Of a stretch of 64,000 nt of DNA, positions 1 to 64,000 are shown piece by piece. Source of the DNA: Bacilli bacterium (GTDB taxonomy: Bacteria > Bacillota_I > Bacilli_A > RF39 > UBA660). The notes under the pieces are model-generated. The model was not told the DNA's origin. It worked only from the letters and a program-made list of their open reading frames with translations, and ran no database searches. The DNA is taken from contig JAGAWU010000049.1 in the NCBI GenBank assembly GCA_017941235.1, forward strand, positions 2,497 to 66,496. Reading direction: 5' to 3'. How positions within the stretch are numbered: the stretch's first letter is position 1; every line of letters begins with the position of its first letter. The position numbers and the translations under genes were made by a program.

Positions 1-12
1 ATAAATAAAGAA

Positions 13-46
13 AATTAAAAAGTTAAAAAACTTTTTAATTTTTTTT
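13..46 (+). terminator. Intrinsic terminator of an off-window upstream + strand gene
   Basis: 10-bp stem AATTAAAAAG (13-22) / CTTTTTAATT (31-40) followed by a T6 run. Confidence 0.6.
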
Positions 47-57
47 AAAAAAAAGGG

Positions 58-86
58 TTGCATAGTATAAAATTATATGCTATGAT
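58..86 (+). promoter_or_regulatory. Sigma-A type promoter
   Basis: TTGCAT (58-63), 17-nt spacer, TATGAT (81-86). No ORF follows it for about 480 nt. Confidence 0.55.
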
Positions 87-92
87 ATATTC

Positions 93-511
93 AGTTAATA
101 GATAGGTATTAACTTAATCAGTTAGAGAATTTTTGATGGTTTGTGAAAATCGTTGAAGTGTAGTTCTCATTCTTGAGTTTAATTATTAATTCTTAATTGG
201 ATTAAGAAGTTAAATTCCACTGATTCAATAATAATTATAGTATTTACAATTTGTAGAAAATATAGTTATTATTCATCTTATTAGCTCAAATATCTCTATC
301 AAGAATGTGTAATCTTTAAGGTGATAGTTCTTGATAAACTATAAACGTATTTGAGTTAATATTTATATACCTGAATTTATCAAGCTATTAACTGGAATAC
401 GTATTTTGTGGAATCTTGATAAGAATTATGTTTGAGTACTGTCATACTTTAATGTAATTTAATGTTATCCACGGAAAAATATATTGTTTGACAGACAATA
501 TATTTTTTTTG
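93..511 (+). ncRNA. Candidate structured non-coding transcript of about 420 nt, family not recognised
   Basis: It lies between the promoter at 58-86 and a strong terminator (AAATATATTGT 477-487 / ACAATATATTT 495-505 plus T-run). The longest reading frames are about 9 codons. Stems: 94-100/107-113, 186-197/201-213, 227-239/261-273 (13 bp), 281-292/348-359 (12 bp), 297-305/328-336 (9 bp), 374-384/415-427. The downstream gene has its own promoter. Confidence 0.4.
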
Positions 512-517
512 TTTTAA

Positions 518-546
518 TTGACTTAATATTTCTTTTTTTATATAAT
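518..546 (+). promoter_or_regulatory. Sigma-A type promoter of the zinc-ribbon membrane protein gene
   Basis: TTGACT (518-523), 17-nt spacer, TATAAT (541-546). It lies downstream of the terminator at 477-510. Confidence 0.6.
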
Positions 547-576
547 TATAATTGTGAAAAATGGGAGGTAGTAAAT

Positions 577-1035
577 ATGAAAAAATGTATAAAATGTGGC
601 TTTGAAGTTGAGGATGATTCATTATTTTGTCATAATTGTGGCTATAGAATGGAAGAGTTTAATAACAATAATGTAAATACGAATATTAAAACTTCAAATA
701 GTAAAACTAGTGGTTTAAGTATAGCTGGTTTTGTAATTAGTATGATTTGTACTTTGTTTGGGGCTAGTATTTTTTTACAATTATCAACAGGAGTTGATAA
801 ATTAAATCAAATGTTACTTGATTATTCTACTGAAGGAGAACAAATAGGAGCTATAATTGGCTTTATAATAGGTTTTACTGCATTTAATTTTGTTCCTGGT
901 ATAGTAGGGGCTATACTTTCTGGAATAGGTATGACTAAAAAGAAAGATGCTATATCTATAATAGGTTTAATACTTAATATTATGTCTGTTTTAGTTTGCA
1001 TTTTTGTATCTTTTTACATTATTATGAATGTTTAG
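577..1035 (+). CDS. Zinc-ribbon membrane protein (N-terminal CxxC...CxxC followed by hydrophobic helices)
   Basis: ATG at 577 is preceded by GGGAGG (563-568). The protein has KCIKCG...FCHNCG followed by hydrophobic segments. The track start at 484 falls inside the terminator and promoter, so I moved the start. Confidence 0.7.
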   Translation: MKKCIKCGFEVEDDSLFCHNCGYRMEEFNNNNVNTNIKTSNSKTSGLSIAGFVISMICTLFGASIFLQLSTGVDKLNQMLLDYSTEGEQIGAIIGFIIGFTAFNFVPGIVGAILSGIGMTKKKDAISIIGLILNIMSVLVCIFVSFYIIMNV

Positions 1036-1044
1036 AGTTTTATA

Positions 1045-1542
1045 ATGATTTTTGGATATAAAGCATTTAACTCTGATTGTACTAATAGATATGGACAAGT
1101 ATTTGAAGCTTGTAAATTTTATGATTCAAATGATAAAAATATAAAATTTCAGAAAACAGGTTTTCATTTCTGTAAAAGATTAGAAGATACTCTTAGATAT
1201 TATGATGGATTTTCTGATATTAAAATAGCTAGAGTTGTTGGGATTGGAAAAATAGATGAGTATGAAGATAATTATTATGGATATTATGAAATGTATTCAG
1301 CTGAAAAGATTTATATTTCACGTTTTTTATCTAGAAATGAGATTTATCAATATATATTTGATATAGCTAAAAATAATTCTTATTTTAATGATAGAGTTAT
1401 TAGATTTGTTAGTGGCTTTAAAATTAATGAAGAAGAGCAAAGAAAATTAATTGATATTACCAGTAGCATAAATGAAAAGAAAAGATTAGTTAAAGCTATT
1501 AAGTATTATCAATATGGTGATAAGGATGTATATAATAATTAA
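1045..1542 (+). CDS. Hypothetical protein
   Basis: 165-codon ORF immediately downstream of the previous gene. Composition looks coding, and no family was recognised with confidence. Confidence 0.6.
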   Translation: MIFGYKAFNSDCTNRYGQVFEACKFYDSNDKNIKFQKTGFHFCKRLEDTLRYYDGFSDIKIARVVGIGKIDEYEDNYYGYYEMYSAEKIYISRFLSRNEIYQYIFDIAKNNSYFNDRVIRFVSGFKINEEEQRKLIDITSSINEKKRLVKAIKYYQYGDKDVYNN

Positions 1543-1549
1543 AAAACAC

Positions 1550-1578
1550 TTGAAAAAATATTTAATTAAGTATATAAT
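1550..1578 (+). promoter_or_regulatory. Sigma-A type promoter of yceD-rpmF
   Basis: TTGAAA (1550-1555), 17-nt spacer, TATAAT (1573-1578). Confidence 0.6.
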
Positions 1579-1597
1579 TAATTGCGGATGTGATTAG

Positions 1598-2071
1598 ATG
1601 GGATTAATAGATTTAAGTTTATTACATAGTAATGCTACTTCCGAAATTAAACTTGATGGTGTTTATAGTATTCCTAGTGAATATTATAAAGATACTGATG
1701 TTAAGAAGATTGATAATGTTTCTATTAAGGGGACAATATCAAGAGAAACTGATGATATTGATTTTGTAGATTGTGATATAAATGGAGTTATGATTTTACA
1801 AGATGCGGTTTCTTTAGAAGATGTAGATTATCCATTTTCTATTCACTTAGAAGGAAATTTAGAAGATTTTGCTACAAATTTTGAAAATACTCTTGATATT
1901 TCAGAGTTTTTGTGGGAAAATATTGTTCTAGAGATTCCCTTGAGGTTTACGAAGGTAGAGGATCTCAGTAAGTTTCATGGGGATGGATGGAAACTTGTTA
2001 GTGAAGAAGATATTATTTCTTCAAATAATCCATTTAAAGAATACTTAAAAAATAATGACGAAGAGGAGTGA
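1598..2071 (+). CDS. yceD: YceD/DUF177 family protein (partner of L32)
   Basis: Acidic protein of about 157 aa directly upstream of rpmF, which is the conserved yceD-rpmF arrangement. The C-terminal part has the ...LEIPLRF... motif region. Confidence 0.75.
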
Positions 2072-2075
2072 TAAT

Positions 2076-2291
2076 ATGATGAAATTAAATATTCAATTAT
2101 TTGCTGTACCATTCCGTAAAGTTTCTAAAACAAGAAAAAGAATGAGAAGAGCTCATAATGCAATGGAAATGCCTGGTGTTACTAAGTGCTCAAATTGTGG
2201 TGAAGTAATTAAACCTCATAGAGTTTGTCCAAAATGTGGTAACTACAAAGGAAAAGAAGTTGTTGTAAAAAATGAAGAAACAGAAGCATAG
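2076..2291 (+). CDS. rpmF: 50S ribosomal protein L32 with a 9-residue N-terminal extension
   Basis: [18 protein letters not shown] plus CSNCG...CPKCG are the L32 hallmarks. GAGGAG (2063-2068) lies 7 nt before ATG 2076. No start codon lies directly before the AVPF sequence. Confidence 0.9.
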
Positions 2292-2385
2292 TTTCTTTTT
2301 TTTCTTTAAAAAAATTATAGTATGTGATATAATTGTTCTAGAGTGAGTTCGCTCACGAATATATTTAATTAATAGGAGGAAAATA

Positions 2386-3519
2386 ATGGCATTAATTAAA
2401 GCTTTAACTAGTGCTGCAAGTTCAGCACTTGGTGATCAATTTAAAGAATATGTTACTTGTCCTGAAGTTAACAATAATGTAATTGTTCAACGCGGAGAAG
2501 TTCATCATGGAAGTGGTAATCCTGGAGCATCTGAAGGAATCATTTCTAATGGTAGTGCAATTGTAATACCTGAAGGAATGGCTATGATGATCGTAGATAA
2601 TGGTAAAGTTCAAGAATTCTCTGCTGAACCTGGAACATTTACTTGGGATACAAGTAGTGAACCATCAATCTTTACAGGAGGACTTGGAAAAGGTATTTTA
2701 GATACATTCAAAACTATTGGTAGTCGTTTTACTTTTGGTGGACAAACTGCTAAAGATCAAAGAGTTTATTATATCAATATTAAAACTATACCTGGTATGC
2801 CTTTTGGTTCTCAACAACCTGAAACAATTATGGATTCAGTATATGGTAGTGTTCAAATTACTTATAATGGTAATTTTGATATCAAAGTTGATGATCCACT
2901 TATTTTAGTAAATAATTTTGTTGGAGCTAATGCAAAAGATACATTAACATTTGATGATATTTTCTCATCTGATAGTGGAAATCAATTAAAATTTGATTTT
3001 GCACAAAATGTTAGTGCTGGAATCAGTGATGTTATGACTGAAGAAGGAATATCATTTAGAGAAATTCAAGGTTCAAAAGGAAAAATGGCTATCGTTAAAA
3101 AGATGCAAGATTTACTTGACGAGTCTTGGAGAAGTCAATATGGTATTATAGTTGGAAATGTTACATTACGTATCAATGCTACTGAAGAATCTGCTAAGAA
3201 GATTTCTGATGCTGACATGGAAATTTCTACTAGAAAACGTATGGCTAACGAAATGTCTGAAGTTTACGCTAATAATCCTAATGCAAAAGATACTGAACTT
3301 GTTGATGTTCTAAGAACTGCTGCAGGTAATGAAAATGGTGCAATGATGGGTATTATGGGTGCTACTTTAGGACAAAATGCTACTAATATAGTAGGTGGAG
3401 TTACTGGAGGACCTACTCAAACTGCTGGTAATGCACAAGGTGTTGCTGGTTATTGTTCAAATTGTGGAGCTCCAGCGAGTGGAAACTACTGTTCTAAATG
3501 TGGAACTAAATTACAATAA
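2386..3519 (+). CDS. SPFH-domain protein with C-terminal double zinc ribbon (YdjI / COG4260-like)
   Basis: N-terminus MALIKALTSA...GDQFKEY, a long SPFH-like body, and a C-terminal CSNCG...CSKCG. AGGAGG precedes the ATG. Confidence 0.7.
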   Translation: MALIKALTSAASSALGDQFKEYVTCPEVNNNVIVQRGEVHHGSGNPGASEGIISNGSAIVIPEGMAMMIVDNGKVQEFSAEPGTFTWDTSSEPSIFTGGLGKGILDTFKTIGSRFTFGGQTAKDQRVYYINIKTIPGMPFGSQQPETIMDSVYGSVQITYNGNFDIKVDDPLILVNNFVGANAKDTLTFDDIFSSDSGNQLKFDFAQNVSAGISDVMTEEGISFREIQGSKGKMAIVKKMQDLLDESWRSQYGIIVGNVTLRINATEESAKKISDADMEISTRKRMANEMSEVYANNPNAKDTELVDVLRTAAGNENGAMMGIMGATLGQNATNIVGGVTGGPTQTAGNAQGVAGYCSNCGAPASGNYCSKCGTKLQ

Positions 3520-3530
3520 TTAAAGTTAAA

Positions 3531-3559
3531 GTTCATGATTAATTCATGAGCTTTTTTTT
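3531..3559 (+). terminator. Intrinsic terminator
   Basis: 8-bp stem within GTTCATGATTAATTCATGAGC (3531-3551) followed by a T8 run. Confidence 0.75.
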
Positions 3560-3651
3560 GTTTTAAAAGAAAAACTTCTAGAAGTTATCAATTAATATAA
3601 TTATATAAAAGTTTTGTATTTTGTTGTATAATATATGTTGGAGTGATTAAT

Positions 3652-4344
3652 ATGACTTTAAAAATTAAAAACTTATCTAAAAGCTATGGCAAAAAAGAAA
3701 TACTTGATAATGTTAGTTTTACTTTTGAAAGTAATAAAATCTATGGTATTGTTGGTAGAAATGGAGTGGGTAAAACAACTTTTTTTGAAGTTTTAAATAA
3801 AGATACACCTTATAATGATGGTAGTATTAAAATTGATAATAATGATATAGATGAGAATGTATCTTTGATACCTGCTACTCCTAATGTACCTCCTTTTTTA
3901 ACTGGTAGGGAGTTTGTAAGCTTTTTCTTAGAACTTAACAAAGATAAACTAAAAAATCCTAAGACTATTGATGAATACTTTAAAATGATTGATATTTCTC
4001 CTAGTGATCAAAATAAGATTATGAAAAACTATTCTACAGGAATGAAAAATAAGATAGAAACACTATTAGGTATTATTAGTGAGAAAGAAGTACTTTTATT
4101 AGATGAACCACTTACTAGTTTAGATATAGTTGTTCAAGAAGAAGTAAAAAAACTGCTTAAGTCTGTTAAGAAAGATAGAATTATCATAGTTACTACACAT
4201 ATACTTGATATTGCACTTGATTTGTGCGACGAAATAATTATATTAAAAGATAAAAAATTTGAACTTATAGATTCAAAAAATTTAGAGAAAAAAGCTTATC
4301 GTGATTCAATAATTAAGGCATTAAAGGATAAAAATAATGATTAA
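3652..4344 (+). CDS. ABC transporter ATP-binding protein
   Basis: Walker A GRNGVGKTT, signature YSTGMKNK, Walker B LLLDEP. ATG 3652 follows TTGGAG, and the track start at 3643 is a GTG inside the SD. Confidence 0.85.
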   Translation: MTLKIKNLSKSYGKKEILDNVSFTFESNKIYGIVGRNGVGKTTFFEVLNKDTPYNDGSIKIDNNDIDENVSLIPATPNVPPFLTGREFVSFFLELNKDKLKNPKTIDEYFKMIDISPSDQNKIMKNYSTGMKNKIETLLGIISEKEVLLLDEPLTSLDIVVQEEVKKLLKSVKKDRIIIVTTHILDIALDLCDEIIILKDKKFELIDSKNLEKKAYRDSIIKALKDKNND

Positions 4345-5863
4345 GGATATTTTATTTAAATCGAAAGTTGAGATGACTATGCTGTTAAATTCTAGATTAT
4401 TTCAATTGAAGAAATTAGGATTTGTTAAAGATAGTAATATTTCTTCTTTTACTAAAAATATAGCTATTTTCTCAGGCGTTTTTATAAATATTATTAGAAA
4501 TCTTGCTCTTAACTTGTTTTACTTTTTTAATATATATTTAATAATTAAACTTATTAATAAAGAGTTTAATCCTAATATATTTATATTAGTTTATATTGGT
4601 TTGACAATTTTTGGCTCTTTAATTAATTCTAAAGCATTAAAAACTTCTAATACTAAGTATCATTCTATTATTCTTCTTAATATGAATACTAAGAGTTATA
4701 CTTTATCTGATATATTTTCAAATGTAGTATTAAGTTTTATTTTTCAATTTGTTTCATTTTTAATACTTAAATCTAAATTAGAAATTGGTTTATCTTTAAT
4801 TTTTAATTTAACTTTGTTTATGATGTTTACTAAATTAATAGGTGAGGTATTTAGTATTTCATATTTTAAAAGATTTAAGAATTTATTTTTGAATAATACT
4901 ATTTTATATTTTGGAATACTTATTTTTTTGATAGTTGGATCTGTTATATTATCTGTTTTTAAGTGTTACATCTCTTTGGATTTACTTGTTTATATTAATT
5001 TAATCCTTATGGTGTTTTCTATTATATCTGTTATATACTTAGTTACTTTTAAAGAATATAAATATTTATATAGGAGACTTATAAATATTACTAAGTATAG
5101 TGATGATAATAGTATGGAGTTTTCTATTAATAATAGGTTATATTCTATTGATGATTTTAAGAGTCCTTTAGACTTTTTAAATAGGGTTTTCTTTAAGAGG
5201 TATTCTAGTACCATTTTATCTCCTATATATAGGGATACTATTATTATAGGGGTTTTAGGATCTGTACTTAATATACTTTGTTTATATGATATTAATGCTG
5301 GTATATATATTTCTTCTTATGTACTTAAGTATTTCATGTTTTCATATTTATTTATATATCTTTTAAATAAAACATCTTTTATTACTAAGATTATGTTTAA
5401 TTCTTGCGATAAGTCGCTTATGAGTTATAGTTTCTATAATGATAGGGAGATTTCAATTAAATTATTTGGTAAGAGATTAAGAACTCTTTTATTTGTTAAT
5501 CTTCTTCCTGTATTTATTTTTTCAGTTTTAATATCTATATTTTTACTATTAACTACTAATATAAGTGCTATTTCTCTTATATTAATGTTTATTTGTTTTA
5601 ATTTATTATCTATGTTTTTTACTACACATTTTTTATCTATGTATTACTTATTAAAACCTTATGATAAGGATTCTAAAGTTGTTGATTTAAGATATCAAGT
5701 TATTAATTCTATTGTTGTTATTTTATTGTTTGTGATAGTTGGTTTAAAAGTTAAATTTGATTTAATTTTTGGTTTTACTTCTTGTTTTTGCTTACTATAT
5801 ATAGTTATTATTTTGTTATTTGTTTATAATAAGAAGACTAGTTTTTTAAAGTCAATACATTAG
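4337..5863 (+). CDS. Polytopic membrane protein, putative permease partner of the ABC ATPase
   Basis: Its start overlaps the stop of the ATPase gene (ATGA). More than 10 hydrophobic segments. No family recognised. Confidence 0.6.
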   Translation: MIKDILFKSKVEMTMLLNSRLFQLKKLGFVKDSNISSFTKNIAIFSGVFINIIRNLALNLFYFFNIYLIIKLINKEFNPNIFILVYIGLTIFGSLINSKALKTSNTKYHSIILLNMNTKSYTLSDIFSNVVLSFIFQFVSFLILKSKLEIGLSLIFNLTLFMMFTKLIGEVFSISYFKRFKNLFLNNTILYFGILIFLIVGSVILSVFKCYISLDLLVYINLILMVFSIISVIYLVTFKEYKYLYRRLINITKYSDDNSMEFSINNRLYSIDDFKSPLDFLNRVFFKRYSSTILSPIYRDTIIIGVLGSVLNILCLYDINAGIYISSYVLKYFMFSYLFIYLLNKTSFITKIMFNSCDKSLMSYSFYNDREISIKLFGKRLRTLLFVNLLPVFIFSVLISIFLLLTTNISAISLILMFICFNLLSMFFTTHFLSMYYLLKPYDKDSKVVDLRYQVINSIVVILLFVIVGLKVKFDLIFGFTSCFCLLYIVIILLFVYNKKTSFLKSIH

Positions 5864-5881
5864 CATGAAGTTTTACATAAA

Positions 5882-5910
5882 TTGACAAATTTTAATATTT
5901 GTAGTATAAT
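5882..5910 (+). promoter_or_regulatory. Consensus sigma-A promoter
   Basis: TTGACA (5882-5887), 17-nt spacer, TATAAT (5905-5910). A 9-bp 5'UTR hairpin ATTGTTTCT/AGAAACAAT follows. Confidence 0.7.
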
Positions 5911-5954
5911 TTGTATATATTGTTTCTCTTAGAAACAATTAGAGGTGGAAATTA

Positions 5955-6611
5955 ATGAATAAGTTAAATAATATTGCTAAGGGGATTTCTACAGTTGGGC
6001 TGTCGTTAATTCTTGTTGCAATGGTAATGTTAAATGGTTATAGTCTATCTGATATGAATATATCTGATAGTGTTGCTATTACTAGTGATAAAGAAATAAA
6101 AGAGAGTAATAATTCAAATATTACTAATACTAATATTATGAATATGTCTTTAAGTACTGAGAGTAATCGTGAGATAGCTGAAGCTGTTTCGTTAAGACTT
6201 GAGGTTTATGATGGATTAACAATTGAGGAGCTTAGTGCTAAACTTGATAGAAGTTTAGGTAATGCAGCACTTAGTCGAAAAGGTTATTTAATTGCTAGTT
6301 ATTGTTTATCTAAGGGTGTTGATCCTTATATAGCAACTGCAATTATGATTCATGAAACTGGTAGAGGTACTAGTAGAATGGCTAGAGAATGTCATAATGT
6401 TGCTGGTCAAAAGGGTGCCCCTAGTTGTATGGGTTCTTATAAAGGATATCCTAGTATAGACGACGGTATTAGAGGAGCTATAGATAATCTTTACAATAAT
6501 TATTATGCTAGAGGACTTAATACTGTTGAAAAGATAGGGCCTAGATATGCTGAAAGTTCAACTTGGTTTTCTATGATTAATGGTTATATAAATAGTATAA
6601 GAAATAAATAA
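5955..6611 (+). CDS. Membrane-anchored glucosaminidase-domain (LytD-like) cell-wall hydrolase
   Basis: N-terminal hydrophobic anchor, then ...ATAIMIHETGRGTS...GQKG...Y.S....I, which resembles the mannosyl-glycoprotein endo-beta-N-acetylglucosaminidase domain. Confidence 0.6.
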   Translation: MNKLNNIAKGISTVGLSLILVAMVMLNGYSLSDMNISDSVAITSDKEIKESNNSNITNTNIMNMSLSTESNREIAEAVSLRLEVYDGLTIEELSAKLDRSLGNAALSRKGYLIASYCLSKGVDPYIATAIMIHETGRGTSRMARECHNVAGQKGAPSCMGSYKGYPSIDDGIRGAIDNLYNNYYARGLNTVEKIGPRYAESSTWFSMINGYINSIRNK

Positions 6612-6655
6612 TAAGAGTTAGATTTCTAACTTTATTAAAAATTTAATAATATAAT

Positions 6656-6692
6656 AAAAAATATTAGGTTTAAAATAACCTAATATTTTTTT
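6656..6692. terminator. Bidirectional intrinsic terminator between convergent genes
   Basis: ATATTAGGTT (6661-6670) / AACCTAATAT (6677-6686), flanked by an A5 run and a T6 run. Confidence 0.75.
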
Positions 6693-7341
6693 ATTTTACT
6701 AATGCTTCGTGAATCTCTTCTTCGATATTATCTACATCTAGTTCTAAAATACGGTCGACTCTACATTTTTCTGATATAAGTATCGCATTTACTTTTTCTA
6801 CTGCATTTTTAACTTCGTCATTTACTACAACATAGTTATATTTTCCAACTTCGTTTATCTCTTCATATGCTCTTAAGAAACGTTTATCTATTTTTTCTTT
6901 ATCTTCTGTTCCTCTTCCTTCAAGTCTTCTTTTTAATTCTTTCATACTTGGTGGAAGTATAAATATAAATAGTGTTTCAGGAAGTAAATTTTTTATCTTT
7001 AAAGCACCTTGTATTTCGATAACTAAGATTACATCTTCACCATTATTTAAATGTTCTTCAATACTTTTCTTAGGTGTTCCATAATAATTTCCTGCATACT
7101 TTGCATATTCTAAGAATCCATCATTCTCTATTTCTTTTTCAAATTCTTCTTCTGATAAGAAAAAATACTCAACACCATCTTTTTCGTTACCTCTAGGTGC
7201 TCTACTAGTGCATGATATGGATAACCATAAGTTTTTATTTTTCTTTAATAAACTATTTACTATTGTATCTTTACCACAACCAGATGGTCCTGAGATTACA
7301 TATAATTGTCCTCTTTTTTTAGTCTTTATCATAATTTTCAC
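6691..7341 (-). CDS. gmk: Guanylate kinase
   Basis: P-loop GPSGCGKDT, then ...TSRAPRGNEKDGVEYFF... and GNYYGT motifs. Confidence 0.9.
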   Translation of the reverse strand: MKIMIKTKKRGQLYVISGPSGCGKDTIVNSLLKKNKNLWLSISCTSRAPRGNEKDGVEYFFLSEEEFEKEIENDGFLEYAKYAGNYYGTPKKSIEEHLNNGEDVILVIEIQGALKIKNLLPETLFIFILPPSMKELKRRLEGRGTEDKEKIDKRFLRAYEEINEVGKYNYVVVNDEVKNAVEKVNAILISEKCRVDRILELDVDNIEEEIHEALVK

Positions 7342-8467
7342 TCCTTAAATGATTTTTATATTCTTCTTCTATTAATTTTTTATCATTATTTATTAAATTA
7401 TATATTATTGTTGTATCAAGTTCTAGTTTTAACATATCATAGTCTCTAATAAATTTACTTATTATAGGTATTTCTACATCTTTTTTGATACTATTTAAAT
7501 ATTTTCTTCCTTTATCATTAAAACCTAGTATTCTAATGTATTCTAAGTTTTTCATATTTTTTGCCATTTCTTTAGTGAAACCAACTAGAATATGAAGTAG
7601 CATTCTAGATAATTTGTTATATGTATATCTTTTTGATTTTAACTTTTCTATTAATTCTTCATAAGAATATGAATCATTTATAACTTTTTTTAATTTTAAA
7701 TCAATTCCTTCAGTTACATCTTGGTATATACTTAAATCTTTTTCAGTTATTATTTTATACTTTAAGAATTTAAAGTAATCTTCTTTAAAATGTAAATCAG
7801 TTAAATACTTATTTACAAATTCTGGTACTGCTTCTTTAATGTTTCGCTTTTCTTTTAAAGCTTCTCTTATAGCAGTAGCACTTGATATTTCTTTTATTTC
7901 CTTGTCATGATAATCATTTGTTCTTTTTATACATATTGGTTTAATTTTATAATTGTTTTCTAATATTGTTTTGATATAGCTTACTCCAAGTAAGTCATTT
8001 GGAGCATTTACAATTTTACCTGTTAAATCTTTAACTGCATTACTAAGTGCGGTAGGGTAATTGTAGCCAAACTTAGAATATATTTTAACTAGTTTATCAA
8101 AATCTTCATTATCTATTTGGCATTTAGCTATTTCTATTAGATCATCTATATTATTTTCTTCACTTCCAAATACTAGTTTTTCAACTTTTAGATTTTCTAG
8201 GATACTAATAGCACCATAACTAAAATAATCAGCTGATGAAGTAGCAAATGGAAAAGGAAGTTCAACTATTAGATCAATACCAGCAAGTTTTGCTATTTCA
8301 GTTTTTTTCCATTTATCAATAATTGAAAAGTCACCACGTTCAGTATAATTACCACTTAATACAAGAATAATGGTATCGTCTTTATAAAGTTCTTTAATCT
8401 TATTTAAGTGATAAAGATGACCATTGTGAAATGGGTTATATTCACATATAATTCCTACACTTGACAT
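7319..8467 (-). CDS. tmcAL: tRNA(Met) cytidine acetate ligase (YlbM / TmcAL family nucleotidyltransferase)
   Basis: N-terminal GIICEYNPFHNGHLYH motif. Length of about 380 aa. Confidence 0.8.
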   Translation of the reverse strand: MSSVGIICEYNPFHNGHLYHLNKIKELYKDDTIILVLSGNYTERGDFSIIDKWKKTEIAKLAGIDLIVELPFPFATSSADYFSYGAISILENLKVEKLVFGSEENNIDDLIEIAKCQIDNEDFDKLVKIYSKFGYNYPTALSNAVKDLTGKIVNAPNDLLGVSYIKTILENNYKIKPICIKRTNDYHDKEIKEISSATAIREALKEKRNIKEAVPEFVNKYLTDLHFKEDYFKFLKYKIITEKDLSIYQDVTEGIDLKLKKVINDSYSYEELIEKLKSKRYTYNKLSRMLLHILVGFTKEMAKNMKNLEYIRILGFNDKGRKYLNSIKKDVEIPIISKFIRDYDMLKLELDTTIIYNLINNDKKLIEEEYKNHLRSENYDKD

Positions 8468-8580
8468 ATTTTCCCCTTTCTAAAATATTTGTATATATTT
8501 TAGCTTTTTATTTACTTAAAGTCAATTGTTGACTTAGAAAAATATATATTTTAAAATATTAATAGATTAGTGGTGGTTTT

Positions 8581-9597
8581 ATGGACTATTATTTTAGAGA
8601 AAATAATATTTCTATTTCTGGTAATAATTATGCTTCTATAAAAGATGATTTACTTAAAACACTTAATTTTATAGAAAATAGTAATGATTTAGAGGAACTC
8701 TTATCCTTTTATACATATTTAATTTTATTTAAACCAGAGATTTTAAATAATGAGTTTTTATCTGTAGTAAAAAATAAACTTTTTGAACTTTCTTCTTTGC
8801 AAAAAGAGAAGTGGAGTAAGGTACAAAAACTAGCTTATGAATATTCTGTTTCTAGTGATGCTTTGATGAGAAGTAGTTTTGATTATGGCTTTTTTCAAAG
8901 ACAAAAAGATATAATTGATTCTTTCTTTAATAAAAATACTTTTTCTTTTGATAAGTTTACTCCTTTAAGTGATAAAAATATATATTTTATGCTTAAGAAG
9001 TTTTATAAAGATACTAATGATTATCCTTCTTTATGTATTCTTTATTCTTTGATAGATGAGAAATGTATTATAGATGGTAGTAGTAAAGGGAGTTTAGGAG
9101 AAGTTATTTTTTCTAATTTTACTTTTAATCCTTATTTAAAGATTAATAGAAAGAATAATTTTCTTGATTTAATTACTTTAGTACATGAAATAGGGCATAT
9201 TAAATATTATTATCTTGCTTTAAAAGATAAGAATCCTATAGATATAAATGAATTTTTTTATGTTAAACAATATGTAGAAGCTTATCCTTTATATCAAGAA
9301 AGGAAGTTTTTAGATTATTTACTTAGTGAAGGGGTATTTACTTATGATGTTAAACATTTTTTAGTTTGTGAACTTGAACAGCAAAATAAATATTTAGAAA
9401 AACTACTTGATGAACCTAGTGTTTCTGATATAAGAATTATTAATGGTAAAATTGGTGGTAATTTACTTAAGAATATATCTGAAAGTAATGATTTAATTAG
9501 TTCTTCTGCTGATTCTTCTTTCTATATGAATAATTTTTCTAAGGGTGAAAGGCTTAACTCTGTTCTTGATACTATAAATTCTATTAAAAAAATATAA
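8581..9597 (+). CDS. Hypothetical protein with an HExxH zinc-metallopeptidase motif
   Basis: LVHEIGH motif at about residue 200. It may be a short relative of M3-type peptidases. No confident family call. Confidence 0.5.
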   Translation: MDYYFRENNISISGNNYASIKDDLLKTLNFIENSNDLEELLSFYTYLILFKPEILNNEFLSVVKNKLFELSSLQKEKWSKVQKLAYEYSVSSDALMRSSFDYGFFQRQKDIIDSFFNKNTFSFDKFTPLSDKNIYFMLKKFYKDTNDYPSLCILYSLIDEKCIIDGSSKGSLGEVIFSNFTFNPYLKINRKNNFLDLITLVHEIGHIKYYYLALKDKNPIDINEFFYVKQYVEAYPLYQERKFLDYLLSEGVFTYDVKHFLVCELEQQNKYLEKLLDEPSVSDIRIINGKIGGNLLKNISESNDLISSSADSSFYMNNFSKGERLNSVLDTINSIKKI

Positions 9598-9681
9598 TTT
9601 CGAGTGTTATAAAATGTAAAAATAGTGTATAATGGAATAACGGGGATAATCTCTTTATTCCTTTTTATTGGAGGAGGATTT

Positions 9682-11034
9682 ATGATAACAAAACCTAAAG
9701 GTACTAGTGATATATATGGTAAAGAAGCTAAAATATGGAAATATGTAGAAGAAATAGTTGATGGAGTAATGGAAAAGTATAACTATAATTATATTAGAAC
9801 TCCTATATTTGAATCTACTGAACTTTTCCATAGAGGAATTGGTGATTCAACTGATATAGTTACTAAAGAGACTTATGATTTTACAGATAGAGCAGATAGA
9901 AAAATGACTTTAAGACCAGAAGGAACTGCTGGTGTAGTCAGAAGTTTTATAGAAAATAAAATGTATAGTGAATCGCTTCCTGTTAAATGTTACTATAATG
10001 GGACTATGTATAGATATGAAAGACCACAACTTGGAAGAGATAGAGAACTTACTCAATTTGGTTTTGAGGTATTAGGTACTGATGATCCAATTAGTGATGC
10101 AGAAGTTATTTCTATTGCAGTAAATATTTATAAAATGCTTGGACTTAAAGATATTAGTGTAGAAATTAATTCACTTGGTGATAATGAATCACGTGATAAT
10201 TATAGAAAAGCTTTACTTGAGTTTTTAGAACCTAATAAAGATAAACTTTGTGATGATTGTAAAGAAAGACTTAAAAAAAATCCACTTAGAATACTTGATT
10301 GTAAAATAGATGGTGATGGTGAATTTTTAAAAGGATGTCCTACTACTATAGATTATTTGAATGAAGATAGTAAGAATAGATTTGAAGAGTTAAAGTCATA
10401 TTTAGATATATTAGGAGTTAAATATGTAGTTAATCCTAAAATAGTACGTGGACTTGATTATTATAATCATACTGTATTTGAAATAAAAGTAGATATGCCA
10501 GGACTTAGTAATGCTCAAACTATAGGTGCTGGTGGTAGATATAATGGACTTGTTAAACAACTAGGAGGTCCTGATACACCTTGTATTGGGTTTGCTTCTG
10601 GAATAAGTAGAGTTGTACTTGCTTTAAAAGAACAAGAAGTTAAACTTCCTATAGAAGATGGTATTGATGTATTTATTATGTATGTTAATGAAGAAGAAAA
10701 GAAATATGCAGTATATTTACAACAAGAACTTAGAATGAGTGGATTTAATGTTGATATGGAGTATACTGGAAGAAGTTTGAAGGCTCAATTTAAACAAGCT
10801 GATAGATTAAATAGTCATTTCCTTCTTATTTTAAATAGTGAAGATTTAGATAATGGTGAAGTACAAATTAAAAATACAAGAACAAAACAAGAAGATAAAA
10901 TATCTATTGAATATATAATGTATTATTTAGATGAACAATTAGTTGATGATGAAGATGAACACTGTGATTGTGGTTGTGAGCATGATCATTGTACTTGTGG
11001 TGATGATTGCAGTTGTCATGAACATCATAGATAG
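9682..11034 (+). CDS. hisS: Histidine--tRNA ligase with a Cys/His-rich C-terminal tail
   Basis: ATG 9682 follows GGAGGAGG. Class II HisRS motifs are present: KGTSDIYG, RPEGTAG, YRYERPQLGRDRE, GAGGRY. The track start at 9625 is upstream of the SD. Confidence 0.9.
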   Translation: MITKPKGTSDIYGKEAKIWKYVEEIVDGVMEKYNYNYIRTPIFESTELFHRGIGDSTDIVTKETYDFTDRADRKMTLRPEGTAGVVRSFIENKMYSESLPVKCYYNGTMYRYERPQLGRDRELTQFGFEVLGTDDPISDAEVISIAVNIYKMLGLKDISVEINSLGDNESRDNYRKALLEFLEPNKDKLCDDCKERLKKNPLRILDCKIDGDGEFLKGCPTTIDYLNEDSKNRFEELKSYLDILGVKYVVNPKIVRGLDYYNHTVFEIKVDMPGLSNAQTIGAGGRYNGLVKQLGGPDTPCIGFASGISRVVLALKEQEVKLPIEDGIDVFIMYVNEEEKKYAVYLQQELRMSGFNVDMEYTGRSLKAQFKQADRLNSHFLLILNSEDLDNGEVQIKNTRTKQEDKISIEYIMYYLDEQLVDDEDEHCDCGCEHDHCTCGDDCSCHEHHR

Positions 11035-11043
11035 GAGTAAATT

Positions 11044-12360
11044 ATGAAAAAAATTAATGCTTGCGAATTAAAAAATTATTTCGATCAGAATATTGAATTT
11101 AGTGGATTTGTTGATAGTGTTAGAGATTTACAATGGGTACAATTTATAATACTTAGAGATTCTACAGGAAAAGTTCAAGTTACAATTGAAAAAAGTGAAG
11201 GAAAGAATAAAGATATGGTTGAACTTGTTTCTAAATTAACACCAGAAAGTGTTATTAAAGTTAGTGGTAAGTTACTTGAAAGTCCTAAAGTTAAACTTAA
11301 TGGTATGGAATTAATACCAGATAGTATAGATGTAGTTAGTGAAAGTGAAAATGAAATACCATTTAACTATAAAAAAATAGAAGGAGTTAACTTAGATACT
11401 AGACTTGATTATAGATTTATTGATTTAAGAAGTGAAAAAAATTTACTTATGTTTAAAGTTCAAACTTCTTTTGTAAAAGGTATGAGAGAATACTTATATA
11501 AAAATAATTTTATTGAAATACATACTCCTAAATTAATTGGTGCTGCTAGTGAATCTGGTAGTGAAGTATTTGAAGTTAAATATTTTGATAGAAAAGCATA
11601 TCTTGCTCAAAGCCCACAATTTTATAAACAAATGGCTATGGCTAGTGGATTTGAAAAGATATTTGAGGTTGCTCCTGCTTTTAGAGCGGAGAATTCTAAT
11701 ACTAATAGACATTCAACTGAATTTACTTCTTTTGATGTAGAATTTAGTTATATAGATTCTTATGAGGATGTAATGGATTTGGAAGAAGAATTATTAGTAG
11801 CTGGTCTTTCAAAAGTAAAGGAAGAATATGGAATGCAGATTAAAGAAGTATTTGGAAAAGATGTAGTTGTTCCTACTAGACCTTTCCCTAGAATTAAACT
11901 TAATGATTTATATATGGAACTTCATAATAGATATAATTATGAAATTCCTAAAGAAGATGTTGGAGATATGAATAGTGAATCGGAAAAATTGACTGCTAGG
12001 TTTGCAATGGAAGAATATGGTCACGAGTTTATATTTGTTACTGATTTTAGTAAAACTAAGAGGGCTTTCTATCATATGAGAAAAGATGATATACCTCAAG
12101 GTTATGATTTAATTTGGAGAGGTACTGAGATAACTACTGGTGCTCAAAGAGAACATAGATATGATGTTTTAAAATCTCAAGCTGAAGAAAAGGGTTTAAA
12201 AGATGATGTTAAATTCTATTTAGATTTCTTTAAATATGGTTGTCCACCACATGGAGGATTTGCTTTAGGTGTTGATAGACTTACTATGCTTTTACTTGGT
12301 ACAAATAATTTGAAAGAAACACAGTTTTTATTTAGAGGTCCTAATAGATTAGAACCATAA
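11044..12360 (+). CDS. aspS: Aspartate--tRNA ligase, archaeal/type-2 form (possibly non-discriminating)
   Basis: 438 aa. FRAENSNTNRHSTEFTSFDVE (motif 2 region), GGFALGVDRL (motif 3) and a C-terminal ...RGPNRLEP ending typical of type-2 AspRS rather than AsnRS. Confidence 0.75.
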   Translation: MKKINACELKNYFDQNIEFSGFVDSVRDLQWVQFIILRDSTGKVQVTIEKSEGKNKDMVELVSKLTPESVIKVSGKLLESPKVKLNGMELIPDSIDVVSESENEIPFNYKKIEGVNLDTRLDYRFIDLRSEKNLLMFKVQTSFVKGMREYLYKNNFIEIHTPKLIGAASESGSEVFEVKYFDRKAYLAQSPQFYKQMAMASGFEKIFEVAPAFRAENSNTNRHSTEFTSFDVEFSYIDSYEDVMDLEEELLVAGLSKVKEEYGMQIKEVFGKDVVVPTRPFPRIKLNDLYMELHNRYNYEIPKEDVGDMNSESEKLTARFAMEEYGHEFIFVTDFSKTKRAFYHMRKDDIPQGYDLIWRGTEITTGAQREHRYDVLKSQAEEKGLKDDVKFYLDFFKYGCPPHGGFALGVDRLTMLLLGTNNLKETQFLFRGPNRLEP

Positions 12361-12405
12361 TTTACTTGATATTATTCTTAGTATGTGATATTTTTTAATT
12401 AAGGG

Positions 12406-12434
12406 TTGCAAAAATATGACTTTTGTGTTATAAT
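12406..12434 (+). promoter_or_regulatory. Sigma-A type promoter of the adhesin gene
   Basis: TTGCAA (12406-12411), 17-nt spacer, TATAAT (12429-12434). Confidence 0.6.
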
Positions 12435-12457
12435 AACAGACATTGGAGGGGGATATT

Positions 12458-13990
12458 ATGAAAAAATATTTTAAAACCATAGCAATATTTATATTTATAT
12501 TATTTATTGCGTTACAATCTAACACTGTTAATGCTGAATCTGGTCTTACTTTAACAAGAAAGACATACATTACATATAATGGTAGAACTGAAGCTAAGTT
12601 TTATACTTCTAAGGGATACGGTTATTGTATAACTCCTGAAAGAACAGGAGCATATCAAGGACACAATTTTACTTATAGTTATACTGAAAGTGATGGTGGA
12701 CTTGCTTACATCCTAGAAAACGCTACTGATACTAGTGATACTGGTTATTTAATTACACAACTTGCTGTTTGGAAGTATAGAAGTAATTTTATGCCTGCTG
12801 CTTTCCAAAATACTGCTGTAGGTAATAAAGCTGTTTCTATTGCTAATAATGCTAAAGGTAAAACAACCGGTGGTAGTGAAGTAAGTGTTAAAATTAATAC
12901 TACTGATAATAATGCTAAACTTATTAATGGTTATTATACTATTGGTAATATGAGTATTAAATTTGCTGGAGTTAATAAATATAAAGTAACTGTTAGTGGA
13001 AATCAATATGCTCAATTAGTTGATGCTAATGGTAATGTTGTAAGTAATGGTAGTGAATTTGCTACTAATCAAAAATTTAATGTTAGAGTACCTGCTGATA
13101 AGGTTACTGAAAAATCTAGTTTTAAAGTAACTCTTTCTGTAGGAAAAACAGTATATCTTATTAAAAGATATTCACCTAACAATAATGCATTACAAGATTT
13201 AGTTGTTCCAGAAAAAGAAAATAAATCAGATTCTGATTCTGCAACATTTATAATGACACCAGTAAAAAGAGTATGTGAATACTATAATGGTAAATACTAT
13301 GGTAAAGATGGAAAAGAAACTACTGAACTAAAATACAGACAAGAATGTGAAACTAACATTTGTAAAAAAGTTGGTGACAAATATTTTGGTAAAGATGGAA
13401 AAGAAACTACTGAACTAAAATATAAAGAAGAATGTGAAACTAACATTTGTAAAAAAGTTGGTGACAAATATTTTGGTAAAGATGGTAAGGAAACTACTGA
13501 ACTAAAATACAAACAAGAATGTGAAACTAACATTTGTAAAAAAGTTGGTGACAAATATTTTGGTAAAGATGGTAAAGAAACTACTGAACTAAAATATAAA
13601 GAAGAATGTGAAACTAACATTTGTAAAAAAGTTGGTGACAAATATTTTGGTAAAGATGGTAAAGAAACTACTGAACTAAAATACAAACAAGAATGTGAAA
13701 CTAACATTTGTATAATTATTGGTGATAAATATTTTGGTAAAGATGGTAAAGAAACTACTGAACTAAAATATAGACAAGAATGTGAAACTAATATTTGTAA
13801 GATTGTTGGAGATAAATATTTTGGTAAAGATGGTAAAGAAACTACAGAGAGTGAATATAAAGCTCAATGTGAAACACCAATTCCAGATACTGGAGTTAGT
13901 CCATTATCAACAATTCTTTCAATTGTATTAGGATCTGGAATTATTGCTGGTACAGCATTACTATTAAAAAAATATAGTAAAAATAATTAA
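12458..13990 (+). CDS. Sortase-anchored surface protein with an N-terminal thioester (TQXA-type) domain and a Cys-pair repeat stalk
   Basis: ATG 12458 follows GGAGGGGG. Signal peptide ...SNTVNA/ES. YCITPE plus TQLAVW motifs. One 24-aa unit and six 29-aa units. C-terminal IPDTG, a hydrophobic helix and KKYSKNN. Confidence 0.75.
   Translation: MKKYFKTIAIFIFILFIALQSNTVNAESGLTLTRKTYITYNGRTEAKFYTSKGYGYCITPERTGAYQGHNFTYSYTESDGGLAYILENATDTSDTGYLITQLAVWKYRSNFMPAAFQNTAVGNKAVSIANNAKGKTTGGSEVSVKINTTDNNAKLINGYYTIGNMSIKFAGVNKYKVTVSGNQYAQLVDANGNVVSNGSEFATNQKFNVRVPADKVTEKSSFKVTLSVGKTVYLIKRYSPNNNALQDLVVPEKENKSDSDSATFIMTPVKRVCEYYNGKYYGKDGKETTELKYRQECETNICKKVGDKYFGKDGKETTELKYKEECETNICKKVGDKYFGKDGKETTELKYKQECETNICKKVGDKYFGKDGKETTELKYKEECETNICKKVGDKYFGKDGKETTELKYKQECETNICIIIGDKYFGKDGKETTELKYRQECETNICKIVGDKYFGKDGKETTESEYKAQCETPIPDTGVSPLSTILSIVLGSGIIAGTALLLKKYSKNN
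13274..13882 (+). repeat. In-frame tandem repeat, 87-bp period (one 72-bp degenerate unit, six 87-bp units, one partial)
   Basis: TGTGAAACTAACATTTGT... recurs at 13346, 13433, 13520, 13607, 13694 and 13781, with a partial copy at 13868. The central copies are nearly identical at the DNA level. Confidence 0.95.
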
Positions 13991-14096
13991 TAAATGAGAA
14001 CTCTTTTTAGAGTTCTTTTTTTGTTATTGAATAAAATCTCTATGTTTGACATAACTTTTATAAAATGATAATATAAAAAATATGGGTGATGGATAT

Positions 14097-15041
14097 ATGG
14101 AAACATGGTATTTAGTATCATATGTATTTATGTTTTTCTTCGTAGCTAGTTTAATTGGCTATGTATGTGAAGTGGTTTACTGTTCTGTGGTTGATAAATA
14201 TTTTGAATGGAATAGAGGTTTTTTACTTGGACCATATATTCCGATATATGGTATTGGTACTGTAGTAATTATTTACTTACTTAGGGATTATTATCATGAT
14301 CCTAAAGCTCTTTTTGCACTTAGTTTTTTAATATGTACTATTCTTGAATATATTACAAGTTTTATTATGGAAAAATTATTTAAAGTTAGATGGTGGGATT
14401 ATTCAACACTTCCTTTTAATATTAATGGTAGAGTTTGTTTACTTAATTCAGTATTATTTGGTATTGCTGGTGTAGTTGTAATTTATTTTTTAAGACCACT
14501 TGTTCTTAATATATTTAACTTTGTACCACATGCTGCTATGATTTCTATTGCTACTTTCTGTGAAATTATTTTCTTTACTGATTTATTTGTTACATTAGGG
14601 ACTTTGATTAGTATTAGAATTACTTTAACTAAAATGAAAAAGGTAAAGAAGAGTAGTTTGGAAAATGAAAGTAAAGATGGTACTGAAAAGACTAAAGATC
14701 AAATTGTTGAGAGAATAAGAAAAAATGTTACTCTTTATAATTTACTTCTTAGGGCTTTTCCTTATATTGATGGTGTTAATGAACAATCATTTAGAGAACT
14801 TAGGTTATTAGTAAATGCTACTGAAAAAGCTATTAAAATGGGTGAATCAGTGGTTAATGGAACAAAGAAGGTTGCTAATACAACTAAAGATGTTGTAGTT
14901 AATAGTACTAGAATAGTTGCTAATACAACTAAAGATGTTGTAGTTAATAGTACTAGAATAGTTGCTAATACTACTAAAGGTGCTGCTGATAAGATAAAAA
15001 ATACTACAATTAATAAAAATAAAGATATCAAAAAGAAATAA
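14097..15041 (+). CDS. Polytopic membrane protein (DUF1113 / putative ABC-transporter type IV-like) with a repeat-containing C-terminal tail
   Basis: Hydrophobic N-terminal 200 aa (...GYVCEVVYCS...GPYIPIYG...) and a hydrophilic tail with VANTTKDVVVNSTRI repeats. The start is 14097 (after GGTGATGGA) or 14082. Confidence 0.6.
   Translation: METWYLVSYVFMFFFVASLIGYVCEVVYCSVVDKYFEWNRGFLLGPYIPIYGIGTVVIIYLLRDYYHDPKALFALSFLICTILEYITSFIMEKLFKVRWWDYSTLPFNINGRVCLLNSVLFGIAGVVVIYFLRPLVLNIFNFVPHAAMISIATFCEIIFFTDLFVTLGTLISIRITLTKMKKVKKSSLENESKDGTEKTKDQIVERIRKNVTLYNLLLRAFPYIDGVNEQSFRELRLLVNATEKAIKMGESVVNGTKKVANTTKDVVVNSTRIVANTTKDVVVNSTRIVANTTKGAADKIKNTTINKNKDIKKK
14871..14980 (+). repeat. In-frame 45-bp tandem repeat (two identical copies plus a partial one)
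   Basis: GTTGCTAATACAACTAAAGATGTTGTAGTTAATAGTACTAGAATA at 14871-14915 and 14916-14960, then a diverged partial copy. Confidence 0.9.
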
Positions 15042-15092
15042 AACTTTTATTTCTTTTTCTTTTTTGCTATAATTATGTAGTAAGGTGATAGT

Positions 15093-18047
15093 ATGTACTT
15101 AAAACAAATAAATGCTTATGGTTTTAAATCTTTTGCAGATAAACTTGATATTAATTTAGATAATAGAATAACATGTATAGTTGGTCCAAATGGATCTGGT
15201 AAGAGTAATGTTGTTGATGCTGTTAGATGGGTTCTTGGAGAACAATCTGTTAAACAGCTTAGAGGAGATGGATCTATTTCTGATGTAATATTTTCAGGAA
15301 GTAAATCACGTAATCCTTTGAATGTTGCTACTGTAGAACTTGTTTTTGATAATAATGATCATTATTTGAATGTTCCTTATACAGATATTTCTATTAAAAG
15401 AAAAGTTTTTAGAACGGGTGAAAATGAGTATTTTTTAAATGGTGATAGATGCAGATTAAAAGATATAATTAATCTACTTATGGATAGTGGTATTGGTAAA
15501 GAATCATATAATATTATTTCTCAGGGTGAAGTTGATAAGATTATTTCAAACTCATCTATGGATCGAAGAGTTATTATTGAAGATGCTGCTGGAATAGTTA
15601 AGTATAAAAAAAGAAAAGAAGAAGCATTAAAAAAACTTGATAAGACTCATAACAATTTAGATAGAGTTAATGATATAATATTAGAACTTGAGACACAAGT
15701 AGAACCGCTTAAAGAACAAAGTGAAAAAGCTCAAGAATACTTAGACAATAAAGAAAGTTTAAAACAATTAGAAGTTGCTCTTCTTGCTTTTGATATATAT
15801 AACGATAGTGAAGAAGTTAAAAGATTAAAAGAAGTACTAGAGAAACTTGAAGATAAATTATCACTTGAAAATGTTTCATCTAATAATGATGATATTGAAA
15901 TTGAAAAACTTAATAAATTGTTATTTGATAAAGAGAAGATTTTAAAAGAATACAATGCAAAACTATTAGAAATAGTTGAAGAGTGTGAAAAAATTAATAC
16001 TAAGAAGAGAATATTAGAAGAGAAAGCTAAAAATACTGATATAGAAGCTAATAAAACTTTATTACTTGAAAAACTTGATAAAAAAGCCGAACTTGATTCA
16101 TTAATTAGTGTATTAGAAAATGAAATTAATGAAACTAAGAATAGTCTTTCTAAAAAGAATGAAGAACTTATTTCTTCTTCTAATATACTTGATACTACTA
16201 AAAATAGAAAAAGATTATCTGTTTTAGATTATTCTAAACTTGAACAAGAAATAATTAGTACATCACATAAAATTAATTCGTTAAATCTTGAACTTGATAA
16301 TGGTAGTACTATACCACTACAAGTTAAGAAGGTACTTTCTAATACTAATTTATTTGGTATTTATAACACTATAGGAAATGTTATATCTATTGATAGCAAA
16401 TATACTAAAGCGCTTGAGGTAGCTAGTTTATCTAATCGTAATTTTATAATTACTGAGAACGAGGCGGCTAGTAAGAATGCGATTAATTATTTAAAGGATA
16501 ATCGTTTGGGTAGAGCAACATTTTTTCCTTTATCAGTAATTAAACCAAGATATATTGATTCTAATTCTTTAAATATTTTGGAAAATGATTCTAATTATTT
16601 AGGAATACTTAGTAATTTACTTGATTATGATAGCAAGTATTCTAATATAATAGAAAATCAATTTGGTACTGTAGTTATAGCAACTAATTTAGATGGTGCA
16701 AATATTTTAGCTAGAAAAACTAATCATAAATATAAAATAGTTACTCTAGATGGTGATGTTGTTAATGTTGGTGGTTCTATGACTGGTGGATCACTTAATA
16801 AGGCTTCACGTAGTAATATAACTATTAGACAAGAACTTGAAGTATTAGAATCTAAAAAAGTTAGTTTAGATGAAGATAAAGTTAGTTTATCTAATTTAAT
16901 TGATAAAATATCTCATGAAATTGAAGATATAGAAGAAAGTCATTTTGAATTAGATAGAGAAAAAGTTAGTATTGAGCAAAAACTAAATGAACAAAATAAA
17001 AATCTTTCTTCAAAATATGAAGAAAGAGAAATTATTAAACAAGATATTGAATCTCTTAATGATGTAGTTTTAGATAGTGTGGATAGTAAAGTGCAGGAAT
17101 TAATTAAACTTTATTATGATACTGTTGCTACTCGTGATACTGTTAAGAATAAGATTTCTACATTAACTGAGGAAATAAAAGATATTAAAGATAAGCTTGA
17201 AAATTTAAGTAATGAATATAAAGTTAAGAATAGTACTATTAGGACTTTAGAAAAAGAAAAGAATGATTTGAATATTAAGATTAGTAAATTAGAACTTGGT
17301 CTTGATAATTATTTAAATACTTTAAGTGTTGAATATTCACTTACATATGAAAAAGCAAGAGAAGAATATGAACTTGAAGTAGATAGAGAATTTGCTAAAG
17401 AACAGGTTAATAAATATAAATCTAATATTAGAGCTCTTGGAATGGTTAATTTAGCTGCAATAGAAGAGTATGAAAGAGTTAGTACTAGATATGAATTTTT
17501 GTGTAAACAAAGAGATGATTTGTCTAATGCTGAAACATCACTTCTTGATATTATGAGAGAAATGGATGGCGTTATTAAAGAAGAATTTTTTAATACATTT
17601 AAAAGAGTTAATGAAGAATTTGGGAAGGTATTCAAAGAATTATTTTCTGGTGGTTATGCTGAACTTAAACTTACTAATCCAGATGATATATTAACTACTG
17701 GAGTAGATATAGTAGCTAGTCCTCCAGGAAAGAAATTGTCTTCAATTACACTACTTTCAGGTGGTGAAAAAACTCTTACTGCAATATCACTTTTATTTGC
17801 AATACTTAATGTTAGAGAAGTACCATTCTGTTTGTTTGATGAGGTAGAAGCTGCTTTAGATGAAGCTAATGTTATACAATTTGGTAAATACTTAAGTCAT
17901 TATAAAGATAAAACTCAATTTTTAATAATTACACATAAGAAAAAGACTATGGAATATGCAGATACATTATATGGTATTACAATGCAAGAATCTGGTGTTT
18001 CAAAACTCGTTAGTGTAAAACTTAATGATCATATTGATACATTATAG
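15093..18047 (+). CDS. smc: Chromosome partition protein SMC (short form, 984 aa)
   Basis: N-terminal GPNGSGKSN Walker A, long coiled coils, a hinge, and C-terminal LSGGEKTLTA plus FCLFDEVEAALD. Confidence 0.9.
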   Translation: MYLKQINAYGFKSFADKLDINLDNRITCIVGPNGSGKSNVVDAVRWVLGEQSVKQLRGDGSISDVIFSGSKSRNPLNVATVELVFDNNDHYLNVPYTDISIKRKVFRTGENEYFLNGDRCRLKDIINLLMDSGIGKESYNIISQGEVDKIISNSSMDRRVIIEDAAGIVKYKKRKEEALKKLDKTHNNLDRVNDIILELETQVEPLKEQSEKAQEYLDNKESLKQLEVALLAFDIYNDSEEVKRLKEVLEKLEDKLSLENVSSNNDDIEIEKLNKLLFDKEKILKEYNAKLLEIVEECEKINTKKRILEEKAKNTDIEANKTLLLEKLDKKAELDSLISVLENEINETKNSLSKKNEELISSSNILDTTKNRKRLSVLDYSKLEQEIISTSHKINSLNLELDNGSTIPLQVKKVLSNTNLFGIYNTIGNVISIDSKYTKALEVASLSNRNFIITENEAASKNAINYLKDNRLGRATFFPLSVIKPRYIDSNSLNILENDSNYLGILSNLLDYDSKYSNIIENQFGTVVIATNLDGANILARKTNHKYKIVTLDGDVVNVGGSMTGGSLNKASRSNITIRQELEVLESKKVSLDEDKVSLSNLIDKISHEIEDIEESHFELDREKVSIEQKLNEQNKNLSSKYEEREIIKQDIESLNDVVLDSVDSKVQELIKLYYDTVATRDTVKNKISTLTEEIKDIKDKLENLSNEYKVKNSTIRTLEKEKNDLNIKISKLELGLDNYLNTLSVEYSLTYEKAREEYELEVDREFAKEQVNKYKSNIRALGMVNLAAIEEYERVSTRYEFLCKQRDDLSNAETSLLDIMREMDGVIKEEFFNTFKRVNEEFGKVFKELFSGGYAELKLTNPDDILTTGVDIVASPPGKKLSSITLLSGGEKTLTAISLLFAILNVREVPFCLFDEVEAALDEANVIQFGKYLSHYKDKTQFLIITHKKKTMEYADTLYGITMQESGVSKLVSVKLNDHIDTL

Positions 18048-18140
18048 AACTATATTAATAGTTCTTTTTCTTTACACTTTTTAGTAAAGTTTATTTTATA
18101 TTAAATTAAAATTATGATATATTTAACATATGGTGATAGT

Positions 18141-20168
18141 ATGATAACAATTGAAGAAGAAAAGAAAGAAAAAGAATTCTTAAAGGAAACTAGTAAAAAA
18201 TTAGAAAAGACAATTAATGATTTAAGAAACGAAGTTAGTGTTTCTTTTTCTGATTTAACTGATTTTAAAAAACTTGTTTGGTCTGATTCAAATTCTTTTG
18301 ATAGTGCAGATCAAGTACAGGCTAAAATGCTTACTAATGAAGAAGAAGTTAAGATACTACGTAAAGAAGATTACTTAAAGAAACTTCTTAAAATAGAAAA
18401 GAAACCATATTTTGGATCTATTATATATAAAGATAATGAGAGTAGTGAAGAGGAACTTATATACATATCTACTACATATTTGAAGGACGAAAATGATATT
18501 AATATTATATATGATTGGAGAAGTCCTATATGTAGTTTGTTTTATGATTTTGAAACTGGTCCTTGTTATTTTTGTGCTCCCGGTGGTAAGTTTGAAGGAA
18601 ATCTTATTCGTAAAAGACAATATAAAATAGAAGATAATTATTTAGTAGGTGTTTTTGATAATTCACTTAATATAGATGATGAACTTTTACAAGAGGTTTT
18701 ATCTACTTCTTCGAGTGATAAAATGAAGAATGTTGTTAATACTATTCAAAAAGAACAGAATCAAGTTATTCGTAATTTAACTGATAAGAACTTAATTGTA
18801 CAGGGAATAGCTGGTTCTGGTAAAACTTCTGTAGCACTTCACAGAATAGCTTTTTTGCTTTATAGACTTGAACATTTAAACTCTAATAATATACTTATCT
18901 TTTCACCTAATAATATATTTACTGATTATATATCTAATGTTCTTCCTGAACTAGGTGAAGAAAATACTCTTCAAACAACGTTTAACGACTATTTAAGCTT
19001 CTTTGTTACTGAGTATAAGGGAATAGAGGATTATTCTGATTTTATATCTAGATATTATACTTATGAAGAGGATAATGTTAAACTTGTTAAATATAAACAA
19101 AGTGATGAGATAGTTTCTGATTTTGATAAGTATATAGATTTTTATATAGAAAATTCTAAATTTATAAAAGATATTCGTGAAGGTGAACATAATTTTGTAT
19201 CTCGTAATGATTTAAATGAACTTCTTCATGAAAAGTATTCTAGATTTCCTCTTTTTGAAAGATTAGATGAGATGGCAGAAAAAATTTGTTATGGTTTTTA
19301 TAATGGTAAACTTAAGAAAAAAGCTACTTTTAGAAAACTTATTAAAGAATCTATTAATTTTAGTGAAGATCTTAAACTAATATATAAGCATTTCTTTTTG
19401 AGTAATTTTTCTAGAATTAAGCTTACGCCTATGGAAGTTGATTCTTTTGTTGATAAGGATATCATAAATTATGAGGATGCTTTATTATTTAGTTATTTAA
19501 AGGGAAGACTTGCTGGTTTTCCTTATGAAAATAATATTAGACAAGTAGTTATTGATGAGGCACAAGATTATAATAGATTACAATATGTAATTATTTCTAA
19601 AATATTTAGAAAGGCTGCTTTTACTATTTTAGGTGATATTAATCAAAATATAAATCCTTATTATGCACATAAATCACTTGAAAATTTAAAAGATTTATTT
19701 ATTGATTCTAAATATATTGAACTTCTTAAAACTTATAGATCATCACCTCAAATTATTGAATATACTAATAAAATACTAGGGTTAAAACATGTAACTGCTA
19801 TTAGAAGGCGTAATTCTAGACCTGTTTCTTTAAGAAGAAATATTGTAGACTTAAAGAAAACATTAATAGAAGATATTAATTTACTAGAACTTGATTATAT
19901 TAAAATAGCTGTTATTACTAAGGATAAGTATATTGCTGAAAGATTATATAATTCTATTAAAGATAGTGTGGAGGTATCATTAGTTGATGAACATACTAAA
20001 GAGAATCGTAAAGACTTAGTGGTTATTCCTGCTTATCTTGCTAAGGGATTAGAATTTGATGCTGTAATAGTTTATAACGATCCTAAATCTCGTTATAAAA
20101 GAGAAGAGAAGAATTTACTTTATGTAGCATGTACTAGAGCTCAACATGAACTTTACATTTATAACTAA
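18141..20168 (+). CDS. helD: UvrD-like helicase, HelD (helicase IV) type
   Basis: GIAGSGKTSVALHRIAFLLY Walker A, VVIDEAQD Walker B, C-terminal ...LYVACTRAQHEL. The start is 18141 or 18114. Confidence 0.75.
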   Translation: MITIEEEKKEKEFLKETSKKLEKTINDLRNEVSVSFSDLTDFKKLVWSDSNSFDSADQVQAKMLTNEEEVKILRKEDYLKKLLKIEKKPYFGSIIYKDNESSEEELIYISTTYLKDENDINIIYDWRSPICSLFYDFETGPCYFCAPGGKFEGNLIRKRQYKIEDNYLVGVFDNSLNIDDELLQEVLSTSSSDKMKNVVNTIQKEQNQVIRNLTDKNLIVQGIAGSGKTSVALHRIAFLLYRLEHLNSNNILIFSPNNIFTDYISNVLPELGEENTLQTTFNDYLSFFVTEYKGIEDYSDFISRYYTYEEDNVKLVKYKQSDEIVSDFDKYIDFYIENSKFIKDIREGEHNFVSRNDLNELLHEKYSRFPLFERLDEMAEKICYGFYNGKLKKKATFRKLIKESINFSEDLKLIYKHFFLSNFSRIKLTPMEVDSFVDKDIINYEDALLFSYLKGRLAGFPYENNIRQVVIDEAQDYNRLQYVIISKIFRKAAFTILGDINQNINPYYAHKSLENLKDLFIDSKYIELLKTYRSSPQIIEYTNKILGLKHVTAIRRRNSRPVSLRRNIVDLKKTLIEDINLLELDYIKIAVITKDKYIAERLYNSIKDSVEVSLVDEHTKENRKDLVVIPAYLAKGLEFDAVIVYNDPKSRYKREEKNLLYVACTRAQHELYIYN

Positions 20169-20206
20169 TTATGGTATAATATGCCCTATAAAAACGGGGG
20201 ATTAAT

Positions 20207-21712
20207 ATGAAAACTAGTGATTTTTTGGAATTTAATAGTAGAACTGTAAGAATGAAACTTGATAAAGCATATTTTGATAAATTAAATTTTAAACTTGGAA
20301 AAGATATTAAGAATTGTGTTATTGAATTAGTAAAGAAAGAAATTAGTTCTTCTTGTGATAGAAATAAAGATATTAATTATGATGATTTAGAAAAAATTAC
20401 TGATAAAGTTTTTTCTTCTTTTTTTACTAATAATATTTTAAATATTGATTTTTTATGTAAAATTATAGAAGAAAATTTTGAATTTACTGATAATTATTAT
20501 GATTCACTTATTTCCCTTAATAAACTTGCTTATATTATTGAAAAAGCTGGAATTTATTTATCTGAAAAATATATTTTTGAACTTATGGAAAGAAGTGCAG
20601 TATTAAGAGAAAATGTTCAAACTATAGTAGTTAATAAGAAAGAAGATATACAGAATGGTAAACTTAATAATATTATTAAGAATGATATTATGCTTATTAT
20701 AATTAATGTTTATCTATCTATGTATTCTTTTAATAATAGTGTTAAAAGTGATGATATAAAGTATTCTTCGAAGACAATTAAGAAACAAGATAAAAATATT
20801 AAAGAGCCCTCTAGTAAAAAAAGAAGTAAAAAGGATGATAGTTTTAAAATAGTTAGTGAATTATTATGTGACTATGATTATTCTTCTTATGTTTCTTTTA
20901 TAAATAGTTTTTCTCCTCTTACTTTTGAAGAAGAAATTGATTTAGGTAAAAAGATTAGAAAGGGAGATTTAAAGGCACGTGATTTACTTGTTTATCATAA
21001 TCTAAAACTTGTTGCTATAATTACACAGAAATATATAACTTCTGGGGTTGAATTACTTGATTTAATTAGTGAGGGTAATATTGGACTTATTAAAGCAGCT
21101 TCTAAATATGATTATACTAGAGGTGTTAGATTTGCAACTGTTGCTAGTTGGTGGATTAATCAATGTATTAGCCGCACTATTGATAATCAAAGTGCAAGTA
21201 TTAGAATACCGGTATATAAGAGAGCACAAATTACAAAATATTTAAAGGCTAAAGAACAAGTTACTAGTAAAATTTTACATAATCCTTCAATAAAAGAACT
21301 TTCTTATTATCTTGATATGTCAATAGAAGAAATTAGTTATTTTGAAAATTTACTTGCTGATACAGTTAGTTTAAATTCAATTTTAGATGATGAAAATAAT
21401 AGTGAACTTCAAGATTTAATTTTAGCTCCTTTAGATTCGTTACTTGATTTAGTAGTTGTAGAAGATAATAAAGAGGAAATTAGAAAATTACTTGATTCTG
21501 AGAATATTAATGTTATTGAAAAAGAAGTTGTTCGTAGACATTTAGGATTTTATGGTAATGAAGAAAGCTTTACTGATATGTCTAAATCTTTTAAACTCTC
21601 TAGAGAAAGAATTAGAGTTATTTTTAATACTGCAATTAATAAAATTAAAGCAGGAGAAAATAAAGAAAAATATAGGGAATTTCTTGGGCAAAAAATGTAT
21701 GTTAAAAAATAA
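20207..21712 (+). CDS. RpoD-like sigma-70 family factor with an unrelated N-terminal domain of about 230 aa
   Basis: Regions 1.2-4 are recognisable: EEEIDLGKKIRKGD, NLKLVAIITQKY, DLISEGNIGLIKAASKYD, WWINQCISRTI, IRIPVY, SRERIRVIFNTAINKIK. GGGGGA SD. Confidence 0.8.
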   Translation: MKTSDFLEFNSRTVRMKLDKAYFDKLNFKLGKDIKNCVIELVKKEISSSCDRNKDINYDDLEKITDKVFSSFFTNNILNIDFLCKIIEENFEFTDNYYDSLISLNKLAYIIEKAGIYLSEKYIFELMERSAVLRENVQTIVVNKKEDIQNGKLNNIIKNDIMLIIINVYLSMYSFNNSVKSDDIKYSSKTIKKQDKNIKEPSSKKRSKKDDSFKIVSELLCDYDYSSYVSFINSFSPLTFEEEIDLGKKIRKGDLKARDLLVYHNLKLVAIITQKYITSGVELLDLISEGNIGLIKAASKYDYTRGVRFATVASWWINQCISRTIDNQSASIRIPVYKRAQITKYLKAKEQVTSKILHNPSIKELSYYLDMSIEEISYFENLLADTVSLNSILDDENNSELQDLILAPLDSLLDLVVVEDNKEEIRKLLDSENINVIEKEVVRRHLGFYGNEESFTDMSKSFKLSRERIRVIFNTAINKIKAGENKEKYREFLGQKMYVKK

Positions 21713-21785
21713 ATTTATTTATATAAAAAGAGATTAACTCTTTTTATTTTTTATTTATTATGTTATTATTATTATGGTGATTGAA

Positions 21786-22196
21786 ATGAAGAATCGTAGT
21801 GAATTAAGAGAAATAGCAATGAAATGTTTATATCAAGTATATATAATGGAACCTACTAAACTTGATTATGATATTTCTGAACTTATACATGAACAATTAG
21901 AAGTTGAAAATGACTTTGTTAATACATTAGTTAATGGTGTTATTACTAATCAAAATAGTATTGATGAACTTGCTAATAAGTATTTAGAAAACTGGACTAT
22001 TGATAGACTTAATAAGGTTGATAAGGCTATACTTTCTATTGGTATTTTTGAACTTAAATATACTGAGACTCCTTCTGTTGTTTCTATAAATGAAGCTATA
22101 GAGCTTTCTAAGAAATATAGTGATGAAGCTGTTACTAAGATGATTAATGGTGTTTTAGATAATATTTATCATAATGAGGATATAGATGAAAGATAA
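21786..22196 (+). CDS. nusB: Transcription antitermination factor NusB
   Basis: RSELREIAMKCLYQ..., DRLNKVDKAILSIGIFEL, INEAIELSKKY. The ATG follows GGTGA. Confidence 0.85.
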   Translation: MKNRSELREIAMKCLYQVYIMEPTKLDYDISELIHEQLEVENDFVNTLVNGVITNQNSIDELANKYLENWTIDRLNKVDKAILSIGIFELKYTETPSVVSINEAIELSKKYSDEAVTKMINGVLDNIYHNEDIDER

Positions 22197-23439
22197 ATAT
22201 ATTACAGTTATACAACTTAGTAAGTATTTAAAATATAAGTTTGATAATGATGTTAATTTAGATACAGTTTATTTAAAGGGTGAAATATCTAACTTTAAAG
22301 CTCATTCTAGAGGACATTTTTATTTTACTTTAAAGGATGAAGAATCAAGAATAAATGCTGTTATGTTTTCTTCTAGTGCTAGTAAAATTAAATTTACTCC
22401 TCAGGATGGTATGAAAGTACTTGTTACTGGTAAGGTTACTGTGTATCCTCAAAATGGAGGTTATCAAATATATGTAAATGAGATGCTTGAAGATGGTGTT
22501 GGTAATTTATATATTGCTTATGAACAGTTAAAAAAGAAACTTGAAGATGAAGGATTATTTGATAAATCACATAAGAAAAAGATACCGTATATACCTAATA
22601 GAATAGGCGTTGTTACTGCTCCTACTGGTGCTGCTATTAGAGATATAATATCAACTATAAAAAGACGTTGGCCACTTGCTGAAGTAATACTTTTTCCTTC
22701 TTTGGTACAAGGTGAGTTTGCTAAAGAAGATATAGTTAAACAAATTAAGAGAGCAGAGGATTATAATCTAGATACTTTAATTGTTGGACGTGGTGGAGGA
22801 AGTATAGAGGATTTATGGGCATTTAATGAAGAAATAGTTGCTCGTGCAATATATGAATGCTCTATTCCTGTAATTAGCGCTGTAGGGCATGAAATTGATT
22901 TTACTATAGCTGATTTTGTAGCGGATATGCGTGCTCCTACACCTACAGGTGCTGCTGAGATTTCAGTACCTAATTTATCTGATGTAAGTAATTTAATTTC
23001 ACAAATTAATATAAGACTTAATAAAGCTATTTCTAACAAAATAGAATTTAGCCGTAGAAGACTTTTAGATGTTAAAAGTAGACATATATTTAAAGAACCT
23101 ATTAAAATATATGAAGCTAAAGAACAGAAATTTGACTTTTTAATGGAAAAATTAAAATTTAATATACTAAATATTTATACTAATAGATCTAATAGTTATT
23201 TAAAAATTAAAGAGAATATTATATTTAAAAATCCTAATGTATTATTTGAGAAGAAACAAAATGATTATTTAAGATTAATTAGTAAACTTGAGACACTTAG
23301 TCCATTATTAACAATTAAGAGAGGTTATTCTATTTCTAGAGTTAATAATAAAGTGATAAATAGTGTTAAAGATGTAAAGAAGAAAGATTTAGTGGAGATA
23401 GAACTTTCTGATGGAAAAATAAATGCGGAGGTAGTTTAA
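22186..23439 (+). CDS. xseA: Exodeoxyribonuclease VII large subunit
   Basis: OB-fold N-terminus, ...IGVVTAPTGAAIRDI..., GRGGGSIEDLWAFNEE. It overlaps the nusB stop. Confidence 0.9.
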   Translation: MKDKYITVIQLSKYLKYKFDNDVNLDTVYLKGEISNFKAHSRGHFYFTLKDEESRINAVMFSSSASKIKFTPQDGMKVLVTGKVTVYPQNGGYQIYVNEMLEDGVGNLYIAYEQLKKKLEDEGLFDKSHKKKIPYIPNRIGVVTAPTGAAIRDIISTIKRRWPLAEVILFPSLVQGEFAKEDIVKQIKRAEDYNLDTLIVGRGGGSIEDLWAFNEEIVARAIYECSIPVISAVGHEIDFTIADFVADMRAPTPTGAAEISVPNLSDVSNLISQINIRLNKAISNKIEFSRRRLLDVKSRHIFKEPIKIYEAKEQKFDFLMEKLKFNILNIYTNRSNSYLKIKENIIFKNPNVLFEKKQNDYLRLISKLETLSPLLTIKRGYSISRVNNKVINSVKDVKKKDLVEIELSDGKINAEVV

Positions 23440-23440
23440 T

Positions 23441-23671
23441 ATGGCAAAAGAGAAAGAATTAAGTTTTGAAGAAAATTTAGAAAAATTAGAAAATTTAGTA
23501 AAAGATTTAGAAAATGGTAATATTCCTTTAGATGATGCTATAGAAAAGTATAAAGAAGCAATGACACTTTCAAAAGTTTGCGATGAAAAATTAAAAAATG
23601 CAGAGGAAGCTATTACTAAAATAGTTGCACCTGATGGTGAACTTCAAGACTTTGAAATAAAAGAGGATTAA
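23441..23671 (+). CDS. xseB: Exodeoxyribonuclease VII small subunit
   Basis: 76 aa, SFEENLEKLENLVKDLENGNIPLDDAI motif, directly after xseA. Confidence 0.9.
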   Translation: MAKEKELSFEENLEKLENLVKDLENGNIPLDDAIEKYKEAMTLSKVCDEKLKNAEEAITKIVAPDGELQDFEIKED

Positions 23672-23763
23672 TAATAAAACTTCATTTGAAGTTTTTTTCT
23701 TTTTAAATAAGTTAATACGTGGTATAATTATATAGAAGTTATAATAATATTAGGAGAAGATAT

Positions 23764-24987
23764 ATGGAATTTTGCATACTTAATGAAAAAGAGTTTAGAA
23801 AATTTTTAGATAGTAATGAACAGAGAACATTTTTACAAACTCCAGAAATAGGTAAACTTCGTGAAAAGTCTGGTTGGGTTGTTCATTATTTAGGAGTAAA
23901 AGAAAATAAAAAAGTAATAGCAGCTGCTATGTTTGTATCTATTACTAAACATTTTGGTTATAAAGAATTTTATTCACCAAGAGGATTACTTGTAGATTAT
24001 CATAATAAAGAATTACTTGATTTTTTTACAAAAAATATAAAAGAATATGTTAAAAAGAATAAGGGATATGAGTTTAGAATTGATCCTTATGTAATAAATG
24101 TAGAAAGAGATACTAATGGAGATATAGTTGAAGGTGGTATAGATAATAGAGATATTAGAGAAAATTTATTATCACTAGGGTATAAAAGAGTAAAAAAAGA
24201 AGATATGGAACAAGTTGGATGGATGTATGTTCTTGATATTGATGGTAAAACCGAAGATGAAGTTTTAAAAAATATGAAACCTAATACACGTAATACTATT
24301 CGTAAAACTTTAAAGAATGGTATTGAAATAGTTGAACTTGAAAAGAAAGATTTACCACTTTTTCATAAAATTATGATTGAAACTGGTCAAAGAAAAGGTT
24401 TTTCTATTCGCAAGCTTGACTATTTTGAAAATATGTATGACTTATTTTATCCTCGTGGTGAGATTAAATATTTACTTACTAAGTTAGACCTTTCTAAACA
24501 TATTCAAATGCTTGAACAAGATAAAGAAAAACAATTAGAGGAAAAAAATAAACTTAGTGATGCTAAATACAATGATGGTAAAAGAAAAGCATTTGATAAT
24601 GCTATAAGTGGCCTTGATAAAAGAATTGAACATGCTAAAGAATTAATTGATAAACATGGAAAGGTTATTAATTTATCTAGTTCAATGTTTATTATGACTG
24701 ATCCTGAGGTTGTTTATTTATCTAGTGGTAATTATGAAGAATTTATGTCTTATAATTCGCAATATTTAATACAATGGGAAATGATTAAATATGGTATAGA
24801 ACATGGCTTTAAAAGATATAATTTTTATGGTATTACTGGTAATTTTGATAAAAATGATAAAGATTATGGTATATATGAATTTAAAACAGGTTTTAATGGT
24901 TTTGTTGAAGAATTAGTTGGAGAATTTTCTTATCCTGTTTCACCTATGTATTATGTGTTTAAATTAATTAAGAAGGTAAGGAAGTAA
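23764..24987 (+). CDS. FemAB-family peptidoglycan interpeptide-bridge aminoacyltransferase
   Basis: 407 aa. FLQTPE...G, a central coiled-coil insertion, and C-terminal YNFYGI...YEFKTGF, typical of FemA/FemB/FemX/MurM. Confidence 0.8.
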   Translation: MEFCILNEKEFRKFLDSNEQRTFLQTPEIGKLREKSGWVVHYLGVKENKKVIAAAMFVSITKHFGYKEFYSPRGLLVDYHNKELLDFFTKNIKEYVKKNKGYEFRIDPYVINVERDTNGDIVEGGIDNRDIRENLLSLGYKRVKKEDMEQVGWMYVLDIDGKTEDEVLKNMKPNTRNTIRKTLKNGIEIVELEKKDLPLFHKIMIETGQRKGFSIRKLDYFENMYDLFYPRGEIKYLLTKLDLSKHIQMLEQDKEKQLEEKNKLSDAKYNDGKRKAFDNAISGLDKRIEHAKELIDKHGKVINLSSSMFIMTDPEVVYLSSGNYEEFMSYNSQYLIQWEMIKYGIEHGFKRYNFYGITGNFDKNDKDYGIYEFKTGFNGFVEELVGEFSYPVSPMYYVFKLIKKVRK

Positions 24988-24990
24988 AGT

Positions 24991-25260
24991 ATGAATATTG
25001 AAGTTGGAGATTTATTAACTTTAGATGATAAAAAAGATTATTTTGTTGTAGCTATATCAAATAAAAATAATAATATTTACTATTGTTTAGCATCAATTAA
25101 TGATATTGATTTTAAAGTATTTAAGTTAAATAGTTTTGATGATAGTTTAGAGCTTATAGATAAAGTATCTTTATCTAGTGATTTAATAGTTGAATTTGCA
25201 TCTAGTTATAAAAATTATTTACATGGAGTATATAGTAAAATGGGAGTAGTTAATGGATAG
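24991..25260 (+). CDS. Small acidic hypothetical protein (89 aa)
   Basis: ORF 4 nt after the fem-family stop. Possibly DUF1292-like in pattern, which is a weak call. Confidence 0.5.
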   Translation: MNIEVGDLLTLDDKKDYFVVAISNKNNNIYYCLASINDIDFKVFKLNSFDDSLELIDKVSLSSDLIVEFASSYKNYLHGVYSKMGVVNG

Positions 25261-25600
25261 TAGTAATAAAATATTTAAAATAATTAAAGTGGTAAAATCG
25301 AGTGATTTTTCTGATGAAATCACGTTACTTTTAAATTGTTTTGTTTTTGGATTAGATTCTTTAACTTTTGATAATAGAATACTTAAAAGTATTGATTCAA
25401 ATAATCTTAATTGCAGTATTTCTGATAAGAAGTTAGAAACTCTAGTTAATTCATTTAAGAATGATTATATAGGTTTTAAAAATCAAAATGGAGAACTCAA
25501 TAGACAAAAATTAGAGAATAGTTTTGGCCAATTAAACTTTGTATTGAATGATCATTTGGAGAAATATAATAATAGTATTTCTTTTGACAAAAAGATGTAA
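25253..25600 (+). CDS. Hypothetical protein (115 aa)
   Basis: Its start overlaps the previous ORF by 8 nt. A terminator hairpin follows (TAAATCTACAT/ATGTAGATTT plus T-run). Confidence 0.5.
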   Translation: MDSSNKIFKIIKVVKSSDFSDEITLLLNCFVFGLDSLTFDNRILKSIDSNNLNCSISDKKLETLVNSFKNDYIGFKNQNGELNRQKLENSFGQLNFVLNDHLEKYNNSISFDKKM

Positions 25601-25689
25601 GTAAATCTACATAATGTAGATTTCTTTTTTTTGTTATGATATAATTATTAGGTATTGTATAGAGTTAAAAAAGAGAAGAGTGATTATGT

Positions 25690-27333
25690 ATGAAAAAAAA
25701 TGCTTTAAAAAAAAGTTCTTTTGTTGAAGGGACTTTAATTGCAACACTTGCTATTGTTTTTACTAAAATACTTGGTATGGTATATGTTATTCCTTTTTAT
25801 GCCATAGTTGGTGTACAGGGAAGTGCACTTTATTCATATGCTTATATTATTTATAATATATTTCTAGATATATCATCTGCTGGTCTTCCTATAGCAATTA
25901 GTAAAATAATTAATGAGTATAATACTTTAAATATGATGGATGCTAAACTTAGAGCATATCGTATTGGAAAGAGAATAATGCTTTATATAGCAGTTTCAAT
26001 ATTTATTATTCTTATGGTATTTGCTCCTCAAATTGCAAGAGCACTTTTAGGCGATTTAAAGGGTGGTAATACGGTAAGTGATGTTAGTTTTGCTATTAGA
26101 TGTGTTAGTTTTGCTATACTTGTTGTTCCTTTTTTAAGTGTTGAAAAAGGGTATTTGCAAGGGCATAAAATCATTAAAGTTTCTAGTATAAGTCAAATAC
26201 TTGAACAAGTAATTAGAATTGCTATAATACTTGGTGGTTCATATCTAGTTATTAAAGTTTTTAATAAGTCTGTAACACTTGCTGTTGGTGTAGCAGTACT
26301 TGGTGCTTTCTTTGGTGGAATAGTTGCTTATCTTTATGTTAGACATTCTGTAAATAAGAATAAAGGTGTTTTAGGACTTGATAAAGAATATAAAAAAGAT
26401 GAGGTTACTAATAAGGCTATACTAAAGAAAATATTTAGTTATGCTATACCTTTTATTATAATAAATATAGTTAGTAGTCTTTATAACTTTATTGATATGA
26501 CTCTTCTTCTTAGAACTATTAAGTATTTAAAGTTTTCTACCCAAGATGTTGAGTTTATCACAAGTGCTGTTGCTACTTGGGCTCCTAAAATTAATATGAT
26601 TGTAACATCAATTGCTATGGGTATGAGTACAAGTTTTATTCCTACAATGGTAAGTGCTTATACTATGAAAAAATGGGATGAAGTTAATAATAAGTTTAAT
26701 CAAGCTATTCAAATACTTTTATTAGTATCAATTCCTATGACTATAGGCCTTTCTCTTTTAAGCAGTGAAGTATGGGCTATGTTTTATGAACCTAGTATTA
26801 ATGGTAGTTATATACTTGCTTTAAATGTGTTTACTGGTCTTGCAATTAATATATATATGATTTCATCATCTGCTTTACAAGGTTTAAATAAGTTTAAAAT
26901 AGTATATTTATCTACAATAACTGGTTTTGTTACTAATGCTATTTTAGATGTACCATTAATGCTTCTTTATAGTAAAATAGGTATTCCACCATTTTTAGGT
27001 GCAGTTACTTCTAGTATAATTGGTTATACATTAAGTATTATAATTATATTTATTGCTCTTCATAAAGAATGTAATTTGAGGTATAAAAATACATTTAAAG
27101 TACTTTTAAAATTAATTGTTCCTATTACATTTATGATATTATTTGTTCTTATAGGAATGCATTTTATACCAGTTAATTTAAATAGTAAATTATCATGTGT
27201 GATATATGTTTGCTTAAATGCTATAATAGGTGGAACTGTATACTTAGTTATTACTTATAAGATGGGTATATTTAATTATGTGCTTGGTGACAGTTATGTT
27301 AATAAGTTTAAAAAGAAGATATTTAGAAGGTAA
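25690..27333 (+). CDS. MOP-superfamily flippase (SpoVB / YtgP / MurJ-like polysaccharide biosynthesis protein)
   Basis: 547 aa with about 14 predicted helices. The N-terminal region ...GTLIATLAIVFTKILGMVYVIPF... is typical of this family. Confidence 0.7.
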   Translation: MKKNALKKSSFVEGTLIATLAIVFTKILGMVYVIPFYAIVGVQGSALYSYAYIIYNIFLDISSAGLPIAISKIINEYNTLNMMDAKLRAYRIGKRIMLYIAVSIFIILMVFAPQIARALLGDLKGGNTVSDVSFAIRCVSFAILVVPFLSVEKGYLQGHKIIKVSSISQILEQVIRIAIILGGSYLVIKVFNKSVTLAVGVAVLGAFFGGIVAYLYVRHSVNKNKGVLGLDKEYKKDEVTNKAILKKIFSYAIPFIIINIVSSLYNFIDMTLLLRTIKYLKFSTQDVEFITSAVATWAPKINMIVTSIAMGMSTSFIPTMVSAYTMKKWDEVNNKFNQAIQILLLVSIPMTIGLSLLSSEVWAMFYEPSINGSYILALNVFTGLAINIYMISSSALQGLNKFKIVYLSTITGFVTNAILDVPLMLLYSKIGIPPFLGAVTSSIIGYTLSIIIIFIALHKECNLRYKNTFKVLLKLIVPITFMILFVLIGMHFIPVNLNSKLSCVIYVCLNAIIGGTVYLVITYKMGIFNYVLGDSYVNKFKKKIFRR

Positions 27334-27409
27334 TATCTTTTTTTAACTTGACTTATGCAAAAATATATGATACTATATAGACCTGTCTATTAATGAGGGG
27401 AGAGAAATT

Positions 27410-28021
27410 ATGAAAGAATTATTAAATTGTTATAAAGACACAACTGCTATGGTTAATTTTGATATTACTGCTGGAGCTGATATATCTGCTATGATGTCTA
27501 TATCTGAATTAGCTGAAAAGGTAGAAAAAAACATTTCAAATGGAGCAGGTGGATGTTGTATACATTCATCATTAATTCTTGCTAAAAAACTAAAAGAGAA
27601 TGGTATTACTTCAAGTTTTATTTATACTCGTGAACCATATGATTATAATGGTAAAGAAGTAATGGGAACTCGTGTTTCGGTTTTATATTATGATCAAGAT
27701 GCAAAAGAGTATTTTGTTGCTAATCCTGTTGAGGATGCTGAATTATTTACTATGTTAGGACTTGATAGTTCATTAAGATATGATAAATATAATTCAGATG
27801 GAACTGTTAGAATTCCAAAAAGTATTATGGGAACTATAGTATCTGAAGATGCTTCTAGAATTCCTGCTAGTGATTTCATTGAAAGATACGGTGATGGTGA
27901 AGCTTATATTTCATATGGTGTTATGGAAGATAGAAATAAGACTTTTGGTGAATTATTCTCTGAAAGAGCTATGGTCACTGCTGAAGATTTCAGTGCTAAA
28001 AGAGAAACAGTATTAAGATAA
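27410..28021 (+). CDS. Hypothetical protein (203 aa)
   Basis: ORF with a GGGGAGAG SD. No family recognised. It contains a GGCCIHSS motif. Confidence 0.55.
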   Translation: MKELLNCYKDTTAMVNFDITAGADISAMMSISELAEKVEKNISNGAGGCCIHSSLILAKKLKENGITSSFIYTREPYDYNGKEVMGTRVSVLYYDQDAKEYFVANPVEDAELFTMLGLDSSLRYDKYNSDGTVRIPKSIMGTIVSEDASRIPASDFIERYGDGEAYISYGVMEDRNKTFGELFSERAMVTAEDFSAKRETVLR

Positions 28022-28049
28022 TAAAAAAGAGTTTTTAAGAACTCTTTTT

Positions 28050-29030
28050 TTAGTTTTCTGATTCTTCTAACATAGTAGTTACAAATATACCATATCCTTT
28101 TTTAGTATCGTTTACAATAACATGTGTTACAGCTCCTACAATTAAATTATTTTGAATGATTGGAGAACCACTCATTCCTTGTACTATCCCACCAGCGCTG
28201 TTTATTAGAGTTTTGTCTGTTACTTCAAATAATATATTTTTAGTATCACTATTTTTATTTATTTTAATAATATTTATAGAGTATTCTTTTATCTCATTAT
28301 TATTAACTACTGTTCTAATAATAGCAGGTCCTTCTTTTATATCATCTCTTGTTCCAACTTTTAATTTATCTTTTTCTGGTAAATTATCTATGTAATCTCC
28401 AAATATACCTGATTCTTCATTTTCTTTTATTCTTCCATATACTTTTTCCTTATCGTATATAGCACTTTTTTCTCCTGCAGAACCATTTTCACTTCTTTCT
28501 ATTCCTGTTACATCAGACTTAAAAATTTCTCCATCTTTTATTTCAAATTTTTCTTTTGTTGTTTTCTCTAATATTTCATGTCCTAGTGCGCCAAACTTTC
28601 TTGTTCCCGGATCTATAAAAGTAAGTGTTCCTATACCAATTACTTTATCTTTTACATATAATCCAGTTTTTATTGTATTTTCTTCTTTTATTTTATTTTG
28701 TTTAATATTTTTTTCTTCGCTATTTCTTATTATTGTATATTCGATTGTATCATTATTTGATTTGTCTACTATTTCTACCATGTTATCTATGTTATTTACT
28801 TTCTCATTATTTATTTTTATTATTCTATCTCCAATTTCAAATCCATTCTCTTTAGCAATATATTCATTATTAACTTTATAAAAACCAACTACTAGTACAC
28901 CATTAGAAGATACTTCTATTCCTATATTTTCTCCTCCGGGTATTATATATTCTGAATATCCTAAAACATTTAAGGGAATAAATAATAGTATAAATAAAAA
29001 AAGTTTTAAATATAGTTTATTTCTTTTCAT
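28050..29030 (-). CDS. spoIVB: SpoIVB-type sporulation signalling serine peptidase (S55) with a PDZ domain
   Basis: Signal anchor, PDZ-like GFEIGDRIIKINNEKV, GTLTFIDPGTRKFGALGH and GMSGSPII catalytic motifs. Confidence 0.85.
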   Translation of the reverse strand: MKRNKLYLKLFLFILLFIPLNVLGYSEYIIPGGENIGIEVSSNGVLVVGFYKVNNEYIAKENGFEIGDRIIKINNEKVNNIDNMVEIVDKSNNDTIEYTIIRNSEEKNIKQNKIKEENTIKTGLYVKDKVIGIGTLTFIDPGTRKFGALGHEILEKTTKEKFEIKDGEIFKSDVTGIERSENGSAGEKSAIYDKEKVYGRIKENEESGIFGDYIDNLPEKDKLKVGTRDDIKEGPAIIRTVVNNNEIKEYSINIIKINKNSDTKNILFEVTDKTLINSAGGIVQGMSGSPIIQNNLIVGAVTHVIVNDTKKGYGIFVTTMLEESEN

Positions 29031-29167
29031 ATCATCTCCTCCTAAACAAACTACACTATTAATATGAACAAATATTTTTATTAAACAATAGTAATAAATT
29101 TCCTATTTAAAAATATCTTGTAAAATAAAGAGAAAAAAGTTATAATAAGTCCTAATTGGAGGAGAGT

Positions 29168-30025
29168 ATGGATTTATTAATAGTTTTTTCTTATATACTT
29201 TTTAGCATGTTGTTGTTTTTAATAGTTAAATATTTAAATAAAAAATTCAAATTAAATTTATATGAATATATATTTATACCTTTGATATATATAATTATTG
29301 TTTCCATGTTTTTTAAATTTAATCATTATATATTTTTGGTTTCACTATTTTTAATGTTTATTGATATTATTTATACTATTTATGTAAAAGAAACTAATTT
29401 TTTTAGTAATGGTTCAATTATTAAGATGTATATTGTTATTGTAATTAGTTCTTATTTAATTAATAGATATTTAATTGACACTAGTATTATTTATTTAGAT
29501 AAACCTACGTTGAAAATAATTGTTTGGATATTTATTATATATTTTATTTATCAATTTATAAAAAATAAAAATATTAGTTATAAGAGTCCTGAATTAAAAT
29601 CTATTTCAGATGAAGAATTTGATAAAAACTATATTATTTTAAGTTATACTAAGTTTAAAATTAAATATAGAAACATAATAGAACAACACAGTGATATTTC
29701 TAATATTATTTATGCTGGACTTGTATATTATAATAATATTAGGCCAGAATATTTGAGAAGAGTAGATTACTTTAAGTTTAGACTTAATAATAGAAGAAGA
29801 CCACTTGGTATAATGCAGATAGATAGTGATAGATTTATAACTGATACTGAGTCAATTTTAATAGCTATTTCAGAAATAGAGAAGATTTATAGCAGATTAA
29901 AAAATAAAAAGACTGCTAAGACTATTAAGAAAGAAGATATTAATTATAAAGTAATTAAAAGCTATTATAAAAATTATGATTCTAATAAAATAATTGAGAT
30001 TTATGATGAAATATGTAAGTTTTGA
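29168..30025 (+). CDS. Membrane protein with a soluble C-terminal domain (weak SLT-like GIMQI motif)
   Basis: ATG 29168 follows GGAGGAG. Four or five N-terminal hydrophobic helices. The C-terminal ...RRPLGIMQIDS... only loosely resembles lytic transglycosylases. Confidence 0.5.
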   Translation: MDLLIVFSYILFSMLLFLIVKYLNKKFKLNLYEYIFIPLIYIIIVSMFFKFNHYIFLVSLFLMFIDIIYTIYVKETNFFSNGSIIKMYIVIVISSYLINRYLIDTSIIYLDKPTLKIIVWIFIIYFIYQFIKNKNISYKSPELKSISDEEFDKNYIILSYTKFKIKYRNIIEQHSDISNIIYAGLVYYNNIRPEYLRRVDYFKFRLNNRRRPLGIMQIDSDRFITDTESILIAISEIEKIYSRLKNKKTAKTIKKEDINYKVIKSYYKNYDSNKIIEIYDEICKF

Positions 30026-30093
30026 TATTTCATCTTTTTATTTATTAAAAAACATGTTATTCTTTATTATATAAGTTTTAAGGGGATGCTTTT

Positions 30094-30894
30094 ATGAAAA
30101 AGGTATATGTAGAAATTACTAATACATGCAATTTAAATTGTTCTTTCTGTATAAAAAATACTAGGAAAGAAATGTTTATGGATATAGATAATTTTAATAT
30201 TATTTTGAATAAAATTAAACCTTATACAGATTATCTTTATTTGCATGTGTTAGGTGAACCTTTTATGCATCCTAAAATAAATGATTTCATTGAACTTGCA
30301 AGCCAGAATTTTTTTGTTAATATTACTACTAATGGATACTTAATAAATAGACTTAAGACTTCTAATGTTAGACAAATTAATATTTCACTTCATAGTTTTT
30401 CACCTAAGTATAATATTGGTTTAGATGATTATTTGAATAATATATTTTCTGTAGTAGATAGACTTGAGGATACATTTATATCTTATCGATTTTGGGTTAA
30501 TAACGAATATAGTGAGTTAATCTTAAGCAAACTAAATGAACATTATAATACTAATTTTAACATTAAGGATTTAAAACTTTCTAATAAACTTTCTGATAAA
30601 GTTTTTATAAATACGTTTAAAGAGTTTGAGTGGCCATCTTTTGATAATAGTTTAAATAATAAGTGTGGTACTTGTTATGCTATTAGGAATCATATTGGTA
30701 TTCTTTGTGATGGGACTATTGTTCCTTGTTGTTTAGATTCTAAGGGTGATTTAAGTCTTGGAAATATTTTTGAAGATAGTATTGATGATGCGATAAAAAG
30801 TAATAAGGCTATTAATATGCTTAATGGTTTTAAAAATAATATTAAAGTAGAGAAATTATGTCAGAAATGTAATTTTATTGACCTTGATAAATAA
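30094..30894 (+). CDS. Radical SAM enzyme with a C-terminal SPASM-type Cys cluster
   Basis: CNLNCSFC (CxxxCxxC) at residues 12-19. C-terminal CGTC...CDGTIVPCC...CQKC. Confidence 0.8.
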   Translation: MKKVYVEITNTCNLNCSFCIKNTRKEMFMDIDNFNIILNKIKPYTDYLYLHVLGEPFMHPKINDFIELASQNFFVNITTNGYLINRLKTSNVRQINISLHSFSPKYNIGLDDYLNNIFSVVDRLEDTFISYRFWVNNEYSELILSKLNEHYNTNFNIKDLKLSNKLSDKVFINTFKEFEWPSFDNSLNNKCGTCYAIRNHIGILCDGTIVPCCLDSKGDLSLGNIFEDSIDDAIKSNKAINMLNGFKNNIKVEKLCQKCNFIDLDK

Positions 30895-30932
30895 TTATTT
30901 AAATTATATAATTTTTATAGTGGAGGGTGTTT

Positions 30933-31904
30933 ATGATTGATATTATAATTGCTGCTTATAATGCACATAATACTATAGAAAAAGCTTTAAATAGTATTAT
31001 TATGCAGAATATTTCAGATATGGTTAATGTCTATATTATTAATGATAAATCTGATACAGATTATTCTGATGTGATAGAAAAATATAGTAAGTATTTAAAT
31101 GTTATTGAATTAACATATGGTGAGAATAAAGGACCTGGTTTTGCTAGAAATTATGGTATTGATCATTCTTCTTCTCAATATATTGTTTTTTTAGATAGTG
31201 ATGATATATTTAGTACTCCTTATGCACTTGAATCTTTATATAAAAGAATTAATAATAGTTCATATGACGTTGTTATAAGTAATTTTTTAGAAGAAGTAGG
31301 GGATGATAGATATATCCCACATTTTAATGATAATATTTGGGATCATGGAAAAATATATAGAAGAAGTTATATACAAGATAATAATATACGTTTTACTGAT
31401 GAAAGATCTAATGAAGACTTATTTTTTAATTTTCTTATTATTTTAACTGGTGCTAAAGTTTCATATATAGATAATATTACATATATTTGGCAAAATAATA
31501 ATGATTCTATTACTAGAAAGAATAATCATGAGTTCTCGTATAAAGGGATAGAAGGTTATATTCGAAATATTTATAATCTTTCTCTTTCATTAGAAGAACG
31601 AAATGCTCCTAAAAGCAATATAGCAAAAGTACTTTTCTTTGCTCTTCTTCAAATGTATTATACATATTTGTTTTTTGATAGGGATAATAAAATAGAAGCT
31701 ATTGATATATTGATGAGTAGTACTAAACAGGTTGCTGCTAGATATACTTTATTTAAAGATTTTCTTTCTTTAGATGATGAAAATGAAATTATAAATAAAG
31801 AAATTTCTAAATATACTAATAGTATATCTTTATCATTAGTTACTCTTCCCAATATAACTTTTAATCAGTTTTTAAGTGAGGTTTCAAATTATGGAAAAAA
31901 ATAA
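30933..31904 (+). CDS. Family 2 glycosyltransferase
   Basis: IIIAAYNAHNTIEKAL...GPGFARNYG...FLDSDD (DxD) motifs. ATG 30933 follows GGAGGG. Confidence 0.8.
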   Translation: MIDIIIAAYNAHNTIEKALNSIIMQNISDMVNVYIINDKSDTDYSDVIEKYSKYLNVIELTYGENKGPGFARNYGIDHSSSQYIVFLDSDDIFSTPYALESLYKRINNSSYDVVISNFLEEVGDDRYIPHFNDNIWDHGKIYRRSYIQDNNIRFTDERSNEDLFFNFLIILTGAKVSYIDNITYIWQNNNDSITRKNNHEFSYKGIEGYIRNIYNLSLSLEERNAPKSNIAKVLFFALLQMYYTYLFFDRDNKIEAIDILMSSTKQVAARYTLFKDFLSLDDENEIINKEISKYTNSISLSLVTLPNITFNQFLSEVSNYGKK

Positions 31905-32763
31905 ATTTACAGTAGATGTTATAATAGCAGCTTATAATTCTCATGAGTCAATAATTAAAGCACTAGCTAGTTTATCTATTCAAAAAATTAATTTTCCTCT
32001 TAACATAATAGTTGTTGATGATGGTTCTAAATGTGATTATAAGAATGAAATTGATTTTTTTAAAAGTACATTAAATGTAAAAGAAGTAAAACTTTCTAAA
32101 AACAGTGGGGCAGGCGTTGCTAAACAATTTGGACTTGATAATAGTAATGGGGATTTTGTTTTATTCTTGGATAGTGATGATGTACTTTTTGATTCACACT
32201 CACTTCAGGGACTTTATAATCTTGTTTCTGATGGAGATTGTGATTATGCTTATGGAGCAGTTATATTTGAAGAAGATGGATTTAGGAATATTTTAAGGGG
32301 ACATGATGGATGTTTACATGGTAAACTTTATAGTAGAAATTTAATTCAAAATAATAGTATTAAGTTTAATACAACTAGAACTAGTGAAGATAATAGTTTT
32401 AATCATTTGTGTTTATTTAACGCTAAAAATATTAGAAATACTCAAGATGTAGTATATATATATAAAGATAATAAAAATACCCTTACTAAAGGAATTAGTG
32501 TTTCTAAAGAAATAGATAATTTGATTGATTATATAGATAATATTTTTTATACAGTAGATAATTTGGATGATAAAACTAATATTGATGTTTTAAAATATTA
32601 TGTTTTTTGTGTTAATTATGCTGAAAGACAGTATAGAAAAATTGCTGAAACTAATCCTGAAGAAGCAAATAGAATAATTGATAAACTAAAAGAACTAAAG
32701 GATAAAACTTTCTATTATTCTGATTCTTTATTAAATGAAGTAAAGTCTATGATGCAATTTTAA
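31891..32763 (+). CDS. Family 2 glycosyltransferase (paralogue of the previous gene)
   Basis: VIIAAYNSHESI..., VVDDGS, GAGVAKQFG, FLDSDD. Its start overlaps the upstream GT2 stop. Confidence 0.8.
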   Translation: MEKNKFTVDVIIAAYNSHESIIKALASLSIQKINFPLNIIVVDDGSKCDYKNEIDFFKSTLNVKEVKLSKNSGAGVAKQFGLDNSNGDFVLFLDSDDVLFDSHSLQGLYNLVSDGDCDYAYGAVIFEEDGFRNILRGHDGCLHGKLYSRNLIQNNSIKFNTTRTSEDNSFNHLCLFNAKNIRNTQDVVYIYKDNKNTLTKGISVSKEIDNLIDYIDNIFYTVDNLDDKTNIDVLKYYVFCVNYAERQYRKIAETNPEEANRIIDKLKELKDKTFYYSDSLLNEVKSMMQF

Positions 32764-32792
32764 AAGTTATATATGTATAAAATATTAATATT

Positions 32793-32817
32793 CCTTCAAT
32801 ATTATAAATATTGGAGG
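32793..32817 (+). promoter_or_regulatory. 5'UTR hairpin that includes the Shine-Dalgarno sequence of the DUF421 gene
   Basis: CCTTCAATAT (32793-32802) pairs with ATATTGGAGG (32808-32817) over 10 bp with one G-U. The GGAGG lies 7 nt before ATG 32825. Confidence 0.5.
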
Positions 32818-32824
32818 TCTTTTT

Positions 32825-33544
32825 ATGAAAATAGATATTTTAGATATGTTTAATGTAGTTCCTAGATGTTTGGGATCAATATTTTTTTTGTTTATTATCT
32901 CTAAATTTATGGGGAAGAAGCAAGTTTCACAGTTTAGCTTATATGATTATGTAATTAGTATTTCAATTGGTAATTTTACTGCTGAAATGACTTTAAATAA
33001 AGATGTACAATATGTTAATGGAATGATGGCTATATTTACATTTGGAGTTCTTTCTTTTTTGATATCAAAACTCTTAAATAAAAGTATTAAGTTAAGAAGA
33101 ATAATAATTGGTACTCCTACTGTACTTATTGATAGAGGAAAGATAATAGAATCTGGATTAAAAAGAGTAAATATAGATGTAAATGACTTACTTGAAGATG
33201 CTAGAATAGAAGGGTATTTTAATATAGATGAGGTAGAATTTGCAATAATGGAAGCTAATGGTAATATAAGTTTTTTACCTAAAGATAAATATAGAATGAC
33301 TAATATAAGTGATTTAGGTATTAAAGATAAAGAAACTTATTTAACATCTAATTTAATAGTTAATGGTAAATATATGGATGAAGCTATTAAAAATAGTAGA
33401 ATTACAAAAAAACAATTAGAGAAAAGAATAAAAAAAATGAATCTAAATAATATAGATTCAATACTTCTTTGCACTATTAATAATAATGATTTAAAGTTCT
33501 ACTTTAAAGATGAAAAAGTAATTAATTATTCATTATTAGAATAA
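32825..33544 (+). CDS. DUF421 (YetF/YdfS-like) membrane protein
   Basis: GKKQVSQFSLYDYVISISIGN..., then ...IDRGKIIESGLKRVNIDVNDLLEDAR..., typical of DUF421. Confidence 0.75.
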   Translation: MKIDILDMFNVVPRCLGSIFFLFIISKFMGKKQVSQFSLYDYVISISIGNFTAEMTLNKDVQYVNGMMAIFTFGVLSFLISKLLNKSIKLRRIIIGTPTVLIDRGKIIESGLKRVNIDVNDLLEDARIEGYFNIDEVEFAIMEANGNISFLPKDKYRMTNISDLGIKDKETYLTSNLIVNGKYMDEAIKNSRITKKQLEKRIKKMNLNNIDSILLCTINNNDLKFYFKDEKVINYSLLE

Positions 33545-33637
33545 TTATACAAAATAGAATATTAAAACTCCAAAAAAACTAAGTACCATTACTAATGTTG
33601 AAACTATAGAAATAATTTTAATAGTCTTCTTACTCAT
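33545..33637 (-). CDS. Candidate 30-aa membrane peptide (below the ORF-track size cutoff)
   Basis: Minus strand: AGAGGTGA, 5 nt, then ATG. Translation MSKKTIKIISIVSTLVMVLSFFGVLIFYFV followed by a stop. A TATAAT-like box lies about 25 nt upstream. Confidence 0.4.
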   Translation of the reverse strand: MSKKTIKIISIVSTLVMVLSFFGVLIFYFV

Positions 33638-33739
33638 CTTTATCACCTCTAATAATATTATAAAATATTTGTCTGAAAAAGTAAATTATATTAATAAATA
33701 AAACATTATTATACTTAATATAATTAAATGGTGATAATA

Positions 33740-34342
33740 ATGATTAAAGAATTAAATAAATACAAAGGTCTTAGCAGAAGAAAAATATTTATTATATTAT
33801 TAGTTATATGTATAATAAGCTTTATCTTTGGAATACTTTTTTTAGCACTTTTAGATAAAAATGGAAAAAGTATAGTTGTTTCTACTATTAATAATTATAT
33901 AAATAATTTAAATTATAATAAAAAAGACTTATTTTTACTTTTTAAAAACAATGTTTTAATTACAATAATTATGTTTCTTTTTGGAGTAAGTTTATTTGGT
34001 GTTATATTTGAAATACTATTTTTAATTGCTAAAAGTTTTGTACTTGGATTTTCAATAAGTAGTTTTATTTATACTTTTAAAGTTAAAGGTATTCTTATTG
34101 GACTTATTTATTTGTTTCCTAATATTTTTAATCTTTTTATATACTTTATATTAGGTTTTTTTGCACTCAATTATTCTATTTATTTATATAAGTATTTATT
34201 TAAAAACAAAGAGTATAATTTAAAATCATTAATGAAGAAATACTTAAAAGTATTAGGTGTTTCTATTATTTTACTTTCTTTAAGTAGTTTAATTCAATAT
34301 TTTATTATTCCATATATATTAAAACTTTTTACAAATAGTTAA
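33740..34342 (+). CDS. spoIIM: Stage II sporulation protein M
   Basis: About 200-aa polytopic protein with LFKNNVLITIIMFLFG...GF, characteristic of SpoIIM. The ATG follows GGTGA. Confidence 0.7.
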   Translation: MIKELNKYKGLSRRKIFIILLVICIISFIFGILFLALLDKNGKSIVVSTINNYINNLNYNKKDLFLLFKNNVLITIIMFLFGVSLFGVIFEILFLIAKSFVLGFSISSFIYTFKVKGILIGLIYLFPNIFNLFIYFILGFFALNYSIYLYKYLFKNKEYNLKSLMKKYLKVLGVSIILLSLSSLIQYFIIPYILKLFTNS

Positions 34343-34372
34343 AACTGGTTTATAATATAGTTGGTGATTTTT

Positions 34373-35485
34373 ATGAATAAAAAGACTGTAGTAGTTGGGA
34401 TGAGTGGGGGAGTTGACTCTAGCGTTTCAGCTATATTATTAAAAGAACAAGGATATAATGTTATTGGACTTTTTATGAGAAATTGGGATAGTAGTATTAA
34501 TAATGATTTTTTGGGTAATCCTAATTTAGATAATAATATATGTCCTCAGGAACAAGATTATAATGATGCTTTAGAAGTTTGTAAACAAATTGGTATTCCT
34601 CTTCATAGAGTGGATTTTGTTAAGGAATATTGGGATTTTGTTTTTAAATACTTTTTAGATGAACTTAAGAAAGGTAGAACTCCTAATCCTGATATTATGT
34701 GCAACAAATATATTAAATTTGACTGTTTTGTGCGTGAAGCTGAAAAATTAGGTGCTGACTATATAGCTACTGGTCATTATGCTAAGATGGAAGATGGATA
34801 TTTGAAGAGAAGTCATGATCAAAATAAAGATCAAACTTACTTTTTATCACAATTATCTAAAAAACAGCTTTCTAACGTTATTTTTCCTTTAGGTGATATA
34901 GATAAACCTGAGGTTAGAAAAATAGCTTTAGAACATGGTTTATTGACTGCTAAAAAGAAAGATTCTACTGGTATATGTTTTATCGGTGAAAGAAACTTTA
35001 AAAACTTCTTAAAGAATTATTTACCTAATCAAGAGGGAGATATTATTAATATTGAAACTAATGAAAAATTAGGTAAACATATTGGACTTATGTATTATAC
35101 TATTGGTCAAAGAAAGGGACTTGAAGTTGGTGGTACTAAAGATAAACTATTTGTTGTTGGAAAAGATTTAAATAAAAATGTTTTATATGTATGTGAAGGT
35201 GAAGATAATAAGTATTTACTTTCTGATAGTTGTATTATAGAAGATGTTAACTTTAATTGTGATTTAAGACCTACTGAAGTTACTTGTAAGTTTAGATATA
35301 GACAAGAAGATAATCCTGCAACTTTAGAGTATTTGGATGATGGAAATATACTTGTTAAATATTCAGATGTTAAGAGCGTTACTCCTGGACAAGCTTGTGT
35401 TTTATATTCAGATGATATATGTCTTGGTGGTGGAATTATTAAAGAGGTTAGAAAAGATAATAAGAAATTATGGTATTTATTATAA
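34373..35485 (+). CDS. mnmA: tRNA 2-thiouridine(34) synthase MnmA
   Basis: VVVGMSGGVDSSVSA PP-loop, ...TPNPDIMCNKYIKF..., ATGHYA, KDQTYFL, DSTGICFIGE. Confidence 0.9.
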   Translation: MNKKTVVVGMSGGVDSSVSAILLKEQGYNVIGLFMRNWDSSINNDFLGNPNLDNNICPQEQDYNDALEVCKQIGIPLHRVDFVKEYWDFVFKYFLDELKKGRTPNPDIMCNKYIKFDCFVREAEKLGADYIATGHYAKMEDGYLKRSHDQNKDQTYFLSQLSKKQLSNVIFPLGDIDKPEVRKIALEHGLLTAKKKDSTGICFIGERNFKNFLKNYLPNQEGDIINIETNEKLGKHIGLMYYTIGQRKGLEVGGTKDKLFVVGKDLNKNVLYVCEGEDNKYLLSDSCIIEDVNFNCDLRPTEVTCKFRYRQEDNPATLEYLDDGNILVKYSDVKSVTPGQACVLYSDDICLGGGIIKEVRKDNKKLWYLL

Positions 35486-35505
35486 TTAGTATTATTAATT
35501 AATTT

Positions 35506-35548
35506 ATGTCAATTTTACACTTGACATTCTATGTAAAACTGATAAAAT
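35506..35548 (+). promoter_or_regulatory. Promoter with an overlapping inverted repeat (putative operator) of the HTH gene
   Basis: TTGACA (35521-35526), 16-nt spacer, TAAAAT (35543-35548). ATGTCAA (35506-35512) / TTGACAT (35521-35527) and TTTTACA (35513-35519) / TGTAAAA (35532-35538) are inverted repeats. Confidence 0.5.
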
Positions 35549-35569
35549 TAATTTAGGAGGGTAGTAATC

Positions 35570-36337
35570 ATGCAAGAGTTATACACGTTAATTAATCAAT
35601 TAGGTATTTCAAAAGTTAGATTAGCAAAATATTTAGGAGTTTCACGTCAAATGCTTTATAATTATTTAGCACTTCCAAGTGTTGATGAATGGCCTAAGGA
35701 AAAGGCTGCTAAGCTTTTTGCACTATTAAAAATTGAAGATAGTAAAGAAATTAAAGATATTAAAGTAGATGGAACTTATATTATTGCTGTTGAAAATAGA
35801 TTATCTAATAATACTAAAGAGTCTTCTAGTCGTGAATTATCTGCAGATTTAAAGGGCTTTAACAAAAAAGAACAAGAAGTTTTAGCTGATATTATCAATT
35901 TATTAAAAGAAAAATTACAAGATGATAAAACAAAGGAAACATATTTTAGTTATGTATATTTATATCATTTTTTACAATCGATGGATGCTGCAGGTGAACT
36001 TAAATATATGCTTGCATATATGTCTAAATCATTAGGATTTACTAATCCTCAAGAATTTGTTTTTGATAAAGATAAACAGTTTGTTTTTGAAAGTATTATG
36101 TTCTCTGCTATGACACTTTATAGTGGGGGAGGATCTTCTAAGACTAAATTAGCTGAAGCTCATAAGAGATTCGTAGAGGATATTGAACATAAGAAAGAAG
36201 AAAAACTATCTAGAACACAAGAATTAAATACAGCTAAAATTCAAGCTTTAAAAGAACTTGGATATAGTGAAATTAATGAAAAGAATGCTAAAGAAGTTTT
36301 AGAAAAGATTGCTGAAATTCAATCTAGAAAAGTTTAA
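35570..36337 (+). CDS. Helix-turn-helix DNA-binding protein, family unknown (255 aa)
   Basis: N-terminal ...GISKVRLAKYLGVSRQMLYNYL... HTH. The rest is helical and charged. GGAGGG SD. Confidence 0.65.
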   Translation: MQELYTLINQLGISKVRLAKYLGVSRQMLYNYLALPSVDEWPKEKAAKLFALLKIEDSKEIKDIKVDGTYIIAVENRLSNNTKESSSRELSADLKGFNKKEQEVLADIINLLKEKLQDDKTKETYFSYVYLYHFLQSMDAAGELKYMLAYMSKSLGFTNPQEFVFDKDKQFVFESIMFSAMTLYSGGGSSKTKLAEAHKRFVEDIEHKKEEKLSRTQELNTAKIQALKELGYSEINEKNAKEVLEKIAEIQSRKV

Positions 36338-36350
36338 ATTTAGTAATTAT

Positions 36351-36378
36351 AAAGAAGGGGAGTTTTCCCTTCTTTTTA
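36351..36378 (+). terminator. Intrinsic terminator of the HTH gene
   Basis: AGAAGGG (36353-36359) / CCCTTCT (36367-36373) followed by TTTT. Confidence 0.75.
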
Positions 36379-36821
36379 TTATAATATAATATATTATATG
36401 ATTATTTAAATAATAAAATTTATAGTTGTAAATACTAGGACTAAGTGACTAAGTTTTTTTAATTGTATAAGTATATAAATTATAGAAATTAATTTAAATT
36501 AATGAATACTTATTTAATAAATTGATAATTCAATTTTATTGATTTATTTATACTTATTTATATTATATTTATTAGGTATAGATAGTAGTAGAATAGTTTA
36601 TATATATTACTTATATATTATATAATTAATTTATAGAAGTTAACATAATATCAATTATAGGAAATTATATATATGAATAAGTAATTAGGATTTATACTAT
36701 TAATACTTGTATTATTGCTAGTTTTTTTATTTCTAATTTATTAGTATTATTTATATTATATTGTTATACTTTTATTGTTTATTTAATTATGAATATTACT
36801 ATGATCTATTATTTATATGAT

Positions 36822-37250
36822 TAATTTTAAGCGTTCGAATTTATGTTTGGTTATTAATTATCTATCTCAAATTATATATAGTTAAATTTAAAGAATCAAC
36901 TATTCATTTTATGTATGATTCTTTATCTTAAATTGAAGTTAAATTTAAGCAGTTGAAATACTTTTTACTTATTAGTTCATCAGTTCAAATTTAAAGATTA
37001 ATTTTAAGCAATCGAGAATCACTTTTATATACAGTTCATCACCTCAATTTTACTATTTAATTTTACTACTTAATTTTAAAGAATTTAGATTTAGTTTTAT
37101 TGGTGGTTCTTAAGCTCAAATTCGTGTTTATTTTAACAAATCGATTAATTGTATTAAATACCAGTTTTCAACTTAAATTATGGCTTAATTTTGAGCAATC
37201 GAGTTTCTTTTTTATATATGATTGTTTATCTTGATTTAAATTACATATTC
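36822..37250 (+). repeat. Tandem array of 7 diverged units of 54-72 nt (unit starts 36822, 36883, 36940, 36999, 37071, 37132, 37186)
   Basis: Each unit starts with a TTAAWTTTAAGCAATCGA-like sequence, has a CTTTTATATATGATTC-like interior, and ends with a CTCAAATT-like sequence. More decayed copies seem to extend back to about 36490. There is no ORF on either strand. Confidence 0.8.
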
Positions 37251-37281
37251 ATTATATATAATAGATAATATTATTATATAT

Positions 37282-37310
37282 AAAAAAGAGGGTATTACTA
37301 CTCTCTTTTT
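37282..37310. terminator. Bidirectional intrinsic terminator (serves deoB on the - strand)
   Basis: AGAGGGTA (37287-37294) / TACTCTCT (37299-37306), 8 bp with one G-U, flanked by an A5 run and a T4 run. Confidence 0.65.
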
Positions 37311-37319
37311 AAATCTACG

Positions 37320-37343
37320 GTAGGGGACTTCCCCTACTTTTTT
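37320..37343 (+). terminator. + strand-specific intrinsic terminator with no upstream + strand ORF
   Basis: GTAGGGG (37320-37326) / CCCCTAC (37331-37337) followed by T6 on the + strand only. Confidence 0.65.
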
Positions 37344-38513
37344 CTATTCTAATTCTTCTAATATACTTAATCCGATTTCAGTTTTTGATAGTTCAAAATT
37401 GTCAGCGATTGTAGCTCCGATTGAACCTAATGAACTTAGTTGCGATAATTTTCTTGGTTTTACAAATTTATTACTATAGAATATGACTGGTACATTTTCT
37501 CTAGTATGATAATTACCAGGGTATGTTGGATCATTACCATGATCAGCAGTTATAATTAATAAATCATCTAGTTCTAATTTGTTTAGAATTATAGGTATTT
37601 CAACATCTAATTCTTCTAAGGCTCTTTTATATCCTTCTACATCTCTATTATGACCATATATTGAATCAAAGTCATCTAAGTTAACCATACATATACCAGT
37701 AAATTTTTTATCCATTATAGTTAATAATTTATTTACTGCTTCTTGATTATTTGATACTTTAATAGTTTTATTTACTACTTTTTCATCAAATATGTCACTT
37801 ATCTTCCCTATTCCTATTACATTATATTTATTTTCATTTAATTCATTTAAAAGGGTTCTTTCTGTTACTTTTATACTATAATCTTTTCTAGCAGATGAAA
37901 TTAATCTATAATGACCTGTTTTACCTGTAAATGGTCTTGCAATAATTCTTGCTACTTTATATTCATCTCTTAAAGTTAATTCCCTAATCTTTTCACAATA
38001 TGTATATAGTGTTGATATTGGTATTACATCTTCATGTGCTGCTATTTGTATATCTGAATCAGCTGAAGTATATACTATTAGTGATCCATAGCTTTTTTCT
38101 AAGTCTCCTAATTCATTTATTATTTCATTACTACTTCCTGCTATTTTGTTACCAATAACTTTTCTTCCTGTAATTTTTTCTATATCATTAAGTAATTCAT
38201 TAGGGAAACCTTCATTAAATGTTTTAAAAACAGCTTCTGATGAAACACCCATTATTTCATAGTGACCGTTTAAACTGTCTTTTCCTATGTTTGTAGGACG
38301 CGCTATTGTATAATATGCATCAACATCTTTGTTTTCATCCATATTTATTGTATTTAATAAACCTATTTTTGCTAAATTTGGAATAAATAAATCTGTTTTT
38401 TCTACTATATGACCTAGAGTGTTAGCTCCTTTAGAATCATATTTTATACTATCTTCTGCTTCCCCTACTCCTAATGAATCTAGAATCATTAAGAAAACTC
38501 TTTTAAACTTCAT
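37344..38513 (-). CDS. deoB: Phosphopentomutase
   Basis: N-terminal KRVFLMILDSLGVGEAED, and ...ITADHGNDPT... near the C-terminus. Confidence 0.9.
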   Translation of the reverse strand: MKFKRVFLMILDSLGVGEAEDSIKYDSKGANTLGHIVEKTDLFIPNLAKIGLLNTINMDENKDVDAYYTIARPTNIGKDSLNGHYEIMGVSSEAVFKTFNEGFPNELLNDIEKITGRKVIGNKIAGSSNEIINELGDLEKSYGSLIVYTSADSDIQIAAHEDVIPISTLYTYCEKIRELTLRDEYKVARIIARPFTGKTGHYRLISSARKDYSIKVTERTLLNELNENKYNVIGIGKISDIFDEKVVNKTIKVSNNQEAVNKLLTIMDKKFTGICMVNLDDFDSIYGHNRDVEGYKRALEELDVEIPIILNKLELDDLLIITADHGNDPTYPGNYHTRENVPVIFYSNKFVKPRKLSQLSSLGSIGATIADNFELSKTEIGLSILEELE

Positions 38514-38515
38514 AA

Positions 38516-39418
38516 TTACACTCCTTTTTTGTTACGTGGATGATATTCTTTATAATCACTATTAAGTTTATTATCACTTACGTGAGTATAAATTCTTGTT
38601 GTTGATATATCTGAATGACCAAGCATTTCTTGAATACTTCTTAAATCGGCACCACTATTTAATAGATGTGTTGCGAATGAATGTCTTAATGTATGTGGTG
38701 ATACTTCTTCATCCAGTCCTTTTTCTTTCAATATAGCTTTTAAATTTTTAAAGAAACCTTGTCTTGTTATTTTTTTCCCATGATTATTTACAAATAAAGC
38801 ATCACAAACTTCTTTTTTTAATAAGCTGTTTCTTACATCCATATACATATTTAAATAATACATTGAATATTCACCTAATGGTATTATTCTTTCTTTGTTA
38901 CCTTTACCAACTATTCTTATAATACAATTAGTGAAATCTATATTATTTAATGTTAAATTAACTAGTTCAGAAACTCTTAAACCAGTCGCATAAATTAATT
39001 CTAACATAGCTTTGTTACGATAGTCAAATGGTGTCTTTAATGTTATGTCTAATAGTTTATCTACATCTTCTATAGATAATGTTTTTACTATTTGTTTTTT
39101 TAACTTTGGCCTTTTTATTCCTAAACTTACATTTTTATCTGTAATGTGTTCTTTTTCTAGAAAAGCGTGATAATTCTTAATCGCTGTTAGTTTTCTTGCT
39201 ACTGTAGATGTTTCATCACTATCATTTTCATATAAATATGCTAAATAATTTTCTATTGTTTCAGGTTTTATATCTTTAGGACTTGTAATACCTTTTGTAT
39301 CACAATATTCTTTATATTTATTTAAATCGTTTTTATATGATTCATAAGTGTTTTTACTTAATCCTTTATCAATCATACAAAAACTTAAGTATTCTTCAAT
39401 TGACTCTTTAAAACTCAT
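38516..39418 (-). CDS. xerD: Tyrosine recombinase XerD
   Basis: 300 aa. ...ATGLRVSEL..., HTLRHSFATHLL, LGHSDISTTRIYTH. The xerD-deoB neighbourhood matches B. subtilis ripX-drm. Confidence 0.85.
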   Translation of the reverse strand: MSFKESIEEYLSFCMIDKGLSKNTYESYKNDLNKYKEYCDTKGITSPKDIKPETIENYLAYLYENDSDETSTVARKLTAIKNYHAFLEKEHITDKNVSLGIKRPKLKKQIVKTLSIEDVDKLLDITLKTPFDYRNKAMLELIYATGLRVSELVNLTLNNIDFTNCIIRIVGKGNKERIIPLGEYSMYYLNMYMDVRNSLLKKEVCDALFVNNHGKKITRQGFFKNLKAILKEKGLDEEVSPHTLRHSFATHLLNSGADLRSIQEMLGHSDISTTRIYTHVSDNKLNSDYKEYHPRNKKGV

Positions 39419-39547
39419 ATAATCACATAATCAATTTATTAATATAAATGATTCCTTTCATATACTTTATATATATATATTATATTAAATTATTTTAACT
39501 TTTACAACTTTAGTTATATTTGATACAATATATTTTAGGTGATGTTT

Positions 39548-40768
39548 ATGAATAAACCTTTAGCACTTAAAATGGCACCTTCTTCTTTGAAGGAAGTTTT
39601 AGGACAAAAACAATTGATAGGAAAAGATAAAATTCTTACTAATTTGGTTAAGAATGGTAAACTTTTTTCTATGATTTTATATGGCCCTCCTGGTGTTGGG
39701 AAGACTTCTATTGCAACTGCGATGATTAATGATTTGGGCATGAGATATAGATTTTTGAATGCTACTATTAATACTAAAAAGGATATTGATGTTGTTATAG
39801 AAGAAGCTAAGATGTATGATGGTATTGTTCTTATTATGGATGAGATTCATAGATTGAATAAGGATAAACAAGATGTTTTGCTTCCTCAACTTGAAAGTGG
39901 TTTGATTACTTTAATTGGTATGACTACTTCTAATCCTTATCATTCTATTAATCCTGCTATTAGAAGTAGATGTCAGTTGTTTGAACTTAGGGAACTTGAT
40001 ACTAAAGATATTTTAACTGGGTTAAAGAGAGCTTTGAAACATCCTGATTTAGAGGGCATTGATATTAGTAATTCTGCATTAAATTTAATATCTAAGCTTT
40101 CTGGTAGTGATTTAAGATATGCGTATAATTTACTTGAGGTATGTTATTATGCTTCTAGTAATAAGAAGATAGATGAAGATGATGTAAGAAGAGTTAATAG
40201 TAAACCTGTGTTTTTCTCTGATAAGGGTGATGATGGTCATTATGATGTTTTAAGTGGTCTCCAAAAATCAATTCGTGGTAGTGATGTTAATGCGAGTCTT
40301 CATTATGCTGCTAGACTTGTTGCTGAAGAAGATTTAGATTCATTATTTAGGAGGCTTTCAGTTATTGCTTATGAAGATATTGGACTTGCTAATCCTTCTA
40401 TTGGCCCACGATTAGAGGCTGCTATTAATGCTTGCCTTAGGGTTGGACTTCCAGAAGGAAGAATACCTATTGGTGAAATAGTTACCGAAATGGCGCTTTC
40501 TCCTAAGAGTAATACTAGTCATGTTGCTTTTGATTTGGCATTAGAAGATATTAGAAATGGTAATGTAGGGAGAATACCTGATCATATTAGGACTGATTCC
40601 CCTCTTTATAAGTATCCTCATGATTACCCAGGCAATTATGTTGTTCAACAATATTTACCAGACAAACTAAAAAATAAGATTTATTATACTCCTAAGAGTA
40701 TTGGATATGAAGTCAATTTTAAACAAGTTTATGATAAGTTAAATAAAATAAAGGATGATTCTAAGTAA
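39548..40768 (+). CDS. rarA: Replication-associated recombination protein RarA (MgsA)
   Basis: LYGPPGVGKTS Walker A, IVLIMDEIHR, SRCQLFEL, and a C-terminal MgsA domain (...HYDVLSGLQKSIRGSD...). ATG 39548 follows AGGTGA. Confidence 0.9.
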   Translation: MNKPLALKMAPSSLKEVLGQKQLIGKDKILTNLVKNGKLFSMILYGPPGVGKTSIATAMINDLGMRYRFLNATINTKKDIDVVIEEAKMYDGIVLIMDEIHRLNKDKQDVLLPQLESGLITLIGMTTSNPYHSINPAIRSRCQLFELRELDTKDILTGLKRALKHPDLEGIDISNSALNLISKLSGSDLRYAYNLLEVCYYASSNKKIDEDDVRRVNSKPVFFSDKGDDGHYDVLSGLQKSIRGSDVNASLHYAARLVAEEDLDSLFRRLSVIAYEDIGLANPSIGPRLEAAINACLRVGLPEGRIPIGEIVTEMALSPKSNTSHVAFDLALEDIRNGNVGRIPDHIRTDSPLYKYPHDYPGNYVVQQYLPDKLKNKIYYTPKSIGYEVNFKQVYDKLNKIKDDSK

Positions 40769-40779
40769 TCATCCTTTTG

Positions 40780-41700
40780 TTATAGATTAATTATATACAT
40801 TAACATTTGATCTTTAGGTGCTATTTTACCTGATTTTATTTTGTAATCCATTTCACTTAAATTTTGTATTAATTTAGTTAATTCTTTATTTGTAATTGTT
40901 CTTACTAGTTCCATAGTTTTTTGTATTCTATATGGATGCTGTGATAATGTTTTTGCTATTTCATCTTTACTATATCTTCTTTTCATTAGCATGTTAACTT
41001 GTACCATCAATCTTAATTGACTTTCTAATAAACCTGTAAGTGCTATATCATCTATACTGTATTCTTTTAGTTTCTCATACTTTTCTAATGCTCTTCTTTT
41101 GTCTTTAGATGCTATATACTTTACTAAATCAAATACTAAATTATTTGAATCACCTAAGTGTTTAACAACTATTTTTTCAATATCATCTTTAGTTATATTT
41201 TTATCGCTTTCTTTATAATTAATTAGTTTATCACATTCTGTTTTAATTATATCTATATTGTTATTTGAATATTCAATTAACATATTTATACAATTTGTAT
41301 CTATTTTATAACCTTTAAGCATTGTTTTAATTTCTTTTTCTAAATTTGCTTCTAGTTTTAAATAATTAGTTTTATTTTTTAACTCTTTATTTATTTTTTT
41401 AGTCATGTTTAGTTTATTTGTTGTTAATATAAGTAGGTTATCATTATTTGGATTATCTAAATATTTCATTAGATGCTTTGTAAATTTATCATCCTCTAAT
41501 TTGTTAATGTTCTTTATTATTATTATTTTTCTTTCCGTAAGAAATGAATATGTATCCAAATCATTTAATGCATTATCTAATGTTTCTTCTTCTAAATCAT
41601 ATACTGATTTTGAAGCTTCTTTAAACTCTTTATTTATTAACTCATCTATCTTATTGTTAAGTAGATAGATATCATTATATTCAATTAAATAATTATTCAT
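40780..41700 (-). CDS. holA: DNA polymerase III delta subunit
   Basis: 306 aa with the delta-subunit pattern (...YLL.G.D..L......I...). It overlaps the alaS stop by 8 nt. Confidence 0.7.
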   Translation of the reverse strand: MNNYLIEYNDIYLLNNKIDELINKEFKEASKSVYDLEEETLDNALNDLDTYSFLTERKIIIIKNINKLEDDKFTKHLMKYLDNPNNDNLLILTTNKLNMTKKINKELKNKTNYLKLEANLEKEIKTMLKGYKIDTNCINMLIEYSNNNIDIIKTECDKLINYKESDKNITKDDIEKIVVKHLGDSNNLVFDLVKYIASKDKRRALEKYEKLKEYSIDDIALTGLLESQLRLMVQVNMLMKRRYSKDEIAKTLSQHPYRIQKTMELVRTITNKELTKLIQNLSEMDYKIKSGKIAPKDQMLMYIINL

Positions 41701-44383
41701 TTTTGAATGCTTTCTCTATATTTTCTTTTATTTCTTCTATTAGAGTTAGATTTTTACCTGAGCCTTGAGCGAAAGTTCTACTTCCTCCTCCACCTCCACC
41801 AGATGAAGCTGCAGCGTTTTTAACTAGTGCTCCTGCATCAATTTGACTTTCACTTCTACAGATAAAGTTAGCTGTATTATCTTCTTTTTTATTTATAAAG
41901 AATACACATCCTGGTTTGATTTCATTTACTAATGTATCAGCTATAGTTTTAAGTACTGAAATATCCATATTTTCAGTTTCCATTAGTAAAGCATTTAGGT
42001 TATTATATACTTTCACTTTATCTCTGTAGGAATCTAAGTTTTGAAGTGTTAGTTTTGCTTTTTCTTCTTCATATTTTTTTTCTAATTCTTTAACTTTCTT
42101 TTGTACAATTCCTAAATTTTTTTGATATATAACTATATCTTTATAACTTTCTAGTTTAGGATTTTCAACTTTTTCTTCAAATTCTAATTTGATATTATCT
42201 TCTTTTGCTTTATCTAATATATTTTTTGCTTTCATAAGTAGTTTTAAGATTTCATCATTATATGGTTTTATTATGTTATATAGAGTAGATTCTATTTTAT
42301 TTTTTGTGCAGGCTTCGATTCTATATGTGTTTGCTCCTTTTGACTCGTATGAGTATATAGCAAACTTCTTAATATTGCCTGTGTTTGATGTATGAGTTCC
42401 TCCACATAATTCTATTGATTTACCCATTTTTACTACTCTTACTATATTACCATATTTTTCTGAGAATAATGCCATTGCTCCTAATTGCTTTGCTTTTTCT
42501 ATTGGCATTACTTCAGTTGAAACTATTAAGTTTTCATTAATCATTTTATTTACTATTTCTTCTGCTTCTATTATTTTGTCGTCAGTTAATTTTTTAGAAT
42601 ATGTTATATCAAGTCTTAGTCTGTCATTATCTACATAACTTCCTGCTTGATGTACATCCCCTTCTAGGATATTTCTTACTGCATAATGTAGTAAATGTAC
42701 ACTACTATGATTTTTTTCTATTTCTTTTCTTCTCTCATTATCAAGTACTACTTCACAAATTTCATCAGTTTTAAGTACTCCATCTAAAACTTTAATCTTA
42801 TGTATATTTTGTCCATTAGGACCTTTAAATACGTCTAATACTCTAGCTTTAAATGTTTCTCCTATTATCATTCCAGTATCACTTACTTGACCACCAGCTT
42901 CAGCATAGAAACATGTTCTTTCAAGTGCTACTAATCCTTCAGTATTTAACATATTAACTTTCGATTCATCTTTAAATAAAGCTATTATCTTAGTTTTTAA
43001 GCGATGAATTCCATATACAAATGTTGAATCATCTTTAAAGTTAAGTAAATACTCTTTTTGACTTGCCATTTTTGTTTTAGATACTTGATTTTTTCTGGCA
43101 AGTTCTTTTTGTTCTTCCATGCATTTATCAAATTCATCTTTATTGGTTGTATATCCTAATTCATTTAAATATTCTAATGTTAGTTCAAATGGGAAACCGT
43201 ATGTATCATATAATTTAAATGTATCTTTACCACTTATATTTTTATCTTTAGAGTTTTCTACTAATTCTTTTAGTATTTTTTCACCTTCGCTTAGGGTTTT
43301 TAAGAATAGTTTTTCTTCTTCCAATATTTTTTCTTTTACTTCTTCCTTTTTACTTACTATGTACGGATATGCATCTTTCATTGTTTCTACTACACTGTCT
43401 ACTATTTTATATAGGAATGCATCTGTCATACCTAATGTTCTTCCGAATCTTTCACTTCTTCTTAAAAGTCTTCTAAGTACATATCCACGTCCTGTATTTT
43501 CAAAGTATGCTCCATCTGAAAGTGCAAATGTTATTGTTCTTATGTGATCCGCTATTACTTTAAATGATGTTTGTCCTGTATATTTGTTTCCGGTGATAGT
43601 TTCTATTTGCTTAATTATATCTTTAAAAAGATCTGTTTCAAAGTTTGAATCAACGTTTTGGAATACCATACACCATCTTTCAAGACCTGCTCCGGTATCT
43701 ATGTTTTTATGTGGTAATTCTTTATATTCTTTTCTTGATTTTCCTTCTTCTTGATTAAATTGACTAAATACGTTGTTCCATATTTCTACATAACGTTCTT
43801 GCTCATCATCATTTTTAAATCTTTCTAATGCTTTTCCATCTTCATCATATTTTTCTCCTCTATCATAGAAGATTTCTGAATCTGGACCACATGGACCTGC
43901 TCCTATTTCCCAGAAGTTTTCATCTAACTTTATTATATGGTCTTCTTTCATACCTAATGATTTCCATTTATTAAATGCTTCTTCATCATCTGTATATATT
44001 GTTACATATAGTTTTTCTATTGGTATATTAAACCATTTTTCGCTTGTTAATAGTTCGTGACTGAATTCAATAGCTTCATTTTTAAAATAATCACCAATTG
44101 AAAAGTTTCCCATCATTTCAAAGAATGTTTGATGACGTCTTGTAATACCTACATTTTCTATATCATTTGTTCTAATACATTTTTGTATACTTGTAAGTCT
44201 TTTTGAATCTGGTACTACTGTTCCATCAAAGTACTTTTTAAGTGGTGTAACTCCTGCGTTTACCCAAAGTAATGTATCGTCATTAATTGGCACAAGTGAT
44301 GCACTTTCTATTATTTTATGTCCTTTTGATTTGAAAAAATCAAACCACATATTTCTTATTTCATTATGAGTCATATACTTCAT
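41693..44383 (-). CDS. alaS: Alanine--tRNA ligase
   Basis: NEIRNMWFDFFKSKGH, FTNAG-like region, HSSVHLLH editing motif, and a C-terminal GGGGGGS / AQGSG DHHA1 region. Confidence 0.95.
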   Translation of the reverse strand: MKYMTHNEIRNMWFDFFKSKGHKIIESASLVPINDDTLLWVNAGVTPLKKYFDGTVVPDSKRLTSIQKCIRTNDIENVGITRRHQTFFEMMGNFSIGDYFKNEAIEFSHELLTSEKWFNIPIEKLYVTIYTDDEEAFNKWKSLGMKEDHIIKLDENFWEIGAGPCGPDSEIFYDRGEKYDEDGKALERFKNDDEQERYVEIWNNVFSQFNQEEGKSRKEYKELPHKNIDTGAGLERWCMVFQNVDSNFETDLFKDIIKQIETITGNKYTGQTSFKVIADHIRTITFALSDGAYFENTGRGYVLRRLLRRSERFGRTLGMTDAFLYKIVDSVVETMKDAYPYIVSKKEEVKEKILEEEKLFLKTLSEGEKILKELVENSKDKNISGKDTFKLYDTYGFPFELTLEYLNELGYTTNKDEFDKCMEEQKELARKNQVSKTKMASQKEYLLNFKDDSTFVYGIHRLKTKIIALFKDESKVNMLNTEGLVALERTCFYAEAGGQVSDTGMIIGETFKARVLDVFKGPNGQNIHKIKVLDGVLKTDEICEVVLDNERRKEIEKNHSSVHLLHYAVRNILEGDVHQAGSYVDNDRLRLDITYSKKLTDDKIIEAEEIVNKMINENLIVSTEVMPIEKAKQLGAMALFSEKYGNIVRVVKMGKSIELCGGTHTSNTGNIKKFAIYSYESKGANTYRIEACTKNKIESTLYNIIKPYNDEILKLLMKAKNILDKAKEDNIKLEFEEKVENPKLESYKDIVIYQKNLGIVQKKVKELEKKYEEEKAKLTLQNLDSYRDKVKVYNNLNALLMETENMDISVLKTIADTLVNEIKPGCVFFINKKEDNTANFICRSESQIDAGALVKNAAASSGGGGGGSRTFAQGSGKNLTLIEEIKENIEKAFKNE

Positions 44384-44916
44384 TATAATTCCTCCTTTAC
44401 TATATTTTTAGCATCTTCTTCTAGTTTTTCGATAGTAGTATTGATTATTTCATAATCATAATCTTTGTAATTATCTAAAGCTGTTTCTGTTATGTGTTTC
44501 TGTTCTTCTTCTGAAAGACTACTAATTAGGTCTGGTCTTACTACGTGTATTTTTTTTGTATCGGGATATATCTTTTTAATTTCTTCAAATTCTAATGGTA
44601 ATCTTACATCTGAAATGATTGCTATATCAAACAAGTTATCTAAAACTTCTATGTCTTCTTTAATTCTATCTATAAAGAACATTGGTTTATTCATTTTTTC
44701 TCTTACTATTTCTGTACCTATTTTTTGAAGTAAACTTCTAGGTTTAGTTTCTTCTTTTCCATCCCATCCAAAATAGTTAATTGCAAAATGTTTTATGTGA
44801 CTACTTATTTGCATTATACAAACTTTTTGCCCATACTCCTCAAAATATTTTTTTAGGAAAGCTGCAACTGTGTCTTTTCCGTGTCTTGCTTTTCCACCTA
44901 TCATATATATTTTCAT
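44383..44916 (-). CDS. P-loop protein resembling phage-type deoxynucleoside-monophosphate kinases
   Basis: MIGGKARHGKDT P-loop and ISDVRLPLEFEEI (DVRFPNE-like). The stop TAA overlaps the alaS ATG (TAATG), and the alaS SD AGGAGG lies inside this gene. Confidence 0.6.
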   Translation of the reverse strand: MKIYMIGGKARHGKDTVAAFLKKYFEEYGQKVCIMQISSHIKHFAINYFGWDGKEETKPRSLLQKIGTEIVREKMNKPMFFIDRIKEDIEVLDNLFDIAIISDVRLPLEFEEIKKIYPDTKKIHVVRPDLISSLSEEEQKHITETALDNYKDYDYEIINTTIEKLEEDAKNIVKEEL

Positions 44917-44944
44917 AATCATCATCCTTTCAAACACAAATAAA

Positions 44945-45131
44945 AGACCTAAAATTAGGAGGACTAAATACGCCCGGTACCATCCTAAATTTGGTCTTGA
45001 TTCTTGATAACGGTCTCCCGAAAAGCTCTAAGAGTAGCTTCTTAATACTATCATGATTCTTTTCACCAACCAGAATCTCTCTTTAATGAATTATATTAAT
45101 ACTCATCTCTTGTCATTGCTCTTTATAAACT
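44945..45131 (-). promoter_or_regulatory. T-box riboswitch leader, Ala (GCU) specifier
   Basis: Minus strand: promoter TTGAAT-17-TAAAAT (45166-45138). Stem I has an AGAGA..GAGTA motif. Specifier loop GAA-GCT-A (GCT = 45038-45036). T-box AATTTAGGATGGTACCGGGCG (44998-44978). Terminator AGACCAAATTTAGGA / TCCTAATTTTAGGTCT plus T-run. Confidence 0.85.
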
Positions 45132-45181
45132 AGATTTATTTTATCAAATTTACTTTATTTATTCAATATCTTTTTTTAAAA

Positions 45182-46327
45182 TTATGCATTTTCTATTTTG
45201 TCCATTAGATTTATTTTTTCATCAATGAATTCAAATAATAGTTTTAGTGTTGCTACTACAGGTGTTGCTATTATCATTCCGATTACTCCAAAGAAGTGTC
45301 CAAATATTAGTAATGCTGCAATTATAGTTACAGGGTGAAGTTTCATTGCGTGTCCCATTATGATTGGTTGATAAACGTTATTTTCTAGTCCTTGTACTAC
45401 TAAGATACTAACTAATGTAAATACACCTGTAAGTGGTGATATTAAGAAACCTACCACTACTGCAGGTATACCACCAATCCAAGGACCAAAGAATGGTATA
45501 ATATCTGTTACTGCACATATTAGTGCAAATAACATTGGCACATCATGTCCTGCAAGTGTTAAACCTATTGTTTGACTTATAAATACTATTAGCATTACTA
45601 AAAGTACACCTTGTATATATCCTCTTAATGATTGATTTATTCGTTTTACTAGTTCTCTTGCATCTTTTTTATGTTTATTTGGTATTAATTTATATACTTT
45701 AGGTGATATTTTATGATAGTCAAGTAAGAAATAGAATCCTACCATAAGTGATAATATTATTGTTGCAAAAACGCTAACTACTGAAGTTGCACCACCTATT
45801 ATTACATTTGTTGCTTTTGTTGTATCTATATTTTCTAGCATTTGAAATATGTTCTTATTTATTTGATTAAATATACTTGTTTTATTTAATCCTAATTTGT
45901 TTGATGTGTTTGTAATTATTTCTTTTGCTTCTGTTACCATTGATGGCACTCTAGTTCCAAATGTTTTAAGTTGGTTAACTAAACTTGGAACAGTAAATAC
46001 TAATATTAATGTTATTATTCCAACAAATAGTATATATGTAATAATACAAGCTAGTATTCTAGGCATTTTTTTATCTAATTTATCTGCAAAAGGACATAAT
46101 ATCCACGCTATAACTATGCCTATAAATAATGGACTTATTACTTTCAAAAAATCTATTATTATTGGTAATACTTTTAGTTTTTGTAAAAGTACGATACAAA
46201 TCCATACAATAGCTATCGTTATTAAAACTTCTAATAATCTATTTACTCTAGTTCCTGTAAAAGCAAATTCATTTATTGATTTATAATCAAAATCAGTTTC
46301 TAATTTTTTCTTTTTAAAAAGTCCCAT
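45182..46327 (-). CDS. AI-2E family transporter (PerM/YdiK-like permease)
   Basis: 381 aa, 8 helices, with ...DIIPFFGPWIGGIPAVVVGF... typical of the family. Confidence 0.75.
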   Translation of the reverse strand: MGLFKKKKLETDFDYKSINEFAFTGTRVNRLLEVLITIAIVWICIVLLQKLKVLPIIIDFLKVISPLFIGIVIAWILCPFADKLDKKMPRILACIITYILFVGIITLILVFTVPSLVNQLKTFGTRVPSMVTEAKEIITNTSNKLGLNKTSIFNQINKNIFQMLENIDTTKATNVIIGGATSVVSVFATIILSLMVGFYFLLDYHKISPKVYKLIPNKHKKDARELVKRINQSLRGYIQGVLLVMLIVFISQTIGLTLAGHDVPMLFALICAVTDIIPFFGPWIGGIPAVVVGFLISPLTGVFTLVSILVVQGLENNVYQPIIMGHAMKLHPVTIIAALLIFGHFFGVIGMIIATPVVATLKLLFEFIDEKINLMDKIENA

Positions 46328-46437
46328 AATTGCCTCCTATATTTAAAATTATATCACTTATATTTTTTTATGTAAATTGATAAATTATGTTCTTTATTAT
46401 TATGTACATTTTATTTATAATATTATTAGGTGATTTT

Positions 46438-47004
46438 ATGTTGTGTATAAAAAAAGATTCAGTTTATGAACAAATTATAAATAAATCAAGGTTTATTACT
46501 TTACTTTATAAAGTTGATAATGTGGATGAAGTTAATCTATATTTAAAGGAATCTAAAATCAATTATCCAGGTGCTACTCACTATACATATGCTTATATAA
46601 TTGATGGTGTTTCTAAAATGAGTGATGATGGTGAACCTTCTAAAACTGCTGGATCTCCTATTTTAAATGTTTTAACTAGGCAAAAATTAAATCATGTTCT
46701 GTGTATAGTTATTAGATATTTTGGAGGTATTAAATTAGGAGCTGGTGGTCTTGTTAGAGCTTATTCATCCTCTTGTAGTGATGCACTTCTAGAAAATGAG
46801 ATTGTGGAACTTCAAGAAGGATATAGAATTAGAGTTACTTGTTCGTATGAAGATTCACAAAAAATAAACTATATTCTCTTAAATTCTAAAATAATTTATA
46901 AAGAATTTAGTGATATAGTTATTATTGAAGCAATAGTTACTTCAGAAGTATTTATGAATCTTAAAAACTATTCACCAGTAGTTATTGAAAAAGTGCTTAT
47001 TTAA
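46438..47004 (+). CDS. yigZ: YigZ / IMPACT-family protein
   Basis: ...ATHYTYAYII...DDGEPSKTAGSPIL...RYFGGIKLGAGGLVRAY... ATG 46438 follows AGGTGA. Confidence 0.8.
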   Translation: MLCIKKDSVYEQIINKSRFITLLYKVDNVDEVNLYLKESKINYPGATHYTYAYIIDGVSKMSDDGEPSKTAGSPILNVLTRQKLNHVLCIVIRYFGGIKLGAGGLVRAYSSSCSDALLENEIVELQEGYRIRVTCSYEDSQKINYILLNSKIIYKEFSDIVIIEAIVTSEVFMNLKNYSPVVIEKVLI

Positions 47005-47106
47005 GCACTTTTCTTATATAATCCATCGTTTTTGTGTAGTTTTGTTTTTTTTATACTCTTTTGTTATCTTTTTACTATTATTTAATTCTTTGATATTTGG
47101 ATGTAT

Positions 47107-47832
47107 TTAATATTTATTTATAACTAAATCTAATTCTTTATATGTATGAATTTTATTTCGTTTAATTAGCTCTTCAATAGTTTCTTTTTCTACCATTTTA
47201 TTTTTAAGCATTATATCCATTGTTTTAGCATTATATATTTCTGAATGCTTTAATCTTTTTTCATCTTTATCTATTACATATGTTAAATCATATATTTCAT
47301 TTATTGAATCTTTTACTTTAATTACTTCATTTGTAAATAATAGTTTATTATTCATTATGTGATTTTTAATTTTTGAATCTTTATATGTATCAAATTTTGA
47401 ATTAAGTGGTATTCCAAATGCTAGTAATAATAAGAATATTATTATGTAACCTCCTATTAGTCCTGCAACTGCTCCTAGTATTTTAAATGGAAGTATTAAA
47501 AATTTGTTTAAACCAATTATTTTAGATAAAATTCCTGTAATTGTTAAAACAAATTCCCAAATTACATAAAATACTATAGTTAGTATAATGAAGGCAATTA
47601 ATTGATAGAAAAATATGTTTAATGCTTCTATTTCTACTCCAATTATACTTAGTGATAAGAATGGTAAGTATTTTAATAACATATCACCTACTGTACCCAT
47701 TAATAAAAATGATATAAATAGTATTGCGATTAAACCAACTAAGTTCAAAGTTTCTCTGAAAAAGCCTCTTTTGTATCCACTTATAGCAAATACTATTAAT
47801 ATAATTCCAAATATAATATCAAAATAATTCAT
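47107..47832 (-). CDS. cvpA: CvpA-family membrane protein with a C-terminal soluble extension
   Basis: MNYFDIIFGIILIVFAISGYKRGFFRE... followed by 4 helices. Confidence 0.7.
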   Translation of the reverse strand: MNYFDIIFGIILIVFAISGYKRGFFRETLNLVGLIAILFISFLLMGTVGDMLLKYLPFLSLSIIGVEIEALNIFFYQLIAFIILTIVFYVIWEFVLTITGILSKIIGLNKFLILPFKILGAVAGLIGGYIIIFLLLLAFGIPLNSKFDTYKDSKIKNHIMNNKLLFTNEVIKVKDSINEIYDLTYVIDKDEKRLKHSEIYNAKTMDIMLKNKMVEKETIEELIKRNKIHTYKELDLVINKY

Positions 47833-47908
47833 ATTGTCACTCTCCTATTTTTAATTATATCAAATATCTATAAAATGTGCTATAATAATTTAAGTTGGAG
47901 GGGATTTT

Positions 47909-48820
47909 ATGAACATAGTTCTACGTGTGAATAAGGAAGTACAAGATAAGATGATTGAGTATTATACTCCTAAAAAAAGAGATAAGGAAATACCATATGT
48001 TATTTTACAAGCAGATGATAATGATACTGTAATTACTATGTATACTTCTGGTAAAGTTATGTTTCAGGGAACATCGGCTGATGTTGATGCTATGATGTGG
48101 CAAGAAATGATGGGAGTTTCTAAAGAAGAAAAAGAAAAGAAAAAACAAGAAGAAAGTATTTATCATAATTGTTCTTCTGTTGGTTCTGATGAAGTTGGTA
48201 CTGGTGATTATTTTGGACCAATCGTTGTTACGGCTTGTTATGTTACTAAGGATGATGTTGAATTTTTAGATTCTTTAGGTGTTGGGGATTCTAAAAAGAT
48301 TAGTGATGATAAGATATTAAAAATAGCACCTCAAATTGCCAAAAGAATTAAGTACAGAAGTAGAATACTTGGTAACAGTGAATACAATGAGAAGTATAAT
48401 AAAAATGTCAATATGAATCAAATTAAGGCTGTAATGCATAATAGTGTGTTATATCAGTTAGTAAACGAGGAAAAACCTAAATATGACTATATTATTGTAG
48501 ATGAGTTTGCTAGAGAACAAAGATATTATGGATATTTAAATGGTATTCCTAATATTCAAAGAAATATTACTTTTATGACTAAGGCTGAAGATAAAAATCT
48601 TGCTGTTGCATGTGCTTCTATTATAAGTAGGTATTTATTCTTAAAAGAATTTGATAAAATATGTGATAAGGTAGGTCTTCCGTTAGTTAAGGGTGCTGGA
48701 TCTGAGGTTGACAAAATTGGTGAAGAATTAGTAGAAAAGTATGGAAAAGATAAGTTAAATGAAGTCGCAAAAGTTAATTTTAATAATACTCAGAGAATAC
48801 TTCATACTATGGTTTTCTAA
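47909..48820 (+). CDS. rnhC: Ribonuclease HIII
   Basis: N-terminal DUF3378-like domain, then GSDEVGTGDYFGP, and ...ASIISR... in the C-terminal catalytic domain. Confidence 0.85.
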   Translation: MNIVLRVNKEVQDKMIEYYTPKKRDKEIPYVILQADDNDTVITMYTSGKVMFQGTSADVDAMMWQEMMGVSKEEKEKKKQEESIYHNCSSVGSDEVGTGDYFGPIVVTACYVTKDDVEFLDSLGVGDSKKISDDKILKIAPQIAKRIKYRSRILGNSEYNEKYNKNVNMNQIKAVMHNSVLYQLVNEEKPKYDYIIVDEFAREQRYYGYLNGIPNIQRNITFMTKAEDKNLAVACASIISRYLFLKEFDKICDKVGLPLVKGAGSEVDKIGEELVEKYGKDKLNEVAKVNFNNTQRILHTMVF

Positions 48821-48838
48821 AAAAATAAAAAATAGCAT

Positions 48839-50179
48839 TTAGCTATTTTTATTTTTGTATTTTTCTCTTAAACTAATTAAATAAGCTATACCGATTGATG
48901 CTAGTATTACTATATCTACTTGAATATTATAATAATATCTTGCGTTAACTTCTATTATTAGGTATGCAGCAAAATATAATAAGAAATTAATTATAATAAA
49001 TAGTTCCCACTTCTCTCTTTTTTTTCTTTTTATTTGCCCTATAAATGCAATTAATATAGTTAAAATATTAATTGCTCTAATATAATTAAGTATTATCGTT
49101 AAAATTAATCCAGAAAACTGTTTTGTATTATTTACTTGAAAAGTTTGATCTATATCGTCATATAGATATTGTACTTTAATTTTCCTGTAAAATAAACCTG
49201 GTAATGTTTTATAATCAGTTAATCTTCTTTTTATTTCTTTTATTTCTGAATTTTTATTATGAATAAAAGCTGTTTCATCGTCATAATTAAATTTACCACT
49301 ATGTTCATAACTTAAACCACATAATACTTTCCAGTATGGATTTGCATTCTTAAAACCTATTTTACTAATATTAGTCTTTGTTATTATTAAACTGGCTGAT
49401 GTAGTTATTAATACATATATTAGTACTACTGGTATGATTTTTTTTAAGAAAATTTTAATTTTACTTGATGATATAAAAAGGTATATACCAAGTGATACTA
49501 AATATATTATTCCTTCTGCTCTTTCTAAATTACCAATTCCTATTAGTAATCCAGCAAGAAGTAAATATTTTAGCTTGTTATCTTTTTCTAGTGCTAAATA
49601 AACTCCTAAAAGTATTAGCATTAATGATAGTTGCTGATTTCCATAAATAGTATTTAAATATATTGGATAAAGTGCAATTAAATATATTAGACTTGATATT
49701 CTTGCTGCCTTTTCATTTGAAACTTTTTTTGATATTTTATATATTAATAACGTTATTACACTTGAATATATACAGTTTAATACTTTTAATGTAAAACCAT
49801 ATTTAAATATTTTTAATATTAATGCCTGATAAAATACGTTAAATAGCTGGTAACCAAATACACCAAAATATCCATCGTTAGCAAATGATAAATCACCTTT
49901 TAGTACAGCTTTAGATGCATGATACATTAAATAGTAATCTCCTCTTAGTGGTATTTTTAAAACTATTACAGCTATTAGTTTTGTTATGAATGAAAATAAT
50001 ACTAAGAAGAAAGCAAAATTCTTAATTTTAATTTTATCTACAAATAAATATATGATTATTAGTGACAAAAATGATAATAATATACCATTTTCAAAGGTTG
50101 ATATAAATATTAGTATACTTATAAATAATAATAAAAACCAAAACATAACTTTTTTAATTATTTCAATAAATCTTTCCAT
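48839..50179 (-). CDS. Polytopic membrane protein, GT39/ArnT-like glycosyltransferase (tentative)
   Basis: 446 aa, more than 10 helices, with an early loop ...RGDYYLMYHASK... similar to PMT_2-type enzymes. This is a weak call. Confidence 0.45.
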   Translation of the reverse strand: MERFIEIIKKVMFWFLLLFISILIFISTFENGILLSFLSLIIIYLFVDKIKIKNFAFFLVLFSFITKLIAVIVLKIPLRGDYYLMYHASKAVLKGDLSFANDGYFGVFGYQLFNVFYQALILKIFKYGFTLKVLNCIYSSVITLLIYKISKKVSNEKAARISSLIYLIALYPIYLNTIYGNQQLSLMLILLGVYLALEKDNKLKYLLLAGLLIGIGNLERAEGIIYLVSLGIYLFISSSKIKIFLKKIIPVVLIYVLITTSASLIITKTNISKIGFKNANPYWKVLCGLSYEHSGKFNYDDETAFIHNKNSEIKEIKRRLTDYKTLPGLFYRKIKVQYLYDDIDQTFQVNNTKQFSGLILTIILNYIRAINILTILIAFIGQIKRKKREKWELFIIINFLLYFAAYLIIEVNARYYYNIQVDIVILASIGIAYLISLREKYKNKNS

Positions 50180-50238
50180 AACTCACCATCTTATCTCTAT
50201 CACAAAGTATAACATAGCAAAATAAAAAGAACAATAAA

Positions 50239-51378
50239 TTATTTATTATTCTTTTCTGTAAATTTATTAAATTCTTTAATTTCTTTATCATCGAAATCTG
50301 TTTCATTTAACTCTTCAAATAATTTCTTTTGATCTCTAGATAATTTTTTAGGTGTTAAAACTTTAAATATTAAGTACATATTACCAGTTGATCCAGTAGA
50401 CTCATTTTTAATACCTTTACCTTTTATTCTTTGTTTATCTAGGTTGTTTATACCGCTAGGTATGTTTAAACTAACATTTCCATAAAGGGTTGGTATCACT
50501 TTTTTACAACCTAATACTGCTTCTGTTATTGTTAGTGGTATTTCTAAGTAAATATCATTACCATCACGCTTATAATATTCATGTTCTTTAACATAGAATT
50601 CTAAATACAAATCTCCATTTGGCCCTCCATTTTCTCCAGGACCACCTTTTCCAGTAATTTTACGTCTTCCACCAGTATCTATACCTGCTGGTATTGTAAC
50701 TTTAATTGTTTTATTTGTTCTAATTTTTCCTTTACCACCACAAGCTTCACATTTTTTCTTATATGTATGACCTTCTCCGTGACAATCAGGACATGTCGTT
50801 TTTGAAAGGAATGAACCTAATATAGTATGTTGCTCTGAAGTTATTGTTCCTGAGCCATGACAAGTCGGACATGTTGTTTCACCTTTTCCACCTTTTCCAT
50901 CACATTCTTCACAATTTTCAATTACATCTAAATTAAATTCTTTTTCTGTTCCGTATACTGCTTCTTCAAATGTAAGATTTACTTTTTTTAATATATCTGA
51001 ACCTCTGACTTTTCTACTTGAACTTCTTCCTGATCCACCGAAGCCTCCAAAACCGCCTCCGAAGAAACTATCAAATATATCTCCTAAATCAACTCCATCA
51101 AATCCTGTACTATATGATGAGAAGCCTCCCATTCCAGGTCCTGCATTTCCACTTACACCTGCATGACCAAATCTGTCATATTGTGCCCTTTTCTGCTCGT
51201 CACTTAAAACTTCATAAGCTTCTTGTGCTTCTTTAAATTTATCTGCAGCTGTTGGATCATCTTTATTAAGATCTGGGTGATATTTTTTTGCTAAACGTCT
51301 AAATGCACTTTTAATTTCTGCTTCTGTTGCACTTTTTTCTACACCTAATACTTCATAATAATCACGTTTATTATTCAT
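50239..51378 (-). CDS. dnaJ: Chaperone DnaJ
   Basis: J domain (DYYEVLGV...HPD), G/F region and four CxxCxGxG repeats. Confidence 0.95.
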
Positions 51379-51387
51379 AATTCACCT

Positions 51388-53184
51388 CTACTTTTTGTAT
51401 ACTTTAACAAATTCATCTAATGTTTGATTAAACATTTCGTTAGCGCTATCAAATACTTTTGTATCCTCTAAATTTATATCAATTATTTTTAATAACTCTA
51501 ATGGATAATCTTTTCCACCTGATTTTAATAATTTTAAATATTTTTCTTTAAAACCTGGAGTATTATTTAAAATGTTATCAGCTACATAACATGCTATTGA
51601 AAGACTTGTAGCATATTGATAAACATAAAATGGTGAATAAAAATGTGGTATTCTAATCCATTCATATTTTATTTCGTCATCTACTACTACATTTTCTCCA
51701 AAATAATCTTTATTTAATTTATAATATAAATCATTTAGATATGTACTAGTTACTACTCCGCCATTATCAACGTAATCATGTGCTTCTTTTTCAAATTCAG
51801 CAAACATTGTTTGACGATATAAAGTTGCTTTGAACAAGTCTAATTTTTCATTTAATATGGCTAATTTTTCTTCTTTTGTTTTTGCTTTTTTGTACATATA
51901 ATCATTTAATATTAATTCATTTGTTGTTGATGCTATTTCTGCTAAGAATATTACATAATCATGTGTTGCAAACGGCTGATTCTTTGAAGCAAAGTAAGTA
52001 TGCATTGAATGACCTAATTCGTGTGCTAATGTACTGACGTCATTATACTCTTCTGTATAATTAAGCATTACGTATGGAAGTGTGTCATAAGAACCTGTAG
52101 AATATGCTCCACCTCTTTTGTTTTTGTTTGGGTATTTATCTATCCATCTATTATCGAATGCTTCTTTTAATTTATTTGTGTATTCTTCACCATATACTTT
52201 TAATGCATCAATTACTATTTCTTTTGCTTCATCAAATGTATACTTTTTATCGATACTTTTAATGACTGAAACATAACCATCATATAGGTGGAATTCATCT
52301 AAGCCAATCATTTCTTTTTTGATATCAAAATATCTATATAAATTATTTAAATTAGAACGTATACTTTTAATTAAATTTTCATATAGCTTAACTGAAATAT
52401 TTTTTCCATCTAAATAACTTTCTATTGATGAATTATATTTTCTTAATTTGGCATTAATACTATCTTGATTTAATACACTAGCATAAAGACATGTTATTGT
52501 ATTCTCAAATGATTTATAACCTTCAAAAAGGCTTTTAAATGCACTTATTCTAACATCTCTATTTTTTGAGCTAATACATTTGGAATACATATTTTCGTTA
52601 AATTCTACTTCATTACCATCTTCGTCAATAATATTTTTGAATTTCATATCTGCATTTGTAAGATAACTATAAGCGTTATCAGCTGTTTCAAATACAGGAG
52701 TGAAAGCTGCAATTATTTTCTCTTCTTCTTCTGATAATGAGTGCTTTTTTTGCCTTAAAATACTATCTATTTCATGTTTGTATGGTTCTAGTGATTCTTC
52801 TTTTTCAAGAAAATCTCTAATCTTCTTCTCATCTTCTTTAATTATTTTAGGTACAACACTTGAATTTATTTCACTAAATTTTGTATATATAATAACTGTT
52901 TTATCATATAATTCTTGATATGTCGAATTAGCTGTATCTTCATCTTTTTTACAGTGTGCATATGTAAACATTTTATCTAGAATTCTAGCAAAAACTTCTA
53001 CATCTTTATAATATTTTGCAAAGCTTTTACTATCATCTAGAAGGTTTTTACAATCTTCTTCTATTATAGGTAGCATTTCTTCTAATTTTTTGTAATCTTC
53101 ATTATATGCATCTATGTTTTTGTATATTAGTTCTAAATTCCATTTATCTTCTTCTCTTACTTCACTTCTAGTTTTTTCTGCCAT
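51388..53184 (-). CDS. pepF: Oligoendopeptidase F (M3B)
   Basis: 598 aa with an HELGHSMH zinc motif. It lies 9 nt upstream of dnaJ. Confidence 0.85.
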   Translation of the reverse strand: MAEKTRSEVREEDKWNLELIYKNIDAYNEDYKKLEEMLPIIEEDCKNLLDDSKSFAKYYKDVEVFARILDKMFTYAHCKKDEDTANSTYQELYDKTVIIYTKFSEINSSVVPKIIKEDEKKIRDFLEKEESLEPYKHEIDSILRQKKHSLSEEEEKIIAAFTPVFETADNAYSYLTNADMKFKNIIDEDGNEVEFNENMYSKCISSKNRDVRISAFKSLFEGYKSFENTITCLYASVLNQDSINAKLRKYNSSIESYLDGKNISVKLYENLIKSIRSNLNNLYRYFDIKKEMIGLDEFHLYDGYVSVIKSIDKKYTFDEAKEIVIDALKVYGEEYTNKLKEAFDNRWIDKYPNKNKRGGAYSTGSYDTLPYVMLNYTEEYNDVSTLAHELGHSMHTYFASKNQPFATHDYVIFLAEIASTTNELILNDYMYKKAKTKEEKLAILNEKLDLFKATLYRQTMFAEFEKEAHDYVDNGGVVTSTYLNDLYYKLNKDYFGENVVVDDEIKYEWIRIPHFYSPFYVYQYATSLSIACYVADNILNNTPGFKEKYLKLLKSGGKDYPLELLKIIDINLEDTKVFDSANEMFNQTLDEFVKVYKK

Positions 53185-53229
53185 AATATCTCCTATATTT
53201 AAGAAAGTAGTCTTAATGACTACTTTCTG

Positions 53230-55062
<1,833 letters not shown>

Positions 55063-55071
55063 TTATCTCTC

Positions 55072-55656
55072 CTATTCATCTATTTTGTTTATTTTAACTG
55101 TAGCTGGACGGATTACTCTGTCCTTTAACATGTATCCTTTTAGTAGAACTTCTAATACTTCATCATCTTTTTTACCTTCTACTTTGTCAGTTAATAAAGC
55201 TTGCTCTAAATTTGGATCAAATTCTTCTCCTACTCTATTAACTTCGGATACTCCATATTTAACAAGTATGTTATTTAAATCAGAAAACATAATTTTAAAA
55301 CCTGATAAGAATTTAGAAAATTGATCTTCTAAGTTATTATCATCGTATTTTATGGCTCTTTCGAAATTATCAATTACTGGAAGAAGATCAGTTATAATAT
55401 CTTGATTGCAATATTTTTTTACTTTTTCTACTTCATCGTCTTTTCTTTTTCTATAATTAATCATTTCTGCTTGAGTATATTTAACTTTGTTTTCTAATTC
55501 TTCTTTTATTTTTTTTAACTCTTCGTTTTCTTTTCTTAAAACTTCAAGTTCTTTGTCTTTATTTTCTATTTCCGAATCAATATCATTCATAACTTCATTG
55601 ATTTCGGTTTTTGTTTCAGTTTCTTCTATTTTCTCTTCTTTTAATTTATCCGCCAT
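55072..55656 (-). CDS. grpE: Nucleotide exchange factor GrpE
   Basis: Coiled-coil N-terminus, ...RKRKDDE..., and C-terminal ...GY.L.DRVIRPA.V. Confidence 0.9.
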   Translation of the reverse strand: MADKLKEEKIEETETKTEINEVMNDIDSEIENKDKELEVLRKENEELKKIKEELENKVKYTQAEMINYRKRKDDEVEKVKKYCNQDIITDLLPVIDNFERAIKYDDNNLEDQFSKFLSGFKIMFSDLNNILVKYGVSEVNRVGEEFDPNLEQALLTDKVEGKKDDEVLEVLLKGYMLKDRVIRPATVKINKIDE

Positions 55657-55661
55657 ATTTT

Positions 55662-56663
55662 TTACCTTTCAATGTTTTCTTTGATGTATTCAAGTATTCC
55701 AACTACTCTTTCATAATCCATCCTTTTTGGACCAATAATTGCTATAGTTCCATTATCTTCTTTTGACTTGTAGTTTGTTTTAATTACTGTAACATCATCA
55801 TCTATATTATTTTCTTCTCCAATATATATTTCTATGTTGTTACTATTATCCTTATGAATACTTCTTATATTATCTATTACATCATTATTTTCTAGTTTAC
55901 TATATAATTCTTTCATTTTTGTACTATCAGTAAACTCAGGTTGATTTAGTATATTATTTTTTCCTTGAAAATTAGCATTACCTTTTACATTAGTGAAATC
56001 TGTAAATACATTATAAAAGGCATTATATATTTGTTCATGTTGCTCAACATATCTACCGATTATTGGCTTTACTTCATACTCTAATTTTTGGGATACTTCA
56101 TCTATTGGAGTTCCAACTATTAGGTTGTTGATTAGTCCTACGGTTTTCTTTATTTCTTCTTGTGATACATCTTTTAATGTGATTGTTTTATGCTGAACGT
56201 GTCCTTTATCAGTTACAACTATTATAGTTATAAACTCTTCATTTATTGGTATTACTTCAATTTGTTTTAGTAAGTTGTCATGTGATGAGCTTCCTAAAAC
56301 TACGGTTGTATAGTTTGTCATATCTGCTACTACCTCTAAGCTCTTAGATATTGTATCAGATAAGTTAAGTTGATGATTGTCGAATATTACTTTAAGTTTG
56401 TACATATCCTCTGCCTTCATCTTCTTAATACTCATTAAATTATCAACATAGTAACGGTAACCTTTTTCACTTGGCACGCGTCCACTAGAAGTGTGTCTCT
56501 TCTCTAGTAAGCCTAAATCCTCTAAAGTTTTCATCTCGCTCCTAACGGTAGCTGATGAACACTTTAATCTCTTGCAGATGAGATTGGAACTTACTGGTTT
56601 AGTTAATTTAATGTACTCTTCAACTATTAAAGTTAATATCTTTTCTTCACGTTCTGTCAACAT
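55662..56663 (-). CDS. hrcA: Heat-inducible transcription repressor HrcA
   Basis: MLTEREEKILTLIVEEYI...PVSS winged-helix N-terminus. Position upstream of grpE-dnaK. Confidence 0.9.
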   Translation of the reverse strand: MLTEREEKILTLIVEEYIKLTKPVSSNLICKRLKCSSATVRSEMKTLEDLGLLEKRHTSSGRVPSEKGYRYYVDNLMSIKKMKAEDMYKLKVIFDNHQLNLSDTISKSLEVVADMTNYTTVVLGSSSHDNLLKQIEVIPINEEFITIIVVTDKGHVQHKTITLKDVSQEEIKKTVGLINNLIVGTPIDEVSQKLEYEVKPIIGRYVEQHEQIYNAFYNVFTDFTNVKGNANFQGKNNILNQPEFTDSTKMKELYSKLENNDVIDNIRSIHKDNSNNIEIYIGEENNIDDDVTVIKTNYKSKEDNGTIAIIGPKRMDYERVVGILEYIKENIER

Positions 56664-56675
56664 GAAATCAACCTC

Positions 56676-56702
56676 CTAGCACTCAAATTCTCAAAGTGCT
56701 AA
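56676..56702. promoter_or_regulatory. CIRCE operator (HrcA binding site)
   Basis: CTAGCACTC-N9-AAGTGCTAA against the consensus TTAGCACTC-N9-GAGTGCTAA. A second, weaker copy TTAGCACTT-N9-TATTGCTAA lies at 56721-56747. Confidence 0.85.
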
Positions 56703-56706
56703 TTTA

Positions 56707-56734
56707 ATTATACTATTATTTTAGCACTTGTCAA
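56707..56734 (-). promoter_or_regulatory. Sigma-A promoter of the hrcA operon
   Basis: Minus strand TTGACA (56734-56729), 16-nt spacer, TATAAT (56712-56707). Confidence 0.7.
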
Positions 56735-56784
56735 TAAATATTGCTAAAATAAGTGTAAAAAAAGAAGCTAAATTATTAACTTCT

Positions 56785-57717
56785 CTATTCCCAATATAAA
56801 TTATTGATATCAACTACTATTACTGGTCTTGTAGCGAATTTATTTTCTTCATTTTCATTATCATTTGCTACAACGGTGTATAGCCCTTTGTATTCGCCAT
56901 CATATACCCATGCCTTGTTAGTAGATGTACTTGATACTGTTTCAAGCCAATACCCTTTAGCGGCAGAAGCTTGAGTACCTTTGGTTCTTTCACTAAGGAA
57001 AGATAATTTTGTTTCTGAAAGATTACCAGTTGTACCTGTCTTTGTCTCTGAATAAGTTTTTCCTTCTCCTGCTGCACTTTTAATTTCTGAAAGTCTAGGA
57101 GCTCTAACTGCTATGATATTTCCTGCGTTGTTTTTATAATAAAAATCTAATCCGTTAATTGTACTTTTGTGTTCTTCATTACCTGGATTTATTAATGAAG
57201 TATTTTTCCAATAATCTATAGTAGGAAATTGTTCCATTAATCCTGTTGGTGTTACTTTTGTACTATCTTTTTTTTGTGTATCGTAAGCTATTGTTGCATT
57301 ATCAGAACCTGTAGGTGTATTTTGATAGTATATTAATACTGCATTTTGTGAACTATTATTACCATCTTCTCTTGATAAATAATAGAATCTATAGCCTACA
57401 TAAGTATCTTCAACATAGTTGTTTATAACAGCAACATTACAGTCGAACGCATCACCTGGTTTTAAAGTATTTCCACTAGGTTTTGTACCTATTTCAACAC
57501 CTCCTACTTTATGCAATGTTTTTGCAGCTGTACAAACTGTATAACTAAGTACTTCTCTTTTTGTTAAATCTTTTTCAACATTATGAGTAAAATCAGATGT
57601 TGCTTTCTTTCTAAAAGCAATTGTACTATATAATAGGCTCATAATTAAAATCCCCATAATCAGAATACTATATATAAGAGCTGATATTGCAAACCCTTTA
57701 TTGTTTAACTTATTCAT
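56785..57717 (-). CDS. Secreted or membrane-anchored protein with a prepilin-like N-terminus lacking Glu5
   Basis: MNKLNNKG/FAISALIYSILIMGILIMSLLY, then a 270-aa Thr/Ser/Asn/Gly-rich domain of unknown family. Confidence 0.6.
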   Translation of the reverse strand: MNKLNNKGFAISALIYSILIMGILIMSLLYSTIAFRKKATSDFTHNVEKDLTKREVLSYTVCTAAKTLHKVGGVEIGTKPSGNTLKPGDAFDCNVAVINNYVEDTYVGYRFYYLSREDGNNSSQNAVLIYYQNTPTGSDNATIAYDTQKKDSTKVTPTGLMEQFPTIDYWKNTSLINPGNEEHKSTINGLDFYYKNNAGNIIAVRAPRLSEIKSAAGEGKTYSETKTGTTGNLSETKLSFLSERTKGTQASAAKGYWLETVSSTSTNKAWVYDGEYKGLYTVVANDNENEENKFATRPVIVVDINNLYWE

Positions 57718-57742
57718 ATTATCACCTAATTATAGTATAACA

Positions 57743-58279
57743 TTACTTTTTTAAAATAACTACTATCTTCTCTCCATATTTTCTACTTTTTACTTCTTTT
57801 AACACTTCTTCATTTTTTATTTTCTTTATGTCATCTGTTTCACATACTATTATTCCATTATCATTTAGTAAATTATACTCACATATTAAATCTAATGATT
57901 TTTCTATTAAATCTCCTTTGTATGGGGGATCTAAAAAAATTATATCGAATTTATATTTGCTTTTTAAATATTCTAATGCTTCTTTATAATCTAAGTTTAA
58001 TACTTCTCTTTCTTCATTAAGCATAGATAAGTTTTCTTTTATTGTTTTAAAACATATTTTATTTTTATCTACAAATATTGCTTCTTTAGCATTCATACTT
58101 AATGCTTCTATACCAAGATTCCCAGATCCTGAAAATAAATCTAGTATAGTGCTACCACTAACTTTATTTTGTATCATTGCAAATAGTGATTCTTTTACTC
58201 TATCCATAGTAGGTCTTGTTCCTTCTATGTCAAAGCCTTTTAATGTTCTTCCTTTATATTTACCTTGTATTATCTTCAT
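57743..58279 (-). CDS. rsmD: 16S rRNA (guanine966-N2)-methyltransferase RsmD (YlbH)
   Basis: RPTMDRVKESLF, LDLFSGSGNLGIEALS and FLDPPY motifs. Confidence 0.9.
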   Translation of the reverse strand: MKIIQGKYKGRTLKGFDIEGTRPTMDRVKESLFAMIQNKVSGSTILDLFSGSGNLGIEALSMNAKEAIFVDKNKICFKTIKENLSMLNEEREVLNLDYKEALEYLKSKYKFDIIFLDPPYKGDLIEKSLDLICEYNLLNDNGIIVCETDDIKKIKNEEVLKEVKSRKYGEKIVVILKK

Positions 58280-58281
58280 AT

Positions 58282-58518
58282 TTACTCCATTATACTTTTT
58301 AATTCTTTATTAATACTTAAAATCTTATAGTTAATTCTATTTTCTAAATGTTTATATTTTATTATTAATTCATTGTTTGAAACATCTTCATTATTTTTTA
58401 TTTTTTTTATAAGAGTCTTATCATTTAATATTTTATTTTGAATTTCTTTAATTTCTATTATATCTTTATCTTTATCTAAACTATTTTTTAAATCATCTAA
58501 TTTAACATATATATTCAT
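58282..58518 (-). CDS. Small coiled-coil protein (possibly a short YlbF/YmcA-like protein)
   Basis: 78-aa Lys/Asn/Ile-rich helical ORF, 3 nt upstream of rsmD, with an AAAGGATGA SD. Confidence 0.5.
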   Translation of the reverse strand: MNIYVKLDDLKNSLDKDKDIIEIKEIQNKILNDKTLIKKIKNNEDVSNNELIIKYKHLENRINYKILSINKELKSIME

Positions 58519-58537
58519 AATATCATCCTTTTATTAA

Positions 58538-58619
58538 AAGAAAAACACTCTAAAGAGAGTGTTCGAAGGTGATGCGCACAAACATCAACCTAGAAATCCT
58601 AAACAATCTTTAGAATTTC
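58538..58619 (-). promoter_or_regulatory. Leader RNA with two hairpins and an intrinsic terminator, in the position of the ylbH leader
   Basis: Minus strand: TTGCAA (58655-58650), 17-nt spacer, TAATAT (58632-58627). A 12-bp hairpin AGAAATTCTAAA/TTTAGGATTTCT and a hairpin GGTTGATG/CATCACC. Terminator AACACTCT-CTTT-AGAGTGTT plus TTTTTCTTTT, about 25 nt before the ATG. Confidence 0.55.
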
Positions 58620-58663
58620 TAATAATATATTACCAAAAAATAACATTTTTTGCAAGTGTTTTT

Positions 58664-58888
58664 TTATTTTTTTAATATATCTAAGAATTCTTTTACTATT
58701 GCAATGTTATTATTCATTTTTTTTAATTTATCTTCTGGTGTTAAATTAAATCTTTTTTTCATCTCATCTTCCATAAATTTTATACTGCTTGGGTCTCTAT
58801 TTAAATAGTTGTACCAATAAGAATTTTCTTTTAAAAACTTTTTTAAATTAGGATTACTGTCTATTTTTATTTTTATATCTTGTCTCAT
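58664..58888 (-). CDS. YlbE-like small protein
   Basis: 74 aa. MRQDIK...NPNLKKFLKENSYWYNYLNRDP resembles the B. subtilis YlbE family. It follows the ylbD-like gene, as in B. subtilis. Confidence 0.55.
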   Translation of the reverse strand: MRQDIKIKIDSNPNLKKFLKENSYWYNYLNRDPSSIKFMEDEMKKRFNLTPEDKLKKMNNNIAIVKEFLDILKK

Positions 58889-58895
58889 AAATTAA

Positions 58896-59243
58896 CTAAT
58901 CTTCAAAGTATTTGTACATTGGCCTTTTTTCATAAGTTTCTTTTGGTACATTTGTTTTTGTGTTATTAAGTGCTAAACCTTCTAAGAGTGCTACTGCCTT
59001 CTGCATACTTTCTATACTGTTTTGTACAGTTTTCATATCTATCTTTTTTATAGTGTCTACTATATCTCCAATTTTTGAGTCACTTGATATTTCTTTAGTG
59101 AAATATTTATTCCAAACACTACTATTTTCACCGTATATATCATATAATTCATATAATTTTTGCCATGTTATTTTATCTTTTAATACACTTTCAGCTAGTT
59201 CTGGATGAAGACGGGCAAATGATTTAAAAGTTTCTTTTGACAT
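58896..59243 (-). CDS. YlbD-like (putative spore coat) protein
   Basis: FKSFARLHPELAESVLKDKITWQKLYELYDIYGE resembles the YlbD family. It is syntenic with ylbE, ylbF and ylbH. Confidence 0.55.
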   Translation of the reverse strand: MSKETFKSFARLHPELAESVLKDKITWQKLYELYDIYGENSSVWNKYFTKEISSDSKIGDIVDTIKKIDMKTVQNSIESMQKAVALLEGLALNNTKTNVPKETYEKRPMYKYFED

Positions 59244-59342
59244 ATTATCACCTATTCAATTTTATGAAAAGGAAGATAAAAAAATAACTAATTATTTTAA
59301 TTTAAAAGGACTTAATTTATATAAATTAAATCCTTTTAATTA

Positions 59343-61871
59343 TTATTTTAAGAAATCGTCTATTGTCATTAATCTACTATCAATATCATTTAAATCTACT
59401 TGTTCTTTTTTTGGAATTTCTTTCTTTTCTTCTTTTGTTTCACTTATATTTTTTTCTACTAGATTCTTAAATATAAATGCATCTGTTACATTATGTTTTG
59501 TTAATTCTTTACCTATCGAATATCTATCACTTATAGGAAGTTCAGTTAACTTGATATCAATAATTTTACTTGATTTTAATCCTAAATGTTCTTTAGAATC
59601 CTCTATAAATGCTTTTAATACTTTATGTGGATTAGATTTTACTTCTCTAATTACTAATAATCCTTTTCTTGTTCTTGTTGATAATTCAAATTCTGAAAGT
59701 TTAATTCTTTTACCTGTATTTTTATCTGTTATTATAGAAAGATATTCATCTGTGTTGTAATCAAAATTATTTACTGAGACTACTTCATCATCTTTTAAAT
59801 TTATAGCCTTAACACCACCAGCTTTTACTCCTGAAATTGGTATTTCTTCTGTTTTGAATGATAATCCAAATCCGTTTTTAGTTGTTACAAATACACAATC
59901 TTTTTCTTCTAAACAAACTTGTATTAATCTATCTTCTTCTTTTAATTTCATACAATTAATTGGTTTGCTCCAGCGACTTACTTCAAATTCTTTTAATATA
60001 GAACGTTTAATTAGACCATTTTTAGTTATAAATATAATTGGTCTTTCACTAGAAAAGTCATATGCTGGTATAGCTCCAATAATTTCTTCATCTTGAGCAG
60101 TTGGAACAATGTTACTGATATGTTTTCCCATATCTTTCCATTTTAAATCATATATTGCATGAACTGGTATATGTAGATAGTTACCAAATGATGTAAATAC
60201 TAGTAATGTATCTAATGTATTCATTTCATATTGTCCTATTATGTAATCGTTTTCTTTTAGTGTAGGACTATCCCCACTTGCTCCATAACTTCTCATACTT
60301 GTTCTTTTAATGTATCCGTCTTTAGTAATCATAACAATTACATCTTCTTTAGGAATCATTTCAGTTTGATCAATTTTAATTTCTCTTACTTCTTCTTTTA
60401 TTGTTGTAAGACGTGGAGTTTCAAATTCATCACGAACTGCACTAAGTTCTTTCTTCATTACATATTTTAATGCTTTTTCATCTTCTAATATTGCACTTAA
60501 GCCTTTAATTAGTTTATCTAATTTTTTCTTTTCTTCTTCTAGTGCTACTACATCTGTATTTGTTAATCTATAAAGTTGTAATACTACAATTGCTTCTGCT
60601 TGTTCTAAAGTAAAATCAAATTCTTTTACTAAATTATCTTTAGCATCCGATTTATTTTTAGATGCTCTAATTACTTTAATTACTTCATCAAGAATGGATA
60701 AACATTTAATTAATCCATCAACTATATGTAATCTTTTTCTTGCTTGATCTAAATCAAACATTGTTCTTCTTTTTACTACTTCTTTTTGATGATTTACAAA
60801 AGCTTCAAGTATTGGTTTTAAACCAAGTAATTTAGGCCTTCTATTTACTATAGTTACCATATTAAAGTTATAGCTTGATTGTAGATCAGTGTTTTTTAAT
60901 AAATAATTTAATATAAGTTCTTTATTTGCATCTTTCTTAAGGTCAATTGCTATTCTTACATCTTTTTCACTTTCATCTCTGACTTCAGCTATACCTTCTA
61001 TTTTTTTATCTATTCTTATATCATCTATTTTTTTGACTAAAAGTGCTTTGTTTATTTCATATGGTATTTCTGTAACGATTAGTGATGTTTTTCCGCCTTT
61101 TTCTTCAAATTCTGTTTTACTAGTTACAACTACTCTTCCTCGTCCTTTTGTGTAAGCATCTTTTATTCCATCGATTCCTTCAATAATTGCTCCTGTTGGA
61201 AAATCTGGGCCTTTTACAAAATTCATTAAATCATCTAATGTACATTCTGGATTATCAATTAAATGAATTGTTGCATTTATTATTTCTCCTAAATTATGAG
61301 GTGGTATATTTGTTGCATAACCAGCTGATATACCTGTAGCTCCATTTACGAGTAGTGCTGGAAAGCGTGTTGGAAGAACAGTAGGTTCAACTGTAGAATC
61401 ATCAAAGTTTGGTGAAAACTCAACTGTATCTTTATCAATATCCCTAATCATTTCGTTACTGATTTTAGAAAGTCTAGCTTCTGTATAACGATAAGCAGCT
61501 GGACTATCACCATCGATTGAACCATTATTACCATGCATATCAATATATGGAAGTCTTATTTTCCAATCTTGACTCATACGAACCATTGCATCATATATAG
61601 ATGTATCACCGTGTGGATGATAGTTACCTATGACATCTCCAACGGTTTTAGCACTTTTACGATAAGGTTTATCATATGTGTTGTGTTCTTTATACATTGA
61701 GTATAGTATACGTCTTTGAACTGGTTTTAAACCATCTCTAGCATCTGGGATAGCACGATCTTGTATTATATATTTAGAGTAACTTCCAAATCTTTCACCC
61801 ATTATATCTTCTAGAGTATAATCATATATTTTTTCAATTACTTCTTCAGTTTCAGTTTTCTTTCTTGGCAT
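59343..61871 (-). CDS. parC: DNA topoisomerase IV subunit A
   Basis: LEDIMGERFGSYSKYIIQDRAIPDARDGLKPVQRRILYSM is the ParC/GrlA-type N-terminus. It lies downstream of parE. Confidence 0.85.
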   Translation of the reverse strand: MPRKKTETEEVIEKIYDYTLEDIMGERFGSYSKYIIQDRAIPDARDGLKPVQRRILYSMYKEHNTYDKPYRKSAKTVGDVIGNYHPHGDTSIYDAMVRMSQDWKIRLPYIDMHGNNGSIDGDSPAAYRYTEARLSKISNEMIRDIDKDTVEFSPNFDDSTVEPTVLPTRFPALLVNGATGISAGYATNIPPHNLGEIINATIHLIDNPECTLDDLMNFVKGPDFPTGAIIEGIDGIKDAYTKGRGRVVVTSKTEFEEKGGKTSLIVTEIPYEINKALLVKKIDDIRIDKKIEGIAEVRDESEKDVRIAIDLKKDANKELILNYLLKNTDLQSSYNFNMVTIVNRRPKLLGLKPILEAFVNHQKEVVKRRTMFDLDQARKRLHIVDGLIKCLSILDEVIKVIRASKNKSDAKDNLVKEFDFTLEQAEAIVVLQLYRLTNTDVVALEEEKKKLDKLIKGLSAILEDEKALKYVMKKELSAVRDEFETPRLTTIKEEVREIKIDQTEMIPKEDVIVMITKDGYIKRTSMRSYGASGDSPTLKENDYIIGQYEMNTLDTLLVFTSFGNYLHIPVHAIYDLKWKDMGKHISNIVPTAQDEEIIGAIPAYDFSSERPIIFITKNGLIKRSILKEFEVSRWSKPINCMKLKEEDRLIQVCLEEKDCVFVTTKNGFGLSFKTEEIPISGVKAGGVKAINLKDDEVVSVNNFDYNTDEYLSIITDKNTGKRIKLSEFELSTRTRKGLLVIREVKSNPHKVLKAFIEDSKEHLGLKSSKIIDIKLTELPISDRYSIGKELTKHNVTDAFIFKNLVEKNISETKEEKKEIPKKEQVDLNDIDSRLMTIDDFLK

Positions 61872-61903
61872 TCTACCACTACTTTCTATATTTGTTTATT
61901 TTT

Positions 61904-63814
61904 TTAAGCTATTTTATAATCATCTTCTAAAGAAAATTCTACATTTTCTTCAATCCATTCTTTACGTGGAGCTACTTCGTCTCCCATAAGTACTGATACC
62001 CTCTTTTCTGCAAGTTGAGCATCTTCTATATTAATTCTAATTAATGTTCTAGAACCAGGCTGCATAGTTGTTTCACAAAGCTGATCTGCATTCATTTCAC
62101 CTAATCCTTTATAACGTTGTACTTCACATTTTTTACCTTTAGTAAGTTTTTGCATTTCTTCTATGTTGTATGCATATTCTACTGGTTTTCCTTTTCCATA
62201 ATCAATTTTGAAAAGTGGAGGAAGCGCAACAAATAATCTTCCATCTTCAATCAATGGTTTCATGTAGCGATAGAAGAATGTTAAAAGTAAACATTGTATG
62301 TGTCCTCCATCTTCATCTGCATCGCTCATGATTATTACTTTTGAGTATTCGCAATCTTTTATATCAAAGTTTGGACCATATCCAGCACCTATTGTATAAA
62401 TCATTGTATTAATTTCTTCGTTTTTTAAAATATCTTCTTCTTTTGTTTTTTCAGTATTTAATACTTTACCACGAAGTGGAAGAATTGCTTGATAGCGTCT
62501 ATCTCTTCCTTGTTTAGCTGAACCTCCGGCTGAATCTCCTTCGACTAAGAATAGTTCTTTTTTAGTTTTGTCTTTTGATTGTGCAGGTGTAAGCTTTCCA
62601 GATAAAGCTCTTTCTTTAGGGCTATTTTTTTTACCTTTTCTTGCTTCTTCCCTTGCCTTTCTTGCTGCTTCACGAGCAATTTTACTTCTTAAAGACTTAT
62701 TAATTATTTCTGTAGCAATAGCTTTATTTTCTTCTAAGAATACTCTTAATTCTTTATCTACAATACTATCTACTGCAGTACGAGCTTCTGGAGTTCCAAG
62801 TTTACCTTTTGTTTGACCTTCAAATTGTAATAATCCTTCTGGAATTTTTAATGATATTATAGCTGTTAAACCTTCTCTAACATCGCTACCTTCTAATGAT
62901 TTTTCTTTTGCTTTAATGAAACCGTTAGCTTTTGCGTAATCATTAAATACTCTGGTTAAGGCTGTTTTAAATCCTACTTCATGGCTACCACCATCTATTG
63001 TTTTAACATCATTAACAAACGATACTATTTCTTCATTATATGTATCTGTATATTGAAGTGCTACTTCAACTTCTATTTTATCTTTATTTCCTGCCATATG
63101 TACTACATTGTGAAGAACATTTTTTCCTTTGTTTATATATTCAACAAATTCCTCTATTCCTCTTTCATAACAATATTTAGCATGTCTACCATCTTCTTCA
63201 TCTATTACTTCGATAGTAATACCTCTAAGTAGGAAAGCACTTTCTTGCATTCTTTCACAAACTGTAGTAAACGAAAAATTAGTTGATTGAAATATTTCAG
63301 GATCTGGCATAAATCTAACTGTAGTACCTGTTTTGTTTGTGGTACCAATCTTCTTTAGTTTTTGAGTTACGTGTCCACCGTTTTCACATCTCATATAGTA
63401 TATGCCTTTATCTCTTTGAATGGTTACTTCCATCCACTTTGATAGGGCGTTAACGACACTACCACCAACTCCGTGCAAACCACCAGAAACTTTATATCCT
63501 TCACTTTCAAATTTTCCACCAGCATGAAGTACTGTATAAATAACTTCAGGTGTTGATTTTCCTGATTCGTGCATTCCTATTGGTACACCACGTCCATGAT
63601 CTTCAACGCTTACTGATTTATCAGAATGAAGTGTAATTTTTACTAAATCACCAAAACCATTAATAGCTTCATCAACTGAGTTATCAACTATTTCCCAAAT
63701 TAAATGGTGAAGTCCTCTTTTATCAGTTGATCCAATATACATACCTGGTCTTTTTCTAACTGCTTCTAATCCTTCTAATATCTTAATTGACGCTTCATCA
63801 TATTTCAATGCCAT
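61904..63814 (-). CDS. parE: DNA topoisomerase IV subunit B
   Basis: YDEASIKILEGLEAVRKRPGMYIGST, GHKL ATPase and TOPRIM (LVEGDSAGG) motifs. It is paired with parC. Confidence 0.85.
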   Translation of the reverse strand: MALKYDEASIKILEGLEAVRKRPGMYIGSTDKRGLHHLIWEIVDNSVDEAINGFGDLVKITLHSDKSVSVEDHGRGVPIGMHESGKSTPEVIYTVLHAGGKFESEGYKVSGGLHGVGGSVVNALSKWMEVTIQRDKGIYYMRCENGGHVTQKLKKIGTTNKTGTTVRFMPDPEIFQSTNFSFTTVCERMQESAFLLRGITIEVIDEEDGRHAKYCYERGIEEFVEYINKGKNVLHNVVHMAGNKDKIEVEVALQYTDTYNEEIVSFVNDVKTIDGGSHEVGFKTALTRVFNDYAKANGFIKAKEKSLEGSDVREGLTAIISLKIPEGLLQFEGQTKGKLGTPEARTAVDSIVDKELRVFLEENKAIATEIINKSLRSKIAREAARKAREEARKGKKNSPKERALSGKLTPAQSKDKTKKELFLVEGDSAGGSAKQGRDRRYQAILPLRGKVLNTEKTKEEDILKNEEINTMIYTIGAGYGPNFDIKDCEYSKVIIMSDADEDGGHIQCLLLTFFYRYMKPLIEDGRLFVALPPLFKIDYGKGKPVEYAYNIEEMQKLTKGKKCEVQRYKGLGEMNADQLCETTMQPGSRTLIRINIEDAQLAEKRVSVLMGDEVAPRKEWIEENVEFSLEDDYKIA

Positions 63815-63932
63815 TTTCTACACATCCTCACTATTGATATTATACTAAACTTGTAAATAAAAGGTAACAAATTTTACACTAATTTACATATTTTTTATTC
63901 CTAGTACATTTTATCATAATTTTTTAATAAAT

Positions 63933-63962
63933 ACAAAAAGAAAATGAGAATGTCTCATTTTC
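63933..63962 (-). terminator. Intrinsic terminator of a - strand gene that starts beyond the window end
   Basis: GAAAATGAG (63940-63948) / CTCATTTTC (63954-63962). On the minus strand a TTTTTG sequence follows it. Confidence 0.5.
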
Positions 63963-64000
63963 TTATATATTAGTTAATCTTAAGAATGTAATCAGTTTGG

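Follow-up and report, generated by a model that had tools for sequence, protein, structure and literature searches.

The question raised by this locus is whether the stretch between positions 58 and 511 of the window (the whole 64,000-nt piece of DNA that was analysed) specifies an RNA of its own. A preliminary description had proposed an independent, highly structured unit without an open reading frame on the + strand; the comparative data support this proposal, transcription itself being inferred, as no expression data were available. A real, independently transcribed family of structured non-coding RNA (ncRNA) at positions 93-510 is, in our judgement, very probable. The best reading of the locus is a previously undescribed RNA family, namely a large, ornate and stable ncRNA present in several genera of uncultured gut Bacilli with small, AT-rich genomes.

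A probable transcription unit with its own promoter and terminator

The promoter previously reported at 58-86 (+ strand), TTGCAT-17-TATGAT, was recovered in the sequence, with the -35 hexamer TTGCAT at 58-63, a 17-nt spacer and the -10 hexamer TATGAT at 81-86, and a TG at 78-79 was found in addition, making it an extended -10 element. From the geometry of this promoter the 5' end of the RNA was inferred, giving a transcript of about 418 nt (93-510, + strand), whose designation as a structured ncRNA is based on the z-score of its minimum free energy (MFE), its homologues and the lack of a conserved ORF. The transcript would end at an intrinsic terminator (475-510, + strand) with the stem 475-487/495-507, the loop UUGACAG (488-494) and a U-run that extends to 510; the strong terminator originally placed at 477-505 lies inside this longer stem. 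The sole reason why a simple terminator scan missed it is that the scan requires three or more G-C pairs.

The initial statement that no frame was longer than about nine codons was roughly right: the start-initiated + strand ORFs within 93-510 comprised 9, 9 and 13 codons, the stop-to-stop frames of the same strand reached up to 33 codons, and no ORF conserved in frame or length was found among the homologues. A small-peptide reading was rejected as well: a Shine-Dalgarno-like GGUGAU lies in the hairpin designated H6 below, but the ORFs that follow it have 2-16 codons and were not conserved, as judged by eye.

The promoter design TTGCAx, 17 nt, TGnTAnnAT was common to the ten distinct homologues, in all of which it was located at a fixed distance of 6-7 nt before the invariant sequence AGUUAAUAG. 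The terminator was kept in all the homologues, and promoter, inferred 5' end and terminator were in register. Within the genus the RNA promoter was 94-97% identical and the upstream spacer (1-57) was not alignable. The terminator stem was paired in 100% of cases, with one compensatory change from C-G to A-U, and its loop was invariant (13/13). In one species (loci L011 and L103) the whole unit was duplicated in tandem, each copy retaining its own promoter and terminator. A conserved sigma-70-type promoter of its own, a conserved intrinsic terminator, the absence of a conserved ORF and a structure with compensatory changes are therefore established, as far as sequence comparison can establish them.

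Distribution and conservation of the homologues

The homologues comprised ten distinct sequences of 338-433 nt, found in at least four clades of uncultured, AT-rich gut Bacilli (loci L011, with two copies, L103, L110, L114, L115, L118, L121, L124, L127 and L129/L130); the distant ones were found through the zinc-ribbon protein encoded downstream of the RNA. A synteny search of GTDB genomes by way of the PP-loop ATPase gene upstream yielded 80 loci, and only the nearest species (UBA7476, L011) carried the RNA. For the other 78 species, no RNA was detected with nhmmer profiles and a covariance model (CM) within 6 kb on either side of the PP-loop gene, where the gene order differs; a CM match in L074 (20.7 bits) was spurious, lacking the loop. 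A metagenome scan with the pattern TACGTATTTTGTGGN{20,35}CTGTCA recovered a single genuine locus (L103) besides ten chance matches, this pattern being too specific because the palindrome described below varies.

Scanning viral sequences for a 16-mer and a 15-mer produced chance matches only, and two nhmmer matches (L229 and L249) located inside a phage structural gene were rejected. Across IMG/VR and 50,697 phage records no similarity exceeded chance, and a phage and plasmid BLAST yielded nothing except a 42-nt AT-rich match to Clostridium butyricum megaplasmids (E = 0.01). Neither the rest of the window nor some 1 Mb of related loci yielded a further copy, and the RNA sequence was not found in the published literature. 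The distribution of the RNA looks narrow, comprising a handful of genera.

Nucleotide identity within the genus was 90-93% for the RNA, 92-93% for yceD, 88-90% for the PP-loop gene, 83% for the DUF7666 gene and 76-80% for the zinc-ribbon gene. By these identities the RNA is demonstrably conserved like housekeeping genes and above the flanking zinc-ribbon gene, indicating purifying selection.

Fold strength and covariation

The + strand of 93-511 folded with an MFE of -106.8 kcal/mol, compared with -74.0 +/- 5.2 kcal/mol for dinucleotide shuffles (z = -6.3; 0/100 shuffles were as good), and without the terminator the z-score was still -5.9. The stems thus exceed those of shuffled sequences of the same composition, the comparison on which the preliminary description had made its finding depend. 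The - strand gave an MFE of -72.6 kcal/mol (z = -4.8), weaker than the + strand by 34 kcal/mol.

Collecting homologues and examining the stems for covariation, the other check proposed at the outset, revealed compensatory changes in the core above both slid and shuffled controls. In a core structure of 69 pairs, 96.9% of the cells were paired as against 43-48% in slid controls, and 18 core pairs were changed on both sides as against 2-5 in slid controls, a result that none of 500 shuffles reached. The sample is limited to about ten distinct sequences from about four clades, and many of the single compensatory changes are consequently confounded by phylogeny. An all-against-all column covariation scan for tertiary pairs returned 226 pairs, mostly spurious phylogenetic artefacts, and was uninformative because there were too few clades. 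On its 3' side the outer stem of H6 resisted alignment across clades by MAFFT, and an anchored manual registration was used.

These data bear on two explanations that do without a functional RNA. One holds that the stems arose by chance in AT-rich intergenic DNA and have no function; such DNA easily gives long A-U stems and promoter-like hexamers, and the promoter scan found 11 sites where 11.0 were expected. Chance fits poorly with z-scores of -5.9 to -6.3, with housekeeping-level conservation beside an unalignable spacer, with covariation far above slid and shuffled controls and with homologues in other genera; the comparative data already contradict it, and we give it practically no weight.

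The other explanation takes the locus for a DNA-level element, a group of protein-bound palindromes and inverted repeats (an operator, or a site of recombination or related to replication), or for the remnant of a mobile element. In its favour, several inverted repeats and one perfect palindrome occur in the region, the apparent terminus of replication is about 36 kb away, and the - strand also beats shuffles (z = -4.8), as any inverted-repeat DNA would. However, G-U accounts for many of the conserved pairs, and on the opposite strand these would read A-C; the MFE of the + strand is better by 34 kcal/mol. The stems swap sequence and still pair, unlike protein-binding sites, and the conserved promoter and terminator frame the region exactly. 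Copies elsewhere in the window or in the roughly 1 Mb of related loci were lacking, as were phage and plasmid matches, and an element of this kind is very improbable.

Helices and domains of the RNA

Read as a structured RNA, the transcript would begin with helices H1 and H2 closing a variable 5' domain; the H6 hairpin and H7 come next, and a 3' hairpin precedes that of the terminator. The preliminary description lacked the features that matter most here, namely the covarying palindrome, the complementarity between two loops and the helix joining the 5' end to the core. The 5' strand of H1, AGUUAAUAG (93-101, + strand), is inferred to pair with CUAUUAACU (385-393, + strand) in a 9-bp helix that is present in the MFE model; the 5' strand is invariant (13/13), as is the 3' strand, and this pairing is without covariation. 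Such a long-range helix replaces the local 5' hairpin 94-100/107-113 listed in the preliminary description, which was rejected as not conserved, being broken in L011 copy b and absent from other clades. H2, predicted by alifold, pairs GGUAU (105-109, + strand) with AUACC (367-371, + strand). A helix of different sequence, AGAUAGU/ACUAUCU, occupies the topological position of H2 in other clades, as read from the printed sequences.

The variable 5' domain (110-278, + strand) consists in the MFE model of a closing helix 116-122/219-225 and hairpins at 134-155, about 174-217 and 227-273. The first of these hairpins carries a GNRA tetraloop, GUGA, at 143-146, and compensatory changes were detected in it and in the 174-217 hairpin with a genus-level alifold. 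Other hairpins take the place of this domain in L121, L124, L127 and L129. Accordingly, the stems 227-239/261-273, 186-213 and 116-122/219-225 of the first reading stand in the MFE model and in their own genus, and are lineage-specific.

The H6 domain (281-359, + strand) has an outer stem 281-291/349-359, an inner stem 297-306/327-336 and an apical stem 312-315/319-322, with a conserved asymmetric internal loop GUGUA (307-311)/GAUA (323-326), and it took the same shape when each homologue was folded alone. The inner stem covaries at four positions with several pair types, and the outer stem changes from A-U to U-A; the two originally described stems, 281-292/348-359 and 297-305/328-336, are thus kept in every clade with compensatory changes. 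The TATCAAG/CTTGATA sequence that had been noticed in two stems is indeed present, but it is genus-specific, the inner stem differing elsewhere. A K-turn was considered for the H6 internal loop and rejected, the loop not fitting the G-A/A-G consensus.

H7 pairs UUAUCAAG (377-384, + strand) with CUUGAUAA (415-422, + strand) and was 98% paired; its support is one compensatory event, a change from U-A to A-U in L129/L130. It represents the conserved core of the formerly proposed stem 374-384/415-427. The 5' strand of H7 directly abuts the 3' strand of H1 without a linker, and we infer from this arrangement that H7 forms either an H-type pseudoknot with H1 or an alternative to it. In the proposed fold, H1 and H7 would share an uninterrupted strand of 16 nt and stack there to give a pseudoknot, a feature inferred from the sequence pattern.

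The 3' domain is closed in the MFE model by the pairing of GUGGA (408-412, + strand) with UCCAC (468-472, + strand). The GUGG/CCAC motif was kept in 12/13 sequences, the exception being L103 copy b, with G for U at the second position, and this invariance leaves the pairing unproven. Within the domain, a hairpin (423-460, + strand) is formed by H9 (423-431/452-460) and H10 (435-438/445-448) with the loop CUGUCA (439-444). Four pairs of H9 and three of H10 were changed on both sides, the H10 loop remaining invariant.

A predicted kissing loop and a covarying palindrome

The UGACAG of the terminator loop (489-494) is complementary to the CUGUCA of the H10 loop (439-444), as read directly from the sequence, and neither loop varies, in contrast to the covarying stems beneath them. 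A CUGUCA/UGACAG kissing loop is predicted from this pattern, and the pairing is unproven. If the two loops kiss, as this pattern suggests, the terminated transcript would be the folded, functional species.

A covarying palindrome with the core AAUACGUAUU (396-405) was located at 394-407 (+ strand), and is proposed as a site of intermolecular self-pairing, i.e. dimerisation. Five versions of it were observed (AAUACGUAUU, AAUGCGCAUU, GAUGCGCAUU, AAAACGCGCGUUUU and AAAUGUACAUUU), each 10-14 nt long and perfectly palindromic. The centre swaps among ACGU, GCGC, GUAC and CGCGCG with the symmetry intact, and three independent double substitutions, including a central CG to UA, preserve that symmetry. 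Symmetric pairing of the palindrome columns amounted to 98.9%, with both partners altered in three of the pairs. The MFE model leaves the segment single-stranded and no hairpin is possible, whereas the self-duplex was computed at -12 to -19 kcal/mol.

A palindrome that is rewritten and nevertheless stays perfect implies intermolecular self-pairing, that is, a homodimer; the segment would pair with its counterpart in another copy of the RNA to give a symmetric homodimer, by the logic used for OLE and GOLLD. This argument from palindrome covariation has been validated by cryo-EM for OLE L9.3 and GOLLD L21a (PMC12286853). In the HIV-1 DIS and in the HYER1/5 ribozymes, a self-complementary sequence likewise leads to a symmetric homodimer, and relatives without the palindrome are monomeric (PMC12990946); these molecules are unrelated to the RNA described here and have only the pairing principle in common with it. 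Homodimerisation through the palindrome, for which there are no dimerisation data, is somewhat favoured by the substitution pattern. The same measured preference is extended to the joint proposal of an independent structured ncRNA family whose members dimerise in this way, also without expression data.

Comparison with known RNA families

Apart from the ribosome, RNase P, tmRNA and SRP, hardly any large and complex ncRNAs are known from bacteria (OLE, ROOL, GOLLD, raiA and a few others), and every one of these is an unsolved problem. Cryo-EM recently revealed several such RNAs to be RNA-only homo-oligomers. To this set the locus would add a compact candidate (about 340-430 nt) for which the sequence itself gives unusually explicit evidence of a quaternary contact, in genome-reduced, uncultured gut hosts for which each retained 400 nt presumably counts. 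Its small size makes the RNA amenable to transcription in vitro, mass photometry and cryo-EM, and it would also serve well as a blind test of RNA structure prediction.

The preliminary description had recognised no known RNA family in the region, and the Rfam check agreed with it: cmscan with all 4227 families of Rfam 15 gave no match at gathering score in the 64-kb window. With lax filters and E <= 10, no OLE, ROOL, GOLLD, raiA, RNase P, tmRNA, SRP or 6S was found in positions 1-700 of the window, in L121 (4550-4960) or in L129 (3580-3960), the matches at that threshold being noise only (CRISPR-DR40, L13 leader and miRNAs). ARAGORN detected no tmRNA.

These searches weigh against the RNA being a highly diverged form of a known one (an RF39-clade OLE variant, RNase P, tmRNA, SRP, 6S, ROOL, GOLLD or raiA), an explanation that we consider barely tenable. 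Its size falls within the RNase P and tmRNA range, and RF39-type bacteria are reported to carry shortened variants of OLE, whose gene lies beside that of a small multi-pass membrane protein (PMC11332333). However, apart from the lack of Rfam and ARAGORN matches, the adjacent protein and its relatives matched only zinc-ribbon, DUF4190 and DUF4064 models in Pfam and NCBIfam, without a CNNM/OapA-like domain, and a tandem duplicate and a molecule half of which varies at genus level are unlike housekeeping RNAs.

Taken as a family of its own, the RNA nonetheless resembles OLE and its partner OapA in being a large, intricate ncRNA of unknown biochemistry that adjoins a membrane protein gene and occurs in reduced-genome gut lineages, such as RF39 in the case of OLE. 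OLE also forms a homodimer through a covarying loop palindrome (GGCC, GAUC or AGCU; PMC12286853), and an analogous signal, a covarying palindrome from which such a contact is inferred, is present here, a resemblance in mechanism and not in homology. OLE differs in its length (about 610 nt versus 340-430 nt) and in the position of its palindrome, which is in a small hairpin loop, whereas the present one spans 10-14 nt in a junction or large loop. OapA is a four-TM, CNNM-like protein with a DxxxD motif, unlike the zinc-ribbon/DUF4190-like neighbour found here; the OLE model gave no match, and the distribution of the present RNA is far narrower.

ROOL and GOLLD use intermolecular kissing loops and Watson-Crick contacts between identical sequences, detectable as covariation or conservation (PMC12286853). 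Like the present RNA, they are large, ornate ncRNAs of no known function with a variable periphery around a conserved core. They are, however, 580-800 nt long, mostly from phages or prophages and located near tRNA islands, whereas the RNA described here is chromosomal, lies among housekeeping genes, is tied to a membrane protein gene and has no phage or viral matches; their CMs gave no match. The raiA motif, an abundant RNA of unknown function (PMC12968392), is likewise a structured Bacillota ncRNA upstream of one particular gene, but it is about 200 nt long, occurs in more than 2700 species, has a different neighbour (raiA) and gave no CM match.

The linked zinc-ribbon gene

The gene downstream of the RNA (577-1035, + strand) encodes a 152-aa protein with an N-terminal C4 zinc ribbon (Pfam Zn_Ribbon_1) followed by about three hydrophobic segments, which we read as transmembrane helices of DUF4190-like type. 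Paralogues in other clades matched zinc-ribbon, DUF4190 and DUF4064 models. Homologues of the zinc-ribbon protein with 26-74% identity had the RNA directly upstream in four clades, and at every RNA locus the RNA was followed by 1-3 genes for zinc-ribbon membrane proteins, on the same strand, with 54-68 nt (160 nt in L124) separating the RNA from the start codon. Four of the five distant zinc-ribbon loci examined had the RNA directly upstream of the membrane protein gene, and no RNA was found upstream of the homologue P0031 (L132-L134). This linkage is partly a matter of ascertainment, since the distant homologues were found via the zinc-ribbon protein. The other neighbours vary, with a PP-loop gene, a divergent hypothetical gene or an acyltransferase upstream, and yceD-rpmF or the infC operon downstream.

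By analogy only with OLE RNA and OapA, the RNA might act with the downstream zinc-ribbon membrane protein or proteins as a membrane-associated RNP. A partnership with this protein is possible rather than probable, no RNA-binding data being available for the zinc ribbon. The fullest version of the proposal, a new class of ornate RNA that forms palindrome-driven symmetric homodimers anchored in the membrane by the adjacent small zinc-ribbon proteins, is more tentative still and on balance unlikely. If true, genome-reduced gut Bacilli would have independently evolved an RNA-membrane machine of the OLE/OapA kind. The linkage in any case offers a directly testable partner, and could illuminate the role of membrane-associated RNAs.

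Because the RNA is tightly linked to the zinc-ribbon gene from genus to genus, a linkage that the preliminary description had not seen, regulation in cis cannot be ruled out entirely. It could be a giant leader (a riboswitch, or an attenuator sensing a protein, a tRNA or an ion) whose fold controls read-through of the terminator into the zinc-ribbon gene. As in riboswitches and other leaders, a conserved structured RNA lies upstream of homologous genes and ends in an intrinsic terminator, like that of a transcriptional expression platform; it is immediately upstream, on the same strand, in every clade (these loci having been ascertained through the protein itself), and there is no conserved neighbour on the other side. 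Yet in the genus of the window a near-consensus promoter sequence lies between the terminator and the downstream gene: TTGACT-17-TATAAT at 518-546 (+ strand, outside the RNA), already recognised in the preliminary description, matched the consensus at 11/12 positions, had the top score of the scan and was kept in L110, L114, L115 and L011. In the other clades a TGn extended -10 (TGnTAnnnT) precedes the zinc-ribbon gene by eye, which is weak evidence in AT-rich DNA.

The size of the RNA, 340-430 nt and 2-4 times larger than known aptamer-platform units, together with a proposed dimerisation palindrome, is also far beyond known riboswitches, and each of the tandem copies keeps its promoter. There is precedent for such a position misleading: raiA and OLE were first seen upstream of a fixed gene as well, and are separate RNAs, the raiA motif having first been taken for a cis-regulator and now being treated as a free-standing ncRNA. 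On this evidence a leader, the chief alternative, seems unlikely, without being negligible, and an independent RNA remains the preferred reading. No conserved anti-terminator or other complement to the 5' strand of the terminator was seen when the alignments were inspected, without a formal search. Expression platforms normally vary freely, whereas here the terminator is near-invariant and part of the conserved fold: its invariant loop complements the invariant loop of H10, so that the conserved fold would need the terminator hairpin to be formed.

Transcription unit and neighbouring genes

Positions 1-576 of the window form a spacer. Upstream of it, a cysteine-desulfurase/PP-loop ATPase operon stops 16 nt ahead of the window start; downstream lies the gene of a 152-aa zinc-ribbon membrane protein (577-1035), which is followed by DUF7666, yceD and rpmF. 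The promoter, terminator and second promoter named in the preliminary description were all located here: a -35 box TTGCAT (58-63) and a -10 box TATGAT (81-86) separated by 17 nt, with a TG upstream of the -10; a terminator with an A/U-rich stem of 13 bp (475-487/495-507) and a tail of eight U; and a near-consensus promoter (518-546). The lack of reading frames also held, as start-initiated ORFs on the + strand reached at most 9-13 codons and no ORF was conserved among the RNA homologues. The promoter design (TTGCAx, 17 nt, TGnTAnnAT) was the same in all clades, in the same register, and lay 6-7 nt from an invariant AGUUAAUAG; this fixed spacing places the 5' end of the RNA at about position 93.

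The structured element at 58-511 is real and above chance, the + strand of 93-511 folding at -106.8 kcal/mol versus -74.0 ± 5.2 in dinucleotide shuffles (z -6.3; -5.9 without the terminator), and the - strand fold was weaker by 34 kcal/mol. Within the window's genus the RNA was 90-93% identical at the nucleotide level, equal to yceD and the PP-loop gene and more conserved than the zinc-ribbon gene (76-80%) and DUF7666 (83%), while the spacer upstream of the promoter was not alignable. In the window and the related loci L115 and L011, the DUF7666 gene (1045-1542) separates the zinc-ribbon gene from yceD; it is absent from L110 (24-nt remnant match only) and L129, a pattern indicating a recently gained or lost insert within an otherwise conserved operon.

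Homologues and distribution

The identical RNA sequence was present in ten metagenome contigs. A query via the upstream PP-loop protein recovered 80 species-representative genomes, uncultured AT-rich gut MAGs labelled 'Bacilli/Tenericutes/Mollicutes' and inferred to be RF39-like. Of these, a single one carried the RNA, the nearest to the window ('Bacillales bacterium UBA7476', L011), where it forms a tandem duplicate with a promoter and terminator on each copy. Neither nhmmer profiles nor the covariance model detected it in 78 other species, where gene order at the PP-loop locus differs. With the downstream zinc-ribbon protein as query, proteins 68-74% identical led to three more species (L110, L114 and L115) sharing the window's synteny, and proteins only 26-30% identical added another three clades, represented by L121, L124, L127 and L129/L130 (the last in NCBI assembly GCA_017525855.1). 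The upstream neighbours differ in these distant clades, yet the RNA homologue directly precedes the zinc-ribbon gene or genes; the ORF after the RNA in L124 and L127 also encodes a zinc-ribbon protein, and up to three paralogues follow. The search of intergenic regions in relatives thus yielded 10 distinct sequences of 338-433 nt. No RNA was found in zinc-ribbon clade P0031 (gene after mnmE), nor any match beyond chance in phages, plasmids or IMG/VR, and the known distribution is narrow.

Two or three paralogous zinc-ribbon genes stand in tandem in L124 (2493-3977), L127 (2506-3983) and L121 (5001-5973); the first of L124 and L127 had no Pfam match in the contig gene table, and a direct scan identified its zinc ribbon. 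All distant clades have a tRNA gene after an HD-domain gene, ~0.9-2.4 kb upstream of the RNA (L121 3553-3626, L124 964-1037, L127 1071-1144, L129 1199-1272), and it belongs to a common dnaD-like/HD/tRNA block, a mark of the ancestral neighbourhood.

Conserved secondary structure

The 3' two-thirds of the RNA could be aligned across all clades. The 5' domain (110-278) is genus-specific, with a GUGA-capped hairpin, two long hairpins and a closing helix (116-122/219-225) in the window's genus and other hairpins in its place elsewhere. The core comprises an invariant 9-bp helix H1 (93-101/385-393), H2 (105-109/367-371; a different helix, AGAUAGU/ACUAUCU, at the same position in other clades), H6 (281-359) with a conserved asymmetric internal loop GUGUA/GAUA, H7 (377-384/415-422), a GUGG/CCAC pairing (408-411/469-472), the H9/H10 hairpin (423-460) and the terminator hairpin.

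Because the sample is small and a blind all-against-all scan gave many spurious covarying column pairs, reliance was placed on contiguous helices, multiple pair types and slid controls. In the 13-row alignment, pairing over the 69 core pairs was 96.9%, versus 43-48% with the partner slid by 1-3 columns, and 18 pairs were altered on both sides, versus 2-5 in the slid controls (shuffles matching the observed values, 0/500). H6 took the same shape in every homologue folded singly, with inner stem pairs alternating as C-G/U-A, A-U/G-C/G-U (at two positions) and G-C/A-U, and all three alignable pairs of H10 change between clades. This covariation, together with the sequence conservation and the strand asymmetry arising from G-U pairs, contradicts a DNA-level element or a chance product. 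A conserved GGUGAU in the H6 domain (320-325) is complementary to AUCACC, part of the 16S rRNA 3' tail; short ORFs after it were not conserved.

The H10 loop CUGUCA (439-444) is invariant and exactly complementary to UGACAG (489-494) within the terminator loop, which is likewise invariant, while both stems covary. This complementarity would explain the strong conservation of the terminator hairpin. The predicted contact could form within one molecule or between two, and by implication the folded species would be the terminated transcript. The 5' strand of H7 and the 3' strand of H1 form one uninterrupted 16-nt stretch, UAUCAAGCUAUUAACU, so the two helices must either stack, as an H-type pseudoknot, or exclude each other. 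A single compensatory change was seen in H7 (U-A replaced by A-U in L129), none in H1.

The main rival reading makes the RNA a cis-acting leader or attenuator, of very large size, for the zinc-ribbon genes; the position before these genes and the terminator at the RNA end would fit it. However, that terminator is invariant and built into the fold, inspection of the alignments showed no anti-terminator, promoter elements read from the sequence lie between the terminator and the zinc-ribbon gene, and each tandem copy has its own promoter. The original reading as an independent, ORF-less structured transcription unit is supported by conserved promoter and terminator, structure and homologues, with expression unverified.

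A covarying palindrome

All functional copies were perfectly palindromic over segment 394-407, but the sequence differed (AAUACGUAUU, AAUGCGCAUU, GAUGCGCAUU, AAAACGCGCGUUUU and AAAUGUACAUUU), representing three independent double substitutions that include the central dinucleotide. Pairing between neighbouring nucleotides of a single chain is not possible. No hairpin was predicted from the segment, which is unpaired in the MFE structure and would form a self-duplex of -12 to -19 kcal/mol. The same reasoning was applied to OLE L9.3 and GOLLD L21a by Kretsch et al., and cryo-EM revealed symmetric intermolecular contacts at both (PMC12286853); the argument for self-contact here is exactly parallel. 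On these grounds we infer, from sequence alone, that the RNA homodimerises through this palindrome.

Tandem duplication is a feature of UBA7476-like genomes (copies a and b at 2537-2961 and 3025-3418 in L011, and at 2152-2583 and 2639-3032 in L103). Copy b lacks hairpin H5 and has a fully paired stem instead of the conserved GUGUA/GGUGAUA internal loop; it retains promoter, palindrome, 3' core and terminator. In L103, copy b has T-to-G changes within the palindrome and within GUGG, and may be decaying or forming heterodimers with copy a.

Identity and possible partner

The RNA had not been recognised as a known one, in agreement with Rfam 15, which gave no family match at any threshold tried, and with ARAGORN, which found no tmRNA; its core sequences had no match in the literature searched. 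Shortened OLE variants are reported in RF39-type bacteria (PMC11332333); OLE was rejected, as its model did not match and the neighbour protein is not OapA-like. The best-supported interpretation is a new ncRNA family, ornate, independently transcribed and dimerising, with expression unverified.

Genes of zinc-ribbon/DUF4190-like membrane proteins were the constant neighbour of the RNA while all others changed, and this persistent adjacency suggests a functional partnership. By analogy to OLE-OapA, which served as the model for an RNA with an adjacent membrane protein gene, the RNA would act in a membrane-associated RNP with these proteins, an inference only. The element is a large structured RNA of a new kind, and the hypotheses on its quaternary contact and protein partner are open to test.

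Other non-coding regions of the window

A 617-nt gap (58279-58896) between two - strand genes contains no ORF of at least 100 aa. An extremely AT-rich, 1-kb gap without ORF (36338-37343) is the probable replication terminus: gene orientation switches exactly there (from + up to 36.3 kb to - beyond 37.3 kb), and cumulative GC skew has its peak. Rfam gave no match in it. It contains a degenerate array of ~58-nt repeats (36811-37251) with the common motif TTAATTTTAAGCAATCGAG, perhaps sites of termination or recombination, or the remains of a repeat element.

Follow-up and report, generated by a model that had tools for sequence, protein, structure and literature searches.

The window analysed here is a whole stretch of 64,000 nucleotides with a base composition of 26% G+C. 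The gene of interest is rpmF, which encodes ribosomal protein L32 (bL32) and lies directly downstream of yceD. The features of this locus, all on the plus strand, are as follows.

1550..1578, plus strand: promoter-like site TTGAAA-17-TATAAT upstream of yceD (11/12 consensus matches; consensus match only)
1598..2071, plus strand: yceD (DUF177; PF02620, 26.3 bits, below the gathering score of 33.2)
2063..2068, plus strand: Shine-Dalgarno (SD) sequence GAGGAG, 7 nt before ATG 2076
2076..2291, plus strand: rpmF, open reading frame of the L32 precursor, 71 aa plus stop (translation, gene callers, L32 profiles)
2076..2102, plus strand: N-terminal extension MMKLNIQLF, nine codons, predicted Prp-type propeptide (conservation; identity to L27 propeptides; position outside the L32 models and solved chains)
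2100..2105, plus strand: predicted scissile bond Phe9-Ala10, TTT GCT (P1 Phe and P1' Ala invariant in 118/118; L27 is cut at F-A by Prp, PMC9405229)
2103..2288, plus strand: predicted mature bL32 (AVPFRK...), 62 aa (PF01783 and TIGR01031 cover residues 10-63; aligns with residue 2 of solved bL32)
2187..2237, plus strand: zinc-ribbon cysteines of bL32, C38-x2-C41 ... C51-x2-C54 (translation; weak zinc-ribbon Pfam matches)

The product of rpmF is bL32. It is matched by PF01783 with 86.5 bits (cut-off 21.3) and by the NCBIfam model TIGR01031 with 87.2 bits (cut-off 22.6), both over residues 10 to 63, and it has the four-cysteine zinc ribbon and the yceD-rpmF gene order, the latter also being found in related contigs. 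Independent gene callers reported the same 71-aa product in six public metagenome contigs, each encoding the identical protein, including the 66.6-kb contig k141_461601 of ENA ERZ27256836. The stop codon of yceD (TGA, 2069-2071) abuts the 3' end of the L32 SD to give GAGGAG TGA, and rpmF itself ends in TAG at 2289-2291. The TTGAAA-17-TATAAT site is probably the promoter of a yceD-rpmF bicistron, judged by its match to the consensus in a region where the total count of promoter-like sites equals the shuffle expectation. Between the L32 stop and the next gene, in positions 2292 to 2366, lie a T-run, another promoter-like site at 2305-2333 and, at 2343-2356, a small hairpin. The promoter-like site in front of yceD and this succession of elements behind L32 suggest that yceD and rpmF form a separate two-gene unit. 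Across the 64 kb, zero Rfam families reached their gathering score, with rRNA, riboswitch and leader families all absent.

The L32 reading frame is unusual at its 5' end. The region leading into the gene reads ...GAAGAGGAGTGATAAT ATG ATG AAA TTA AAT ATT CAA TTA TTT GCT GTA CCA TTC CGT AAA, and positions 2040 to 2110 comprise AAATAATGACGAAGAGGAGTGATAAT followed by these same codons. The initial annotation held that no start codon adjoins the conserved AVPFRK and that translation begins at ATG 2076, and both statements stand. Codons 3 to 9 of the extension (AAA TTA AAT ATT CAA TTA TTT) include zero ATG, GTG or TTG, so that there is no start codon adjoining Ala10 (codon 2103-2105). The SD lies 7 nt upstream of ATG 2076, and ATG 2079, at 10 nt from the same GAGGAG, is an alternative that would shorten the extension to eight residues. 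The next Met after ATG 2079 falls within mature L32, and the upstream in-frame ATG 2055 lies within yceD and lacks an SD. The same start architecture is common to all 54 complete related L32 loci among the matches listed. In each of these 54 loci the core of the SD, AGGAGTG or GAGGTG, ends 3 to 9 nt (mostly 6) before the ATG at position -9, and the preceding in-frame stop lies 2 to 12 codons upstream of that ATG.

Annotation pipelines have not always placed the start in this position. The PGAP records P0125 (MBR6949100.1) and P0126 (MDO5392981.1) begin at an internal Met and give a 62-aa protein starting MFAVPFRK, which makes the nine-residue leader invisible in those nr records. Records of this kind speak for an artefact in which the true start adjoins AVPFRK and the extension is an untranslated leader, as does the presence of an ATG or TTG within extension codons 3 to 9 in 37 of the 54 related loci. 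In the window and the other 17 loci, however, extension codons 3 to 9 offer no alternative start, whether ATG, GTG or TTG. In the ...QMF variants (e.g., L075 and L086) the internal Met is located two residues before the mature Ala and about 27 nt from the SD, the latter being set 3 to 9 nt before the -9 ATG. In addition, the amino acids of the extension are conserved across related loci while the codons vary synonymously, and in relatives that truly lack the extension the SD has moved to directly before ATG-GCT. The SD geometry and the loci without an alternative start essentially exclude a start-site artefact, which we regard as highly improbable, and the internal-Met starts look like a systematic miscall of start sites by NCBI.

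Conservation of the extension was assessed in a set of 891 L32 relatives retrieved from a search of 5.8 billion proteins. The best 120 clusters, which are 70 to 97% identical, were examined, and 118 of these 120 carry the extension. Numbering outward from the predicted cut, the residues found in the 118 sequences are as follows.

P9: M 101; absent in 17 eight-residue forms
P8: M 76, L 39
P7: K 84, T 11, A 6
P6: L 117
P5: D 82, N 35
P4: I 116
P3: Q 117
P2: L 63, M 50
P1: F 118
P1': A 118
P2': V 118
P3': P 117

A genome scan with one representative per GTDB species and a degenerate DNA pattern for M-x-x-L-(D/N)-I-Q-x-F-A returned at least 119 loci. At least 55 of them are L32 with the extension (one is broken off at the end of its stored 8-kb stretch), at least 55 are L27 genes, and other or chance matches account for at least nine. 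In two contigs of Asgard archaeal MAGs (L092 and L124) the pattern is matched by MN(Q/E)FNIQFFA, but this stretch is internal to a longer ORF of unknown function and is in all likelihood fortuitous. The MAGs with extended L32 have 20 to 35% G+C and are labeled Bacilli bacterium, uncultured Tenericutes/Mollicutes, Mycoplasmatota, Mycoplasma sp. CAG:877 or Candidatus Fimihabitans, which is classed as Mycoplasmatota incertae sedis. A few bins bear other labels, such as Muribaculaceae or Clostridia, and all of the carriers found are uncultured. The alignment of orthologues that had been proposed as a measure of how widespread the extension is thus gives 118 of the 120 best clusters and at least 55 species-representative MAGs, and its presence in so many clusters and genomes excludes chance. 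This pattern of conservation shows that the extension is translated and that purifying selection acts on it strongly throughout a large clade.

The extension is nonetheless restricted to part of the L32 family. In a HMMER search of 1.84 billion cluster representatives, the best 150 L32 representatives were parsed by regex, and only the 11 or 12 nearest the query have the tag, forms such as MKLDLQLF-AVPARR included. The remaining representatives among the 150 begin M-A/P/G, and some resemble over-extended ORF calls. The confinement of the tag to the nearest representatives marks it as clade-specific rather than a general feature of L32. Solved structures agree with this distribution. All 40 distinct sequences of solved bL32 align their own residues 1 to 5 with residues 10 to 13 of the query, and in the closest ones (B. 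subtilis, S. aureus, and others) residue 2 is paired with query residue 10. The nine-residue leader is present in none of the solved bacterial bL32 among these 40, and a long N-terminal region, of about 78 extra residues, is seen in mitochondrial bL32m only. Residues 1 to 9 likewise precede position 1 of both L32 models.

Within the clade, two close relatives do without the extension. At L208 (P0100) the sequence reads GAGAGGAGTGAGAAA ATG GCT GTA CCA and at L209 (P0120) it reads AGAGGTGTTAAT ATG GCA GTA CCT, so that the SD stands directly before ATG-GCN-GTA-CC in both. Their mature parts are 88% and 82% identical to the L32 of the window, respectively. In a neighbor-joining tree of mature L32, in which resolution is low and the sequences are short, the extension-less sequences are interspersed among the extended ones, which suggests repeated loss or gain of the tag. 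Because these close relatives start at M-AVPFRK, the tag is dispensable for mature L32. Once their Met is removed, their N-terminus is exactly that which a cut between Phe and Ala would leave on the extended protein; this canonical N-terminus had been anticipated for a cut after Phe9, and it is borne out both by the relatives and by residue 2 of the closest solved bL32. The match fits a removable propeptide and argues against a functional segment that is retained.

Retention would mean that the extension is translated and kept, with a bL32 of nine extra residues being accommodated in the ribosome or adding a contact to it. Lineage-specific extensions of ribosomal proteins are common, and strong conservation by itself would also fit a retained functional segment. 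Against this stand the invariance of P1 and P1', the identity of the extension to a known removable propeptide, and the relatives with mature parts 82 to 88% identical that lack the extension and are interspersed with extended forms in the tree of the mature part. The leader is also hydrophobic and carries almost no charge, whereas the segment after it is basic and binds RNA. We consider retention unlikely, since the extension is identical to a known propeptide and extension-less relatives exist.

The propeptide in question is that of L27. In S. aureus, the L27 leader MLKLNLQFF-ASK is cleaved by the cysteine protease Prp, and an FF-to-AA mutant is non-viable (PMC9405229). The 118 extended L32 sequences and the L27 propeptides, including that of S. 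aureus, share the consensus L-(N/D)-(L/I)-Q-(F/L/M)-F then A. The resemblance that had been proposed between the two leaders holds: MMKLNIQLF is close to the S. aureus leader and identical to the commonest leader of L27 homologues from similarly labeled MAGs. When L27 was searched with a seed from a Bacilli MAG, MMKLNIQLF was found in 54 of 120 sequences, MLRLNIQLF in 32 and MLKLNIQLF in 11. In the genome scan, the L27 of MAGs labeled Bacilli, Tenericutes or Mycoplasma begins M(M/L)(K/R)LNIQLF then AHKKGGGSTSNGRDS. MLKMNLQLF, MMKLNLQLF and MLRLDLQFF are examples of the leaders on generic Firmicute L27, retrieved with a synthetic seed; about 110 of 120 of these L27 sequences have Leu and not Ile at P4. 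Ile at P4 is therefore less common among L27 and is shared by the L32 leader and this MAG L27 family, although the placing of extended-L32 genomes and the MAG L27 family in the same lineage rests on labels, habitats and a single same-MAG pair. Leaders of the form M-x-x-L-N-I-Q-(L/F)-F are also present on L27 of Acholeplasma (L072, L103) and Anaeroplasmataceae (L113, L136), and phytoplasma L27 (L069, L112, L115, L134, L163, L176, L186) has MLKLNIQLF; a Prp homologue lies directly upstream of each of these L27 genes, and their Ile at P4 was selected by the scan pattern.

The gene for Prp is normally encoded between rplU and rpmA. The comparison of L27 N-termini suggested by the initial annotation led to genes in rplU-prp-rpmA operons. 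In about 54 of the genome-scan loci listed, iterative searching identified the gene just before L27 as encoding a Prp homologue of about 100 aa, and four further L27 sequences of the MAG L27 family lie in an L21-Prp-L27 operon. Two of the L27-adjoining homologues match PF04327 (Peptidase_Prp) with 72.9 and 84.1 bits (cut-off 27), and one falls short of the strict equivalog cut-offs of the NCBIfam Prp models that it matches. The His/Cys dyad motifs of Prp (PF04327) are present in MAG CAKPIS01 and in the related L27 loci examined, and when the CAKPIS01 Prp is aligned with S. aureus Prp (4peo/7kld) and 2idl, its G-H-A and D-I-V-C-A motifs fall at the matching positions. The window has no prp/rpmA locus by six-frame search, and a six-frame regex search of the same 64 kb found no L27 or second tagged protein, L32 being the sole match to a loose pattern. 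Elsewhere in the window, at 21774-23439, two adjoining genes (140 and 417 aa) are 56 to 57% identical to genes of L085 and L132, whose counterparts sit 3.5 to 5 kb downstream of L27 in two Tenericutes-type MAGs; the neighborhood in the window is without L27, and synteny is broken.

Co-occurrence of the parts in one genome is provided by CAKPIS01, a MAG from Hadza gut. Its contig 11 (L135) encodes L32 as MLKLDIQLF-AVPFRK, with the presumed cut before AVPFRK, and its contig 1 (L174) encodes Prp followed by L27 as MLKLNIQLF-AHVKAQGST. This is the only same-genome pairing of extended L32, L27 and Prp among the matches listed. Comparison of P0142 and P0140 with the L27 look-ups by shared contigs, samples and coverage gave no overlap, and the L27 sequences P0253, P0160, P0317, P0333, P0285 and P0301 come from samples and species other than those of the window, mostly human gut. 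In CAKPIS01, the 5' regions of L32 and L27 share 23 of 27 coding nucleotides while their flanks are unrelated, which makes the test of an origin of the tag by duplication of the L27 5' end uninformative.

The identity of the protease can be weighed against these data. The extension might be translated and removed at Phe-Ala by an enzyme other than Prp, the likeness to the L27 tag then reflecting a shared different or alternate enzyme. An alternate protease is reported to rescue processing of bL27 in S. pneumoniae TIGR4 (2026 preprint, 10.64898/2026.08.10.744006), so that Prp need not be the only candidate. The weakly Prp-like ORF upstream of the long L27 of L068 points in the same direction. 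Canonical Prp with its catalytic motifs, on the other hand, adjoins L27 in about 54 loci listed, including a MAG with extended L32, and the motif of the L32 leader is the established Prp site (PMC9405229). Removal by another protease is an improbable explanation. Locus L068 itself (ENA ERZ1767644, 31% GC) encodes at 120-611 a long L27, MLRLNIQLF-ASKKG, that is followed by obg and preceded by a 163-aa ORF in place of the Prp of about 100 aa. This ORF has no Pfam match on record and is weakly similar to Prp by iterative search (E 2.8e-10), a likeness that is C-terminal by eye, with the GHA and DIVCA motifs not visible. From these features it may be a degenerate or remodeled Prp.

Taken with the start site, the conservation and the canonical N-terminus, the data make it quite likely that the L32 of the window is a precursor whose nine-residue leader is a Prp tag cut between Phe9 and Ala10 by the host Prp. 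In the proposed mechanism, precursor L32 would be translated from ATG 2076 (or 2079), and Prp would recognize L-(N/D)-I-Q-(L/M)-F then A. Its cut at Phe9-Ala10 would yield mature bL32 with the canonical AVPFRK, the residues with which the protein's long basic N-terminal segment begins. The N-terminus of bacterial bL32 is probably buried in the 50S subunit. By analogy with L27, the hydrophobic leader may block or delay insertion of this basic segment into 23S rRNA until it is removed. We infer the cleavage itself, the role of Prp as the protease, and a tie between removal and 50S assembly, whether as a requirement or by coupling; this tie is drawn by analogy with L27/Prp and with mitochondrial MrpL32.

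The nearest known counterpart is that of L27 and Prp (MEROPS C108) in S. aureus, S. pneumoniae and other Firmicutes. As in L32, a nine-residue M-x-x-L-(N/D)-(L/I)-Q-(L/F/M)-F leader followed by Ala is found on a small, basic protein of the 50S subunit. In both cases the leader falls outside the family profile, L32 models starting at residue 10 and L27 models at residue 9 or 10, and Prp is present in a genome with extended L32. Several differences should be considered. The carrier here is bL32, next to uL22, rather than bL27 at the peptidyl transferase center, and rpmF is not linked to prp. The cut in L32 is predicted, and what follows it differs, as Ala is succeeded by V-P-F in L32 and by S/H-K-K in L27; aligned from the cut, A-V-P of L32, with proline at P3', corresponds to A-S/H-K of L27, a point that counts against the Prp reading but is tempered by the many P2' and P3' residues of phage substrates.

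The tag is not confined to ribosomal proteins. The capsid protein gp47 and scaffold protein gp46 of phage 80alpha carry the same Prp site (PMC9405229), and in that system, as proposed here, one portable N-terminal tag is placed on unrelated proteins and host Prp is used, the carriers being phage structural proteins rather than a host ribosomal protein. Use of the motif by phage proteins in this manner, which the initial annotation had mentioned, extends to tagged head and scaffold proteins on low-GC phage contigs. An IMG/VR scan for M-K-L-(D/N)-I-Q-x-F-A returned 51 contigs (L017-L067), mostly of 25 to 35% G+C, with L021, L029, L033, L040 and L056 as examples of tagged loci. The tagged proteins are of many sizes, up to 878 aa, and begin MK(L/F)(N/D)IQ(L/M/F)F then A, with varied P2' and P3' residues. 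When seven of them were compared with PHROGs, four were major head proteins, two were head scaffolding proteins and one had no match. No viral contig matched the L32-specific pattern. No Prp homologue was found in the fetched parts of the tagged viral contigs, which are partial, and this fits use of a host enzyme, as in phage 80alpha. Both kinds of carrier are found in the mouse gut Bacilli MAG CARZYU01, which encodes a prophage head scaffolding protein starting MLSLNIQMF-AESE (L074) and an extended L32 starting MLKLDIQMF-AVPFHR (L100). FlhB, with MKLRVDLQFF, is a cellular carrier other than L27 and, like L32, has been proposed as a Prp substrate from sequence alone; it differs in being a membrane export-gate protein outside the ribosome.

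A precedent for N-terminal maturation within the L32 family itself comes from mitochondria, where the N-terminal region of MrpL32 has to be removed by the m-AAA protease before ribosome assembly (PMC5438985). MrpL32 (bL32m) belongs to the same ribosomal protein family and likewise loses its N-terminal region before joining the large subunit. The mechanism is different: an ATP-dependent protease of the membrane removes a 71-residue presequence processively and halts once it reaches the folded zinc domain, with no sequence-specific F-A site and no relation to Prp. Maturation of the MrpL32 type was considered for the L32 of the window and rejected, its leader being nine residues long with a sequence-specific site.

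A review of Prp substrates names L27 and the 80alpha proteins, with FlhB as a proposal, and mentions L32 only as exit-tunnel-associated (PMC9405229). The discoverers of Prp describe it, in a preprint of 2025 from their laboratory, as unclear whether the protease has other substrates. The initial annotation knew of no description of L32 as a Prp substrate, and a literature search that did not take in Wall et al. 2015 came to the same result, finding no link between L32 and Prp or between ysxB and rpmF/L32; Yutin et al. 2012 makes no mention of an L32 extension. Prp probably has a second ribosomal substrate, the hitherto undescribed L32, in a large group of uncultured gut bacteria with very high AT content, and on its sequence features the extended protein likely adds a new class of substrate to a protease-tag system that is already known. 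In cryo-EM structures, bL32 adjoins uL22, and uL2 is missing in all precursor states without uL22 and bL32 (PMC11723945). We consider it likely that Prp acts in the maturation of two 50S proteins throughout a wide group of uncultured AT-rich gut Bacilli/Mollicutes. One would be bL27, at the peptidyl transferase center, and the other bL32, which sits beside uL22 close to the root of 23S domain IV. The tag would then be a portable module that ribosomal, flagellar and phage head proteins acquired independently of one another and that has repeatedly been lost again.

Current work on Prp as a target for narrow-spectrum antibiotics presupposes that the protease has a single essential cellular substrate, L27. 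If the reading of L32 as a Prp substrate is correct, the tag would be a general, transferable maturation signal with a second substrate in a different part of the 50S subunit, and wider consequences of Prp inhibition would be expected in these gut lineages. For annotation, the finding exposes a start-site error in the NCBI pipeline, in which some L32 genes have been begun at an internal Met and the feature hidden. If Prp does mature both proteins, the purpose of the propeptide could not be specific to the peptidyl transferase center, and the long-open question of what the L27 propeptide is for would become testable with a second, structurally unrelated substrate. Close relatives with and without the L32 tag offer a natural comparison by which a role in assembly order, in quality control or in some other process could be distinguished.

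Follow-up and report, generated by a model that had tools for sequence, protein, structure and literature searches.

Around dif and the terminus, several bacterial chromosomes carry sequence-specific sites with a role in organising the late steps of replication and segregation, including the MatP/matS system of enterobacteria, the XerD-specific SMC-unloading sites of Bacillus subtilis and the RTP/Ter system. The genes for RTP and Tus each adjoin one of the sites that these proteins bind, and the matS and XerD-specific sites are dispersed single sites rather than tandem arrays. REP elements form a further class of short extragenic palindromes, present in tens to hundreds of dispersed copies, of which the clustered ones often alternate in orientation. 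Tandem reiteration of a binding site is exemplified by the sopC locus of the F plasmid, where SopB binds a 16-bp inverted repeat within each of 12 direct repeats of 43 bp (PMC3177203).

Here we describe a tandem array in a 64-kb stretch of chromosome (the window), each unit of which is a copy of a conserved, locus-specific, dyad-symmetric element of ~50 bp, here termed E, from the interval between deoB and dif. The array resembles sopC-type centromere and iteron arrays in its head-to-tail units of tens of base pairs with an inner dyad and a conserved motif, in leaving the rest of the unit free to vary, and in a copy number that differs between relatives. It differs from them in being chromosomal, at a terminus and adjoining dif, and in that a scan of ten flanking genes revealed neither ParA/ParB nor Rep genes; furthermore, sopC has a compact 16-bp palindrome whereas the half-sites of E stand 24 nt apart, and the units of the window are far more diverged (~61% identical), share no sequence similarity with those of sopC and have a binder that is so far putative. 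Among the terminus systems, chromosomal dif/XerCD applies to the gap in which the array lies, but its repeat units are unlike dif. A XerD-specific site is similar to the XerD half of dif, whereas the E units are not, and Ter sites are polar and occur in opposed groups, whereas E is free to change orientation and is present on one side alone.

A gene-free gap at the replication terminus

The array lies in a gap of ~1 kb between the gene for a 255-aa protein with an N-terminal XRE-like helix-turn-helix (HTH) domain (35570..36337, plus strand), which is convergent on dif, and the phosphopentomutase gene deoB (37344..38513, minus strand; Pfam scan). As the first-pass annotation had reported, there is no ORF of at least 60 aa in this gap (36338-37343), and the only ORF of at least 30 aa is a 44-aa TTG ORF at 37100-37234; a search for tRNA and tmRNA genes found none. 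The gap is flanked by convergent terminators, namely the intrinsic terminator of the HTH gene on the plus strand (36351..36375, terminator scan) and, 3' of deoB, two hairpins with T-runs (37283..37338) that read as terminators on both strands and shut the array off from deoB. To the left of 36.3 kb the large ORFs are nearly all on the plus strand and the GC skew is positive, and to the right of 37.3 kb the ORFs are mostly on the minus strand and the skew is negative.

[quoted passage not shown] Compared with reference dif sequences taken from the same source, this 28-mer has the 11-6-11 architecture and equals the B. subtilis dif at 23/28 positions; its XerD arm TTATGTTAACT agrees at 10/11 positions with the E. 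coli arm TTATGTTAAAT and at 10/11 with that of B. subtilis. It is unique in the window: in a position weight matrix (PWM) scan it scored 40.1 bits, and the runner-up reached 6.4. Apart from dif itself the best full-dif score in the gap is -9.6 bits, with no pseudo-dif in it, and a pseudo-dif suspected by eye at the deoB end (37251-37278) was rejected at -15.3 bits. The dif site, the skew switch and the gene-orientation switch thus all fall in one gap of the 64 kb of chromosome examined. The gene for the cognate recombinase, xerD (38516..39418, minus strand), lies two genes from dif and is a TIGR02225 equivalog (348 bits versus a cutoff of 329.6). Because both the gene orientation and the GC skew reverse within the gap, which has a single dif and xerD two genes off, the gap is the replication terminus of the small AT-rich chromosome of an uncultured gut Bacilli lineage, although dif accounts for only 28 bp of it. 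Relatives in this lineage carry the labels Clostridium sp. CAG:417, Erysipelotrichaceae or Tenericutes.

The dif site is identical or has at most 4 mismatches in 17 of the 24 deoB-anchored relatives, and additional loci in which it was located (L104, L118 and L120-L127) differ from it by at most 1 mismatch. In locus L016, and in a like layout in L011, an element of ~5 kb lies between dif and a second, hybrid dif-like site; the element of L016, which was the one annotated, encodes a RepB-type Rep and a Zot-like ATPase and is inovirus-like. From their sequences these bracketed elements appear to be the footprint of Xer-mediated integration at the predicted dif, and mobile elements indeed seem to use dif in this clade.

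The seven-unit array and the element it amplifies

The array proper comprises seven diverged units of ~58 nt at 36821..37242 on the minus strand, delineated by covariance-model search, nhmmer and repeat search and numbered w7 to w1 up the plus-strand coordinates. A covariance-model search run with filters off returned exactly seven units, all on the minus strand, with E values of 1e-12 to 3e-6. This upholds the earlier description of at least seven head-to-tail units, the low-coordinate ends being no more than 1-4 nt from the starts first noted; the weaker copies thought to continue leftward to ~36490 were not recovered, since to the left of 36821 nothing beats matches to coding DNA (E>1). The units w1 (37185..37242, 61 bits), w3 (37070..37127, 62 bits), w5 (36939..36996, 56.6 bits) and w7 (36821..36878, 56.3 bits), the last of these nearest dif, score alike, and w2 (37128..37184, 37 bits) is the most diverged and is missed by a model built from other species. 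The best-preserved unit is w4 (36998..37055), in which 8/8 arm pairs are intact and the 3' box, ATTCTCGATTGCTTAAAATTAAT, is exact and common to 4 other species as exact 11-mers; it is likely the ortholog of the single-copy element discussed below. Unit w6 (36882..36938) has a private perfect 9-bp stem AAAGAATCA/TGATTCTTT; this stem, at 36891-36899/36927-36935, was correctly recorded in the first-pass annotation, and its register differs from that of the stem conserved across species. Linkers between units are only 7-10 nt long, and the extra length of the one 72-nt unit is a 13-nt duplication, AATTTTACTACTT, between w3 and w4 (37056..37068, unstranded), which some strains of the species have and others do not. 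A very AT-rich, unstranded spacer (36666..36820) separates the array from dif and places it ~155 nt away, on the XerC-arm side of dif; in the three species with large arrays this spacer measures ~155-167 nt.

The homology of the units is supported by several comparisons. Their mean pairwise identity is 0.61, against 0.39 for random 58-mers from the same AT-rich gap (99th percentile 0.53), and their identity to units of other species is 0.62, as high as that among themselves. A profile built from other species only, run against the whole 64-kb window, recovered 5/7 units at E<1e-4 and a sixth at E=0.13, with nothing elsewhere, and the array contains 5 occurrences of an 18-mer head motif, of which 0.6 would be expected in the window. 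The ~58-nt period escaped Tandem Repeats Finder owing to the divergence of the copies. Comparing the gap with those of relatives by permissive blastn gave meaningless ~60% alignments throughout the AT-rich DNA, and shared exact 11-mers were used instead for this comparison.

Aligning units across species reveals the layout of E as a left arm resembling AATTGAGG, an interior of 24 nt and a right arm TCTCGATT, the two arms forming an 8-bp inverted pair, to which the clade of the window adds a 3' box GCTTAAAAT, also given as TCGATTGCTTAAAAT. The interior measures exactly 24 nt in 23 of the 28 listed instances and 23-25 nt otherwise, and unit-to-unit spacing ranges from 57 to 135 nt. The dyad symmetry, claimed earlier from the palindromic ends of the units, holds across 21 units of six species, in which the arms pair in 82.7% of cells versus 25-60% for slid partner columns. 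In the window alignment, 18 columns are identical in 7/7 units and nine more in 6/7, among them G/C positions in a region of 19% GC, and the remaining columns are at chance identity. The units of the window have lost the look of a terminator that E has elsewhere (see below) and retain the arms, the arm spacing and the box.

The decisive context, which the first-pass annotation overlooked, is that the locus is a terminus with dif and that the unit is the amplified form of a mostly single-copy element. E was found between deoB and dif, ~150-300 bp from the latter, in at least 12 related uncultured gut Bacilli, with 1, 2, 4, 6 or 7 copies depending on the species. Most relatives have a single copy (L122/123, L124, L125, L016, L018, L019 and L011), two are found in each of L118, L120/121 and L126/127, four in L001/L110 and six in L104, the copies of which are almost identical and so point to recent amplification. 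The array of the window is a lineage-specific tandem amplification of E, the seven copies of which have since diverged. Rather than being absent or unconserved between syntenic flanks, the locus thus has E in the same position in its relatives, with variable copy number, and the gene content of the interval from deoB to dif itself varies by species, holding a DUF1540 gene, a toxin-like small ORF or none. E and dif are found in all four combinations of their orientations among species, which fits a symmetric DNA site. In L016, L017, L018, L019, L011 and L120a the single-copy element is a GC-containing hairpin of 9-11 bp, GAGATGGATAA/TTATCCATCT, followed by TTTTTAT, and the hairpin sequence is conserved among relatives whose deoB proteins are only ~60-65% identical; one relative's single-copy E folds at -13.9 kcal/mol (z=-2.0). 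No copy of E was found away from its homologous spot, either in the 64 kb of the window or in related loci totalling ~320 kb. A search of 2.9 million viral contigs yielded no E arrays, the 53 single matches of a 15-mer core scan there being at chance level, and plasmid and phage collections gave no match to E. A two-core pattern scan of metagenomes gave 28 matches, among which the true arrays were only those of L104 and L110.

Alternative readings of the element

The form of E in distant relatives raises the possibility that it is, or once was, an intrinsic terminator or an insulator hairpin between dif and a small neighbour gene, the duplicates of which, arising in this genus by replication slippage or unequal exchange around its AT-rich terminus, drift without any function as an array. 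In common with Rho-independent terminators, the single-copy E of these relatives combines a GC-containing hairpin with a T-run after it. The range of copy number from 1 to 7 among species, the near-identity of the recently amplified L104 copies and the shifting gene content between deoB and dif would all fit such drift, as would the units of the window, which are without the inner palindrome and pair their arms less well, and the within-species variation, which at 6 sites in the 422 nt of the array versus 9 SNP or indel positions in the remaining 584 nt of the gap is not lower in the array than in its flanks. Against this, 0/7 units in the window are terminator-like, having neither inner hairpin nor T-run but an A-run in place of the latter, and the terminator scan returned nothing in 36376-37318. 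Rho-independent terminators need no conserved sequence, arm spacing or flanking box, whereas E keeps all three across species, and conservation of the sequence of a hairpin as well as its structure is unusual for terminators. Moreover, where other columns are saturated, all or most copies retain the arms, the exact 24-nt spacing and the 3' box with its G/C positions, which neutral decay under AT-biased mutation would not yield. We consider a decaying terminator unlikely on balance, if the most serious of the rivals. A different reading of the dyad is that the units fold as single strands, either as small hairpin RNAs in the sense of deoB (a processed precursor or decoys) or as DNA hairpins on the lagging-strand template while it is transiently single-stranded at the terminus. 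The arm helix is supported by pairing well above that of the slid controls, five pairs are changed on both sides, the covariation score exceeds those of all 500 shuffles, and column 10/44 is pairable in 21/21 units with three types of pair (U-G, U-A and C-G). G-T wobbles also favour the unit-sense strand by 20 to 7; in the window, the skew and the direction of the genes suggest that this strand would be the lagging-strand template of the fork coming from the right. The units share descent, however, so that these covariation counts are inflated and not independent. The units fold weakly on their own (-1.9 to -9.5 kcal/mol, z -0.2 to -2.3), a strict 24-nt "loop" of free sequence is atypical for hairpin RNAs, and the orientation of E versus deoB and dif flips by species, so that no single direction of transcription or replication is conserved. 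The structured-RNA option of the first-pass annotation is further weakened by the absence of any Rfam match to the window at the gathering score, the best hits in 36300-37400 having E values of up to 10 and lying far below it; by promoter-like sites at chance level (12 versus 13.1 in shuffles), with none of the candidate -35/-10 pairs read by eye in the units conserved across units; and by the two terminators between deoB and the array. We accordingly view a folded single strand as quite improbable.

Another reading gives the array a polar role at the terminus, such as a one-sided, Ter-like fork barrier, a concentrated signal of the KOPS/SRS type orienting FtsK/SpoIIIE, or accessory sequences for Xer at dif comparable to those of cer/psi. 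The array lies ~155 nt from dif at a distance alike in three species, and 7/7 units are oriented alike, toward dif on the purine-rich leading strand. Yet across species E and dif each occur in both orientations, and E consequently lies on the XerC side in some and on the XerD side in others; the covariance-model search found no mirrored array across dif; by PWM scan the units are unlike dif or its half-sites; and the strand-skewed words are purine-rich, consistent with a general coding-strand bias, with the known KOPS/SRS words that were checked absent from the array-side strand of the gap. A polar signal therefore strikes us as very improbable, and we would rate as slightly more remote still a mobile origin, in which the units would be REP/BIME- or MITE-like palindromes or IMEX scars at dif. 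Like REP/BIME elements, which are imperfect palindromes of ~40-50 bp, 3' extragenic and able to cluster in tandem, the units are imperfect ~50-bp palindromes in an extragenic 3' region, and the ~5-kb dif-bounded elements of L016 and L011 indicate that mobile elements use dif in this clade. Unlike REPs, E occurs at a single locus across the window and ~320 kb of relatives, and the window copies are all oriented alike; the REP/MITE suggestion of the first-pass annotation is disfavoured by this and by the lack of arrays in viral contigs and of matches in the plasmid and phage collections. There is no pseudo-dif in the gap, the L016 element sits on the other side of dif from E and contains no copy of it, and the position of E is conserved in many species.

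Several other identities were considered and rejected. No unit scores as a half-site by PWM, whereas dif-like sites, IMEX scars and XerD-specific sites would be expected to. A CRISPR array would have short identical repeats between unique spacers of similar length, whereas here the whole ~50-nt unit is homologous, with linkers of 7-10 nt and copies that are ~61% identical. The inner palindrome of relatives, TTATCCAT, matches the DnaA box TTATCCACA at only 7/9 positions and is missing from the units of the window. By-eye comparison with Fur, CodY, cre, Spo0A and CIRCE boxes and with the R'/R'' boxes of integron attC sites found none that fits, and a link to integrons is further discounted by the adjacent recombinase being a XerD equivalog and not IntI.

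A candidate DNA-binding platform beside dif

A fixed geometry around a sequence-saturated interior is what a protein touching two half-sites on duplex DNA would impose. As our best guess, which we hold tentatively and at somewhat less than even strength, we propose that E is a reiterated double-stranded DNA platform for protein binding at the terminus. As duplex DNA it would be a putative site for an oligomeric sequence-specific protein, with two half-sites ~32 bp apart, or roughly three helical turns, and hence on about one face of the helix. Tandem copies would then make up a multi-site platform adjoining dif, akin to a plasmid centromere or iteron array or serving to mark the terminus, with amplification most likely having occurred by slippage or unequal exchange in the AT-rich region. 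Of the options raised in the first-pass annotation, protein binding is the one favoured by the fixed arm spacing, the position-specific constraint in diverged copies and the indifference to orientation, and it stands as a candidate.

Some observations sit less comfortably with such a platform. Most species manage with 1-2 copies, and the seven-copy array may add nothing. The E of distant relatives resembles an ordinary intrinsic terminator, a hairpin and then a T-run; the units of the window pair less well than those of other species (5-8/8 arm pairs), as would fit decay; and SNPs within the species are no sparser in the array than elsewhere in the gap. The compensatory changes in the arms and the wobble bias of one strand point to a folded single strand and not to a duplex read by its sequence.

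Given its place just across dif, the most obvious candidate binder of E is the 255-aa HTH protein, which is highly conserved, restricted to its family and represented by homologs on thousands of contigs. The Pfam models HTH_7 and HTH_3 match it at E ~6e-4, below gathering. The protein has no NCBIfam family, no characterised relatives and no sequence relative in the PDB. Its AlphaFold2 model is poor (pLDDT 63) and found nothing in the PDB at E<0.5 with Foldseek, the likeness to HTH domains of the XRE/SinR type being weak and limited to the first ~65 residues. Its adjacency to E could be plain synteny. The ten flanking genes carry Pfam assignments to YetF, SpoIIM, MnmA, HTH, DeoB, XerD, MgsA, HolA, AlaS and a kinase, and there is no ParA, ParB, Rep or transposase among their proteins. 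Going beyond the platform itself, we raise as a speculative and rather improbable extension that E and its arrays are the cis site of an unrecognised terminus-recognition system of this gut Bacilli lineage, which is related to Mollicutes, and in which the XRE-type protein across dif would bind the half-sites and mark or anchor the dif region with a function like that of MatP/matS or ZapT. Such a system could have roles in chromosome segregation, division-site coordination or SMC handling, and copy number could tune occupancy.

Were the array only the decaying duplication of a terminator, it would be an ordinary finding. Whatever its function, the terminus and dif are now pinned to within 28 bp in an uncultured lineage, and a seemingly orphan array proves to derive from a conserved single-copy element, which provides comparative data for later tests. 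E offers for these a defined cis site, a fixed geometry and natural copy-number variants from 1 to 7. If the units are binding sites, they would constitute a compact system in which to study how the terminus is marked in bacteria without MatP, RTP or Tus.

A replication terminus and dif in the gap

The gap between the stop codons of the HTH gene (36337) and deoB (37344) had been described as devoid of ORFs of at least 60 aa; an ORF search confirms this, the sole ORF of at least 30 aa being one of 44 aa with a TTG start. It is bounded on one side by an intrinsic terminator (36351-36375) and on the other by two hairpin/T-run structures (37283-37338). Large ORFs left of 36.3 kb are nearly all on the plus strand, with a GC skew of +0.2 to +0.4, and those right of 37.3 kb are mostly on the minus strand, with a negative skew; the maximum of the cumulative GC skew falls within the gap, which thus bears the signature of a replication terminus. 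As a rule, dif is located at the GC-skew shift point (PMC3025954), and the minus strand at 36638-36665 carries ATTTCCTATAA-TTGATA-TTATGTTAACT, which shares 23 of its 28 positions with the dif defined by experiment in B. subtilis (ACTTCCTAGAATATATATTATGTAAACT) and, in its XerD arm, 10 of 11 with that of E. coli (reference sequences from PMC3025954). Under a PWM derived from the sites of relatives it scores 40.1 bits, as against 6.4 for the runner-up in the window, and a XerD equivalog (TIGR02225, 348 bits versus a cutoff of 329.6) is encoded two genes right of the gap. The 28-mer, with at most four mismatches, lies downstream of deoB in 17 of the 24 relatives found via DeoB, mostly at a distance of 380-640 nt (1.56 kb in locus L008), and with at most one mismatch in the additional loci where it was detected (L104, L118, L120-L127). 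Hence, the gap is the replication terminus and dif region, a context overlooked in the first-pass annotation; locating it is routine biology, yet it reframes the finding of the array.

Several further observations concern this region. Compared with the window, dif has the opposite orientation between the same flanks (deoB and the HTH gene) in L010, L012-L015, L017, L024 and L125, with the distance from deoB remaining about 550-640 nt. The best non-dif match to the dif centre and XerD arm (TTGATATCAAGTTAACT, 59544-59560, minus strand; 16.5 bits versus 26.5 for dif) may be a site for XerD alone, or the match may be due to chance. In L016 (7797-12868) an element of about 5 kb lies between dif and another dif-like site, in which the centre and XerD arm are kept and the XerC arm has diverged; the same layout is seen in L011 (7785-12883). 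The L016 element codes for a RepB-type rolling-circle Rep (PF01719 and PF21861), a Zot-like ATPase (PF05707, phrog_197) and a small HTH protein, and it has the look of an inovirus-like IMEX, inserted into a gut Bacilli genome at dif. Just past the deoB stop, 37246-37310 (minus strand), which takes in the second of the deoB-side terminators and the AT-rich block AAAAAGAGAGTAGTAATACCCTCTTTTTTATATATAATAATATTAT, has exact 11-mers in common with up to four species; downstream of deoB, many relatives also carry GAGTAG and TAGGGGAAG-type motifs.

Seven tandem copies of a conserved element

Tandem Repeats Finder did not report the period of about 58 nt, and a find_repeats search recovered families of 4-5 copies with 60-71% identity, 57-72 nt apart. 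The 18-mer head motif noted in the first-pass annotation occurs five times in the array, with 0.6 occurrences expected in the window. Using an ungapped alignment anchored on the most conserved block (TCGATTGCTTAAAAT, minus strand, i.e. deoB sense), an nhmmer profile and a covariance model place the proposed array of at least seven units at exactly seven, all on the minus strand at 36821-37242, and find none elsewhere in the 64-kb window. As both models were built partly from the window's own units, a second profile was built from other species alone; with it, five window units are found with E<1e-4, and one more with E=0.13. Mean pairwise identity among the units is 0.61, as against 0.39 for random 58-mers of the same gap (99th percentile 0.53), and that between window units and units of other species is 0.62. 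The array is a real feature; the weaker copies thought to continue leftward to 36490 are not supported, scores there being no better than within coding DNA. One unit owes its 72-nt length to a 13-nt duplication (AATTTTACTACTT, 37056-37068) that some strains of the species carry and others lack, and the best-preserved unit, w4 (36998-37055), has a 23-nt block in common with four species. Several public contigs of the window's species and of that of L001 end in or beside the array (L030-L032, L110, L116/L117), which suggests that the repeats hinder assembly.

The relatives belong to uncultured Bacilli of gut and rumen, whose labels vary between Erysipelotrichaceae, Tenericutes and Clostridium sp. 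CAG:417; near-complete scaffolds measure about 1.2 Mb. Ten contigs of the window's species from other samples carry the array unchanged except for a few SNPs and the 13-nt indel. Searching the window and relatives, as the first-pass annotation had advised, revealed that the repeated element, which we term E, is conserved between deoB and dif in all listed E-bearing loci, with a copy number that varies by species: four units in the same place and orientation in L001/L110 (DeoB 88% identical), three of them with the exact 15-mer core; six near-identical units with a very regular 58-nt period in L104, followed, by eye, by a degenerate seventh; two apiece in L118, L120/121 and L126/127; one apiece in L122/123, L124 and L125; and one in the more distant L016, L018, L019 and L011, with weak copies in L017 and L009. 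E is not a dispersed repeat to the extent tested, as neither the window nor about 320 kb of related loci hold a copy outside this spot. The array is thus a tandem amplification of a conserved single-locus element, the copy-number-expanded form of a dif-proximal dyad element of which a literature text search found no description.

In other loci this interval also houses small genes or ORFs. One, a DUF1540 gene (PF07561) for a small Cys-rich protein, runs there antisense to deoB (e.g. L016:7205-7420, minus strand) in L004, L005, L007, L010-L012, L014-L017, L019 and L125, preceded by a long conserved hairpin, GCACTCTCCTAT...ATAGGGGAAGTGC, that adjoins the single-copy E; the gene is missing from the window and its closest relatives. 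Between deoB and E, L120 (5200-5480) and L121 (5370-5650) have a hydrophobic ORF of about 30 aa (MVKKREYVCKVFLYITIILFLLLMIIVVIKK-like) with a strong ribosome-binding site, opposite a segment of about 110 nt bounded by a promoter and a terminator; read by eye, the two resemble a type I toxin-antitoxin pair.

Anatomy of E and its possible function

The universal feature of E is a pair of inverted 8-bp arms, AATTGAGG ... TCTCGATT, separated by 24 nt in 23 of the 28 listed instances and by 23-25 nt in the other five, unlike the unit-to-unit spacing, which varies from 57 to 135 nt; the window's clade additionally has a 3' box, GCTTAAAAT. Eighteen columns are identical in all seven window units and nine more in six, G and C positions included in a region of 19% GC, while the remaining columns are at chance level. 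Saturated and invariant columns side by side, and a spacing free of indels, speak for purifying selection that acts in most copies on a motif of defined geometry, although the within-species SNP density of the array, on small numbers, is not below that of the flanks. E and dif each occur in either orientation relative to the same flanks, in all four combinations. The arms keep a fixed distance, conservation depends on position and orientation is immaterial.

We tentatively posit that E may be a two-half-site protein-binding site in duplex DNA: an oligomeric protein would bind it as double-stranded DNA, its half-sites spanning about three helical turns, and the seven tandem copies would constitute a multi-site platform adjoining dif. 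By position only, a candidate binder is the 255-aa protein with an N-terminal XRE-like HTH (35570-36337, plus strand), mostly encoded directly beside dif. Neither Pfam nor NCBIfam has a family for it, none of its relatives is characterised and its structure model is of low confidence. It is lineage-restricted: homologs 70-95% identical to it number in the thousands, but only 310 clusters at 50% identity occur among 1.8 billion representatives. Across the clade it is better conserved than DeoB. Such an array, with many sites bearing inverted repeats, would work like a centromere or iteron array, comparable to sopC with its 12 SopB-bound repeats of 43 bp, each containing an inverted repeat (PMC3177203). 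It is not in the sopC family, however, as a scan of ten flanking genes turned up neither ParA/ParB nor Rep.

The main rival, that slippage duplicated a terminator hairpin whose copies are now in decay, draws on the distant relatives, where the interior of E forms a strong palindrome, GATGGATAATTATCCATC, ahead of a T-run, with the appearance of an intrinsic terminator upstream of the small DUF1540 gene; the loss of this inner palindrome from the window units would fit decay. We deem it somewhat less likely than the binding site: the window units have an A-run where the relatives have the T-run, and no terminator-like site was detected within the array. That the units fold as RNA or single-stranded DNA hairpins is improbable, even though 82.7% of cells are paired in the arms (25-60% in controls with shifted partner columns), both sides have changed, in compensatory fashion, in five of the eight arm pairs, one pair is always pairable (U-G, U-A or C-G) and wobbles are strand-biased (20 versus 7); against it stand the weak folds, the lack of promoter evidence and the unconserved orientation of E, and a comparison with Rfam, where the first-pass annotation had envisaged structured RNAs, matched no known RNA family.

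Other readings were set aside. The array matches none of the repeat, RNA and mobile-element families and collections searched: plasmid and phage collections hold no match to E, and among 2.9 million viral contigs the 15-mer had single chance matches only. Nor is it a CRISPR array, and a PWM scan excludes dif-like sequence or Xer-integration scars for the units. Polar models (a Ter-like fork barrier, FtsK-orienting words, cer/psi-type accessory sequences) are disfavoured by the occurrence of all four E/dif orientation combinations, and further by the absence of a mirrored array on the far side of dif. Returning to the proposed binding site, if E were the cis site of a terminus-recognition protein, its interest would be considerably higher.
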